DNA from: Mobula hypostoma
Lineage: Eukaryota
DNA: 64,000 nt
Assembly: GCF_963921235.1 (NCBI RefSeq)
Contig: NC_086097.1
Coordinates: 114,020,001 to 114,084,000 of the forward strand
Reading direction: 5' to 3'
Positions 1 to 64,000 of the stretch are shown here, one piece after another. The position numbers were made by a program, and so were the translations under genes. Within the stretch, counting starts at the first letter, position 1. Each line of letters opens with the position of its first letter. A model generated the notes under the pieces. The model did not search any database. It was not told the DNA's origin and worked only from the letters and a program-made list of their open reading frames with translations.

Positions 1-1087
1 ACAGCTAGAGTCTGGTATTGGTGTTAACATAAGCTATTTTTATTAGTAACTACATAATACAGTCATATATAACTGGATAAATCAAACAAGTTAGCAGTTT
101 TACGTGTATATATGTGTGCAAATATAACTCCCAAACTACTGAGCTTGGGGGAAACAAGGCTTAGAGTCTTGAGATTGTAAAGTATGAAAGTTCAGTTCAT
201 CCACTGAATAGGTGATGAGAGAGAGATATTTGTAATCCAGGGTAAATGTCGAGAGAAGGCAGTTACGTCGATATTCCACAGATTCCACGACAGCAATACA
301 AAATAACAATAGTAGTAGGTTTTATCTCCAAAGTTGTTCCACTCCACACACAAAATATCACCGACAGTGATCTTCAACGAATATCCTTTCAACACAAGTG
401 GTACCACACCCGAATTCAGCTATGGGTCATTCCAAAGTGGTGGCCACAGGATATTCAAAGAGAATCCACATATGGATTATCACCAACAGTAGATTATCAC
501 TAAGGGGACCCTCTTCAAGGGAACCAACCCCAAACACACAACGTGATAGCCACTTATCCAGTTTCCCAACATATGAAATAATTCCTCTCCCTTCTTCTCT
601 TCCTTTAAAGTCACCAAATGTAACCACAACAAAGGGGACCATTTTCTGTGATGAAGTTATCAATCCAGGTGAGGGTTGGACACACGAATAACTTCCCACC
701 GGTCACACCTTTTCCACACTGCAAGAGCCACTGATCAATTCACCTGACCGATCCTCCAAACACCCATCTTTCTGTGGGCACAACAAAGCTCATCCACTGT
801 CCAAAATCATGTGTCCGTCAGTCTATTAGCTGACCTTCTATTTATCTCACCATGCTGAACACCAGCTGTCCATCAAGTAGCTCCTTCCTTCTCTCTCTGT
901 AGGAACACAGAAGCTGGCAGTGTCCTTGCAAAGTGTTAACATGCTGCAGAGAAAACATAACAGCATCCCAAAGCAGTCTTCGCCTCGCTCTCTCTTATTA
1001 ATAAGATGCTTATGTTGAATCACTCTCTCTCTCTCTCTTTTTAAAGGTATAGTCCATAAAAAATATGACCCCTAGGGATATATAACA
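1..1087 (-). mobile_element. LTR-like element, probably a solo LTR, truncated by the window start and abutting a Rex1 LINE fragment
   Basis: Minus strand starts TGTTATA at 1087, has AATAAA near 39-44 and no recognisable coding content. Rex1 sequence (atggactctgcc, cf. ~24767) begins abruptly at 1088. Confidence 0.5.
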
Positions 1088-1850
1088 ATGGACTCTGCCT
1101 TCCTAAGGCATCACTCCTTGAAGATGTCTTGAATATGACCTAGGCTAGTACCCATGATGGATCTGACTAATTTTACAAGTTTCTGCAACTTACTTTGATC
1201 TTGTGCTGAAGCCTGCACTATACCAGATTGTGATGCAAACAGTCAGAATACTCTACCATACATTTGTAGAAGTTCTCGAGTGCTTTAGTTGACAAACCAA
1301 ATCCTGTCAAACTCCTAATGAAATATAGCCGTTGTCTCATCTTCTTTATTGATAAGTTGCATCCAGGTTAGGTCCTCAGAGATATTAACATGCAGGAACT
1401 TGAAATTTCTTATTCTCTCTGCTTCTGATCCCTCTATGAGGATTTGTTTGTGTTCCCTCATCTTACCCTTCCTGAAGTCCACAACTAGTTCTTTAGTTTT
1501 GCTGACGTTGAGTGCAAGGCTGTTGCAGTGACACCACTCAACTAACTGATATATCTCGCACTTGTATGCCTTTATGCCCTTTCGTCACCATCTGAATTTG
1601 TTTCAATGGTTGTACCATCAGCAAATTTATAGATGGAATTTGAGCTATACGTAGCACACAGTCATGGGTATAGAGAGGGTAGAGCGGTGGGCTAAGCACA
1701 CATTCCTGTGGTGTGACAGTGTTCAATTGTCAGCGAGGTAGAGATATTATTTCCATAATCCACAGATTGTGGTCTTCTGGTTAGGAAGTCAAGGATCCAA
1801 TTGCAGAAAGAGGTATAGAGGCTTAGGCTCTGCAGTTTTTCAATCAGAGA
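1088..1850 (-). mobile_element. Rex1/Babar LINE RT fragment (degenerate)
   Basis: ORF pieces [29 protein letters not shown] and [19 protein letters not shown]. Homologous to 24389-25580. Confidence 0.85.
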
Positions 1851-1857
1851 TGATGTG

Positions 1858-2800
1858 TCAAAGTCCAAAGTAGATTTTTTTTTATGAAAGTATATACTGT
1901 ACAAGCCATATACTACTCTCCGATTTATTTTCTTGCAGACATTCGGAGTAGTATAAAGGAATGCAATAGAATCAATGAAAAACTACACACAAGCAAAGAC
2001 TGAAAGACAATATGCACAAGAAGGCAAAATGCAAATACAAAATAAATAAATAAATAATGCTGAGTCTCTCTCTCTTAATCTCCTGGAGGAAGGTGCCTGC
2101 GTTTGATTGGTCTCTCTCTCCCTCTCGCTTATTGCTGAAAGAGTCCTGGGTCCTGGGTAAGGTTTAATCAATGCAATTTACGTATTGGATTCGTTAGATC
2201 ATGTTATGATGTTTTTCTGGTTTCTGGTTGCTTCCTTTTTGCTGCTATTTTGTGCGATTTTGATCAGGATAGACTAGCTCTGAAGCCTACGGTCTATGAA
2301 AAATGCAGCACTAGATTGAAACTGAACACTTTATGGTCTGTTTCATTGACTTTGTGGTTTGATGGTTTATATTCTGTGTTTATTGCTGATTTTCTTTTGC
2401 TGTTTGCATGATTTGTTCTTTTTTGCGCGCTAGGGATTTGGTGTTTTCCTTTGAATGGTTTCCATAGTTCTCTTTGTTTCATGGCAAGTCTCAGAGTTGC
2501 ATACTGCATACATTCTTTTATAATCAATGTACTTTGTATCTTTGAACATGAGTTGTAGAGTCCATGAAAGTAAGTTCATAGGTTGTGAAATCAGTTCAAT
2601 GTTGTGGTCAGTGAATTTATCCAGGAGCCGGATGGTTGTAGGATAATTACTGTTCCTGAACCTTGTGATGGGGGACCTAAGGCTCCTGTACCTCCTTCCC
2701 GACGGCAGCAGTGAGAAGAGAGCATGGCCTGAATGGTGGGGGTCCTTGATGACGGATGCTGCTTTCCTGTAGCATCCCTCCTTGTAGATGTGCTCAACGG
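1858..2800 (-). mobile_element. Rex1/Babar 3' end interrupted by an oppositely oriented element with a Rex-type tail (~2065-2547)
   Basis: Tail resembles 57525 onward. 2600-2800 is homologous to the KAASIIKD..HPGHAL.SL.PSGRRYRSL region of other Rex1 copies. Confidence 0.65.
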
Positions 2801-3225
2801 TGATTCAGTTCTGAAAAGTAATTCAATTTTGATGTGGGAGTTTATAGTTTGAAGAGAAAGTCAAATACTTTGCTGAAACACCCATTCTAAAATATCACTG
2901 CTTTTCAATAAAATGACAGGCAATGACAGGATAATGAAGTCTAAGCTGAAATCCAGTCAATTGTACCAACAAATTGAGATTTTAAGAAGATTAGTTGGTT
3001 GCAAGACTTGACAAACCTGAAAGTGGTAAAGTTCCGAACTTTGCATTTTTCCTAAAAAATACTTCAATTAAAATTATTTTGTAATTCTTATCTCATCTTG
3101 TAGCTTGAAAATGTCCATCAGCAAAATCTTTTGGCTACCATTCTGTTATGAAGTCTCTAAAATAGTGATCTCTGTGGACATTGTTTTTGACCTCCTTTTC
3201 AAAGTTCAAAGGTCAAAGTAAATTT

Positions 3226-3909
3226 AGGAGGGGAGGAGAAGATGGCGGTGTGACGCAGCATGCGCAGCCACTCCAAAATGATATTGCATTTGTAAATAGG
3301 TACCGTGCACAATCCTGATTTGATGGAGACAGACGTGAGAAGCACGGAGGAGCATCTGGAGAAACTTCTGAAATGCCCGCTTTGCTGCCACTGCTACTGT
3401 GCAATTGAGAATCTCTGGAGGGGAAGGCCCCAAATCATTCGCTCTGCCTATTTTTCTTGCCGGGGCAGGGGTCAAAGCGCTCGGCAGAGATGGTGCTCGG
3501 TGCTGGGTGTCGGAGGGGTGGTCGGAGGCTCAAAGTTTTCGGACGGTCTCAAGAGTCGGCTGTGGTCGGGTGCTTCCAGGGTGCTGCATCGGCAAGTTTG
3601 CGACGCTGGAAGCTCATGGCAGGGAGAGTTTTTCTTCCTTCTACCGTCTGTGTGAGATGATGGGGCTTTCGAGAGACTTTGAGACTTTTTTTTTACCATG
3701 CCCATGGTCTGTTCTTTATCAAATTATGGTACTGCTTTGCACTGTTGTAACTATATGTTATAATTATGTGGTTTTTGTCAGTTTTTTCAGTCTTGGTTTG
3801 TCTTGTGTTTCTGTGATATCATTCTAGAGGAACATTGTATCATTTCTTAATGCATGCATTACTAAATGACAAAAAAAGAGGACTGCGTGTCCTCATAATC
3901 TAAAAAAAA
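3226..3909 (+). mobile_element. Non-coding ~680-bp retroposon (SINE-like or non-autonomous LINE derivative), copy 1
   Basis: Starts GGAGAAGATGGCG and ends with a GAGGAC-TGCGT-GTCCTC hairpin (3878-3894) plus TAATCT/A tail. Homologous to 20229-20863 and 21039-21483. Splits a Rex-type tail (caaagtaaattt|attatt). Confidence 0.8.
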
Positions 3910-4570
3910 TTATTATTCTAGCATGTATCTGTCGCCATATACTACCCTAAAATTCATTTTCTTGTGGGTACTCACAGTAGATCTAAAGAAATCCAACAGA
4001 AACAAGGACTACACAGAAAGATGTACAAACAGCCACTACTTGTGAATACAAATAGGCAAGGAGGAACTACTGCACGGCAGCTTGTGAGTGCCAATTTAAA
4101 TCTCTCTCTATACTTGTATACCAATGGACAATGAAACATAGCATGATATTAATAGAATAAAGCAATTGTTCAGACCCTATTCTGCCTACAATGAAGCAGA
4201 AGTATCAAGATTGTTGTCTTAACACAGGAGTATCAATTCCCAAAGAAATCATTGAACAGACTAAATAATGTTAAACTAAGGAAAAATAATTAGCCAGAAG
4301 GTACCATTCAAAGTCATGGTAAATTTGTTATCAAAGTACACATATGTTACCAATTTTACCTTGAGATTCATTTTCCTGCAGGCATTTATAGGAAAATAAA
4401 TTTATTTTATTTGTCATTTATTTAACCATACAGTGTGGAGTAGCCCTTTTGAACCTTTGAGCTATACTGCCCCAGCACTGTCCCACAAATCCAATTAACC
4501 CCAACCTAATCACAGAACCATTTGCAATGTCCAATTAACTTGCATGGTATGTCTTTGAACTGTGGGAAGA

Positions 4571-5854
4571 GTATGTCCTTGGTCTGATCAGGGACAGTCA
4601 GCATGGCTTTGTGAAGGGCAGATCGTGTCTAACAAGCCTGATAGAGTTCTTTGAGGAGGTGACCAGGCATATAGATGAGGGTAGTGCAGTGGATGTGATC
4701 TACATGGATTTTAGTAAGGCATTTGACAAGGTTCCACACGGTAGGCTTATTCAGAAAGTTAGAAGGCATGGGATCCAGGGAAGTTTGGCCAGGTGGATTC
4801 AGAATTGTCTTGCCTGCAGAAGGCAGAGGGTGGTGGTGGAGGGAGTACATTCAGATTGGAGGATTGTGACTAGTGGTGTCCCACAAGGATCTGTTCTGGG
4901 ACCTCTACTTTTCGTGATTTTTATTAACGACCTGGATGTCGGGGTAGAAGGCTGGGTTGGCAAATTTGCAGACGACACAAAGGTTGGTGGTGTTGTAGAT
5001 AGTGTAGAGGATTGTCAAAGATTGCAGAGAGACATTGATAGGATGCAGAAGTGGGCTGAGAAGTGGCAGATGGAGTTCAACCCGGAGAAGTATGAGGTGG
5101 TACACTTTGGAAGGACAAACTCCAAGGCAGAGTACAAAGTAAATGGCAGGATACTTGGTAGTGTGAAGGAGCAGAGGGATCTGGGGGTACATGTCCACAG
5201 ATCCCTGAAAGTTGCCTCACAGGTAGATAGGGTAGTTAAGAAAGCTTATGGGGTGTTAGCTTTCATAAGTCGAGGGATAGAGTTTAAGAATCGCGATGTA
5301 ATGATGCAGCTCTATAAAACTCTGGTTAGGCCACACTTGGAGTACTCTGTCCAGTTCTGGTCACCTCACTATAGGAAGGATGTGAAAGCATTGGAAAGGG
5401 TACAGAGGAGATTTACCAAGATGCTGCCTGGTTTAGAAAGTATGCATTATGATCAGAGATTAAGGGAGCTAGGGTTTTATTCTTTGGAGAGAAGGAGGAT
5501 TAGAGGAGACATGATAGAAGTATACAAAATATTAAGAGGAATAGATACAGTGGACAGCCAGCGCCTCTTCCCCAGGGCACCACTGCTCAATACAAGGGGA
5601 CATGGTTTTAAGGTGAGGGGTGGGAAGTTCAAGGGGGATATTAGAGGAAGGTTTTTTACTCAGGGAGTGGTTGGTGCGTGGAATACACTGCCTGAGTCAG
5701 TGGTGGAGGCAGATACACTAGTGAAGTTTAAGAGACTACTAGACAGGTATATGGAGGCATTTAAGGTGGGGGCTTATATGGGAGGCAGGGTTTGAGGGTT
5801 GGCACAACATTGTGGGCTGAAGGGCCTGTACTGTGCTGTACTATTCTATGTTCT
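4571..5854 (+). mobile_element. 5'-truncated CR1 LINE, young copy
   Basis: Uninterrupted RT ORF followed by a CR1 3' UTR and ctattctatgttct tail. Confidence 0.95.
4611..5795 (+). CDS. CR1 ORF2 reverse transcriptase, C-terminal 394 aa (TE-encoded, 5'-truncated)
   Basis: Motifs [60 protein letters not shown]. Confidence 0.9.
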   Translation: [394 protein letters not shown]

Positions 5855-7319
5855 AAACCAGAGGACTCAAGGAACACCCACACATTGCACGGGGCAGAGG
5901 TACAGAGACTACCTACGGAACGGTGCTGGAGTTGAACTCTGAACTCCAGAACACACTGAGCTGTAACAGCGTCACACTAAGCACTATGTTACCATGGTGC
6001 CTACTGAAAAACTCTACCTAAAGAAGAAACATTGTGCACATATATAAAAAAATACCGAGAACGTGAGTTATAGAGTCCTTGAAAGTGAGTCTTTAGATTT
6101 TGTGGAATCTGTTCAGAGTTGAGGTGAGTGAAGTTATCCTCATGAGTATAAAACCACCCTTCTCCCCTAACTGTCCTGTTTATGGAGGCAATGGTTCAGT
6201 TATAATGTTCAGAAGATTTTCCAGATGTTTATTGTCATCCTACCTTCAGTTTCCTGCTGGACAAAGCAAAATCCTGTATCTAAATGGACAAGGATTGTAC
6301 AGCACTTGTAGTAATTGGGAGCAGAACTCGATTTATAGGTCTCACCTAATTTAATATCAAATAAGTAATGGCTTTAGCAGGACTTTTCTGCAATGTAACC
6401 ACACTAAGCAACAATACTCAATGCATTCCACATATGTTGGAATAAAATGAGACTCTTACAGAATTTTATTGCACAAGTCCAATGTACTGAACTGAACAGT
6501 TGTAAAACTTCATTTTTTTGATTTAGTAGAATAATTATGGGTTGTGGGTTATAAATCTGTCTTGATTTCAATGCAAAAGAAAATTGGTGGAATGCAAAGC
6601 AGGTTAATTATTGCTAAAAGCTGTTCTGCATCATTACATTGTTGTAGCTCCAGAAATGATAGTCCATTGTTTGAGATGATAGTTCAGTAATCGTGTTTTT
6701 CAAAATCATATTCCTGCCATTAGATCACAATTTCTCAATAGTTTTGACTGATTATGGACTGGAGTGTGTTTCATATTATCTACTTTGCCTGCAAGATTGC
6801 ATATTGGCCGATGTACTGTTCTGACAACAGGGTCATTTTACTCCATTGGTGAACAGTGAAGAAAATCAATAATTTATAGTGCACCTGAGGTCCAATTGTA
6901 AGAAAAGAACAGTACAGGAATACATTCTTCTTCAGGAAAAAAGGACCATTAGTGAGAAAGCCTTATGAATGTGAAATAATCAATGAATATCAATATGCAC
7001 AAACCCTGAAGACTGCTGCAAATTAATCAAAATCTGTTGGCTGCAATAAAATAACCATACTGGCAAAGCTTGGTGATTAATCAAAAATGGCAATGTCTTA
7101 GATGCACCATGACAGATTATCTCCAGATTTTCTTTTGATCATGAATTATGTGAGAATGAAACTTGCTATCTCACAGGGTAACGTCATTGGAAGACCCAAT
7201 GCCTTGAAAGGTAGAATGGTGTAAAAATCAGTACGCATCATTCGTACTGTTTTTCAAAGAGTTTCTACTGCCTGAAATTGGGAGATTCAGAGGATCGCAA
7301 TGGCATATTTCAAGGATCC

Positions 7320-7620
7320 CAGAATTCTTTCCATGGACATCTGGGGTTACTCAATGGTCAGGAAAGATGGACAAAATTATCAATGTGGGTTGTATACAGA
7401 CTTCAAAAAAGGATATCAAGGATAGTTTTAAACAGGAAGTAAGAGACACACTCAATAATGATAAAAGTACAACTGTGACTATACATGATTTTAATCTTCA
7501 TATAGAGTAATAATAATGTAACAGGAGGAATTTCTGGAATGCAATTCTGTTTGCATTTGAACCAATCTATTAAAAAGCAATAAAGAAATGACTCTCTAGG
7601 CAGGGATTTTGTAAATGAAA
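7320..7620 (+). mobile_element. Ancient, highly decayed CR1 endonuclease-region fragment
   Basis: gtgggttgtatacagac and atgattttaatcttcatatagag resemble the GVVYRPP and GDFNLHIDW regions of CR1 APE. Confidence 0.45.
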
Positions 7621-7718
7621 ATGAACTATCTTATCAAGAAGCATCCCTTGATGGGAAAGATTAAACATGGATTCAGAGCTGGCTTTTGCAAAGAAGACAG
7701 AGAGTAGTGGTTTTTAAA

Positions 7719-7870
7719 ACGCAAACAGCAGGAATTCTTCAGATGCTGGAAATTCAAGCAACACACATCAAAGTTGCTGGTGAACGCAGCAGGCCAGGCA
7801 GCATCTCTAGGAAGAGACACAGTCGACGTTTCAGGCCCGGACCCTTCATCAGGACTAACTGAAGGAAGAG
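7719..7870 (-). mobile_element. Penelope-like element terminal repeat
   Basis: Reverse complement of the repeat that follows the GIY-YIG-type fragments at 10290-10865 and 45617-46175. Confidence 0.8.
7821..7856 (-). ncRNA. Minimal type I hammerhead ribozyme motif (canonical core)
   Basis: Minus strand AGUC-CUGAUGA-AGGGUCCGGGCCU-GAAA-CG-UC-GACU: stem I AGUC/GACU, CUGANGA and GAAA boxes, GUC cleavage triplet. Confidence 0.75.
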
Positions 7871-7885
7871 TTAGTGAGAGATTTG

Positions 7886-8328
7886 AGATTTAAGAGGCTG
7901 GACAAACTTGGGTTGTTTTCTTTGGACCGGCAAAGGCTGAGGGGAGATCTGATAGAGGTTCATAAAATTATGAGAGGCATAGATAGAGCAGACAGGGATT
8001 ATCTTTTTCCAAGGGTAGAAATGTCTAATACCAGAGGGCATGCATTGAAGGCGAGGGGGGTAGATTCAAAGGGGATGTGAGGGGCAAGTTTTTTCCTCAG
8101 AGAGTGGTGAATGACTGGAATGTGCTTCCTGGTGTGGTGGTAGAGGCAAATACATAAGAGGCTTTTGAGAGACGTTTAGATAGGCCCATGATTATGAGGA
8201 ACATGGAGGGATATGGACATTGTGTAAGTGGGAGGGATTAGTTTTTGGGGGTTTTCAATTTAAGTTTTAGCTGGTTTGGCACAACGCTGTGGACTGAAGG
8301 ACCTGTTCCCATGCTGTCCCATTCTATA
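7886..8328 (+). mobile_element. CR1 3' fragment
   Basis: LDKLGLFSLDRQRLRGDLIEVHKIMRG plus CR1 3' UTR. Similar to 25965-26496. Confidence 0.9.
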
Positions 8329-8581
8329 ACACGGTCCCATTCTTCACTGAGATGGATAGTGAAAGAGTTGATTGTGAGGCAGAAGTCCTCAATTTAAATA
8401 GAGGAAGCTATGGAGGAAAGAGATGCCAGTGGATGGTGGAAGACTGGGGAATGTTACTTAGAGCGGCAAATGTTTAAAGAGTACTTGGATGAATTATAAT
8501 TGTCCAATCTTGTGTGATGAAAAAAAATCCTTCTGTTCTTTGGTCAGTTCACACACTGAGCAAAGACACTAACACTAATTA

Positions 8582-8846
8582 TTACTTTTATTTTTATTTA
8601 GAGATACTGCATGATAACAGGCCCTTCTGGCTCAGTGAACCCATGCTGCCGAATTAGACCCATGTGACCAATTACCCTATGAACATGCTTGTCCTTGGAA
8701 TGTGGGAGGAAATTGGAGCATCCAGAGAAAATCCACGTGGTCACAGGGAGAATATACAGATCCCTTACAGGCAGTGGTGGGAATTGAACCGGGGTCGTCC
8801 ACACTGTAATAACTTTATGTTAACAGCTACGCCACCATGCCGCCCC
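8582..8846 (-). mobile_element. tRNA-derived V-SINE-like element with CR1-type tail
   Basis: Minus strand GGCGGCATGGTGGCGTAGC (A box) ... GGTTCAATTCCC (B box). 3' end aagggcctgttatcatgcagtatctctaaataaa resembles the CR1 3' UTR. Confidence 0.8.
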
Positions 8847-9499
8847 TCCTTTATGTTATATCGGTTGCCTATTCAAAATGGTCGTTCAGTAAGTCCCAGC
8901 ATAGACTCAGATATTACGTGAATGAAGAGGAATTGGACAGGTTGACTCCAGGTTTTGCTGGGTCTTCTCCGAGCTCCGAACTTGGGATCCTTCATTCTGA
9001 AATTGTTGTTCCTGGGCTTGTTGCTGATTCCAATGCTGAGCCATCTTCTTTTTCGCAATGAACGCGTCATTTGAAATTTGAGCTCCCTCTAACATTGCTG
9101 CAGACTTTATTATCTTTGTTCTCTGGAACATCCTTGTCTCACCTCATTCTCTCATTTACTTCAGAAGTTATCCATGTTTCATTATTGGCTGCATTTGATT
9201 TTTGGGCTGTTGGTTTTAGAAAGCATCTTTTCATCTTTGTGACTCGGGAGTATGGAATCTCTCTTAACACCACAATAGATTTGTGCTCATCTTCTCTTTA
9301 CCTCTTCTTGCAGAGGTTTAGTAGCTAGCGTTGAGGCTATGACAAATACTGGAAAGATGATTTAGTGCGTGATAGACTGTTGGGTGAAAAGATGAACATG
9401 AAGATACAGAGAAGCAACACTGTGACTAGAACAGGCTGAAGGAGTGAGTGGGTACATAGCAGATGAAGCATTATATGAATAACTAAAGTCTTCCACATT

Positions 9500-9820
9500 G
9501 GTGACAGTACTAAGAAGGTAGATCTGTCCTGGGACCAGCATGTACAGCAAGTACCATTTCAAAGAAGGCACAGCACCACTTCTGCTTTCTTAGAAGTCTG
9601 TGCAGATTCAGCACCTCATCTAAACCTCTGACAAATTTCTATAGATGCACAGTGGAGAGCAGCCTGGCTGGATGCATCACAGTTGCATTAGTCTTTGTGC
9701 ATTTTTTTATATCAATTTTATTTCTTTTTTCTACTGTGAATGCCTGCAAGTGAATGAATCTCATCTCAGAGTAGTATTTGGTAGCATATATATACTTCTG
9801 TAATAAACTTATTGTGAACT
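9500..9820 (+). mobile_element. Rex1/Babar decayed 3' fragment
   Basis: aaatttctatagatgcacagtggagagc (NFYRCTVES) and Rex-type tail. Confidence 0.7.
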
Positions 9821-9879
9821 TAGATTATTATTTGAATTCAATAGATTAAAAGGGGGGAGGTGAACTATTTGCTGAAAGT

Positions 9880-10140
9880 AAGTATGTGAGTATAGTAAAT
9901 TGGTGTGTGGTGCTGCAATTGTACAGGATCTTGATGAGGCAGCACCACATATATTATGCAATGTTTCAATCACCTTGTCCAAGGAAAACTGCTTTTGCTA
10001 TGGAGAGATGGTTCACCATGCTGAATAATTTGGTGGCAGGACTGATGGATGAAGGGACACTGGGTCATTTAGGCTTACTGTACATCCACTAGATCTTAGA
10101 AGGATGAGAGAGGACCTTAATAAAATCTGCCACATTCTAT
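9880..10140 (+). mobile_element. Old CR1 RT C-terminal fragment
   Basis: LQLYRILMRQHHIYYAMFQSP resembles [21 protein letters not shown]. Confidence 0.6.
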
Positions 10141-10289
10141 CAGAACTGGATACTGGAAGGATATTCCAAATGACAGAGGAGCTGAAGACTAGAAACCAAA
10201 TTATTAAATGTCTTCAAGAAAGGAGATAATATGTTCTTAGGGGAAAGAGATCGAGCAATATTGCGAGAAAGCCGGAACGCGATGTTGAA

Positions 10290-10865
10290 TGTCAAGCATC
10301 TTAGTTCTATCTGCAAAAAACGGGATTTCCCGATGGCCAACAATTTTAATTCCTATCCCCATTCCCAATCCAATGTGTTGGTCCATGGCATCCTTTACTG
10401 CCGTAATAAGGCCACTGTCAGGTTGGAGGAGCAACACCTCATATTTAATCAGCATGAATACTGATTTTTCTAACTTCTGGTCATTTCTTCCCCCACCCCA
10501 CCTTTTTCCATTCCCTATTCTGGCTCCCCTCTTACCCCTCATCTTCTCTTCACCTGCCTATCACCTCCCTCTGGTGCCCTTCCTCCCATGGTCTACTCTC
10601 CTCGCCTATCAGATGCCTTCTTCTTCAGCCTTTTAACTTTTCCACCTATCACCTCCAGCTTCTCACTTCAATCCCCCCTCACCTGGCTTCTCCTACCACC
10701 TTGCAGCCTGTAATCCTTCCTCTCCCTGAACCTTCTTATTCTGGCATCTTCCCATTACTTTTCCAGTCCTGATAAAGGATCGTGGTCTGAAACTTTGACT
10801 CTTTATTCCTTTCCATAGATGCTGCTTGACCTGCTAAGTTCCTTCAGCACTTTGTGTGTGTTACA
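10290..10865 (+). mobile_element. Penelope-like element 3' part: GIY-YIG endonuclease C-terminus, pyrimidine-rich UTR, terminal repeat with decayed hammerhead
   Basis: PMANNFNSYPHSQSNVLVHGILYCRNKATVRLEEQHLIF. cagtcctgataaaggatcgtggtctgaaactttgact at 10764-10800. Confidence 0.8.
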
Positions 10866-10929
10866 AAGAATGTGATGACTGGTCGTGCTCATATTAAGTA
10901 ATGGAACAGGCTTGACTGGTCAAATAGAT

Positions 10930-11227
10930 TAGAAGAGATAAATACGAGAGGACATGGCTTTAGGGTGAAAGGGGAAAGGTTTAGGGGGAACTTCTTCACT
11001 CAGAGAGTGGTGGGAGTGTGGAATGAACTGCCATCTGATGTGGTAAATGTGGGCTCACTCTTAAGTTTTAAGAATAAATTGGATAGATACATGGATGGGA
11101 GAGGTCTGGAGAGTTATGGACTGGATGCAGGTCAATGGGACTAGTGGAATAAAGTTTCAGCACAGACTAGAAGGACCGAATGGCCTGTTTTCTGTGCTGT
11201 AGTGTTCTATGGTTCTATGGTTCTATG
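10930..11227 (+). mobile_element. CR1 3' end
   Basis: TRGHGFRVKG and FFTQRVVGVWNELP coding remnants, (ggttctat)n tail. Confidence 0.9.
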
Positions 11228-12589
11228 GCCTACTTCTTCTCCAATTTGCCACTTTTCCCCAAGGCCAGCCCTGTACTGCAATCAGATTGGGGGAGCAAAT
11301 ATTGTGGAGACCGGTTGTCTCAAATTGAATAGTATTGCACCTGCAACCTGTGTTTCTATGGCATTCTTATAAGTAGAAAGAGGATGCCTCAAAGCACTTT
11401 ATATTTTGTAAGAATGATGCAATTGAAGCAAATGATTTAGAAGAAGTGGAGTTGGAGAAGGGTCATCTACCAGTGATAATTTTCAGATTAAAGGAAATAG
11501 CCACGTCCTATGTACTACAGAGCCCTATGCTGATTTCCTCTATCTCTATCATTTACATTGTGAATGTGGTGAATGCTTCATGTACACCAAATTCAAAATT
11601 CAAAACATACAGTGAAATGTGACATTTGTATTAACAACCGACAGACCCGAGGGTGTGCTGGGGGCAGCGGGCAAGTGTTGCTGTACATTCTGGTGCCCAC
11701 AGTGCCCAGCAGAACAACACAGAACACAGGAAGCAACCAAATGAGAACAGCAAATCAAGCCCCCATTCCTCCCTCCCACTCACACATATACGCAGTCCTC
11801 TAAGCCCAAGGCAGTCTGTATTCGTCGGCCTCCAGCCTCCAGTGGACCCAGACTTAGACATGGATACAGGCGTTGTGCCTTTGACTTCCCCAACAGAAAT
11901 TCGTAGAAATTCATAGCCCTGCAGCTCCAACCATTGGGCCTCGACATCCAACTTCCGGTTCTACTGAATCAGATATGAGAATTCCGATTCACATGTCGCA
12001 GTATTCAGCTCTCCATTATCCCCTAGGCTATTCTCTCAGAATGCAAAATTGAAGCAGTAGCCCCCCCCCCCCCCCATTCTCACAAGTACCTCCCTCACCT
12101 TGACTCAGTTCCATTGCCATTTCTGGTTGCCATCTCAGACAGAGGAAGGATTTACAATAGGAATTTCTCCTTTGCACGGGCAGTACATTGCTGAGGTCAA
12201 TGCACATAGAACACCTGTAATGAGAACAAAAATCTGCATTATTGAATTTTAATATAATGCAAATTCCTTAATTTAATCTCCTCCCAAACTGCTGCTATTT
12301 CCATATCTGTCCACTTACCCATCATTCCGATTTGCTGCCCTCCTCCTTCTTGAACTGTCCTTTCTGCTGAGAAACACTCATCTGTACAATACTTCTGTGA
12401 GCGTGTGACTGACTTCTTCAATCCTTTCTGAAGTGATCTTATGCCTGTTCGGCGACAGGCCATTCAAAATGCTATAGCTTACTTATCAGTGACTCAATGT
12501 ACATGAAACCTCCTCTCCTTCCTAAATAAGGAAGCCTATGTCAGATAGAGTTCTACATGGGTGAATAGGAGGTGACCAATGAGGTTAGG

Positions 12590-12814
12590 GGAGGGAGGGG
12601 AGGGGAACGTCGACTCAGACCATGAGAGACCTGCATCAGGCATTTTCATGCCTTACAAGGCACAGATTGGAAGTCTGTGTGGGGCGCCACTCCTCACACA
12701 GACACGAGAGCAAGTGCCTTGCTCAAGGACACAAAAATGCTGCCACAGCTGAGGCTCAAACTAGTGACCTTCAGATCACTAGACGAATTCCTTAACCGCT
12801 TGGCCACGTGCCCG
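12590..12814 (-). mobile_element. tRNA-derived SINE with a CORE-like central motif
   Basis: Minus strand GGGCACGTGGCCAAGCGGTTAAGG ... GTTTGAGCC ... GTGTCCTTGAGCAAGGCACTT. Head shared with 39008-39282. Confidence 0.75.
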
Positions 12815-12844
12815 TGAGGGCAAGTCTTATGTTACAGAATATGG

Positions 12845-15800
12845 AACATAGAACAGTACAGAAAACACAGGAACAGGCCCTTCATCCCACAATGTTGTGC
12901 TGAACCAAATAAATTAGTAATCAAATGGCCAACTAAACTAATCCCTCATGCCCACACAATGTCCATAATCCTCCATTTCATCCTCATTCACGTGCTTCTC
13001 AAAACATTTCTTAAAAGTCCCTAATGTATTTGCCTCTACCACCACACCAGGCAGTGCATTCCAGGCATGCACTACTCTCTGTGTAAAAAACTTGTCTTTA
13101 ATATCTCCTTTAAAATTAGCCCGCCCCCCACTTTAAATGCATGCCCTCTGGTATTAAATATTTCAAATCTGAGAAAAAGATATTTACTCTCTAACTACAC
13201 CTCTACAAATCGTATCAACCTCTATCAGATCTCCCCTCAGCCTCTGCTGCCCCAGAGAAAACAAGCCAAGTTTGACAATCTCTTGTCATAGCACATCCCT
13301 CTAATCCAGGCAACATCCTGGTAAACTTCTTCTGCACCCTCTCGAAATCCTTCCTATAAAGGGGTGACCAGAACGGTACACAGGACTCGGAGGAGGTCGA
13401 TGGGGGAACGATAGGACATATCCATAAGCTCCAACATGCACATTAGACTGCTTCATTAAAATGGGCCCTTTTTCTTTTTATTTTCTTTACTAACCCTATA
13501 GTCAGAGTAAGATTTATAAAGTTCAATTTTTAAATTGCATATGGTGTACTGTCTGATATTTTGTGGTTCGGATTTGTAACCGGGCAACCCATCACACAGC
13601 ATCCACAGGAATGAGATTTCTCAGTTTGACTGGGCCAGAGACTACCCTCCCCTGGACAAACACATGCTGGCCAAACCTGAAGGTTACATACATTATCCAC
13701 AATGTCATCAATCTTAATATCATCTGCAAACTTACAAACCCACTCAACTACATTTTCTTCCAGGTCACTTACATACATCACATACAGCAGTGGCCCCAGC
13801 ACAGATCTCTGTGGAACATCACTAACCACAGACCTCCAGCTAGAATAAGCCCTTTTGACCACTACCCCCTGTCTTCTATGGGCAAGCCAATTCTGAATCC
13901 AAATGGCCAATTCACCATGGGTCCCATGCATTTTCATCTTCTGCAATGAGGCCCCCAAGAGGGGTTTTATTAAACACCTTCCTAATATCCATGTAGACAA
14001 CATCCACAGCCCTACCTTCATTAATCTCCCTCATCACTTTATTAAAGAACTCATTCAAGTTAATTAGACATGACTTACATCACAGAAAGCCATGCTGGCT
14101 CTCCCTAATTAGGTCATGTTTTCCAAATGCTCATCAATCCTATCCCTAATAATTTTCTCCAGTAACTTCCCTACCACTGACATGAGACTCAGCAGTCTAT
14201 AGTTTCCGGGATTATTCCTGGTTCCCTTTCTGAATGATCAAACAACTTTGAACTACTTGCTAGTTCTCCAAGACTGCACCTCTAGCAAGAGAGGACACAA
14301 AGATCCTGACCAACGCTCCAGCAATTTCTTCACTTGCCTCTCATTATAATCTTAGGCATATGCCATCAGGCCCTGGAGTTAGTGATTTTTAAGAAACCAA
14401 AGTCTACTTCCTCATTTATTTTGAAAAGCCCTAGCTTATTAATACTCTCAGCCCTGATCTTCCTATCCTCCACATCCTTCTTCTTGGTAGATATTGATGC
14501 GAAGTCCTCATTAAAGACCTGACTACATCCTTTGTGTGCAAGCAAATGTTCCCACCTTTATCCTTGAGTGGTCCTATCCTCTCCCTAGTTCTTCTATTGT
14601 TCCTGACGTATGGACAGAATGTCTTAGGATTCCCTTTAATGTAATTTGCTGAGGACTTTTCATGGCTTGGCTTTCCTAATTCTTTTCTTGAGTTCTTTTC
14701 TGGCTTCTTTATAATCTTTCAGGGCTCCGTTTGATTCTAGCTTCCTTAGATACTTTTAGATACTTCCTTACATACTTTTCCTTTATCTTCTTGACTAAGT
14801 TCATCACCTACCTCGATATCCAAGGTTCCCCTACCTTGCCATCCGTGCCTTTCCTTCTGACTGGAACATACCTGTCCCCTGAACTCTTTACAGTTGGTCT
14901 TTAAACACCTTCTACATTGTGGATGAAAACCTGGCCAAAAACAACTGTTCCCAATTAACTTTCTCTAATTCCTGCTTAATGCTCCTGTAATTTACCCTGC
15001 TCCAGTTTAATACTTACCCACAAGTTCCATACTTATCTTTATTTATAGATATCTTAAATCTTAAGGAGTTGTGGTCACTGTTCCCTAACTGCTCACCCAC
15101 TGAAAGGTCGGTTACCTGGCCAGGACCCAACACCAGATCCAGCAGAGCCCCCGTTCTTGTTGGACTATCTACATATTGATTTAAGAAACCCTCTTGGATG
15201 TACCTGACAAATTCTGCCCCATTTAAATTACTTGCATTTAAGTTTATATTAGGGAATTTGAAGTCCCCCATGACAATAACCTTTTACATCTTTCCTTAAT
15301 CTGCTTGCATATCTGTTCCTCAATGTCCTGGTGGCTATTGGATGGTCCGTAGTACAATCCCATCAGAGTGATGGCACCCTTCCTATTTTTGACTTCTGCC
15401 CATATAGACTGAGTGGATGAGCTCTCCAATATGTCCCCTTTGAGTGAAGCTGTGATATTTTCCCTGACTAGTGGTGCAACTCCCCCCTCCCTTTTAGTTC
15501 CCTCTATCATCTTTTCTAAAACATTAAAACACTGGAACATTAAGCACTCATTCCTGTCCCCCTCTTAACTAAGTCTCTGTAATGGCAACAGCATCATAAT
15601 TCCATGTACTGATCCATGCTGTAACTTTGTCACGTTTACACATAATACTCCCAGCATTAAAATACACACTTCAAATTATCCATCCTATTGTATTCATTAC
15701 TTTGCTCCTACCTGTTTTCACTGGTCCTGACATCCACCTTCCTCTGCATCTCTCCACTTGCTAACCTCATGCTTTGGTTCCTATCCCCCTGTCAAACTAG

Positions 15801-16280
15801 ATTAAATCCTCCTGAGTAGCACTAACAAACCTCCCAGCCAGGAGTTTGGTTCCCCTCCAGTTTAGGTGTAAGCTATCCCTCTTTACAGGTCATCCCTGCC
15901 TCAGAAGAAGTTCCAACGCTCCAATAACCTGAAACCTTGTCCCCTGCTCTAGTTCCTCAGCCATTCATTCATCCATACCATCATCCTATTCCTGACTACA
16001 TGTTGCAGTGGGGTTCTGCTCTTTAGCCTCTTTCCAAACTCCTTATACTCCTTCCCCCCTTCTACCTACGTCATTAGTGCTAACGTGCACCACAACCTCC
16101 TGCTGCTTACTCTCCCGCTTGAGAATATTCAGCAGCTGCTCTGAGACATCCTGGATCCTAACACTTGTGGGACAACAATCATCCTGGTATCCCTTTCTCA
16201 GCCACAGAATCTCCTGTACATCCCTCTAAATGTTGAGTCTTCTATCACTATCACTCTGCCTAAATTTACCCTTACCTTCT
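12845..16280 (-). mobile_element. Degenerate CR1 LINE with internal deletions (ORF1 esterase part, APE, RT, 3' tail)
   Basis: SIWAEVKNRKGAITLMGLYYGPSNS, MGDFKFPNIN..GNSDHNS, DVPQRSVLGPLLY..FADD. Tail aacatagaacagtacag at ~12845. Confidence 0.9.
13381..13688 (+). mobile_element. Partial LTR-like insertion inside CR1, at a CR1 deletion breakpoint
   Basis: Non-CR1 block ending GGTTACA. The flanking CR1 sequence is non-contiguous (QFWSP region joined to FADD region). Confidence 0.4.
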
Positions 16281-16530
16281 GAGCCTCAGAGCAGGCTCCA
16301 GTGTCTGCACTACTCATTTAATCCATCTTTAATTAATTTACTGGAATACATGTTTTTCAATGTATTATGCATTGTACTGTGCTGCTGCCACAAAGCCAAC
16401 AAAGTTCATGACTTATGGATGGCGGGGACATTAAACCTGATTCTGAGTTAGCCATGTAAACAATACCATTGCAAAACTATTCCTCCTCGAGCCATCTGGA
16501 GAGCAGAATAATTAAATGAAGATGTTCCGG

Positions 16531-17267
16531 GAATCAGAATCAGGTTTAATATCCCTGGCGTATGTCGTGAGATTTGTTGTTATGCGGCATCAGTACGTTA
16601 CAAGACATAGTAATAAAATCTATAAATTACATTAAGTAAATATAAAAAAGTTAAATTAAATAATGCTCGCCACGGTGCTTCTGTAGAAATTTGTAATTGT
16701 ATTTGGTGACACACCAAATCTCCTCAAACTTCTAATGAAATATAGACACTGTTGTGCTTTCTTTGTAACTGCATCAATATGTTGGGCCCAGGATAGATCG
16801 TCAGAGCTGTTGACACCCAGGAACTTGAACTTGCTCACCCTTTCCAGTTTGATCCCTCTGTGAGGACTGGTGTGTGTTCCCTTATCTTACCCTTTCTGAA
16901 GTCCACAATCAATTCTTTGGTCTTACTGACATTAAGTGCAAGCTAGTTGCTGCAATACCACTTAACCAGCTGATCTATCTTGCCCTTATACACCTTCTTG
17001 TCACCATCTGAAATTCTGCCAACAATAGTTGTGTTGTCAGCAAATTCATTGATGACACCTGAGCTGTAACTAGCTGTGCATTCATGGGTGTAGAGTGAGT
17101 AGAGATTTCCAATCTGCACAGACTGTGGCCTTCCAGTGAGGACGTCAAGGATCCAGTTGCAGAGGGAGGTACAGAATTTGGAGCTTTTTGATCAGAACTT
17201 TAAGAATGATTTTGTTAAATGCTGAAATGTACTCAATGAACAGCAGCCCCATGTAAATATTAGTATT
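16531..17267 (-). mobile_element. Rex1/Babar LINE fragment with internal deletion
   Basis: FKFLGVNSSDDLSWAQHIDAVTKKAQQCLYFIRSLRRFG and (agaatc)n tail. Confidence 0.85.
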
Positions 17268-20228
17268 GGTTTTTCTGTGGCAAAATACTTCTGATGAATT
17301 GTGGAGCTCAATTGAAGAACTAACAAGTAAAGAACTATGCCTTATAATTAAAGAACTCTGGCTGATAAGAAAATTGTGCTCTTGCTTACCAGTCCTGGTT
17401 GTTAATTGTGATGGGGTCTTGGTCTAAGATAAAGCCGGAAAAGAGGAAAGGAAACAGATGTATTTTTTTATCCAGTCTTTGGATACGTGAAAGCTTGAAT
17501 GATTGATTTCAGAATCATAAGCTTCTGGACAGGGGTATGAACAAAGAAACCTTTAAGAAGATTGGAAGAAAAATCACTTAAAAGAAGGGTTGTCTAAGAT
17601 ATTGGTAGTAGGAACTCGAGAACAACCATTATAAGAAGAGGGGTCCTAAGTTTGGAACTCAGAGAAGACCTGCTGGACTGAACAAGACAAGTTTTGTCTC
17701 ACACCAGTGTTATTTAAGCTGTGAGTCTTGTGATATAATATAAGAAGTGATTATTTAGAATGATAAATTAAATGAAAAGTTGTTCTAAGACAGTTGAATG
17801 CATGCACGTTTAGGTAAACTGAGTGGTCATAAAGTTTAAGTTGTACTAAACCTTGGTTTCGGAACATCAGCTGATACCCTATAAAGGCAGAAGGGTCAGC
17901 AATTTCATATTTTTCAACAACAAAGATGATTGTTCCCCCTCTGCCTGTTTCCCAATTATTTAAAATTTTATATCAAATGATGGAAAGGAAAGCTTGGGAA
18001 GGACACAAGAATTATTATATTTATCTTGGCAATTACATAATTGGCAACTTCTACAGCTCAACACAGAAATATTGAAATTTTTATATAAAATAAACTTTAT
18101 TCAAAATAAAAAAATGTTTACAAAAAATGAACCTTGTCATTCTTACATTGACAGTCAATGCTTTCAGTAGAGTTCTATTACATTCCTTAAAGCCAGTGGG
18201 ACTGTTGCCACTCATGTGGTCCCCTTGGGTAGTGCACTATTACAATAATTGAAGGACATCCTATCCTGACCCCTCCCTCTCCAGTAGCAGAGGAACCCTA
18301 TTCTGTGATCTTTCCTAGAAACATAGGTTTTTTGACAACAGAAGAGGCAGCAATTTATGCTATTGTATCCTCACTGTCTCTACAAGAACAATCCATTCCT
18401 TGCCCACTGCTTGACTCTAACTTGACTGCCTTGAAAACTTTTCTCCAGTATAGATTTATCCAATTCCCTCTCGAAGGCCACATTGGAAACTGCCCCTACC
18501 ACACCAGGAACTCTGTGTTCCAGGTTCCATAGAGAATTTGTTGCAAGGATTCAATTGGGAGAAGTGTGCAGACACAGCAGCTCGTCATCGTGCAAGGCTG
18601 CTGAGAAGATTTAAAAAGTGAGGAGTTTCTGTCAGCGGGAAATATGATTGGGAGAAGTGTGCAGACGCAGTAGCTCCTGCAGCGGGCAAGGCCGCTGAGA
18701 GGGTTCTGGGATAAAAGAGAGACGCTGCCTAGTGGAGCGGTCATCAGAGTAGCATGAGGCAGAGTTGTAGGGCTTTGGCTCATCAGGGCTTAGGTGATGG
18801 TGGGCCTAAGTGAATAAGGAGGTAAGTTTCTTTCATAACCCTTTTTTCCTCTAATTTAAGAACAGTGGGCATGACTACAAGGCCAGTTTTCTGCTCAGGG
18901 TGTCAGATGTGGGATATCCAGGAGATTTCCAGCCTCCCTGATGGCCACATCTGCACGAGGTGCATCATGCTGCTACTCCTTAGAGTCTGAGTGAGGGAAC
19001 TGGAGAGGCTGCTCGATGACCTTGGGCTTGTAAGGGAAAGTGAGGAGGTGATCGATAGGAGATGCAGGCAGGTAGTCACACCAGGGCCACAGGAGACTGA
19101 TTGGGTGACTGTCAGGAGAGGAAAGGGAGAGCATCAGGTAGTGGAGAGCACCCCTATGACCGTCCCCGTTAACAATAAGTACTCCATTTTGAGTTCTGCT
19201 GGGAAGGACAATCTACCTGGGGGACACAACAATGTCTGTGCCTCTGGCCCTGTGGCTTAGAAAGATAGGAACAGAAGAGAATGGCATCAGTAATAGGGGA
19301 ATCTATAGTTATGGGGACATATAGGTGATTCTGTGGGCATGAAAAAGAAACAAGGATGGTAGTTTGCCTCCCGGGTGCCAGGGTTCATGATGTTTCTGAA
19401 CACAGCCACAATATCCTGAAACAGGAGGGTGAGCATCCAGAGGTCGTGGTACATATTGGTACCAACGACATAAGAAGGAAAAAGGAACAGCTCTTGAAAA
19501 CAGAATACAGGGAGTTAGAAAGGAAGCTGAGAAGCAGGATCTCAGGGGTAGTAATCTCAGGATTGCCACACGAGAGTGAGTATAGGAATAGAATGAGGTG
19601 GAAGATAAATGCGTGGCTGAGGGATTGGAGCAGGGGCAGGGATTCAGATTGGAGCAGGTGTGAACTGTACAAAAAGGATGGATTGCACTTGAATCCGAGG
19701 GGGAACAGTATCCTGGTGGGGAGGTCTACTATTGCTGTTGGGGAGGATTTAAACCAGATTTACAGTGGGGTAGGAACCAGAGCGAAGAGGCAGAGGTTGG
19801 GGCGGTTGGCACACAAATAGTGACAGCTAGTAGGGAGTTTGTGAGGAGGGATAGGCAGATGTTAGAGCAAAGATGCACTCAGCCTGATGGTTTGAGATGT
19901 GTCTATTTTAATGCAAGGAGTATCATAAACAAGCTGGACGAACTTAGAGCGTGGATCAATACATGGAACTATGATGTGGTCATTACAGAGACTTGGATGT
20001 CTCAGGGGTAAGAATACCAGGCTTTAGATGTTTCAAAAGGGACAGGGAGGGAGGCAAAGGCTGCAGAAATTGAGGCAGTCATGGAAGGATTATCTGCTGA
20101 GTCTCTGTGGGTGGAAGTCAGAAACAGGAAGGGGACCATAACTCTACTGGGTGTTTTTTATAGACACCCAATAATAACAGAGACATCGTGGATTAGGTTG
20201 GGATGCAGATTCTGGAACAGTGACAGGC

Positions 20229-20863
20229 AGGAGGAGAAGATGGCAGCACGACGCAGCGCGCGCAGCTCTCCGGTAAAATGATATTATATCTGTTAAATAG
20301 GGGCCGTGGACAATTCTGATTTGATGAAGACAGACATGAGAAGCAGAGGAACATCCGGAGAAATTTCTGAAATGCCTGGTTTTGCTGCCATTGTTACTGT
20401 GCGATCAAGAATCTCCGGAGGGAAGGCGCCAAAATCCCCGGCTTTGCCTGCTGCTGACGACTGAGGCTGATGTCGAAGCGTTCAGATGGAGATGGTGCTT
20501 GGTACTTGGTGTCGGATGGCTGATCAGAGCTCAAAGTTTTCGGACAACTCAGAGTTGGACTGTGGTCGGTATGGCAGGGAGAGTTTTCTTCCTTCTCCTG
20601 TCTGCGTGAGATGTGGGACTTTCGAGAATCTTTGAACTTTTTTACTGTGCCATGGCCTGTTCTTCATCAAGTTATGGTATTGTTGCACTGTTGTAACTAT
20701 ATGTTATAATTATGTGATTTTGTTAGTTTTTCAGTCTTGGTCAGTCTTGTGTCTCTGTGATATCACACCGGAGGAACATTGTATCATTTCTTAAATGACT
20801 AAATGACAAAAAAAGTGGACTGCGTGTCCTCATAATCTAGTCTAATCTAATAATCTAATAATA
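20229..20863 (+). mobile_element. ~680-bp non-coding retroposon, copy 2, inserted in the CR1 APE region
   Basis: Homologous to 3226-3909 along its length, with a (TAATC)-type tail. Confidence 0.85.
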
Positions 20864-21038
20864 ATACAGTTGTTGTGATGGGAGACTTTATCTTATCTAT
20901 TATTGACTGGCATCTCCTTAGAGGAAGGGGCTTAGATGGGGTGGAGTTTGATGGGTTTGCTCAGGGAACACTTGCATGGCCTTCTGCATAGGTATGTTCC
21001 ATTGAGGCAGGGAAAGGATAGTAGGGTAAAAGAACCAT

Positions 21039-21483
21039 TAGATTATTGTCATCTTTTATTGTCATTTAGTATGGATGCATTAAGAAATGATACAATGTTC
21101 CTCCAGAATGATATCACAGAAACACAAGACAAACCAAGACTGAAAAACTGACAAAACCCACATAATTACAACATATAGTTACAACAGGGCAAAGCAATAC
21201 CGAAATTTGATAAAGAACAGACCATGGGCACAGTAAAAAAAAGTCGCAAAGTCTCTTTAAAGTCCTATCATCTCACACAGACGGTAGAAGCAAGAAAAAC
21301 TCTCCCTGCCATGAGCTTCCAGCACCGTAAACTTGCCGATGCAGCACCCTGGAAGCACCCAACCATAGCCGACTCTTGAGTCCATCCGAAAACTTCGACC
21401 CCGGCCCCGGCAACAGGCAATAGGCAAAGCTGAGGATTTGGGGCTTTCCTCGCCAGAGATTCTCAATCGCACAGTAGCAGCAG
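21039..21483 (-). mobile_element. ~680-bp non-coding retroposon, copy 3 (5'-truncated, inverted)
   Basis: Reverse complement of the 3' two-thirds of copy 1. Host CR1 rejoins gaaccat|ggtgtac with CAT repeated at both junctions. Confidence 0.85.
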
Positions 21484-23314
21484 CATGGTGTACAAAGGGT
21501 GTAGAAAATCTAGATAAGAAGAAAAGAGAAGCTTATGAAAGGTTCAAGTAACTAGGTGCTGACAGAGTTCTAGAAAATTACAAGGGTGCTAGGAAGGAGA
21601 TTAAGAATGAAATTAGGAGAACTAGAAGGGGCCATGAGAAGGCTTTGGTGAGCAGGGTTAAGGAAAACCCTAAGGCATTCTATAAGTATGTGAAGAGCAA
21701 GAGGATGAGCCAATGAGAATAGGACCAATCAGGTGTGACAGTGGAAAAGTGTGTATGGAACCGGAGGAAGTAGCAGAGGTACCTAATGAATACTTTGCTT
21801 CAGTATTCACCAGGGAAAAGGACCTTGGCAATTGTGGGATGACTTATAGCAGACCAAAATGCTTGAGCATATAGACATTAAGAAAGAGGATGTACTGGAG
21901 CTTTTGAAAAGCATTAAGTTAGGTGCATCACTGAGATGAGAAGTGGCAGATAGAGTTCAACTCAGATAAGTGTGAAGTGGTTCATTTTGGTAGGTCAAAT
22001 TTGAAGACAGGATATAGTATTAATAGTAAGACTCTTGGCAATGTGAAGGATCAGAGAGATCTTGGGGTCTGTGCCCATGGGACACTCAAAGCAGCTGCGC
22101 AGGTTGATAGTGTTGTTATGAAGGCTTATGGTGTGTTGGCATTCATCAACCATGGGATTGAGTTCAAAAGCTGTGAGGTAACGTTACAGCTATATAAGAC
22201 CTTGGTCAGAGGCCATGTCTACAGTTCTGGTCACCTCACTACAGGAAGGATGTGGAAACTATAGAAAGAGTATAGAGGAAATTTACAAGGATGTTACGCG
22301 GATTGGAGTGTGTGCGTTATGAGAATAGGTTGAGTGAACTTGGCCTTTTCTCCTTGGAGTAGCGGAGGATGAGACGTGACCTGATAGAGGTGTATAAATT
22401 GATGAGAGGCGCCGATCGTGTGGATAGACAGAGGCTTTTTCCCAGAGCTGAAATGGCTAACACAAGGGGGCATAGTTTTAAGGTGCTTAGAAGTAGGCAC
22501 AGAATGGATGTCAGGGGTAAGTTTTTCACACCGAGAGTAGGGGTGCATGGATTGCACTGCCAGCAGTGGTAGTGGAAGTGGATACAATAGGGTCTTTTAA
22601 GAGACTCTTAGATAGGTACATGGAGCTCAGAAAAATAGAGAGCTATGTGGTAGAGTAATTCTAAGCAGTTTCTGCAGTAGGATACACTGCCAGCACAATG
22701 TTGTGGGCTGAAGGGCCTGTAATGTGCTGCAGATTTCTATGTTCTATGTTCTAGAAGATAGGAAGTGCAAGGTCCAGAAATTAGAGTTCCTTTATTATAA
22801 TCTAGGCTAAGGTCTTTCCTTAGTCCTCATGGAGAAATTACAAATCTGTTACTAATATACAGTATGTGGTTTAGATATATCCTGCATTCATTTTATTTAT
22901 TGGTTGCTATGCTATTGTTCAGGCTCATATGTGCCCAATAAAAGATCCTAGATATGTCTCAGAATATTTTTTCACTCAGTATGCTTCATCGTTACAATTA
23001 TATCCTTGAGCAATTACCCACTGATTTGTCAATCACAGTCACCTGGAGCTGGGTGCAGGCATATAGCACATATCGAAGTGTTTCTTTTCTCCTGATTGTA
23101 AAAGTGCCAAATGAGGTAAAGCACAAACAATTCCTTAGAAGGTATGAGAATGCAACACATCACAGCTGATATTCAAAATGGGAAGGAGATAAACACAATT
23201 AGCAGTTGGTGTTATTTTAAGACTGGAATGCAAGCACTTGGAGTAAAAGTTCGTGACTGCTTTCTCTGCAGGTGCCCGAGGCAGCAATTGGAAAATTGCT
23301 CACTATCAGACTAT

Positions 23315-24345
23315 GAGACCATAAGACAGCAGAGCAGAATCAGACCATTCAGTCTATTGAGTTTGCTCTGCCATTCCGCTAAGGCTGATTTATTATTCCT
23401 CTCAACCCCATTATCCTGTCTTCTCCCTGTAACCTTTGACACCCTTACTAATCAAGAATCTTTTGTGTTCTGTTTTAAATATACTCAATGACTTGGCCTC
23501 CACAGCCATCTGTGCAATGAATTCCACAGATTCACCATCGCCTGATGAAAGAAATCCCTCCTCCTCCTCCCCTCTATTCTGAATGGATGTCTCTCTATTC
23601 TGAGACTGTGTCCTCTGTTCCTAGACTCCCCCACTATAGGAAACAACCACTCCACATCAACTCTATCCAGGCCATTTGACATTCGATAGGTTTCAATGAG
23701 ATCCCACCCTCATTCTTCTAAATTCCAGTGAGTACAGGCCCAGAGCCATCAAACGTTCCTCATATGTTAACCCTTTCATTCCCAGAATCATTCTCATGAA
23801 CCTCCTCCAGACCCTCTGCAATGCCAGCACATCTTTTCTTAGATAAGAGGCACAAAGCTGCTTCCAATACTCCAACTGTAGTCTGACCAATGCCTAATAA
23901 AGCCTCAGCATTACATCTAGTATTCTATTCCTCTCAATATGAATGCTAACATTGCATTTGCTTTCCTTGTCACCAACTCAACCTGCAAGTTAACCTTTAG
24001 GGAATCCTGCACAAGGACTTCCCAAGTCCCTCAGCCCTTTTGATTTTTGAATTTTTACCCCACTTAGAAAATAGTCTATGCTTTTATTTCTTCTACCAAA
24101 GTGCATGACCATATACTTCCCCACACTGCATTCCATCTGCCTCATCTTTGCCCATTCTCCTAATCTGTCCAAGTCCATCTGCAGACTCCCTGCTTCCTCA
24201 ACACTACCTGCCCCTCCACCTATCTTTCTATGATCAGCAAACTTGGCTACAAAGCTTTCAAGTCCATCATCCAAATGATTCACATATAATGTGCAAAGAA
24301 GTGGTCCCAACCCTGACCCCTATGGAGCAAGACTAATCACTGGCA
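23315..24345 (-). mobile_element. 5'-truncated CR1
   Basis: GPLLCTLYVNHLDD..FADHRK and MVRLQLEYW..LALQRVWRRF. Confidence 0.9.
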
Positions 24346-24388
24346 GGTTCTGAGAAATTTTAATCACGCCGTCTGTACCTACAAACAT

Positions 24389-25085
24389 TCAGAATCAGAA
24401 TCAGAATCAGGTTTATTATCACCGGCATGTGATGTGAAATTTGTTAACTTAGCAGCAGCAGCAGTTCAATGCAATACATAATCTAGCAGAGAGAGAAAAA
24501 AATAAATAAAATAAGACATAATAAAAAATAAACAAGTAAATCAATTACATATATTGAATAGATTTTAAAATGTGCAAAAACAGAAATACTGTATATTAAA
24601 AAAAGTGAGGTAGTGTTCAAAACTTCAATGTCCATTTAGGAATCGGATAGCAGAGGGGAAGAAGCTGTTCCTGAATCGCTGAGTGTGTGCCTTCAGGCTT
24701 CTGTATCTCCTACCTGATGGGAACAGTGAGTAAAGGGCATGCCCTGGGTGCTGGAGGTCCTTAATAATGGACGCTGCCTTTCTGAGACACCGCTCCCTAA
24801 AGATGTCCTGGGTACTTTGTAAGCTCGTGCCCAGGATGGAGCTGACTAGATTTACAACCTTCTGCAGCTTCTTTTGGTCCTGTGCAGTAGCCCCTCCATA
24901 CCAGACAGTGATACAGCCTGTCAGAGTACAACTATAGAAGTTTTTGAGTGTATTTCTTGACATGCCAAATCTCTTCAAACTCCTATTAAAGTATAAGCGC
25001 TGTCTTGCCTTCTTTATAACTACATCAATATGTTGGGACCAGGTTAGATTCTCAGAGATCCTGACACCCAGGAACTTGAAACTGC

Positions 25086-25118
<33 letters not shown>

Positions 25119-25580
25119 ACTCTGCTTCCTCTATGAGGATTGGTATGTGCTCCTTCATCTTACCCTTCCTGAAGTTCACAATCAGCTCTTTCATCTTACT
25201 GACGTTGAGTCCCAGGTTGTTGCTGCGGCACCACTCCACCAGTTGGCATATCTCACTCCTGTACATCCTCTCGTCACCACCTGAGATTCTACCAACAATG
25301 GCTGTATTGTCAGCAAATTTGTAGATGGTATTCGAGCTATGCCTAGCCACACAATCATGTGTATATAGAGAGTAGAGCAGTGGGCTAAGCACACACCCCT
25401 GAGGTGCACCAGTGCTGATTGTCAGCGAGGAGGATATGTTATCACCAATCCACACAGATTGTGGTCTTCCGGTTAGGAAGTCGAGGATCCAATTGCAGAG
25501 GGAGATACAGAGGCCCAGGTTCTGCAACTTCTCAATCAGGATTGTGGGAATGATGGTATTAAATGCTGAGCTATAGTCAA
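24389..25580 (-). mobile_element. 5'-truncated Rex1/Babar LINE, relatively young
   Basis: [41 protein letters not shown] and RFRNSFFPSAIRFLN. (agaatc)n tail; internal (CT)n at ~25085-25118. Confidence 0.95.
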
Positions 25581-25589
25581 AGACATTTT

Positions 25590-25756
25590 AGATCACATTT
25601 CTTCCCCAGTCTGATGTTTGATCTGAACAACAATTGAACCTCTTGACCAGGTCTGCATGCTTTTATGTATTAAGTTGCTGCCACAAGATTGGCTGTTTAG
25701 ATACTTGCATTAACGAGCAGGTTTACAGGTGTACCTAATAAAGTGGTCACTGAGAG
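25590..25756 (-). mobile_element. Tc1-like element terminal fragment
   Basis: ggtgtacctaataaagtggtcactgagag-TA matches the TIR of the element at 52018-52588. Confidence 0.8.
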
Positions 25757-25964
25757 TATTTGTTCTTTTCTAGAGATTAGACCAAATATATTGGATGATA
25801 TAAAAATGTAGGTTTCTGCCAGAGAGAAGAATTAGATTGACCTCAGAGTAGGTTAAGAAGTCAGCACAAGCTCATGGACCAAAAGGGCCTGGAGTGCGCT
25901 ATAACGTTCGATGTTTTATTCCCATATGAAATTTGAAATGTACATGAGATTCATATTAGAAACT

Positions 25965-26496
25965 GTATGAGTATTGCATGCAGTTCTGGTTGTTCCACTC
26001 TAGGATGGATGTTGAGGATTTGGAGAGGGTGCAGAAGAGGTTTACCAAGATGTTGCCTGGTTTAGAGGGCATGTGATATCACAAGATGCTGGATAAACTT
26101 AGGTTATTTTCTTTGGAGCGGCAGAGGCCAAGGGGACATCTGATAGAGGTTAATGAGATTATGAGAGGCATAGATGAAGTAGACAGGGAGTATCACATTT
26201 CCCAGGGTAGAAATGTCTAATACCAGAGGGTATGCATCGAAGATGAAAGGGGGATGTGAGGGGTAAGTTGTTTACTCAGAGAATGGTGGACGCTTGGAAT
26301 GTACTGTCTGGTATTATGGTAGAGGCTAACATATTAGAGGCTTTTAAGAGATGTTTAGATAGGCACGTGAATGTGAGGAAGGTGGAGGGATATGGACATT
26401 GTGTAGGTAGGAAGGATTTGATTTTGGAGATTTACTTTTTAGCAACAGCATTGTGGGCTGAAGGGCCTGTTGCTGTGCGGTACTGTTCTACGTTCT
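25965..26496 (+). mobile_element. CR1 3' fragment
   Basis: EYCMQFW, LERVQKRFTKMLPGL, FTQRMVDAWN and CR1 tail. Confidence 0.9.
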
Positions 26497-27081
26497 GCGA
26501 AAGGGCAGTATGATAGATGAGCTACAGCATATGTACTGGTTGTGTGCTCAATTATGTAGTAATGGCAGGAAATTGCAAGCAGGGGCTCTGCATAATGTGG
26601 AATGAATTCCAAGTAAGCACATTGTAAAATCACATTCTTGGTTTGCTTGTTACTGAATTCATTTGGGAAATTTGATAGATGTCAAGGGGAGGGAGTGAAA
26701 AGTTTTTCTAATTATTTGTGTCAATGTTAATATAAATAGTAATACGTCCTCCAGCATTTTGAGTGTGTTCATATGTACACCCCACACCATCCCAGAATTT
26801 CTTCATAAGCCAATTCGAAGGACTATTGCTTCAATATGATATCTTTCTACTATATCACACACCTTAATAGCCAATGGGGCCATTTAACCCTGACACTCAA
26901 TGGAAAACAAAGCTGAGAAGAAAAAAGAAAAGAGAGTATTCGAAGGCAACATACAGGTTAATAATTAGCACCCATTTTACACTGTTTCTGTTGTTAAAAA
27001 TTAACGTCAATGTATAATTAATTTTTACAATTGAAGTAAGGAATAGATTTCAAAGTCTAGAAATAGAATCTGTTGAAGATG

Positions 27082-27160
27082 GGGCCGGCTGGTGGCACAA
27101 TGACGTTGGCAGATGCACACACACAGACTCACACGCATGCAGGCACACGCCAAAAAAAAA
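27082..27160 (+). mobile_element. 79-bp SINE-headed retro-insertion with poly(A) and 17-bp TSD
   Basis: agaatctgttgaagatg at 27065-27081 and 27161-27177. 5' gggccggctggtgg is identical to the head of the SINE at 61679-61881. Confidence 0.85.
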
Positions 27161-28156
27161 AGAATCTGTTGAAGATGATAGCAATCATGTAGAAATGAAA
27201 TTTAACTTTCTAAAGGATGCCTTGGTAGAATCAGAGAACATCAGTGATTCCTAAAAAAGAAAAAAGCACAAAGAATAAATGGATGACAGATGAAATCAAA
27301 AGTCTAATGGAAGAAGGGAGATGGAAGAAAGCAAATCCTATAGAATATAAGTCCTTACATAAAAAAGTTAAAAGCTTATGTCAAAAAGCCAAAGAAGAAT
27401 GGTTAAAGCAGGAATGTGAGCAAATAGAAAGAATTCCTATTACTGATCCAAAAAGGTTACATCAACAAATCAAGAACATCATTGGTAAAAAGCTCCTCTG
27501 TTCTTCAGGTGGATGTTTGAAAGCAAAGGATGGTACCATTATCATGAAGAAAGATGAGATTATGAACAGATGGACTGGGTATATTCAGGAATTGTTTGAA
27601 GACGATCGAGGTGAAAAACCAGAAATTAAGAAAAACATTGAAGGTCCAAGTACTTTAAAATCTGAAGTTCATAATGCAATAAATAAGATGAAGAAAGGAA
27701 AGGCAGCAGGTCCTGATGAATTAGTAATAGAACAAATTATCGCCCTTGAAGATTATGGAATTGAAAAACTTACTGATTTAATCACTGACATTTATGAGAC
27801 TGGAATAATACCAGAAGAGATGAAAAAATCAGTATTTATCACTCTTCCTAAAAAATCCTGGAGCAATAGAATGTGAATTACATAGGACCATCAGTCTAAT
27901 GAGTCATATCACCAAGATACTTCTAAAAATTTTGATGACAAGAGCTAAAAGTAAGATACAAGCTGAAATATGTAAAGAACAATGTGGTTTTGTGAAAGAC
28001 AAAGGTACAAGAAACATAATATTGATGTTAAGGATACTATCAGAACAAGCTATTCAAGTGCAAGAAGATTTGTTTGTTTGTTTTATCAACTACACAGAAG
28101 CATTTGATAAAGTGAAACATAATACCTTATTTAGAATATTACAGAAAACCCTAGAT

Positions 28157-30388
28157 TAGGGGTCGCCAACCCGTTGATCTTTGAGACTTTCCCAGTAGAT
28201 CCCAAAGAAAAATCAAAAATAAATACACAAATACTGTTGTAATGTGAGCATTATAAAAATAAGTAATACTAATTAGGATAATAGTAATATAGCAATATTT
28301 TCACTAAAAAGCTGATTGTAAAGAGAGATTGTTTCCGGGTTGCAGGGGTTTAGCTCCGTTCTTTCTGCCCAGTGCGCATGGGTGTAGTTCCCCCGTCATG
28401 CACCGCGTTTTCAGCGTAGCCTGTGCTGCATCAAAGTGACCAATCAGATTAGATAAGAGTACTGACTGTCGCAAACGTCAATATACGGCAGTGTCCCCAA
28501 CCTCCGGGCCGCAAAGCAGGCAGGGGTACAGCAGTAGTCGGGATGCACACAGCATATTTTTAAGAAAAAAGCCGAAATAAACAAGCTAATTAATTAGGTG
28601 AATGTTGGCTCAGATCAGAGACAACGCAATCGGCAATCGCTTGTGATATCCTGATAGCATAGTGGAGGATCCACGAAAGAAGGCGAAAACATACAAATTC
28701 CATCCAGAATGGGAAGAGGAATTTCTGTTTACTTTGGTGAAAGACAAGCGTGTATGTATGTTGTGCCACCAAACACAAGCACTAACTAAAAGAGGGAATC
28801 TGGAGCGGCACTGCAACACCACCAGGAATTTAAAGACATCTACCCCCAAAGAGCGCAATTCGTGTCTGGAAAGTAGAGCTGAAATCGGGGTTGAAGGCTA
28901 AGCAATCGTTTTCCACAAAACATGCTGCTCAAAATAAGGCTGCTATTGAAGCATTATTTCGTGTAAGTCACCTTTTCGCTAAACACAAGAAGCCTTTTAC
29001 AGATAGCAATTTATTCAAGGAAGTAATGGTCATTACCGCAGAGACTGTTCTTAATGACTTTAAAAACAAAAACGGCATCACAACCTCAATACATAATATA
29101 CCGCTTGGCCCTGCAACAGTGACAAGGAGGGTAGAGTCACCGTCAGAGGACGTGAATATTTTTCACACAGTTCGATGAATCCCTGGATGTAATGCAAACA
29201 GCTCAGCTTGTTGTATTTGTCAGAATGGCTTTCCAGGATTTTACAACAAAGGAAGACTTCCCCACTCTTTCGCAATTAAAGGAAAGAACGAGAGGTGAGG
29301 ATATTTACAATGAGTTTTAAGAAAATATGTCCGTGAATATGACATCCCCATTCATAAACTGGTGGTAATTACTACTGATGGAGCCGAGCAATGCGCGGTG
29401 TGTGCGCTAGTTTTATAGCACTAAAAGTCAGTGCCTACTTCGGGTTAACTTATCAATGTAAAGTTGCATTTTCACAGATGAAAATTATTAAATCTAAGTA
29501 CAGGAGCTGATTTGCTGACAGACACCTCACTGGGGTTGCCAACTTTCTCACTCTCAAATAAGGGACAAAAGTAGCAATCAAATCCCTGGACATTTGTGTT
29601 TACCCCGAGAAAGACTAGCATGACCATGAAGCCTTGTGCAGGCACCTGTGTGCGCATGCGTGATGTGCTGATATTTTTAACCCCACGACTCAGTTTTGGC
29701 TTAATCTTCATTATTTCTACTTTATATAGGCTGTGTATTTATCATCTCATTCCTGCTTTTACTATATGTTAGTGTTATTTTAGGTTTTATGTGTTATTTG
29801 GTATGATTTGGTAGGTTATTTTTTTGGGTCTGGGAACGCTCAAAAAATTTTCCCATATAAATAATGGTAATTGCTTCTTCGGCGTAAAGCATTTCGGCAT
29901 GAAAGGTTTCATAGGAACGTTCTGCCTTGGCGGGGGGAATACAGGACAGTTGGCAACCCTACACCTCACAGACTGTCTCAGACTGGCTTTCTGTAGTTAT
30001 GAGCCAAATTTCAGGGAACTAGCAGAAAGTATTCAGCCCCAGTTATCACACTGAGTGCAACAGTCAATTTTTATTCATTTATTTTTCGTGTTGAACTAAA
30101 ATTAAATAATGAAACTTAGAATTAAAGGTGTGAAGTATTGTAATATGCTTAAAGAAAGACAGCTATGGCCTGTTTGATATGCTAGTTACAGTATTTTCTT
30201 GTTTGAATTAATTTGAAAGTTTGACAAAAGTATTTTGTGTAATTCAAATACAATTCACCCAAGTAAAAGGCCTCAAATTGGAAGTACAATCTGAGCTGTT
30301 CTTTCTCTAAACGATTTAGTAGGTAGATCTTGCCTTTCACTGAGGTCAAGGTAGGGGATCTTGGGCTTAAAAAGGTTGGTGACCATGA
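28157..30388 (+). mobile_element. hAT DNA transposon (Charlie/SPIN, GTF2IRD2-like) with a decayed, internally deleted transposase
   Basis: Ends TAGGGGTCGCCAACC and GGTTGGTGACCATGA; 8-bp TSD ccctagat/ctctagat. BED-finger-like KFHPEWEEEFLF..CMLCHQ..NLERH, AKHKKPFTD, C-terminal HLTDCLRLA. Confidence 0.9.
29531..29961. mobile_element. Non-autonomous hAT (Blackjack-like) element nested in the Charlie-like transposase
   Basis: TIRs TGGGGTTGCCAAC and GTTGGCAACCCTA. Perfect 8-bp TSD cacctcac (29523-29530 and 29962-29969). Confidence 0.9.
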
Positions 30389-33347
30389 CTCTAGATCTAG
30401 ATTCGAAAGACCTCTGCCTAATCAGAAATCTGTACTGGGAACAAACTGCCGCTGTAAGAATAGATGGAGAAGTGAGTCAGTTTACGAAAATCAAGAGCGG
30501 CGTTAGACAAGGGTGTGATTTCTCCCCTGACTTATTTAATGTGTACAGTGAAACAATATTCCAAAAAATAAGAGACATCTTGGGAATCAAAGTTGGCGGT
30601 GAAAATATCAATAATTTCAGATAAGCAGATGACACTGTGTTACTTGCAAGTACGGAAGAAGAACTACAAAAATTAATTGATACAGTTGATGAAGAAAGTG
30701 CAAAAATAGGTCTATCTGTTAATTGCAAAAAGACAGAATGTACGGTGATATTCAAAATGAAGGAGAATCCTATCTTCAGGGTGAGAATAAACGGGGAGGA
30801 CATAAAACCAGTACAGAACTTTTGCTTCTTAGGAAGCTGGGTGACATCCGATGGCAGGTGCGACATGGACATCTAAAGAAGAATAGGGATGACAAAAGAC
30901 ACCTTTATGAGAATGAAGGGTATACTGACCAATACTAAACTAAGCATGACAACCTGCCTCAGAATATTGAAATATTACGTTTATCCAGTTATGCTATATG
31001 GCTCAGAATGTTGGACAATATCTAGTAACATGAAGAAACAAATTGAAGCAGCAGAGATAAGACCATAAGACAAAGGAGCAGAAGTCAGCCATTCGACCCA
31101 TCGAGTCTGCTCCGCCATTTTATCATGAGCTGATCCATTCTCCCAGTTAGTCCCACTCCCCCGCCTTCTCACCATAACCTTTGATGCCCTGGCTAGTCAG
31201 ATACCTATCAATCTCTGCCTTAAATACACCCAATGACTTGGCCTCCACCGCTGCCTGTGGCAACAAATTCCATAGATTCACCACCCTCTGACTAAAAAAA
31301 AGTCTTTGCATTTCTGTTCTGGATGGGTGCCCTTCAATCCTTAAGTCATGCCCTCTCGTATTAGACTCCCCCATCATGGGAAACAACTTTGCCACATCCA
31401 CTCGGTCCATGCCTTTCAACATTCAAAATGTTTCTATGAGGTCTCCCCTCATTCTTCTAAACTCCAAGGAATACAGTCCAAGAGCGGACAAACAGTCCTC
31501 ATATGTTAACCCTCTCATTCCCGGAATCATTCTATTGAATCTTCTCTGTACCCTCTCCAACGTCAGCACATTCTTTCTTAAATAAGGAGACCAAAACTGC
31601 CCACAGTACTCCAAGTGAGGTCTCACCAGCGCCTTATAGAGCCTCAACATCACATCCCTGCTCCTATACTCTATTCCTCTAGAAATGAATGTCAACATTG
31701 CATTCACCGTCTTCACCACCGACTCAACTTGGAGGTTAACCTTAAGGGTATCCTGTACGAGGACTCCCAAGTCCCATTGCATCTCAGAACTTTGAATTCT
31801 TTCCCCATTTAAATAATAGTCTGCCCGTTTATTTTTTCTGCCAAAGTGCATAACCATACACTTTCCAACATTGTATTTCATTTGCCACTTCTTTGCCCAT
31901 TCTTCCAATCTATCCAAGTCTCTCTGCAGACTCTCCATTTCCTCAGCATTACTGGCCTCGCTACCTATCTTCGTATCGTCAGCAAACTTAGCCACAAAGC
32001 CATCTATTCCATAATCCAAATCGTTGATGTACAATGTAAAAAGAAGCGGCCCCAACACGGACCCCTGTGGAACACCACTGGTAACTGGCAGCCAACCAGA
32101 ATAGGATCCCTTTATTCCCACTCTCTGTTTCCTGCCAATCAATCAATGCTCTATCCACGTATGTAACTTTCCTGTAATTCCATGGGCTCTTATCTTGTTA
32201 AGTAACCTCATGTATGGCACCTTGTCAAAGGCCTTCTGAAAATCCAAATATACAACATCCACTGCATCTCCCTTGTCTAGCCTACTTGTAATTTCCTCAA
32301 AAAATTGTAATAGGTTTGTCAGGCAGGATTTTCCTTTAAGGAATCCATGCTGAGTTCTGCCTATCTTGTCATATGCCTCCAGGTACTCTGTAACCTCATC
32401 CTTGACAATCGACTCCAACAACTTCACAACCACGGATGTCAAGCTAACAGGTCTATAATTTCCTTTTTGCTTCCTTGCCCCCTTCTTAAATAGCAGAGTG
32501 ACATTTGCAATCTTCCAGTCTTCCGGAACCATGCCAGAATCTATCGACTTTTGAAAGATCATCGCTAATGCCTCCGCAATCTCCACAGCTACTTCCTTCA
32601 GAACACAAGGGTGCATTCCATCTGGTCTGGGAGATTTATCTACCTTTAGACTATTCAGCTTCCTGAGTACTTTCTCTGTGGTAATTGTGACTGCGCACAC
32701 TTCTCTTCCTTGCCACCCTGAGTGTCCAGTATACTGCTGATATCTTCCTCAGTGAAGACTGATGCAAAATACTTGTTCAGTTCCTCTGCCATCTCCTTAT
32801 CTCCCATTAGAATTTCTCCAGCATCTTTTTCTATCGGTCCTATATCTACTCTCACCTGTCTTTTACTCTTTATATACTTGAAAAAGCTTTTAGTATCCCC
32901 GTTGTTATTATTTGCTAGCTTCCTTTCATAGTTAAACTTTTCCTTCTTAATGACCTTCTTAGTTTCCTTTTGTAAGGTTTTAAAAACTTCCCAAACCTCT
33001 GTCTTCCCGCTAATTTTTGCTTCCTTGTATGCGCTCTCCTTTGCTTTAACTTTGGCTTTGACTTCTCTTGTCAACCATGGTTGCATCCTTTTTCCATTCA
33101 AAAATTTCTTCTTTTTTGGAAAATACCTGTCTTGCACCTTCCTCTCTTCTCGCATTAACTCCAGCCACTGCTGCTCTGCTGTCTTTCCCGCCAGTGCCCC
33201 CTTCCAGTCAACTTTGGCCAGTTCCTCTCTCATGCCACTGTAATTTCCTTTTATCCACTGAAATACGGACACATCAGATTTCGGCTTCTCTTTTTCAAAT
33301 TTCACAGTGAGCTCAATCATGTTATGATCACTGCCTCCAAAGGGTTC

Positions 33348-34268
33348 ATAGAAACATAGAAACATAGAAAATAGGTGCAGGAGTAGGCCATTCGGCCCTT
33401 CGAGCCTGCACCGCCATTTATTATGATCATGGCTGATCATCCAACTCAGAACCCCACCCCAGCCTTCCCTCCATACCCCCTGACCCCCGTAACCACAAGG
33501 GCCATATCTAACTCCCTCTTAAATATAGCCAATGAACTGGCCTCAACTGTTTCCTGTGGCAGAGAATTCCACAGATTCACCACTCTCTGTGTGAAGAAGT
33601 TTTTCCTAATCTCGGTCCTAAAAGGCTTCCCCTCTATCCTCAAACTGTGGCCCCTCGTTCTGGACTTCCCCAACATCGGGAACAATCTTCCTGCATCTAG
33701 CCTGTCCAATCCCTTTAGGATTTTATACGTTTCAATCAGATCCCCCCTCAATCTTCTAAATTCCAACGAGTACAAGCCCAGTTCATCCAGTCTTTCTTCA
33801 TATGAAAGACCTGCCATCCCAGGAATCAATCTGGTGAACCTTCTTTGTACTCCCTCTATGGCAAGGATGTCTTTCCTCAGATTAGGGGACCAAAACTGCA
33901 CACAATACTCCAGGTGTGGTCTCACCAAGGCCTTGTACAACTGCAGTAGTACCTCCCTGCTCCTGTACTCGAATCCTCTCGCTATAAATGCCAGCATACC
34001 ATTCGCCTTTTTCACCGCCTGCTGTACCTGCATGCCCACTTTCAATGACTGGTGTATAATGACACCCAGGTCTCATTGCACCTCCCCTTTTCCTAATCGG
34101 CCACCATTCAGATAATAATCTGTTTTCCTATTTTTGCCACCAAAGTGGATAACTTTACATTTATCCACATTAAATTGCATCTGCCATGAATTTGCCCACT
34201 CACCCAACCTATCCAAGTCACCCTGCATCCTCTTAGCATCCTCCTCACAGCTAACACTGCCACCCAGC
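33348..34268 (-). mobile_element. Young 5'-truncated CR1 nested in the APE domain of the full-length CR1
   Basis: Host reads EIEVKE|PFGGSDHN across the insertion. (atagaaac)n tail. Near-identical to 47733-48269. Confidence 0.92.
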
Positions 34269-35027
34269 TTCCTTCACCTCAATCTCTCTAATCATCTCCG
34301 GTTCATTACACAATACCCAATCCAGTACAGCCGATCCCCTAGTGGGCTCAACAACAAGCTGTTCTAAAAAGCCATCTCGCAGACATTCTACAAATTCTTG
34401 AGATCCAGTGCCGACCTGATTTTCCCAATCCACTCGCATGTTAAAATCCCCCACAATTTAACACTGCCCTTCTGACAAGCCTTTTCTATTTCCTGTTGTA
34501 ATTTGTAATCCATATCACTGCAGCTGTTTGGAGGCCTATAAATAACTGCCATCAGGGTCCTTTTACCCCTGCAATTTCTTAGCTCACCCCAAGATTCTGC
34601 ACCTTCCGATCCTATATCACCTCTTTCTAATGATTTAATATCATTTCTTACCAATAAAACCACACCTCCCCCTCTGCCTACCTTCCCATCCTTCCAATAC
34701 ACCGTGTATCCTTGGACGCTCAGCTCCCAGAGACATGCGTCCTTTAGCCACGTCTCAGAGATGGCCACAATATCATACCTGCCAATCTGTAGCTGCACGA
34801 CAAGATCATCCACCTTGTTACTTATGCTGCGTGCATTTAAGTATAACACCTTAAGACCAGTATTTGGTACTTTTCACTTTGATTTCACTGCAACTCATCC
34901 CAATGGCTACAAATTTGCCCCATCACCCGCCTGTCTTTCCTGACATCTTTACTGCTCGTTATCTTAGATTTATTTCTGTTTTCCCCTTCTTCCGCTCTAT
35001 CATTCCGGTTCTCATCTCCCTGCCAAA

Positions 35028-35948
35028 TTAGTTTAAACCCTCCCTAACAGCTCTATTAAACCTTCCCGGCAGGATATTAGCCCCCTCCGGGTTCAGGTGT
35101 AACCTGTCCATTTTGAACAGGGCATACTTCCCCCAGAAGAGATCCCAATGATCCAAGAATCTGAAGCCCTGCCCCCTGCACCAGTCTCTCAGCCATGCAT
35201 TCATCTGCCTGATCCTACTACTCTTGCCCTCACTAGCACACGGCACAGGTAGCAATCCCGAGATTACTACCCTGGAGGTCCTGCTTCTCAGCTTCCTTCC
35301 TAACTCCCAGAAATCTCTCTTCAGGACCTCCTCCTTTGTCCTATCTATGTCATTGGTACCAACATGTACCAAGACAACTGGCTGCTTACCCTCCCCTTTC
35401 AGAATATTCTGGACCCAATCCGAGACATCCCGTACCCTGGCACTTGGGAGGCAACACACCATGCGAGTATCTCTATCAGGCTCACAGAATCTCCTGTCCG
35501 TTCCCCTGACTATGGAATCCTCTATGACTACTGCATTCCTCTTCACCCTCCTTCCCTCCTGCACAACAGCGCCAGGCTCAGTGCCAGAGACCCGGTCACC
35601 GTGGGCGTCCCCTGTCAGGTCATCCCCCTCAACAGCATCTAGAACAAGATATTTGTTGCTGAAGGAGACAGCCACAGGTGTGCTCTCCACTATCCAGGCA
35701 TCTCCCTTCCCTCTCTTGACAGTGACCCAGTTTTCTGACCCCTGTAGCCTAGGGATGACTACCTCCCTGTAGCTCCTGTCTATCAACTCTTCACTTTCCC
35801 TAGTAAGCAGTAGGTCATCAAGCTGCAGCTGCAGATCCCTAACACGGTCTCTGAGGAGCTGCATCTCGGTGCACCTGGCGCAGATGTGGCCATCAGGGAG
35901 GCTGGAGGTCTCCCAGGATTTCCACATCTGATACCTTGAACAAAGCAC
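35028..35948 (-). CDS. CR1 ORF1p (Zn-finger remnant, coiled coil, SGNH/GDSL esterase-like domain)
   Basis: Open for 306 aa: HICARC, LRDRVRDLQLQLDDL, VIEDSIVR, CLPSARV, HVGTND, DRLHLN. The likely ATG at 35962 is out of frame. Confidence 0.85.
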   Translation of the reverse strand: MLCSRYQMWKSWETSSLPDGHICARCTEMQLLRDRVRDLQLQLDDLLLTRESEELIDRSYREVVIPRLQGSENWVTVKRGKGDAWIVESTPVAVSFSNKYLVLDAVEGDDLTGDAHGDRVSGTEPGAVVQEGRRVKRNAVVIEDSIVRGTDRRFCEPDRDTRMVCCLPSARVRDVSDWVQNILKGEGKQPVVLVHVGTNDIDRTKEEVLKRDFWELGRKLRSRTSRVVISGLLPVPCASEGKSSRIRQMNAWLRDWCRGQGFRFLDHWDLFWGKYALFKMDRLHLNPEGANILPGRFNRAVREGLN

Positions 35949-37372
35949 TAACCTGCAGGCATGCTATCTAATTCTACAGGAATAAAACAGGAAAAATAAG
36001 TCTACTCATCCACTTACCTCGCCAAACAGATGAACTTTTTAAACCGTTAGCTTGTACCATTAGCTGTGAGAACCCTGCTGTTCCTATCTGTCCGGGCCGA
36101 TTCGCGAAGGTGGGGGGGGGAGAAATAAAGAGTTGGTGCTTCGCTCTCGCCTCTTCCCATGTACCGTCAAAGCCCGTTGAATCCAAAGCCCTACACTCTG
36201 CTACCGCTTACTCCGCTGCCCGCTGTATAGGGTGATCTCCTTTTTAAACTCTCCGCACTGTCCTGTTACATCACGTGCCTGCGCAGTCTCGTCCTTCTTG
36301 CACTCGAAGAAGTTTTTAAAAATACTGCCTTCCTTCAGAACTCTGCTCCCACGCCACTCTGTAGTCCCGATCCAAAAGATGTGGTTTTTGAGGAGGATGC
36401 AAAGAATATCATGGATGAAATGAGTATCTAACGAGGATGTCATGAACAGAGCAAACACAAAAAGAGAAATAATGTATGGGATCATGAAAAGGCAATGTCA
36501 CTTCATTGGACATGTGATTAGGAAAGAGGAGTTAGACTGCACGATAACTATGGGAAAAATTGAAGGGAAGAAAGCAAGAGGAAGAGAAAGACAAATGATG
36601 ATGGAGACAGCAGTCAGAGAACTGGAAATGAATACCAATGAATTGATCCACTTGACCCGAAACAGGAGTGTGTGGGCCATGGCAGTCAAAGCTCAAACTG
36701 GGCATGGCACCTGACGATGATGATGATGATACACAATCAGTAAAAATTTGAGAGTGAGAAAGCACGTCTATCAGCAGCTGGGTGAAGAAGTTCCTGTCTG
36801 AGTTCAGTTACGATGGTAGTAAATGGGAAGCTTGGGAGTTGTATCAATCTGTTTAATATTGATTTTATATACAGCTTTGGTTGTAAAGCGGATTAGGTAG
36901 TTCTTCTGCTGGACGTTGAAATTCCTGCACAACCATGTATGAATTAAGCTGCAACTCCTGATCAAAGCTTTAGAAGATAATTTTTTTATTTCTCTTGGTA
37001 TAATATAGCTTCGTTAACTGAGTGTCCAAATAGGAATATTCCAAACAGAGTTTCATTAATTCTAAATACAGTTTATGATAAATAATTTCAGATAAAGTTT
37101 ATGATAAAGGGCTTCCAATTTTAATTGAGTGGGATTTAAGCCAAGACAATTGTCATTGAATAGTAAATAATGATTAATGATGGAAAAGGAGGGAGAATTT
37201 GCCCTCTTTTCACTTGGATTTGGGCCTTTCTGGCAAGACGAGAATTTATTGACCATCCTATTTGCTGAAAAAGGTGCTGGAGAGTGATCTTCTTGAATTG
37301 TCCCCTTCCTCCAGACGCAGTGCTGTTGTACAGAATTCGAGAAGGATCAGCATGACATTTCCACTAGGTCGA

Positions 37373-37703
37373 GGCAGCACGGTAGTGTGGCGGTTAGCGG
37401 AATGCTCTTACAGTGGCCAGTGATCTCTGACCAGGGTTCAACTCTCGCTGCTGCCTGTAAGGAGTTTGTATGTACTCTCATGACCTGATCTGTTTCCTCG
37501 GAGTGCTCCAGTTTCCTCCCACATTCCAAAGATGTACAGCTCAGGTTAATAAGTTGTGGGAATGCTTTGTTGGCACTGGATTATGATGATACTTGTGGGC
37601 TGCCCTAGCACAATCCTCACTGATTTGATTTGACACAAGATGATATATTTCACTGTATGTTTTGATGTTTCAATGTACAAATAGCAAATAAAGCTCATCT
37701 AAT
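37373..37703 (+). mobile_element. tRNA-derived V-SINE-like element with a non-CR1 tail
   Basis: GGCAGCACGGTAGTGTGGCGG ... GGTTCAACTC and V-type core gtgctccagtttcctcccacattccaaaga. Tail shared with ~11590-11700, ~43990-44120 and ~62330-62470. Confidence 0.8.
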
Positions 37704-37715
37704 CAAAATGAGGAT

Positions 37716-37845
37716 GACCTGATGAAGGATCTCAGCATGAAATGTTTATTCCCTTCCACGGATGCTGCCTGACCTGCTGAGTTCCTCCAGTATTTGGTGT
37801 GTGTTGCTCTGGTTTTCCAGCATCTGCAGAATCTCTTGTGTTTAT
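37716..37845 (+). mobile_element. Penelope-like terminal repeat with decayed hammerhead
   Basis: cctgatgaaggatctcagcatgaaatg..gatgctgcctgacctgctgagttcctccag. Confidence 0.75.
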
Positions 37846-38165
37846 GATGTGCCATGGGACTTGGAAGAGTTTTTGCAAATAATGGTGTTCCCATTTCTGA
37901 AGCTTCCATCCTGATCTCATAAAACTGGACTTGAAAATGTGTACAAGATATCATGCTTTCTTCAGCCATGGGCACTGTCAGCACCATCACTTGAACTAAG
38001 TTTTATCTTTGTGATGAATAATTAAATTTTTATCCTGAACACCTACTCTGGTCTACCAGCAGCAGTCCTCTGCAATAACTCAGGATCAAGCTCCCCTATT
38101 TTCAGCTTCCACCGCAGACCACAAATTTTTCCGGAGGAAGCAATCTTTCAAAATTTTGATAATAT

Positions 38166-38312
38166 AAACAAAAGAGATTCTGCAGATGCTGGAAATCCAG
38201 AGTAGCACACAGTCCTGATGAAGGGTCTTAGCCCGAAACATCGACTGTTTATTCCCCTCCATCGATGCTGCCTGACCTGCTGATTTTCTCCAGAATTTTA
38301 TATGTGCTGCTT
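38166..38312. mobile_element. Penelope-like terminal repeat in partially inverted arrangement
   Basis: First ~45 bp are the reverse complement of the repeat 3' end, followed by a forward copy. Same layout at ~61390-61525. Confidence 0.75.
38209..38248 (+). ncRNA. Minimal type I hammerhead ribozyme motif (intact core, stem III ACGU changed to ACAU)
   Basis: ACAGUC-CUGAUGA-AGGGUCUUAGCCC-GAAA-CA-UC-GACUGU, with a 6-bp stem I. Confidence 0.7.
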
Positions 38313-38842
38313 AAACAATCTTGCATTTTGCAAGATTAAACTGCTCAGCTTCTCTTTAGGAACTATTTATCTATGTACCCGCTAAAGTTTTTTTTTGCCT
38401 TTTAATCCATAACATATAGTCTCTTAGATATTTTAGACTAAGGAACTGAAAGCTGATACTTAAAAACTGGAGTAATGATTCACCAGACAAATGTCACCCA
38501 AATGGACACTAAAATGGCTTATACATTTAATCAAAGCCAGTGGAAGAGTTGTTCAAGTATTAGCCTGCAGGCTGTCGATGAACTAAAGAACATTTTAGTT
38601 TACTGATTTCTTTGAACACAGCTGCTATTGCGAAGGATTCTTAAAAGACTATTTTAACGTTACATGAAAATGGTGACCAAGAATATTTATACTTTTGCAT
38701 ATCATCACTAAGATAAATTAAACAAGTTTGATCAGTGATATTACACTATGTATTACTCAACAATCCTAATGTGGATTTTGGAGAGGAGTTAACTTTTCTT
38801 CCTTTTCTCATCCAATAATTTTCTCTCCTCCCCTCTTCTGAA

Positions 38843-39662
38843 ATCAGATTTATTATCGTTGACATATTGATATAACTGGTCACATTGGTGTAATTGGGCA
38901 GTGTGAGCTCATTGAGGCCGAAGTGTCTGTTACTGTGCTGTATCGCTGAATAAATAAAACTAAAAGCATACATAGTGAAATTTTATGCTTTGCAGCATCA
39001 GTACAATGCGCGTGGCCAAGTGGTTAAGGTGTCGGTCTAGTGATCCGAAGGTCACAAGTTCAAGCCTCGGCTGAGGCAGCGTGTTGTGTCCTTGAGAAAG
39101 ACACTCAACCACACATTGCTTTGTGACGACACCGGTGCCAAGCTGTATGGGCCCTAATGCCCTTTCCTTGGACAACATCGGTGGCATGGAGAGGGAAGAC
39201 TTGCAGCATGGGCAACTGCCAGTCTTCCATACAACCTTGCCCAGACCTCAGTCAACATCGAAATCGATGGACAGCTGAAGAAAACATGAACGTTACTGTG
39301 TTACAAAAAATAAATCAACAGATGAATAATGATGCAGCGTTCACAGGTTCATAGACCATTCAGAAATCTGATGGTGGAGGGGAAGGAGCTGTACTATAGA
39401 CATTGTTCCAAGTTCCTGTACCTCCTCCACAGTGGTAGTAATGTGAAGAGGGCATGTCCAGATGGGGATGCCACCTTCTTGAGGCATCGCCTCATGAAGA
39501 TGTCCTCAATGGCAGGGAGGGGAGTGCCTCTGATGAACCGGGCTGAGTTTACAACCCTCTGCAGCCGGTGTGATCCTGTGCATAGAAAGCTCCATGGCAG
39601 CTGTGATGCAATCAGTCTGAATGCTTTCCACTGTGCATCCATAGAAATTTGCAAGTCTTTAG
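38843..39662 (-). mobile_element. Rex1/Babar 3' fragment split by a SINE
   Basis: LQRVVNSARFIRGTPLPAIEDIFMRRCLKK..GHALFTLLP. Confidence 0.8.
39008..39282 (+). mobile_element. tRNA-derived SINE with a CORE-like motif
   Basis: A box TGGCCAAGTGG, B box GTTCAAGCC, gtgtccttgagaaagacact, short GAAGAA tail. Confidence 0.8.
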
Positions 39663-39783
39663 TGCATGATTCCCTAAAGGCTAATTTTCCAATTCTCCCT
39701 TCATCCACTTGAGTTTCAAAATGTCCCTTTCTGTCTGACTGAATCTTTGCACCCCTACTAGTAATTGCTCATTAATCTCCAGT

Positions 39784-40059
39784 TGTGGCGACCCACTTTC
39801 TAGCACACACAAACCAGTGCGCGCCGGCAGAGAGGCCGGCCCCAAAGAGGGCGCCAGGCCAACTTCACCAGCAGGGGGAAAATCCCGCACACAGGAAGGG
39901 TCTGCAATTATGCATTCCCCACAGCAGTCCCATCCAGGGAAGGCGGGAATGGGAAGGCTTTAAAGGAGGCCGTGAAGTTTGAATAAATCTCTCTTATCGC
40001 AACTCCAACTCACTGACTACGTGTGATTATTCTAGTGCTGTGTGTAGCACACCGCTACA
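39784..40059 (+). mobile_element. Solo LTR (276 bp), Gypsy-like
   Basis: TGTGGCG...CGCTACA termini, TTTAAA at ~39959, AATAAA at 39982, 4-bp flanks cagt/tagt, CpG-rich. Confidence 0.8.
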
Positions 40060-41371
40060 TAGTCTCCCAATCAACACCAATGTAATTCTTCCCTCATGAT
40101 CCCTATAATCTTCCACCTTCATCTAACTTCCACAGTCAGCCATCAAACTACACATTCTCCCACCTGTGTACATCATTTTCTAGAGAACTTTTGGATTTTC
40201 CTTCTCCTTCAACCAAAGCCACTGCACTGTAACATCCATCTTCACTGTATCCACACTTCCAATGACATTACTCAGTGTTTGGAAACTTAGTGTTATCCAG
40301 ATCATCAAACTATAGCACTGCAACAATTTAGTGATCATTTTCACTACACTGGAAAATAATCTTATGATCTTTATACCTTAATCTTCTTGCTCAGTTGATT
40401 TACAGCTGCCAAGCCAACTCTATGACTTACTTCTGTTGCTGCAGGATTTACCATCAGCATAGATTATTAATTTTACATCTAGCAATCTTGTTCTTTTCTT
40501 TCCTGCAAATCAACCTAAGACATATATGCTGGCTTAAATTAATTGTCTTAGATAAGGCACTCAGATGTTGTCATAAACACTATGCCTGTGTGGGTTTCTC
40601 TGGGTGCTCTGTCACACTCCAAGCTGTACAGGTCACTAGGTTAATTCGTCGCATGTGCATAATTGGACATTATGGGCTGGTTGAGCCAGAAGGGTTTTGT
40701 TGCACTGTGAACAAAGTCACTAAAGAGACATTGAAGCAAGTGGATATGACGTGTTTTATTCAGCAAAAACAAGCAACAGGCATCATATTGAGACACATTT
40801 GGAAGAAGAAACCTGCTCAACCCAATCTTACATGACATTTTATATGCTAAAGATCAAAGGTAACAGCAAGCCAATTCTATAGTTACAATGTATCTACAAT
40901 GGTTCCTTTGAATTATTCAAACACCTCCTTCTTTGCACCCACACTCCAGACACCAAAATGAATATTAATTCCTACCGACTCCTGGTTACATTCAGGCATA
41001 TGCAGGCTTCTGTGGTCAAAGTTCAGAGCTGCATTTTAAATTCAACCTACAATCCATGTTCAGGCCTGGAGACTGGCTGCTGTTAAAATTAGTATTTACT
41101 ATAAAACATAATTTCAGAATACACCTTAACAGGCCTGTTATTATGCTGCAGGTCAGCACAACATTATGGGTCGAAGGACCTGTACTGTCTGTAAAGTTCT
41201 ATTTTCTGTGGTCTATGATTCCACAACCCATGGTCTCAGTATTATATTTATTTATTTATTTATTTATTTTTGCGCAGTTTGTCTTCTTTTGCACAATAGA
41301 TTGTCAGTCTTTATTTATATATAGTTTTTCACAAATTCTGTTGTATTTCTTTATATTTCTTTGGCTTCCCA

Positions 41372-41670
41372 TCAAAACTAAACATGGTGAAGCTGCTTTT
41401 AGTTACTATGTTCCATGTATCCAGAGGATCTGAAATCTGCCCCAACTTTACGTTCTTTTAAATTGAGGCTTAAAGCTTTTCTTTTCACTGTAGTTTTTAA
41501 TTAGAATCTCCTCCACTGTAACTTGTATTTCTTTATTTTTATATGTGATTATATTCTCTTTATATTGTCTGAAATTTGATGTTAGGTTTTTAATCTTGCT
41601 CTATGTAAAGCACTTTGAACTGTCTTGTGTTTGAAAAGTGCTATACAAATAAACTTGAATTGCCTTGCCT
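41372..41670 (+). mobile_element. L2-clade LINE 3' end
   Basis: KTKHGEAAFSYY coding end and tgtaaagcactttgaactg..aaaagtgctatacaaataaa 3' stem-loop region typical of fish L2. Confidence 0.75.
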
Positions 41671-42110
41671 TTGACTTTTTATGCTCACAGATACACATAG
41701 GCATGATTCATTAATTTATTTCACTCTATTTACAATTCCTTACATTATAGTGTAAGATCATTTAGCACATCTCGTTTGTGCTTGTTTCCAGAACATTTTC
41801 ATTGGGCCCATTTGTCATCTCTTTCCCGGCATGTTATACTGTCTCATATTTCTATCAGCACTTTGACTCTCCTGCTATTTATCTAGGAGTAAGTTACAGT
41901 AGGCAGTTAATCAAATGCGTGTCTCATTTGGCATATTCAAAGAATCACAGTGAGAATGTACAGACTCCATGCAGACAGTAGCCGCACATTGAATCCATTC
42001 ACTGAAATGGTTATGCAGAAGCTCAACTTAAGTTTTGGAAGTAGAAAATAGAAGACTTAACATTCCAGCACAGTACAGGCTCTTTGGCCCATGATGTTGA
42101 GCCAAACTTT

Positions 42111-42146
42111 TCAAGGATCAAGGATCAAGGATCAAGGATCAAGGAT
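42111..42146. repeat. (TCAAGGA)n tandem repeat, probably a LINE tail, interrupting a CR1 3' end
   Basis: Five 7-mer units. CR1 UTR ccaaactttt|aacctactctaag resumes at ~42525. Confidence 0.75.
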
Positions 42147-42217
42147 TAGGGATAAAACAACACACGCAAAATGCTGGTGAACGCAGCAGGCCAGACTGCA
42201 TCCATAGGAAGAAGCAC

Positions 42218-42253
42218 AGTCGACGTTTCAGGCCGAGACCCTTCGTCAGGACT
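42218..42253 (-). ncRNA. Minimal type I hammerhead ribozyme motif (canonical) in a Penelope-like repeat (~42155-42253)
   Basis: Minus strand AGUC-CUGACGA-AGGGUCUCGGCCU-GAAA-CG-UC-GACU. Confidence 0.78.
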
Positions 42254-43429
42254 TCATCAACATCAACTTTACTTGCTATTTACATTTACATGTATAGGAA
42301 TTTCCTGTGGTGTGTACGGCAGATCAGTGTGTGACAAGCAACAAATACAATTATATTAAACAATTATTAATAATAAAGAATTATATAAATTATAGTTAGA
42401 GGTTGATGTATGGATATGGAATAAAATGTGCATAAATGCATACTGTAAATACCAGCATATATTTACAATGTAAACAGCATTATAAAAAGTGGTTTAAAGT
42501 GTTTACAGTGATGGGGGGTTGGTTAACCTACTCTAAGATCAATCTAACCCTTCCCTGCTACACAACCCTCTGTTTTCCTATCATCCATGTACCTATCTAA
42601 AAGTTACTACAATGCCCCTAATGCCTTTCCCTCTACCACCACCTCTGGCAGGGTGTTCCACTCACCCACCATACTCTAACAATTTACCTCTATCAACCCC
42701 ATTACAATTCCCACCTGTCAGGTTAAAATTATGCCCCCTCGTTGCCTCAACTAATCTAATCTCACAGGTGGGCTTGCAGTAGAAGGGGGTGTTATGGACA
42801 GAAAACCCACACATTTGAGCGTCCTCGTCACCCTGCCATTTTTAAGCAGGTTTTTTTTGCTGTAGATTTCCCAGTTGACAGCCAACAAGCTAAGTTTGCA
42901 AAAAGAAGCAAAGATTTATTTCCTGGGTATGTCTGCTGGGTAGACCTTTGGGGGAGGGGGGGTGTGATAGTGTTATCTGTTCACACTGAATTTCACAGAA
43001 GTACGTTTACTGGGACCAAAGGCCATCAGCTCAGCAAAGGCATCAACATTTTGGATTCTGTTGTTTCCCAAAGACACCTAGAATAACAGTAATTTAAAAC
43101 TGTTACGGCAAAGGCATGTGGCCTCCTTAAATGCTTCTATTGACTGCCTGCAACTTAGAAGTAGCATCTGAACCATTCCTCTTTCCTGGTATTAAAATTG
43201 CCCATAGTGACAGGAAACTTATAGAGGGCTATTTTGAGATGTAAATATGTTTTAATTAATTGCAACTGTGAAACAATATGGCAATTATTAAGGTATTCCA
43301 TTCATATCCAAGAAGAATTAGCGATCATTGAATAAAAACTTCAATCAATCATAGAGTTTGACAATATGGGAATAGATTAGATTAGGTTAGTTTTAATTGT
43401 CACATGTACATTGAAATGGTAGCTCATCT

Positions 43430-43900
43430 CCCTCAATGGTATCCAAAATGGCACACGTATTATTGACGGGAACAACCATAGAGGTACTCTGCACTGCCTT
43501 CTCTCTCCTGGAAGTCACCTATTTTCCTGCCTCCTGCAACTTAGGGGTGACCGCCTCCCTTTAGCTCCTACCGATCATCTCCTTGGTCTCCTATATCAGC
43601 TGAAGGTTACAGAGCCGCAACTCCAGTTCTTTAACACATTCTCTGAAGAGCTTCAGCTGCGTGCACCTGCTGCAGATGTGGTTATCCGGGAGGCTGGAGG
43701 TCTCCCAAAATTCCCACATCTCACACAAAGAACACAACATAGCCCCTGGAGCCATTCTCACTGCTCTAACTATGTGCTAACTGACCAAGAAAGCAGAATG
43801 AAGAAGAAGAAACTTACCAGATACTTACCTCGCCCAAGTCTGATGAGTCAACTCCTCCCCTCTCTAAAACTGGTCCACTCTAACAATAGCCATTCCGCTT
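43430..43900 (-). mobile_element. CR1 5' UTR/ORF1 fragment
   Basis: ATG at 43755; C..CEMWEFWETSSLPDNHICSRC-like start homologous to the ORF1s at 18871 and 35948. Confidence 0.75.
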
Positions 43901-44799
43901 GTCCCTGCCTTTGCTGATGAGTGAGGCCTCCAGCGCTGATTCGACTGCAACTGTGCTGAGACTGTCAGAGGCTGTCATGTTAAACATTGTGAGCGCTGAA
44001 ATGCGTGGTGACACTTACGGACTGCCCCCAGCACATCCTCATGTGTGTTGGTCGTTAACACAAACAATGCACCTCACTGTGTGTTTCAATGTACATGTGA
44101 TAAATAAATCTGAATCTGAATTTTCTTCTTTTAAATTCTAAAAAAAATGATTCCCATGATTCAGATCTCGGTTTTCTCAGTATTGTTCATCACTGAGTGC
44201 ATGTGTCATATTAATTGGATATAATGTATCCTCTCAGGGAAGCATAGTTGGATAAATGTTTAGTAAGTCAAACATTATTAAAGAGAAAGCCACCTACTGC
44301 ATTAACCAGGATCTGCCTTCTTTTCAATAAAATTGGAATGTGTTAAATGTCAAATCATATGCTTTTTGTTGCATAAATTCAGTGCAGCTAGCAGGCTCAT
44401 ATGAAAGCGTTCTATTGCAGTCACCTCACAGTATATAGTGAAACACAGTGACTGGTACATATTGGCAGCTGCAAACAAAGAAAAGCCAATGCAATACTGA
44501 AGAACAAAACGCCCTTTGTTTTATAATGTGTCATCCTCATTATCTTACTGTCATGCATTCTCCATATGGTTGGTACAACCCTCGAGCTCATAGTTTTGGC
44601 CATGTCACTCTTTCAAAGTCACAATAACCGAAAAAAACAAGAAAGGAATGAAGGCTGTTGACTTCTCCATCCCATTTTTCACCTTGACTGATGATAACAA
44701 TTGGTAACCAGAACTCACACCAGATGCTATAATAAAAATAAATTGAAGTTCTAAGATGACTCATAGCAGCAGATGGGTGTATTTTAGTCTGCTGCTGTT

Positions 44800-45060
44800 T
44801 CTTTATTTATTCATTGAGATACAGCATGGAATAGACCCTCTGGCCCTTTGAGCCACACCACCCAGCAACACCCCGATTTAATCCTAGTCTAATTACGAGA
44901 CAATTTACAATGACTGATTAACCTGTCAACCAGTGCATCTTTGGACTGTGGGAGAAAACCAGAGCACCCAGAGGAACTCCACGCGGTCACGGGGTGAACG
45001 TACAAATTCCTTACAGACCGTGCCAGGGATTGAACCCGAGTTGCCTGCTAATGTGCTGCC
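44800..45060 (-). mobile_element. V-SINE-like element with CR1-type tail
   Basis: GGTTCAATCCC B box and tgggtgctctggttttctcccacagtccaaaga core. Confidence 0.8.
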
Positions 45061-45616
45061 CCAATTTAGGATGTGGAACATGAACATTTCAAAATTAAGA
45101 GCATAAAAAACAGAATCAAGCATGAAACAATCTGACCCTGGAGACTTTTCAGTAAAATTGTGGTCGTTCCATCTTGACTTCATCATCAATTTACCCTTCC
45201 CTCTCCATTCCCCTTGACTTCCATGTAATTCCAATGTCTATCACTCTTCAGCTTGGAACATATACCCAGTGGCTTTACCTCCATAGCCATTCGACTCAAG
45301 ACTATCTGAAAGAAGGAATATCTCTTAATCTCTATTATAAGAGAGTGACCTTTATTCTGAAACTGTGTCCCCTGATAGAATAGTGGATACATTTCAGTAT
45401 CCACTCTGCAATACCCCTTTTCAAATCTTATATGTTTCAAAGAGATTGCCCCCCCCCCCTTTCTACTAAACTGCAGTGTTTAGGCCCATGTTGATCAACC
45501 TTCCTTCAGATGCCAATCCTTCACAACAGTAAACAACCTGTGGAACTCTATTTTAACTGCTTCAAATGTAAGTGTATGTGTAAATTTGGAGACCAAAATT
45601 CTATTTGCTCGGATCG

Positions 45617-46175
45617 CCCATGGCCTCCTTCACTGCCACAATGACACACTCTCAGGTTGGAGGAGCAACACTTCATATTCTGTCTGGGTATCTTCAAACC
45701 TGATGCCATGAACATCGATTTCTCTAGCTTTTAGTAATTTCTACCTCCTCCCCTTCCCCCTTTTTTTTCCATTCCCCATCCCGGCTCCCCTCTAACCCCT
45801 TCTCTTCTCCTCACTTGCCCATCACTTCCCCCAGTGGCCCCCGTCCTTCTCTTTCTCCCATGGTGCACTATCCTCTCCTGTCAGATTCCTTTGCCTTCAG
45901 CCCTTTAACTTTTCCACCTTTCACCTCCCAGCTTTTCACCCCATACTCCCACCCACCCGCCCCTTCTCCTGGCTTCACCTATCAGCTACCAGTTTGTACT
46001 CCTTCCCCCCCCGTCACACTTGTTGATTCTGCCTTTCTTTCCAGTACTGATGAAGGGAGTCGACCCAAACTGTCGACTATTTAACCCTCTCCGTAGATGC
46101 TGCCTGACTTGCTGAAAGCCTGCAGCATTTTGTGTGTGCTGCGCTAGATTTCCAGCATCTGCGGAATCTCTTGTG
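45617..46175 (+). mobile_element. Penelope-like element 3' part (GIY-YIG C-terminus, terminal repeat, decayed hammerhead at 46042-46078), inside an old CR1
   Basis: HGLLHCH..TLRLEEQHFIFCLGIFKPDAMNIDF and ctgatgaagggagtcgacccaaactgtcgact. Confidence 0.8.
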
Positions 46176-46619
46176 CACATGTGCTCGGTAACAAGCATGA
46201 TCTCCCCAGCACACTATAGAGCTGCACTGCTACTTTCCTCTGTCATACTCCATTTCCCCTATAATAATGTCAATAATCCATCAGCCTAATTACCAGCTGT
46301 CCTTGAACACTAACTTTTTGTATTTCATGCACCAGGGTTCTCAGATGCTCATTCACCACATTTTGTAGCCTCACTTCACTTTGATAATTTTAGATTTTTT
46401 TGTATCATTATTCCTTCCAAAGTGGACAATTTCCTCACATTAAATTCCATTTTGACAAGTTGTTTCCCACTCGCTTATCTACATTCCTTTGCAGTCTTGT
46501 TATATTCTTCTCACACCTTACACCCACAACACCTGGCTACAATACTTCACGCACGACACACACAAAATGTGGAGGAACTCAGCAGGCCAGGCAGTATCTT
46601 TGGAAAAGAGTAATCAGTC

Positions 46620-46988
46620 GTGAAGCATACGGATCTTTGACCTCCAGAAAGTGTTCACAGCAGGGGTGATTGATAAGTTTGTAGCCTATGCTAGAAGGAG
46701 ATGAGTTATTAACTTCATTAAAAGAGTTGAACTGCACATACCTGCAACAAGAGCTGTATAACTCATCTCCTTCTACCTTAGGCCACAAACTTATCAATCA
46801 CCCCTGCTGGGGACCACTTCTGGAGGTCCAAGACGCCAACTTCTACGAAGAAGTGATCCGTATGCTCCACGACCACTGGACTAAGTGTGCAAATGTAGGA
46901 GGGGACCATGTTGAAAAATAAACGTGCTAGGTTTTCTAAATTTAACTCCTTCTACTGTAGGCCACAAACTTATCAATCACCCCTCGTA
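46620..46988 (+). mobile_element. Rearranged mariner derivative with an internal palindrome
   Basis: Transposase C-terminus NFYEEVIRMLHDHWTKCANVGGDHVEK*. TIR ends aggccacaaacttatcaatcacccctcg-TA; two more TIR copies internally. Confidence 0.8.
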
Positions 46989-47732
46989 GATTGTAATAGC
47001 TGAGTCCTTAGCACTGATCATTGTGGCTGCCCACTAGTTAAAGATTGCCAGTCAGAAAACAACCCAGTTATCCTGACTCTTTGTTTGTAGTTAACTAATC
47101 CTTTGTATATATCAGTATGTTACCACAACACCCCCTGCCAAACCCAAGGCGCTTTTATTTTAAGGAAGCCAGAATTCTTAAGGAAATAGGACTGCTGATG
47201 CAGTATTACCAAGTTTATCCATCATTTAACAGGGCAAAGCTACAATGAGCAGGATAAGACTACTACTAATAGAGTGGGAACAGCAAAATTGGGATTCTAC
47301 TAAAGCATAAGACATAGGAGCAGAATTAGGCCATTCAACCCATCACAGCTGATTTATTATCCTCTCAACCCTGTTGTCCTACCTTCTCCCTGTAACCGTT
47401 GTTACCCTTACTAATCGAGAACCTATCAACCTCCACTTTAAATAAACCCAATGAGTTGGCCTCCACGGCCGTCTGTGGCAATGAATTCCACAGATTCACC
47501 ACTCTCTGGGTAAAGAAATTCCTCCTCATCTCTGTTCTAAAGCACTTGTATTCTCAGGCTGAGCTGATTGGACCTATCCAGTACTAATACTGAACAGCAT
47601 GATTTCACTGCACCGGGATATTGCACCATAAATAGTTTTTTTTTTTGGTCGAAGCAAATTAGTGAAATGATAGGCTGATGCATTATTAATATTAACTTCT
47701 ATCAGTGAAGCAGCAAGGATTCAACTCCTAAT

Positions 47733-48269
47733 TAGAAACATAGAAACATAGAAAATAGGTGCAGGAGTAGGCCATTCGGCCCTTCGAGCCTGCACCGCCA
47801 TTTATTATGATCATGGCTGATCATCCAACTCAGAACCCCACCCCAGCCTTCCCTCCATACCCCCTGATCCCCGTAGCCACAAGGGCCATATCTAACTCCC
47901 TCTTAAATATAGCCAATGAACTGGCCTCAACTGTTTCCTGTGGCAGAGAATTCCACAGATTCACCACTCCCTGTGTGAAGAAGTTTTTCCTAATCTCGGT
48001 CCTAAAAGGCTTCCCCTTTATCCTCAAACTGTGACCCCTCGTTCTGGACTTCCCCAACATCAGGAACAATCTTCCTGCATCTAGCCTATCCAATCCCTTT
48101 AGGATTTTATACGTTTCAATCAGATCCCCCCTCAATCTTCTAAATTCCAATGCGTACAAGCCCAGTTCATCCAGTCTTTCTTCATATGAAAGTCCTGCCA
48201 TCCCAGGAATCAATCTGGTGAACCTCCTTTGTACTCACTCTATGGCAAGGATGTCTTTCCTCAGATTAG
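47733..48269 (-). mobile_element. Young 5'-truncated CR1
   Basis: IPGMAGLSYEERLDELGLY..NFFTQGVVNLWNSLP. attaga at 47731-47736 and 48265-48270. Confidence 0.92.
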
Positions 48270-50086
48270 ATTAATTCTGATATGTGAAATACAATAATAA
48301 TTTGCATAGTCAGTAATAAACCTTCATCACCAGAACTTGAATTGAATTGAATTGACTTTATTACTTACATCCTACATAGACATGAGGAGTAAAAATCTTT
48401 ACGTTACATCTCCATTTATAACAGAAGAAAAGAATCATTCAAATGCACTTGTGTATTATTTATTGTATAATTTATACATTAAGATCATTTATTGGAAATT
48501 GTTTCATGACAAAACAATCTGCAATAAATGGTTGTAATAACTTTATATCATATTTTATTGTATAATCATTTTAACCTTATTCATTGTTTTCCATTTACTA
48601 AATACGTTCAGTGCTTCTAAGCTGTACCTGGAATATTTTCAATAGAAGCTGGGGGTTGTTTTTATGCATTTCTTCACTTTCTGAGTTAGACACTGCAAGG
48701 AAAAGTAATCTGTACTGTGATAACAAGCTTGAATGCAATTGTGTTTCAATTCTCCTTTTCTTTACATTCAAGTGAAAAGGCCAGAGAGAAAAAAAATCAC
48801 CAGCTGAATAGTCTCTAAGAACCCTTGGGCAAAGATGTGAGGAGAAAATAATGGCTAATTTTGCTTTTAATTTATATGGAAATGAAATACTGGAGAAATG
48901 TATGATGGGTAATTGATCCAATGTCTTCAATTTTAGTGCAAATACCCAAAGATAAACTTACCCACAGAGTTTTTCTCCTCTAGACTCAGTAGTTACCTTG
49001 CAATAGTGGAACTGCCATTTTACGGTGTAATGCCCACAACTCGTGCTCAGAATCTGATCACATGAAAATGAACTTCAAAATAATGTATTCAAATAATGTT
49101 GGGTGCTGTATTTGGCATAGGAACAGATGACTTTATCTGCCAGTCTTCACTCTCATTTGATTGGCGTGGCTAATCGATCCTATCAGTAATGGATCAATGG
49201 ATCACCATTTTCCCTGACTGTCAGTAATCACCGTGGGCAGTGCATTTACATATGAAATCAACTCTTGAATGAAGATTGTCTTTAGTGGATTTAAACATCC
49301 TGTTATGTCACTTTAAGGTTGTTAAATATTTCACATAGCTAGGAGGGGAAATGCTACCAGAGGTCAGATTCAGGAAGGAGAAACTGTTCAGTGATTTTAC
49401 AGGTGGTCTAGGGAGAGGTGGGGATTGGAAGGAAATGCAGGAACGTCACCCCCAGGGATTGGGTTACAGTGCAGGAAGATGTTCATTGATTTCCATAAGA
49501 GCTAGAACTGCCAGGCTGGGTACATTCTTCCATTGGATTTCTTACATCCTGCTGCCACCTAGCACACACGTACACCCTGTCCGAACACCCTGCCCTTCCC
49601 CTCCTCCTCCTCATCTCACAGACACACTCTCATTCTGCTCTGGTCACTTCTCATCTTCTATTGAAATTGTTTCACATATTTATACTATTTGTTACAGAAT
49701 GCCAGTAACATTACACTGTCTTACATAAACATACACTGCACTTCACACTTTGTGTCTACATGTCAACCTTCGGGCCATGCCACTCAGGGAATTGTGATAA
49801 TATTACTTGTGACTGTATGTGCTGCATCGTAACTATATGCCCCCTGTGTGACTAGCCTTTGTGTAACCATGTTTTATTTAGCGGAATCATTCTTTAGGAG
49901 AACATCACACTCAACTCCATTGATCACGCTGCTACTAGTGTAGCTACATGTACTTTGATAATCGGTCTCACCGTTTGGGCCATGATGGTACACCCTGTCA
50001 GCAAGTCTCCACCAAGAAAATGGACCCAGAAGAGAGAGACAGCTGACCTATTAACAGTGCCTATTACAAGTCAATAAACTATTGAT

Positions 50087-50188
50087 CTCTCTCTCTCACC
50101 CCCATTCTCCCTCTCTCTCTCTTCCCCTCCCTCCCTCTCCCTCTCACCCTCTCTATCTCTCTCTCTCTCCCCCCTCCCCCTCCCCCTT
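50087..50188. repeat. CT-rich low-complexity/microsatellite tract
   Basis: Degenerate (CT)n/(CCT)n run. Confidence 0.8.
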
Positions 50189-50199
50189 GGTTCCCATCT

Positions 50200-50660
50200 A
50201 CATTCACGGCATTTCTCATGGCCCTTGATCTACTCAGTAACTTTCAATTCCCCTCATCTTCACTACTGACGTTCAATCCCTATACACTTCTACCCCCATT
50301 AAGAAGGCCTCAAAGCTCTCTGCTACTTTCTAGACAAAGGAACCAACCAGTTTCCCTCCACCACCACCCTCCTTCATCTGGGAGAACTGGTCCTCATCCT
50401 AAGCAATATTTCCTTCGGTTTCTCCCACTTTCTTCCAAACTCAAGAGATAGCTATGGGCACCAGCTATCCTACCTCTTTGCTGTCTATGTAGAACAGTCC
50501 ATGTTCCAAGTCTTCCCCGATAATGCTCCCTTACTCTTCCTTCGCTGCATTAACAAATGCATTGATGCTGCTCCATGCACCCATGCTGGGATCATTAATT
50601 TCATCAAATTTGCCTCTAACTTCCAACCTGCCCTTAAATTCACTTGGTCCATTTCTGACA
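50200..50660 (+). mobile_element. Penelope-like reverse transcriptase fragment
   Basis: LIFTTDVQSLYTS, ELVLILSNISF, FLRCINKCI (YIDD-equivalent), NFIKFASNFQPALKFTWSISDT. Confidence 0.8.
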
Positions 50661-52017
50661 CCCCCCCCCCCACCTCCTCTTTCTCAAGCGGAAGGGGGTT
50701 CATGGAAGGGAGGGGCATGCAGCTACAGTCCAGGTGCGGGTCGATGGGACTGATAGTTTGGTATGAATAGTTGGGCTGAAGACCTGTTTCTGTGCAGTAA
50801 TGCTCTGGACTCTATGACCTGACTTGAGGGAAGCCACTAAGTAGAATCAAATGAATTAGTGACTAAGTAGAATCAGATGAATTAATAGATAATATTTTTT
50901 AAAGGGACAAAAGATTGACATTTATTGGTTGATGATTTAAGGAAACAGTTTGGGTGTCTATTTAAAAACTTCACTACTTTTGCATGCTGACCTGCTGAAA
51001 GGCCCTTTCTAAGTCAGGAAGTCATTGTTGTACAAATCATCTTAATGGTTTCAATACTGATTAAGCGAGCAGCAGCTAAGGCTTAGTATAGCAGGGGTTG
51101 GTTTCAGGGAGTGGAACTTGGAAGCTCTCTTGCCGCTACGGCCTATTAATTTATTCCCTCTCACTTCCAACTGCAGACCTTGTGACCTTTGCCTTTGAAG
51201 AGTGATACATAGGTTTAAGCTGCAAAATATGGCGGTGGACGTATGTTCGCACTATGATGGACCATTAGCTGTAAGATCTAAGTTGCTTTAGATGCCCTCC
51301 AGCCGTCTGAAGGGTAAAAGAGTGCAGGCATAGTGTACAGAGTAGAAGGGCAACCTTTTGACGAGCCAGCCCACTCTTGCAAATCGCCTGGTGCTTCCCC
51401 ACAATGCGTGAACCGCTTCACCTCCGTGTTGATGGCCACTCAGTAGCAATTCCACTGAGTCTACTCTCAGTGGGAAAGAGGCAGGGCTGATGGGGGAAGT
51501 GGGAGTGCTGTGAAGACTTCCAAATAAAGTAGGTGACCTTACTTCTGGCTAAGCTGTGGTCCAGTTACCCAATGATGTGGAAATTTGCCATAAAAGCAAG
51601 AGCAAATTCTAGAACAGTCTATTTCAAGAGCGCCGTAAAAATATCAGGAACTGGTGGTGTTTGAACACAAATGTTTGAAGGTAACAGGACATTTTAAGAA
51701 AGTAAATATTTAGTAAATATAATTAGACATGTAAGTTACAAAAACTAGGAAATTAAGCTGCTTGGACTAAAGCACAGTTGGATCCCAGCTAGGTATGTTT
51801 TGCTGGGTAATGAAGGGTATAAAGAACAAACAGATGGTATGTAGGATTGTAGCTATAAGAAGAGAAACTGAACTATTTCTGCTAAAGCATCAGTGACTGC
51901 CATAGGGTTGATAAGAGTGTTTAAACTTATGAATAGTTTGGACAGAGAAACTATCTGAAAAAACTTGATAAGCAGAGGCACAGGATGAATTCCACTGTCT
52001 CCCACATCCCAAATCTA

Positions 52018-52588
52018 CACTCGGGGTCACTTTATTAGGTACACCTGCTCATTCATACAGGTATCTAATCAGCCAAGCATGCAGCAGCAACTCCTGCATA
52101 AAAGCATGCAGACGTGGTCAAGAGGATCAGTTGTTCAGACCAAACATCAGAAAGGGGAAGGAATGTGATCTAAGTGACCTTGACTATGGAATAATTGAAG
52201 GTGCCAGATGGGGTGGTTTGAGTATCCCAGAAACTACTGATCTCCCGGGTTTTTCACACACAACAGTCTCAGCAGTTTACAGAGAATGGTACAAAATAAA
52301 ACACATCCAGTGAGCGGCAGTTTCGTGGACGAAAGTGTCTTGTTAACAAGAGAGGCCAGAGAAGAATAGCCAGACTGGTTCAAGCTGATGTGAAGGCAAC
52401 AGTAACTCAAGTAATCACACATTACAACAGTGGTGTGCAGAAGAGCACCTCTAATCGTACAACATTTCGAACCTTGAAGTAGATGGGCTACAGCCGTAGA
52501 AGACACTCAGTAGAAGACAGCAGTAGACAGTCACTCAGTGGCCACTTCGTTAGGTACATGAGGTACTTCATAACATCACCACTGGGTG
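52018..52588 (+). mobile_element. Tc1-like non-autonomous transposon retaining the transposase N-terminal HTH remnant
   Basis: TA-flanked. GKECDLSDLDYGIIEGARWGGLSIPETTDLPGFSHTTVSAVYREW. TIR cactc.g.g.cactttattaggtac. Confidence 0.85.
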
Positions 52589-52974
52589 TAGATTAAAAAC
52601 AAATCCAAACAAGTCCCAATCCAAATCTTCAGTTCCAAACAGTTCACCAGTACACAGTGTTTAAAGACCTTAGTACTAAATCCTGCTGGATGCTAAATCA
52701 TTCCCAACGGTTTCAGAAGCAGATTCGGCAAAAGTTGGGTTTTCTGATTTCCAACTTAAATTCTAATGTTGGATGCCAATTTCACCACAAGACTACATTT
52801 CATTCTCTAGGCTTCCGCCAGCTTCAATGGTAGAGACACCAGGACTGTTTTCCAATAATAAGGGGGAATTTGTGGATCAGGGTTGTTAAGGGTGGGGTTT
52901 TATGGCAGAATGGAAGTGAGCTTCCTGGTATACCGGAAGATTCAATTGGCCAACATGTAACTATTAACACTCTA

Positions 52975-53270
52975 TGAAATCAGTCTATTACAGGCAAAAC
53001 CATTCCTACCATTAAGCAAATCTGCAAGGATCACTACCACAGGAAAGCAGCATCCATCATCAAGGTCCCCCACCATGCAGGCCGTGCTTTATTCTCACTG
53101 GTGCCGTCAGGAAGGAGGGCCAGCAGTCTTAGGTCCCCACACAACCAAGTCCAGGAACAGTTATTACCGTACAATGATAAACCTTCTGAACCAGCATGAA
53201 TAACTTCACTCACATCAACTCTGAATTGGTTCCAAAGCTATGGACTCACTTTCAAGTCATGTTCTCAGTG
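52975..53270 (+). mobile_element. Rex1/Babar 3' fragment
   Basis: KAASIIKVPHHAGRALFSLVPSGRR. Confidence 0.8.
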
Positions 53271-53297
53271 TTAGAACAAGGATTCATCAGTATTATT

Positions 53298-55553
53298 TCA
53301 GAATCAGAATCAGGTTTAATATCAGTGGCAAATGTCACAAAATGTGTTGCTTGTGGCTGTAGTACATTGCAATATGTAATAAGAAAAATATACAATACAA
53401 TATAGTATATAGGTATATAAAAATATGAAATTAGCTAAGTAGTGCAAAAGCAGAGGTTAAAAAAAATTAATGAGGTAGTGTCTATGAGTTCATTGTCAAT
53501 TCTGAAATCTTATGGTGGAGGGGAAGAAGCTGTTCCTGAAACATTGTGTGTTTCTTCAGGCTCCTGTGCCTCCTTACTGATGGTATCAATGAGAAGATGG
53601 CATGCCCTGGGTGACCGGGGTCTTTAATGATGGATGCTGCCTTTTTGAGGCATTGCCTTTTTAACGTATTATTGATGGTGGGGAGGCCAGTGCCCATGAT
53701 GGAGCTGGCTGAGTTTGCAACTTTCTGCAACTTTTTCCAATCCTGCACAGTGGCCCCTCCATACCAGACAGTGATGCTACCAGTTAGAATGCTGTCCCCG
53801 GTACATCTGCAAAGATTTGTGAATGCCTTTGGTGACATAGAAGGTCCTCCTCAAACTCCTAATGAAGTATATGTGCTGGTGTGCCTTCTTTGTAATTGCA
53901 TCAATATATTAGGATCGATCTTCAGAGGTGTTGACACCCAGGAACTTGAAACTGTCCACCCTTTCCACTGCTGACCCCTCGGTGCAGACTGGTGTTTGCT
54001 CTCTCAACTTTCCCTTCCTGAAGTCCTTGCTCTTATTGACGTTGAGTGCAAGGATATTGTTGTGGCACTGCTCTACCAGATGATCTATCTCACTCCTGTA
54101 CACCACCTTGTCACCATCTGAAGGTCTGTCAACAATAGCTGCGTCATCAGCAGATTTATAGATGGCATTTTTGAGCTGTGCTTAGCCACACAGTTGTGGG
54201 TGTAGAGAGAGTACAGCAGGGGGCTAAGCACGCATCTTTGAGGTGTGCCAGAGTTGATTGTCAGTGAGGAAGAGATGGTTTTTCTGATCCACACACACTA
54301 TGGGCTCCCAGTGAGGCAGTCAGGGATCCAGTAGCTGAGGGAGGTACAAAACCTCAAGTTTTGGAGCTTGTTGATTAGTACTGAGGATATCGTGTTGAAT
54401 GCTGAGCTGTAATCGATAAACAGCAGCCTAACGTAGTTATTACTATTCTCCAGGTGATCTAAGGTCGAGGGGAGAGCCTGTGAGATTGCATCCATTGTAG
54501 ACTTATTGTGGCAATAGGCAAATTGCAGTGGCTCCAGGTCCTTGCTTAGGCAGAAGTTGATTCTAGCCATGACCAACCTCTCAAAGTACTTCATCACAGT
54601 AGATGTGAATGCCACTGGGTGATAATACTTAAGGGAGCTCACGTTACTCTTCTTGGGCACTGGTATGATTGTTGCCCTTTTGAAGCAGGTAGGAACCTCC
54701 GACTGCAGCAGTGAGAGACTGAAGATGTCCTTGAAGACTCCCACCAGTTGCTGGCATGGATTTTCAGAGCACTACCAGGGCCTGACACCTTGTTCATCTT
54801 CTTGAAAGACATTCTGATATTGGCTTCCGAGACAGAGATCACAGTCACCAGATGCTGCAGGGATTCACACGGGGTAGTTTTATTCTCCCTTTTAAAGCGT
54901 GCATAAAAGGTGTTGAGCTCATCTGGGAGTGAAGCATCACAGCCATTCATGATGTTAGGTTTCACTTTGCAGGAAGTAATGGTCAGAGCTGACATGCATC
55001 TGATTCAGTCTCTAACTTCAGACAGGATTATTTTTTTTGCTCATAAAATAGCCTTCTGTACGTCATACCTGGACTTCTGGTGTTGTTCTTGAATGCCACA
55101 TCTGTATTTAGCCCTCAGTAGACTACGAATCTCCTGGCTTTTAATTTGGGTATGCCTGAAATGGCGGGGGATAGCCATGTTTTCGTGAAGCAAGTTACAC
55201 AGCATTGTCCGTAGTGCAACGATCTTGCTCTGTCTTCAATTTTATTTTCCAGAGACTATATATTTGCTAGCAGGATAGATGGGAGTGGGAGTATAACACC
55301 TCCCCATTTCATTTGTACCTGTAGACCAGTTCAGCTTCCATGTTTCCATTTTCTTAAAGGGGAATTGAACTCATGACCTGAGTCTGCAGTCTGGGATCTG
55401 CTGATTTTGAGAATTGATAGATTTTTTAAATATCTTAAAATGACGTTGCTTACTGAAACTGTGGATTTCAACTACAGTAGTCCTAAACCGGAATATTTGA
55501 TGATTCCCATCGGAGCTGCACACAAAGAGTCACCTCTTATTGGTGCCATCTTG
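53298..55553 (-). mobile_element. Rex1/Babar LINE, long copy with 5' end and a mostly deleted APE region
   Basis: DIFSLSLLQSEVPTCFKRATIIPVPKK..DPLQFAY-like..DYSSAFNT and [17 protein letters not shown]. Minus-strand start CAAGATGGCACC at ~55553; (agaatc)n tail. Confidence 0.9.
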
Positions 55554-55584
55554 AATATTTATGTATTTATTTATTATTTACTTG

Positions 55585-56298
55585 CAGCTTCTCCATGGGC
55601 TGATTCAAGACTGGTGCTGCTGCCTGATGTGTTGTGGGAGTACACGGAAGATCGTAAGCAGTGAGTTGGCTGCAGGCTGTGTGCCCAGGGACACGAGTTC
55701 CTTGGACACAGAGCTCAGAAAAAGCGACTCAACAGACTTTTAACACCATTAATCAGCGAGTTGTTTGTTATGTCTCCCCTCTCACTGTGAAACGGAGACA
55801 TCTCTTTTATCCCTTATTAGGGAGAGAGCGAGCCTGTGGTATGCCAAATACCAGATGAACAAGTAGTTTTTGGGGTACTGCAAGTCTGTGTCTTTATTGA
55901 TGCTTTGCTGCATGCTTGAGTGCTTGGTGGGGGGGTGTCGTTGCTTTTTTTGCTGATGGGGAGGGGTCATTGCTTTGCTGCTGCTTATGCATGGGAGGGG
56001 GAGTTGGGGAGGCTTTGGGGTTCTAACATTTTTTTGTAATATAATTTCTATTTAATTTTCAGAAAGAATACATGAAAAAAATAGAATCTACCCTCCCCCC
56101 TCCCCTTAACCCTTCCCCCCCCATATATAGTCCTACCTAAAAAGAGAGAAAAAGAAAAAAAAAACATTTCTAACATTTAACTGCAATTCATTCCTTGGGG
56201 CTCTCCTCTGTTTTCATGGATGTTTGCGAAGGAAAAGATTTCTGAATGTATACATTTCTCTGACATTAAATGTACCTATTGAAACTTTTTGAAACTTC
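55585..56298 (+). mobile_element. Non-coding retroposon with Rex-type tail (family unassigned), interrupted at 56032-56167
   Basis: Ends tgacattaaatgtacctattgaaact..tgaaact, similar to Rex-type tails elsewhere in the window. Confidence 0.5.
56032..56167 (-). mobile_element. Short L1-type 3' end insertion with an 11-bp TSD
   Basis: ttctaacattt at 56021-56031 and 56168-56178; T-run at the left junction (minus-strand poly(A)); target TTT|AA. Confidence 0.7.
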
Positions 56299-57524
56299 TG
56301 CCTGTCTCTAACAAGATGAAGTACGAAAGGATAGCAATACAAAGAATCATTCACCCACTGTGCCTGTATCAGCTCTTCAAAAGAGCTCTTTAGGACTGAA
56401 ATTAGTGACAAAAGAAGGTCCGCCTCCATCAGTATTGTAGACATGTTACATTAACAGACTAGTCCCCACCAGAATAGTTCTAAAGCGAGTCACCTGCCTA
56501 GAAGTTCAAATCCTGCCAGACATGGTTAGTGAGTCTCTTGAAGCCTTGCTACAGATTCAATGCTGATCTCCTGTGTCTGAGCATTGTTTCACCTCTGACC
56601 CAGGTCCTGACTGCTCCATGGTAGCAGGCACTGTCATCTTCCCAAGACTGCAGACTAGGACCTTCCAAACTGACTAAAACAGCATCAGATCCGTCATGGG
56701 CACCCGGACTGGCGTGAGGAGGGTGCAAGGACCTGACAGATGATATGGGGGAGTCAAGGCATACTTTCTTCCACAGTGCCTCTCCCAGATACCACACACT
56801 TCCAATTGTCCCATGGTCTCTTCAGCTTAGGAGTTAGGGTGAGACTGTTGATTCCAGGCCTCAAACCCACATTTTCTTTACTGACTCTGCTGACATCCCA
56901 CATCAATGTCAGACAAGGAGACCAAAAACAGAAGACAGAGGAGCCTTTCCAGAATTAGGAGACTTCAGCACCCTGCAAGATCATAATTATCAAAATTGTG
57001 TTGGATAGAAAGAAATGGATAAAGATGAGTTATAGAGTCATGGAGAACTACAAAGCAGAAACAGGCTCTTTGGCCATCTAGCCCATGCTGAACTGTTGTT
57101 CTTCCTACTCCCATTGACCAATACCAAGACCAAATCCCTCCATACCCCTCCCATCCATGTCCTTATCCAAACCTCTCATAAATGTTGCAATTGAACCTGC
57201 ATCCACCTCTTCCGCTGGCTGCTTGTTCCACAGTCACACCACCCTCTGAGTGAAGAAGTTCCCCCCGGAGCTTCCCCTTAAATATTTCACCTTTTACTCT
57301 TACCCTATGACCTCTAGTTCTAGTCTCACCCACCATGAGTGAAAAAAAGCCTGCTTACATTTACCCTATCAATGCACCTCACAATTTTGTATACTTCTAT
57401 CAAATTTCCCCTCATTCTCCTAAGCTCCAGGGAGTAATGCCCTACCGATTCAAACTTTCCTCAAGTCCCGGCAACATCCTTGTAAATTTTATAGGTACTT
57501 TCCTGTATGTAGGGAACTAGAACT

Positions 57525-59079
57525 CAAAGTTCAAAGTAAATTTATTATCAAAGTACATGTATGACACCGTATGCCACTCTGGGATTTGTTTTCTTGCAGA
57601 CATACTCAGTAAGTGCAAAAAACATAATAGAATCAATGAAAGACCGTACCCAACATGACGGACAAAAACCAAAGTGCAAATGCAAACGAAAAGAAGAAGT
57701 AATAATAATTATCAATAAATAAGCAATAAATATTGAGACCATGAGACAAAGAGTCCTTGAAAGTGAGCCAATAGGCTGTGGGAACAGTTCAGTGATGGGG
57801 CGTGAACTTATCCCCACTGGTTCAAAAGCCTGATGGTTGAGGAGTAATAACTGCTCCTCAACCTGGTGATGTGAGTTCTGAGGCTCCTGTAACTTCTTTC
57901 TGATGGGAACAGAGAAAAGGGAGCGTGACCTGGGTGGTGGGGGTCCCTGATGATATATGTTGCTTTCCTGCGACAGTGTTCCATGTAGATGTACTCAATG
58001 GTGGGGAGAGCTTTACCCGTGATGGACTGGGCTGTATGCACTACATCTTGTGGGCTTTTCCATTCAAGAGCATTAGTGTTTCCATACCAGGCTGTGATGC
58101 AGCCAGTCAATATACTCGCCTCTGCACATCCTTAGAAATTTGTCAAAGTTTTAGATGTCATGCTGAATCTTTGCAAACTTGTAAAGAAGGACAAGTGTGT
58201 GATTTCTTTGTCATTTCATTTACATGCTGGGTACTGGACAGATCCTCTGAAGTTCCTCCTCCCGAAGTCAATAATCAGCTCTTTAGTCTTGCTGATATTG
58301 AGTGAGAGGTTGTTGTTGTGTCACCACTCAGAGAGATTTTCAATCTCCCTCCTGTATGCTGATTCATCACCACCTTTGATTCAGCCAACGTCAGCGGTGT
58401 CATCAGCAAACTTAAGTATGGCATTTGAGTTGTGATGAGCCCTCCCAGTCATAAGTATAAAGCAAGTAGGGCAGGGGACTGAAAACACAGCCTTGTAGCA
58501 CATCTGTCCTGATGATGATTGTGAAGGAGATGTTGTTGCCAATCCAAACCGACTGGTGTCTACCAGTAAGGAAATTAAGGATCCAATTGAACAAGCAGAT
58601 TTTGATGCCAAGATCTTGAAGTATTTTGATTAATTTTGAGGGGATGATAGTATTGAATGCCGAGATGTAATTAATAAATTGCATCCTGGTGTATGCATCT
58701 TTGCTGTTTAGGTATTCCAGGGTTGAGCGAAGAGCCAATGAAATGGCATCTGTTCTGGAGCTGATGTGCCTGTAGACAAATTGAAGTGGATCCAAGTCAT
58801 TTCACAGGAAGGAGCTGATATCTTTCATCAGCAACCTCTCAAAGCACTTCATCACAGTGGATGTAAATGTTGCTGGATGATAGTCATTGGGCAGGTTGCA
58901 AAGCTCTGAGGCACTCATATAATTGAAACCTGCTTGAATCAGGTGGGTACCTCAGATTGCCAAAATGAGTGATTAAGGATTTTGGTGAACACTCCAGCCA
59001 GTTGATTAGCACAGGTCCTTAGTACTCAGCCAGGTATCCCATCTGTTCTGGATGCATTCTGTGGGTTTCACCTCCCATG
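57525..59079 (-). mobile_element. 5'-truncated Rex1/Babar nested in CR1
   Basis: [26 protein letters not shown] and KFADDT. gaact repeated at 57520-57524 and 59080-59084. Confidence 0.9.
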
Positions 59080-59876
59080 GAACTGCACGCAGTACTCGAA
59101 AATTGGCCTCACCAACGCCTTATACAATTTTAACATAGCATCCCAACTCCTGTACTCAATACTTTGAATTATTAAGACCTATGTGCCCAAAGATATCTTT
59201 ACAACCTCATCTGCCTGGGATGCCACTTACAAGGAATTATTGATCTGTATTCCCAGATCCCTCGGTTCTTCTGCACTCCTCAATGTCCTACCACTCTCTC
59301 TTTGGGAGAACAAACCAGTCCTCTCCTGGATTATTCTCCTAAAGTTCAACACCTCACACTTGTCTGCATTAAAGTCCAGCTGCCATTTTCCATTTGGTCG
59401 TGGTCCTGCTGCAAGCTTTGCTAGCATTTCTTGCTATTCACTATGCTCCATATCTTGGTGACATCTGCAAATTTACTGATCTAGTTTATCATATTATCGT
59501 ACAAATCATTAATACAGATGACAAGTAGCTCTGATCCTTGGGGCGCATCACTAGTTACAGGGGGGCAACAGTGAGAGGGGTAACTGTCTACTATCACCAT
59601 CTGGCTTCTCCCAATAAGACAATGTTGAATCCAGTTTCTTACTTCATCCTGAGAGCCAAGCAGCCGAACCTTTTGGATCAGCCTTCCATGCAGACTTGTC
59701 AAAGAACTTCCTAAAGTCCACTGCCTTTCCTTCATCAACTTTTCCTGGTAATTTCATCCAAAAGATGGTTAGACATGATCTATCACATAAAAGTTAGTGT
59801 TGTCTGTCCCGAATCAGGCCCTGTCTATCCAAATACTTATACTGAATATCCTGTCACTTAGAATACCTTCCAATAA

Positions 59877-60061
59877 AAAGGATCTAGTGCTTTCCTGGCC
59901 TACATAATGAATAAACTCTTCTCAGGCTTCCAGCCAGGTATAGGTATCTATTTAACCAACATTTCGATGACAAGCTGCCATTTTCTTCAGCTTCGACATC
60001 AAAACATCAGTTAATGTCAATATCTGTACCCGGCTGGAAGCCTAAGAAGAATTTATCAACT
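59877..60061. mobile_element. Small fold-back insertion with a decayed hammerhead-like motif (second family) and 9-bp flanking direct repeat
   Basis: Arms ataaactcttctcaggcttccagccaggta and tacccggctggaagcctaagaagaatttat. ttccaataa at 59868-59876 and 60062-60070. Confidence 0.65.
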
Positions 60062-60379
60062 TTCCAATAACTTACCTGCTGCTAGACAACAAACTTATGG
60101 TTCTTCAATTTCCTGGCTTATTCTTAGAGTCTTTCTTGAACAAAGGAACAACATTAGCTACCCTTCAGTCAAGGATATAAAGAAATTACTCTGCTCTTAC
60201 ATGTTGGTTAAAACTATCCCTGTTATTGTAGATGTAAGCACCAAATCTGTACAATCGTCATGATGGTTAGACCTGTAAAGTGAACACAGTGGCTTATTGT
60301 GGATGGCACTTGGACACCATTGTAAATGAGTAATGTGGTGAGGCTACTCTTTAACTATTTGGGTCATCATTTAATTGCC

Positions 60380-60385
60380 TTTATT
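60380..60385 (-). promoter_or_regulatory. Candidate polyadenylation signal directly after the stop codon
   Basis: Minus strand TGA-AATAAA, with ATTAAA a few bases further on. Confidence 0.35.
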
Positions 60386-60589
60386 TCATTGTTCTGCCTG
60401 ACCAGCCTTAAACAAGCTGTACAGTTCAGAGAAGGTGCTCTCCGTTGTCTTCTTGTCCACACTGCCATGTCTGGAAAGGTCAGCACACCTTTGCACTGCT
60501 TTATACAGTTGGGCTTGCAGTGGGTGGTACACTCTGAGTTCACTCAGCTGGGGTGAGAATAAAGGACGGAATATTTTATCACAAATGAC
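60386..60589 (-). CDS. DIPK1C: Terminal coding exon of a divergent protein kinase domain 1C-like (FAM69C-like) gene
   Basis: Strong acceptor tttatttgtttctcacAG|GTC in phase 0. Encodes VICDKIFRPLFSPQLSELRVYHPLQAQLYKAVQRCADL..SELYSLFKAGQAEQ*, matching my recollection of the DIPK1C C-terminus (VICDKIFRHWFS..LQLQLQEAVQECAD). Orthologue versus paralogue is unresolved. Confidence 0.8.
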   Translation of the reverse strand, partial: VICDKIFRPLFSPQLSELRVYHPLQAQLYKAVQRCADLSRHGSVDKKTTESTFSELYSLFKAGQAEQ

Positions 60590-60711
60590 CTGTGAGAAAC
60601 AAATAAATAAATTAGTCAAATTTAAGCAAGCGTTTTATGGTGATTCACCCACTGCTGGAACAGAAAAACAGGGCCAAAATATTGCAAAACAATTGTAGGT
60701 TACTTAAGGTT

Positions 60712-61325
60712 GTCATAGCTGGGGAGGTAGTGGGGATAAGCGCCCATCACCCATTAAATATTCCCATGTGTCTCAAACAGCCTTTTTTACCAAGTCCAGC
60801 TCCTGGCCTTCATGTGTGACCTGGCCACTAAGCCCTGCAGAGCTGTTCCTACTGACAGGAGGAGGAGCGAAAAAGGGCTACTGGTGCCTTAAAACCAATT
60901 ATTTCAGACAGATCGGGGGGGGGTTGTCAGCTCATCTAGGGGAAGGAAAGCTCTGATCTCAAACCTCCGCTGCCTTGCAGCTATGCCTACTCCTGGGGAA
61001 GGCTTCGGGAGTAAACCTCGAGGAAAAATTTGGAGCTAGAGTCTCTATGGCCGTTTTACCTTGAGTCTAACACTGACTGGTAACTCCTACGATGCCGCTG
61101 GTGCCAAACTGTATTGGTCTCTGCCGTTCCTTTGGATTCATCAGCTGTGTGGAGAGGAGGAGTGTGCTGCAAGGGAAACCACTTGCTCCCATATCATACT
61201 GCCCTGGCTTGCATATCATGTAGACAGCTAGGACACAACATATCGTACTGCCCTGGCTTGCATATCATGTAGACAGCTAGGACACAACATCCACGGTTCA
61301 GCCCAACCAATAGAAGGCCTCAGTT
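60712..61325 (+). mobile_element. Non-coding element resembling an RTE 5'-UTR derivative, with a 49-bp tandem duplication (61190-61287)
   Basis: ctaggggaaggaaagctctgatctcaaacc resembles RTE 5' UTR motifs as recalled; no ORF. Confidence 0.45.
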
Positions 61326-61678
61326 ATTGAATTGTTATGGATAGTGATTCATTCAGCCTATCAAGCTTATGCCAGCTCCTTGTAGAACAAACAGATGAGA
61401 TTCCAGGGATGCTGGAAATTCATAGCAACACACATAAAATACTGAACCTGATGAAGGGAAACATCCACTGTTTATTCCCCTCCATAGATGCAGCCTGACC
61501 TGCTGATTTCCTCCAGCATTTTGGATTCTTGTAGAATAATCTACTTTGTAGAGCAGGGACACAGCAGCAAATCAGGCTACTTGGCCCATCAAGTAAGCTC
61601 CATCACACCATCATGGCATGTTTAAAATCCCTATCAACCTCATTGTCTTACCTTCTCTCTGTAACCTTTGATGCCCTT

Positions 61679-61881
61679 GAAGAAGAAAGCCCTTAACCCT
61701 GAGTGCAGTCATCGGCACGCCGTCTTTTGCCGGCTTTGTTTTTAGCAGGCTTTCTAATTTTTACGAGGCTGACACTCAACCCAGCACGGATGGAAAGTGT
61801 GCAAGGGAGCCGGCTGGACTCGAACTCGGGAGCCTTCGCTCTGAAGTCCGGCGCTGATGCCACTACACCACCAGCCGGCCC
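61679..61881 (-). mobile_element. Young tRNA-derived SINE with (TTC)n tail and 12-bp TSD, inserted in a CR1 3' UTR
   Basis: A box TGGTGTAGTGG, B box GTTCGAGTCC. tttgatgccctt at 61667-61678 and 61882-61893. Confidence 0.9.
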
Positions 61882-62939
61882 TTTGATGCCCTTACTAATC
61901 AAGAACTATCAACTTGCTCTTTAAATATACCCATTGTCTTGGCCTCTACAGCTGCCCCATCCTCAGTCCCACTCATCTGTTCTTCTCCTGTAGCCCTGCA
62001 AATTTATTCCCTCTTAGATCTGCAACCAGTACTTTCTGAAAGTCCTGGCTGAATCTTTTTCCATCGTCCTTACAGGTAGTGAGTTTCAATTGATAAGCAT
62101 TCTGCGCAAGAAAGCTTTTCTTCACTCTTCTCCTCTCTCCTTTGCCCATCACTTTGCTTCTTGCTTCCCTGGTTCACCAATGACATGCAAAAGGGTATCC
62201 TTTCTATCATGGAGTTGGAAGACTGTGTGGGTGGGTGGGTGAACGGAAGGGAGGGTGCAAAGGAAGAAAGGGGCTTGTTTTGCTGTTGTTTTGTTGCTTG
62301 TTATGTTCCGTGTGGCTCTGCTGAGCATTCGGGGCATGTCACGTGATGCTAGAATGTGTAACAGCACTTGCGAGCTATCCCCACCACGTTCCTAGGTGTG
62401 TTGGTTGTTAAGGCAAACAACACAATTCTTTGTATATTTTGATGTACATGTGACAAATAAAGCTAAGTTTTATATTTATCTTTAGACATTGTGATTATTC
62501 TACATTTATAATAATTTTTAAATGACCAACAGATCTGAGCTGGAGCGATAGGTCTATAGGAAAGCAAAAATGGATTGTGCAGCATTCAGGATCAATTTAT
62601 TTCCTACCTTTGTCTACCAATCCAATATACTACTTTCTATTGCACGTGAAACTCATTCATTTTTAAAGGTAGAATCATTCTGTTCTAGATTAAAGATGGA
62701 GTAATATATGTAAAGTTTCTAGGAAGAATTCTTTCCGAGTCAAAGATTTCATTAAATATTGAATGTGAAAGCTGGAGACACGCACACAAATGCATTTGTG
62801 AGTCTGACCTAACACTCTGTAGATGGATTCATCTGGGCTCTGTGGGCATTAAAATTTCAAAATAATCGTTATGGATGCCCAGAGAGAAAAATACTGCCAA
62901 TGTAACAAATCTACTCTGATCAAGGCAGTCACATCATTG

Positions 62940-63292
62940 ACCATAGAGCAATACAGCACACTACAGCCCCTTCGGCCTATGATGTTATGCCGACCTTTTA
63001 ACCTACTCTAAGTTCAATCTAACCCTTCCCTCCTATATAACCCTCCATTTTTCTATGTGCCTATCTTAGATGTCCATAATCTATCTGCCTCTATCACCAT
63101 ACCTGGCAGGGTGTTTTACACACGCTCCACTGAATTACCTCTGGCATCCCCCTATACTTGCGCCCATTCACCTTAAAATTATGCTTTCTCCTATTAGCCA
63201 TTTGGCCCTGGGAGAAAGTCTCTGTCTATCCACTTGATCTATGCCTCTTATCATCTTGTGGACCTCTGTCAAGTCACTTTTCAACCTCCTTC
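62940..63292 (-). mobile_element. CR1 3' end
   Basis: Same 3' UTR family as ~42045-42740. Confidence 0.8.
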
Positions 63293-63635
63293 AGTTTAGA
63301 GGGTTATGGAAAATGTTTGCTCTGTGGTAGCATCTATGATAGTGCAGAAGGCTGGGCTTTGGATCCTTGAGGCTATGGGACCTCTAATGGGGAGACTGAA
63401 ATCTACATAGGCCAGTTAGTTGCACTCCAAGACTAATAACATCATAGAGGATTTTGCTGCTGGTGTCGGGGAGGCTTTACATGAGTTTGGCACTGGGAAA
63501 GGAAATTTAACTATGAAAGGCAAGAGCAAAATAACATGAAAACAGGAGTTTGTAAATGAGCCTGGAAGACAGAGGAATGAATTGGAAAACAGTGAGAAAA
63601 AAGCTGGGAAGAAGCATTTTTTTCCATATTTGAGA

Positions 63636-64000
63636 AGAGGTGAGGGCAGCATCAATGGTAGAGAAAGGGAAACTCCATTCTTTGAAGAAGGAAGACATCT
63701 CAGATGTTCTGGAATGGAAAGTCTCAGCCTGAGAAAAGATGTAACGGAGACAGAGGAATAAAAAAAATACAGAATAGCATTTTTATAAGTGACAGGGTGG
63801 GATGAAGTACAATGAAGATGCTTACCCACAGCTCCTCCATTTCCTGGACATATCTCAACATATACCCTCAACATATCTTCCCGTTGTCATGATATTAATA
63901 GAGTTCCCCTTGTCCTTACCTACCAACACATGAGCCTCAGCATCCAGCACATCATTCTTCATAACTTCCACCATCTTCAGTGGAATCCTACCAATAAGCA
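63636..64000. mobile_element. Penelope-like fragments in opposite orientations
   Basis: Minus-strand SEMSSFFKEWSFPFSTIDAALT (63636-63810); plus-strand RVPLVLTY..LSIQHIILHNFHHLQ (~63900-64000). Confidence 0.75.

Follow-up and report, generated by a model that had tools for sequence, protein, structure and literature searches.

A probable minimal type I hammerhead in solo, truncated terminal repeats of a Penelope-like element from a cartilaginous fish

The window analysed here is a stretch of 64,000 nucleotides from Mobula hypostoma, and it is dense in repeats, 38% of it being masked by self-BLAST. On the minus strand, from 7856 to 7821, the letters read AGUC, CUGAUGA, A, GGGU-CCGG-GCCU, GAAA, CG, UC and GACU, an arrangement that a preliminary description had put forward as a canonical minimal hammerhead ribozyme in the terminal repeat of a Penelope-like element (PLE). 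The local features are as follows.

7720..7886, minus strand: solo, 5'-truncated terminal-repeat (pLTR) copy with the 7821 hammerhead, ending with a tail
7720..7757, minus strand: optional 3' tail of the element, 35-40 nt, with two sets of heterogeneous loose ends
7821..7856, minus strand: predicted minimal type I hammerhead (stem I, CUGAUGA plus A, stem II, GAAA-CG-UC, stem I)
7855..7880, minus strand: candidate 3' splice site: a YTNAY resembling a branch point, a pyrimidine tract and a YAG whose end lies two bases before C3

Stem I is formed by AGUC and GACU and has 4-5 bp, the higher figure counting one U-G pair. In the standard hammerhead numbering G12 is the catalytic base, and position N7 and position H17 of the core tolerate variation. 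The core of the motif is complete (C3UGANGA9, G12AAA15.1, U16.1, H17), with C3 at 7852, U16.1 at 7826 and C17 at 7825, and the predicted cleavage falls between 7825 and 7824. An extra A at 7845 follows A9, that is, it lies between positions 9 and 10.1, and could alternatively pair with U11.1. Stem II has 4 bp (G.U, G-C, G-C and U.G, hence two G.U pairs) and a 4-nt loop. The 10.1-11.1 pair is thus G.U here, as it is in four of the seven window copies with letters at this place, two others having G-C. In a canonical type I hammerhead, helix I has about 6 bp and loops 1 and 2 are in contact; here helix I has 4-5 bp, and no closing stem was seen. Stem III is absent in the monomer; the 15.1-16.1 stretch is palindromic, and the ACGU palindrome previously proposed as a stem III is indeed present in 7821 and in the copy at 42218, where a dimer would be needed to form it.

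A descriptor of core, stem II and stem I, composed after the motif had been seen, matches three sites in the window (7821, 38209 and 42218), against a mean of 0.02 in 500 dinucleotide shuffles (490 with none, 10 with one). A descriptor search had been proposed earlier, and this one supports the presence of a minus-strand hammerhead at 7821..7856. On its own, the string CTGATGA..GAAA does not exceed chance, with 5 occurrences in the window versus 2.36 and with 13 of 100 shuffles reaching 5; its matches at 53250 and 58800 do not satisfy the descriptor and were set aside. The predicted stability of the 36-mer equals that of its shuffles (z 0.21). An Rfam search of the window, also proposed earlier, gave three matches at E<=1, with no hammerhead among them. 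The core letters of the "canonical minimal hammerhead" are therefore as claimed, and the word canonical has to be given up.

The repeat is present in eight copies, about one per 8 kb, all with nhmmer E <= 4e-23 for a profile derived from these same eight copies. The six other positions in the preliminary description (10764, 37716, 38209, 42218, 46042 and 61448) all carry copies (BLAST E 9e-28 to 7e-4), and with an eighth copy that was absent from its list the count of at least seven is confirmed. Beyond the copy described above, these are:

10291..10862, plus strand: 5'-truncated PLE copy with the end of the GIY-YIG frame (10291-10446), a pyrimidine-rich 3' UTR and the hammerhead, no tail
37718..37843, plus strand: pLTR copy starting at C2.1, with the tail, a broken stem II and a deletion of the cleavage-site half
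38164..38211, minus strand: piece of the tail in inverted orientation, facing the 38209 copy head to head
38210..38315, plus strand: pLTR copy starting at stem I, with an intact core, a broken palindrome (ACAU) and no tail
42155..42253, minus strand: pLTR copy starting at the first stem I base, intact hammerhead with C7, no tail
45618..46175, plus strand: 5'-truncated PLE copy with the last endonuclease codons (45648-45719), 3' UTR, hammerhead and tail
46546..46620, minus strand: eighth copy, most of the ribozyme missing
61379..61539, plus strand: single insertion with a 12-nt target-site duplication, an inverted tail at about 61390-61446 and a pLTR copy at 61447-61526

All of the copies are solo, there being no full element or tandem pair in the window, and six of the eight contain only the last 75-170 nt of the element. 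Three satisfy the descriptor and five have a broken hammerhead: the 10764 hammerhead (C3 at 10769) has G8 changed to A, the 46042 hammerhead (C3 at 46047) is without G12 and has a stem I mismatch, and the 61448 copy (61447-61526) starts at C2.1 with stem II deleted. With 42218 intact, the copies do form the series from intact to broken that had been described. The nearest intact pair on one strand is 34 kb apart. The closest pair of any kind, 37716 and 38209, at about 495 nt, has one broken member, and a heterodimer of the two was ruled out by eye, stems I and II of 37716 being broken. No tandem array of the repeat unit was found in the window (17 TRF rows, none on the unit), and exact-pattern scans of metagenome and viral contigs gave no copies.

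Several of the copies have informative neighbours. The 5' end of the 7720..7886 copy abuts, head to head, a fragment of a LINE. The 42155..42253 copy adjoins a (TCAAGGA)n array. The 46546..46620 copy starts about at the predicted cut and is joined to an inverted transposon fragment via a 4-nt microhomology, which makes its boundary ambiguous, and with it a reading of this copy as the product of a cleaved RNA. It is worth adding that two of the PLE copies lie at apparent LINE 3' tails (37600-37717 and 42111-42155), one of them next to a 7-nt microsatellite, as might be expected from the bias towards microsatellites that Neptune is reported to have.

Two of the eight copies extend upstream into the broken end of a GIY-YIG endonuclease frame, and in both (10764 and 46042) the hammerhead lies about 300 nt downstream of that frame on the same strand. 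The frame end at 10291-10446 matches the proteins P0007 and P0001 (tblastn E 3e-15 and 6e-13), and the last codons at 45648-45719 give a tblastn E of 3e-6. This makes the repeat the 3' end of a Penelope-like element, and these two siblings bear out its earlier assignment to a PLE terminal repeat. In the homologue P0011, labelled zebra shark (Stegostoma), the endonuclease continues into a peptide resembling the hammerhead frame of the window, so that the link between repeat and PLE is valid for a shark too. Two further PLE pieces lie elsewhere in the window.

50294..50671, plus strand: decayed fragment of a reverse transcriptase from this PLE family (57% identity, tblastn E 1e-36)
63570..63998: internal part of a PLE that contains an inversion (minus at 63570-63820, plus at 63858-63998) and extends beyond the window end

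The reverse transcriptase fragment has five matching proteins among 91 candidates, with 55-59% identity; all five carry the label Hypanus or Mobula, which points to a ray as the likely host. A reverse transcriptase followed by a C-terminal GIY-YIG domain with CxxC is present in homologue P0001, to which the window has matching fragments only. The GIY-YIG/CxxC pattern is seen in 87 of the 120 homologues fetched, and 83 of these 87 have a CX2-5CxxC linker; the Pfam scores of the homologues are under the cut-offs (20.1 vs 22.6 for GIY-YIG, 22.4 vs 29.6 for RVT_1). This linker marks Neptune and Nematis (PMC8557442). The element is thus probably of Neptune type, on the evidence of the linker in its homologues, the linker region itself being outside the window. 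Among 149 of the 199 open frames of at least 55 aa outside repeats, Pfam gave seven matches, all of transposon type (reverse transcriptase, endonuclease, zinc finger), with no host exon.

We also note that a minus-strand frame at 7722-7853 is open for 44 codons through the entire pLTR of the 7821 copy, and, once spliced, may form the start of the PLE ORF; searched against proteins, this frame gave no match at E<=10 among five candidates. The NCBI gene model for P0001 departs from the PLE frame exactly at its last codon. GT-containing, donor-like letters are found at the end of the PLE frame in the window (10470-10485 and 45728-45740), a possible splice donor at the ORF stop.

The locus was compared with four runs from other organisms, the run type being a guess. 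From each, 1214-5016 contigs were aligned to 7680-7900; shares are given as depth, not copy number, and variant figures are among the variants listed. These numbers of contigs, together with the eight copies in 64 kb, agree with the high abundance previously claimed for the repeat. Loose ends in the runs at 7718/7722 and 7886 coincide with the bounds of the 7720..7886 copy. Loop II of the 7821 motif carries two private changes: the letter at 7839 differs from 92-98% of the depth in the related runs, and that at 7838 from most of it. N7 is C in 14-85% of the depth and position 11.1 is C in 13-48%, U and C both pairing with G; the other ribozyme changes listed fall in loop II, in the outer stem I bases and at CpG sites. 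G12 is changed to A in 7, 9, 25 and 22% of the C11.1-bearing depth of the four runs, and the loop II CpG is changed in 5, 7, 21 and 17% in the same order. This similarity of rates means that the catalytic base is not spared in the dispersed copies, which would appear to decay neutrally once inserted. Covariation among the eight decayed window copies is not above that of shuffles (278/500 for pairing, 298/500 for score), in an alignment of which one row consists of unrelated letters and another is misaligned at stem I.

The 3' ends of the copies fall into two groups. Three of the eight copies end about 130 nt after C3, with the tail present, and five end about 35-45 nt earlier. Both of these ends recur in the related runs as loose ends (7718-7722 and 7757-7759) whose flanks are unrelated. 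In two of the tail-less copies (38209 and 61448) the tail is instead found inverted at the 5' end. For PLEs, a tail of 30-40 bp and an inverted 5' piece have been described (PMC8557442), and the tail has been attributed to two internal start sites of reverse transcription (PMC11167929). In the present family, reverse transcription may have two alternative starting points, some 90 and 130 nt 3' of the ribozyme, and would mostly end early, so that short copies become scattered.

The closest known system is the minimal hammerhead (min-HHR) of metazoan PLE pLTRs (Cervera and De la Peña 2014, PMC4209133), which shares with the window family CUGANGA followed by an extra base, a short helix I, GAAA-N-N-U-H with a palindromic 15.2/16.2, and the location in a terminal repeat found mostly as solo truncated copies. 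An Acropora digitifera Neptune row (Fig. S3 of the same paper) is of near-identical design, with CUGACGAA, a 4-bp stem II, a 4-nt loop and CGUC. In contrast to the min-HHRs, stem II of the window family is short (4 bp) and G10.1.U11.1 is common. Terms for shark, skate or chimaera do not occur in the searchable part of the supplement of PMC4209133. The Neptune-clade PLEs (Craig et al. 2021, PMC8557442) share the order of reverse transcriptase and C-terminal GIY-YIG with CxxC, the CX2-5CxxC linker (in the homologues), a one-end tail of 30-40 bp and the inverted 5' piece, with the differences that the window holds fragments only and that the linker is common to Nematis too. The Poseidon element PAc of the green anole (Frangieh et al. 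2024, PMC11167929) likewise has two alternative 3' ends, with a hammerhead about 100-130 nt upstream of them, whereas Poseidon is another clade and the PAc ORF starts at stem II; in the window family, the AUG within the core disappears whenever N7 is C. Non-LTR retrozymes (Cervera and De la Peña 2020, PMC7229834; Li et al. 2026 preprint) share the type I hammerhead and the PLE ancestry, and their hosts are vertebrates including one chondrichthyan, as here. However, these form tandem arrays with mostly canonical ribozymes, whereas the window copies are dispersed and solo, and some are attached to the end of an ORF. The 7821 hammerhead is neither a canonical type I hammerhead nor a tandem retrozyme. 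Judged by its letters, it fits the PLE min-HHR in all sequence features except the G10.1-C11.1 pair and covariation, and it is an ordinary decayed solo copy of a class described in 2014 (PMC4209133). No description of this particular hammerhead family was found in the literature searched, and preprint supplements and Repbase/Dfam may contain one.

Structure predictions provide clues as to how the motif might work. The predicted best fold of the monomer pairs the core G5-G8 with CGUC (P 0.44-0.53, versus 0.001-0.013 for an open core). With 200 nt of native context, stems I and II have a predicted probability of about 0 in both 7821 and 42218, and of 0.37 in 38209. For a dimer, ViennaRNA places the double-hammerhead fold at -9.5 kcal/mol versus a minimum of -35.1, in a model that leaves out tertiary contacts and Mg2+. 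Dimers of PLE hammerheads reportedly cleave, according to Lünse et al. Published min-HHRs show no activity as monomers and weak activity as dimers (PMC4209133), and the anole PLE motif cleaves only with its protein, the substrate for insertion being mainly uncleaved RNA (PMC11167929). Following such published work on PLEs, the ACGU palindromes of two ribozymes in an active tandem element would come together as a single stem III or, alternatively, the protein of the element would chaperone the fold; the paired or chaperoned ribozyme would then cut after C17. A solo monomer is predicted to fold its core onto CGUC and to remain off, and the 7821 copy, lacking a partner with which stem III could be completed, is likely inactive. 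The ribozyme would thus serve the tandem source element, with the solo copies as by-products. Seven of the eight copies retain sequence upstream of the predicted cut; their templates would have been uncleaved or re-ligated at the cut, and most were for this reason probably uncleaved. Taken together, we hold with high confidence that the 36 bases are a minimal type I hammerhead in the pLTR of an abundant, likely Neptune-type PLE, and that the solo copy is likely inactive.

The 5' ends of the copies raise a further proposal. In four of the eight these ends lie at the 5' edge of stem I, no more than 5 nt apart, a clustering reached in 0.6% to 0.01% of simulations of uniform truncation over 150-600 nt (a post hoc figure from few copies), and it suggests copying from uncleaved RNA. 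A 3' splice site has the consensus YTNAY, pyrimidine tract and YAG. All three copies with upstream sequence of their own (7821, 10764 and 46042) have a YTNAY, 76-80% pyrimidines and a YAG two bases before C3, a signal that is weak because the entire UTR is pyrimidine-rich; equally pyrimidine-rich sites make up 155 of the 4290 YAG sites in the window. Penelope of D. virilis has an intron whose end is the 5' end of helix I (PMC4209133; PMC2377424). The copies might accordingly be a record of the element RNA, with an acceptor or RNA start at the stem I edge, uncleaved templates, and a ribozyme toggled by splicing or protein binding, a proposal that we regard as unlikely. Upstream of the four clustered copies no common first exon was seen, so that stalling of the reverse transcriptase at a structure explains the cluster equally.

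The same clustering of starts, and the fact that six of the eight copies hold only the last 75-170 nt, could also be accommodated if the short copies were a non-autonomous element of their own, similar to a retrozyme or a SINE and multiplying via short or circular RNA with the help of PLE enzymes. One contig of the related runs has a tandem-like joint (7855 to 7740), and retrozymes are reported in one chondrichthyan (bioRxiv 10.64898/2026.07.22.740005). Against this, none of the 17 TRF rows in the window is an array of the unit, two of the copies continue into the endonuclease frame, and the copies end at the PLE tail sites and not at the cut, as unit-length circles would require. We therefore consider an independent element very improbable, and prefer to regard the short copies as truncated by-products of the PLE.

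The preliminary description went further and suggested that the repeat spreads latent self-cleaving sites through the genome. In its strongest form this would have dispersed copies cutting host transcripts in vivo, either because neighbouring copies pair within a single pre-mRNA or because the PLE protein assists. A density of about one copy per 8 kb, the three descriptor-passing copies in 64 kb and the cleavage of the anole ribozyme upon addition of protein (PMC11167929) all speak for such a role. However, the copies are solo and five of the eight are broken, the intact same-strand pair is separated by 34 kb, and of the closest pair (37716/38209, about 495 nt) one member is broken; the decay of G12 keeps pace with that of CpG sites; and the core is trapped in the predicted monomer, with stems I and II at a native-context probability of about 0 (7821 and 42218) or 0.37 (38209). 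Moreover, in the anole element the RNA required for activity reaches beyond the genomic 3' ends, and RNA-seq ends at the cut were not found (PMC11167929). The suggestion of genome-wide latent sites is thus not sustained, and the cutting of host transcripts is very improbable. Finally, the lack of an Rfam match, the z of 0.21, the lack of covariation within the window, the poor cleavage of published min-HHRs (PMC4209133) and a published test in which eight of nine Xenopus dimers gave no cleavage would fit a merely hammerhead-like motif, or a relic that never cleaves even within an active element, but the complete core at the place expected in a PLE, the three descriptor matches versus 0.02, the fact that N7 is the variable core position and the close match to the coral Neptune motif make this, too, a very improbable reading.

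A minimal hammerhead of a PLE, likely silent in its solo copies, adds a cartilaginous-fish family to the known class, and Rfam overlooks such motifs. The role of PLE hammerheads has been called unclear (PMC8557442), and cleavage is dispensable in vitro (PMC11167929). With a family as dense as this one, that role becomes testable through counts of copy ends in a single genome.

The window also contains a number of other repeats. A plus-strand LINE reverse transcriptase fragment lies at 4539-5792 (418 codons stop-free, RVT_1 E 3e-26). Two LINE 3' ends, at 33349-33885 and 47733-48269, are 97.8% identical over 537 nt, which indicates a recently active family, and upstream of the first of these is the esterase-like ORF1 of a long LINE (35031-35963, minus). 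A mariner-like transposon end forms a 200-nt palindrome at 46617-46984 (arms 46634-46709 and 46758-46833, 88%), and its terminal repeat recurs at 46939-46984; the Rfam match to MIR8742, far under the gathering score, is this inverted repeat and was discarded. Two tRNA-like heads, at 39008-39105 and 12713-12811 (Rfam tRNA 26 bits, under gathering), are probably a tRNA-derived SINE, and a plus-strand Spin-doc zinc finger at 28647-29175 (Pfam E 6e-6) is probably a decayed hAT-type transposase. There is an imperfect palindrome of 146 nt at 59911-60056, and a tandem duplication of 49 nt at 61190-61290 (2.1 copies, 98%).
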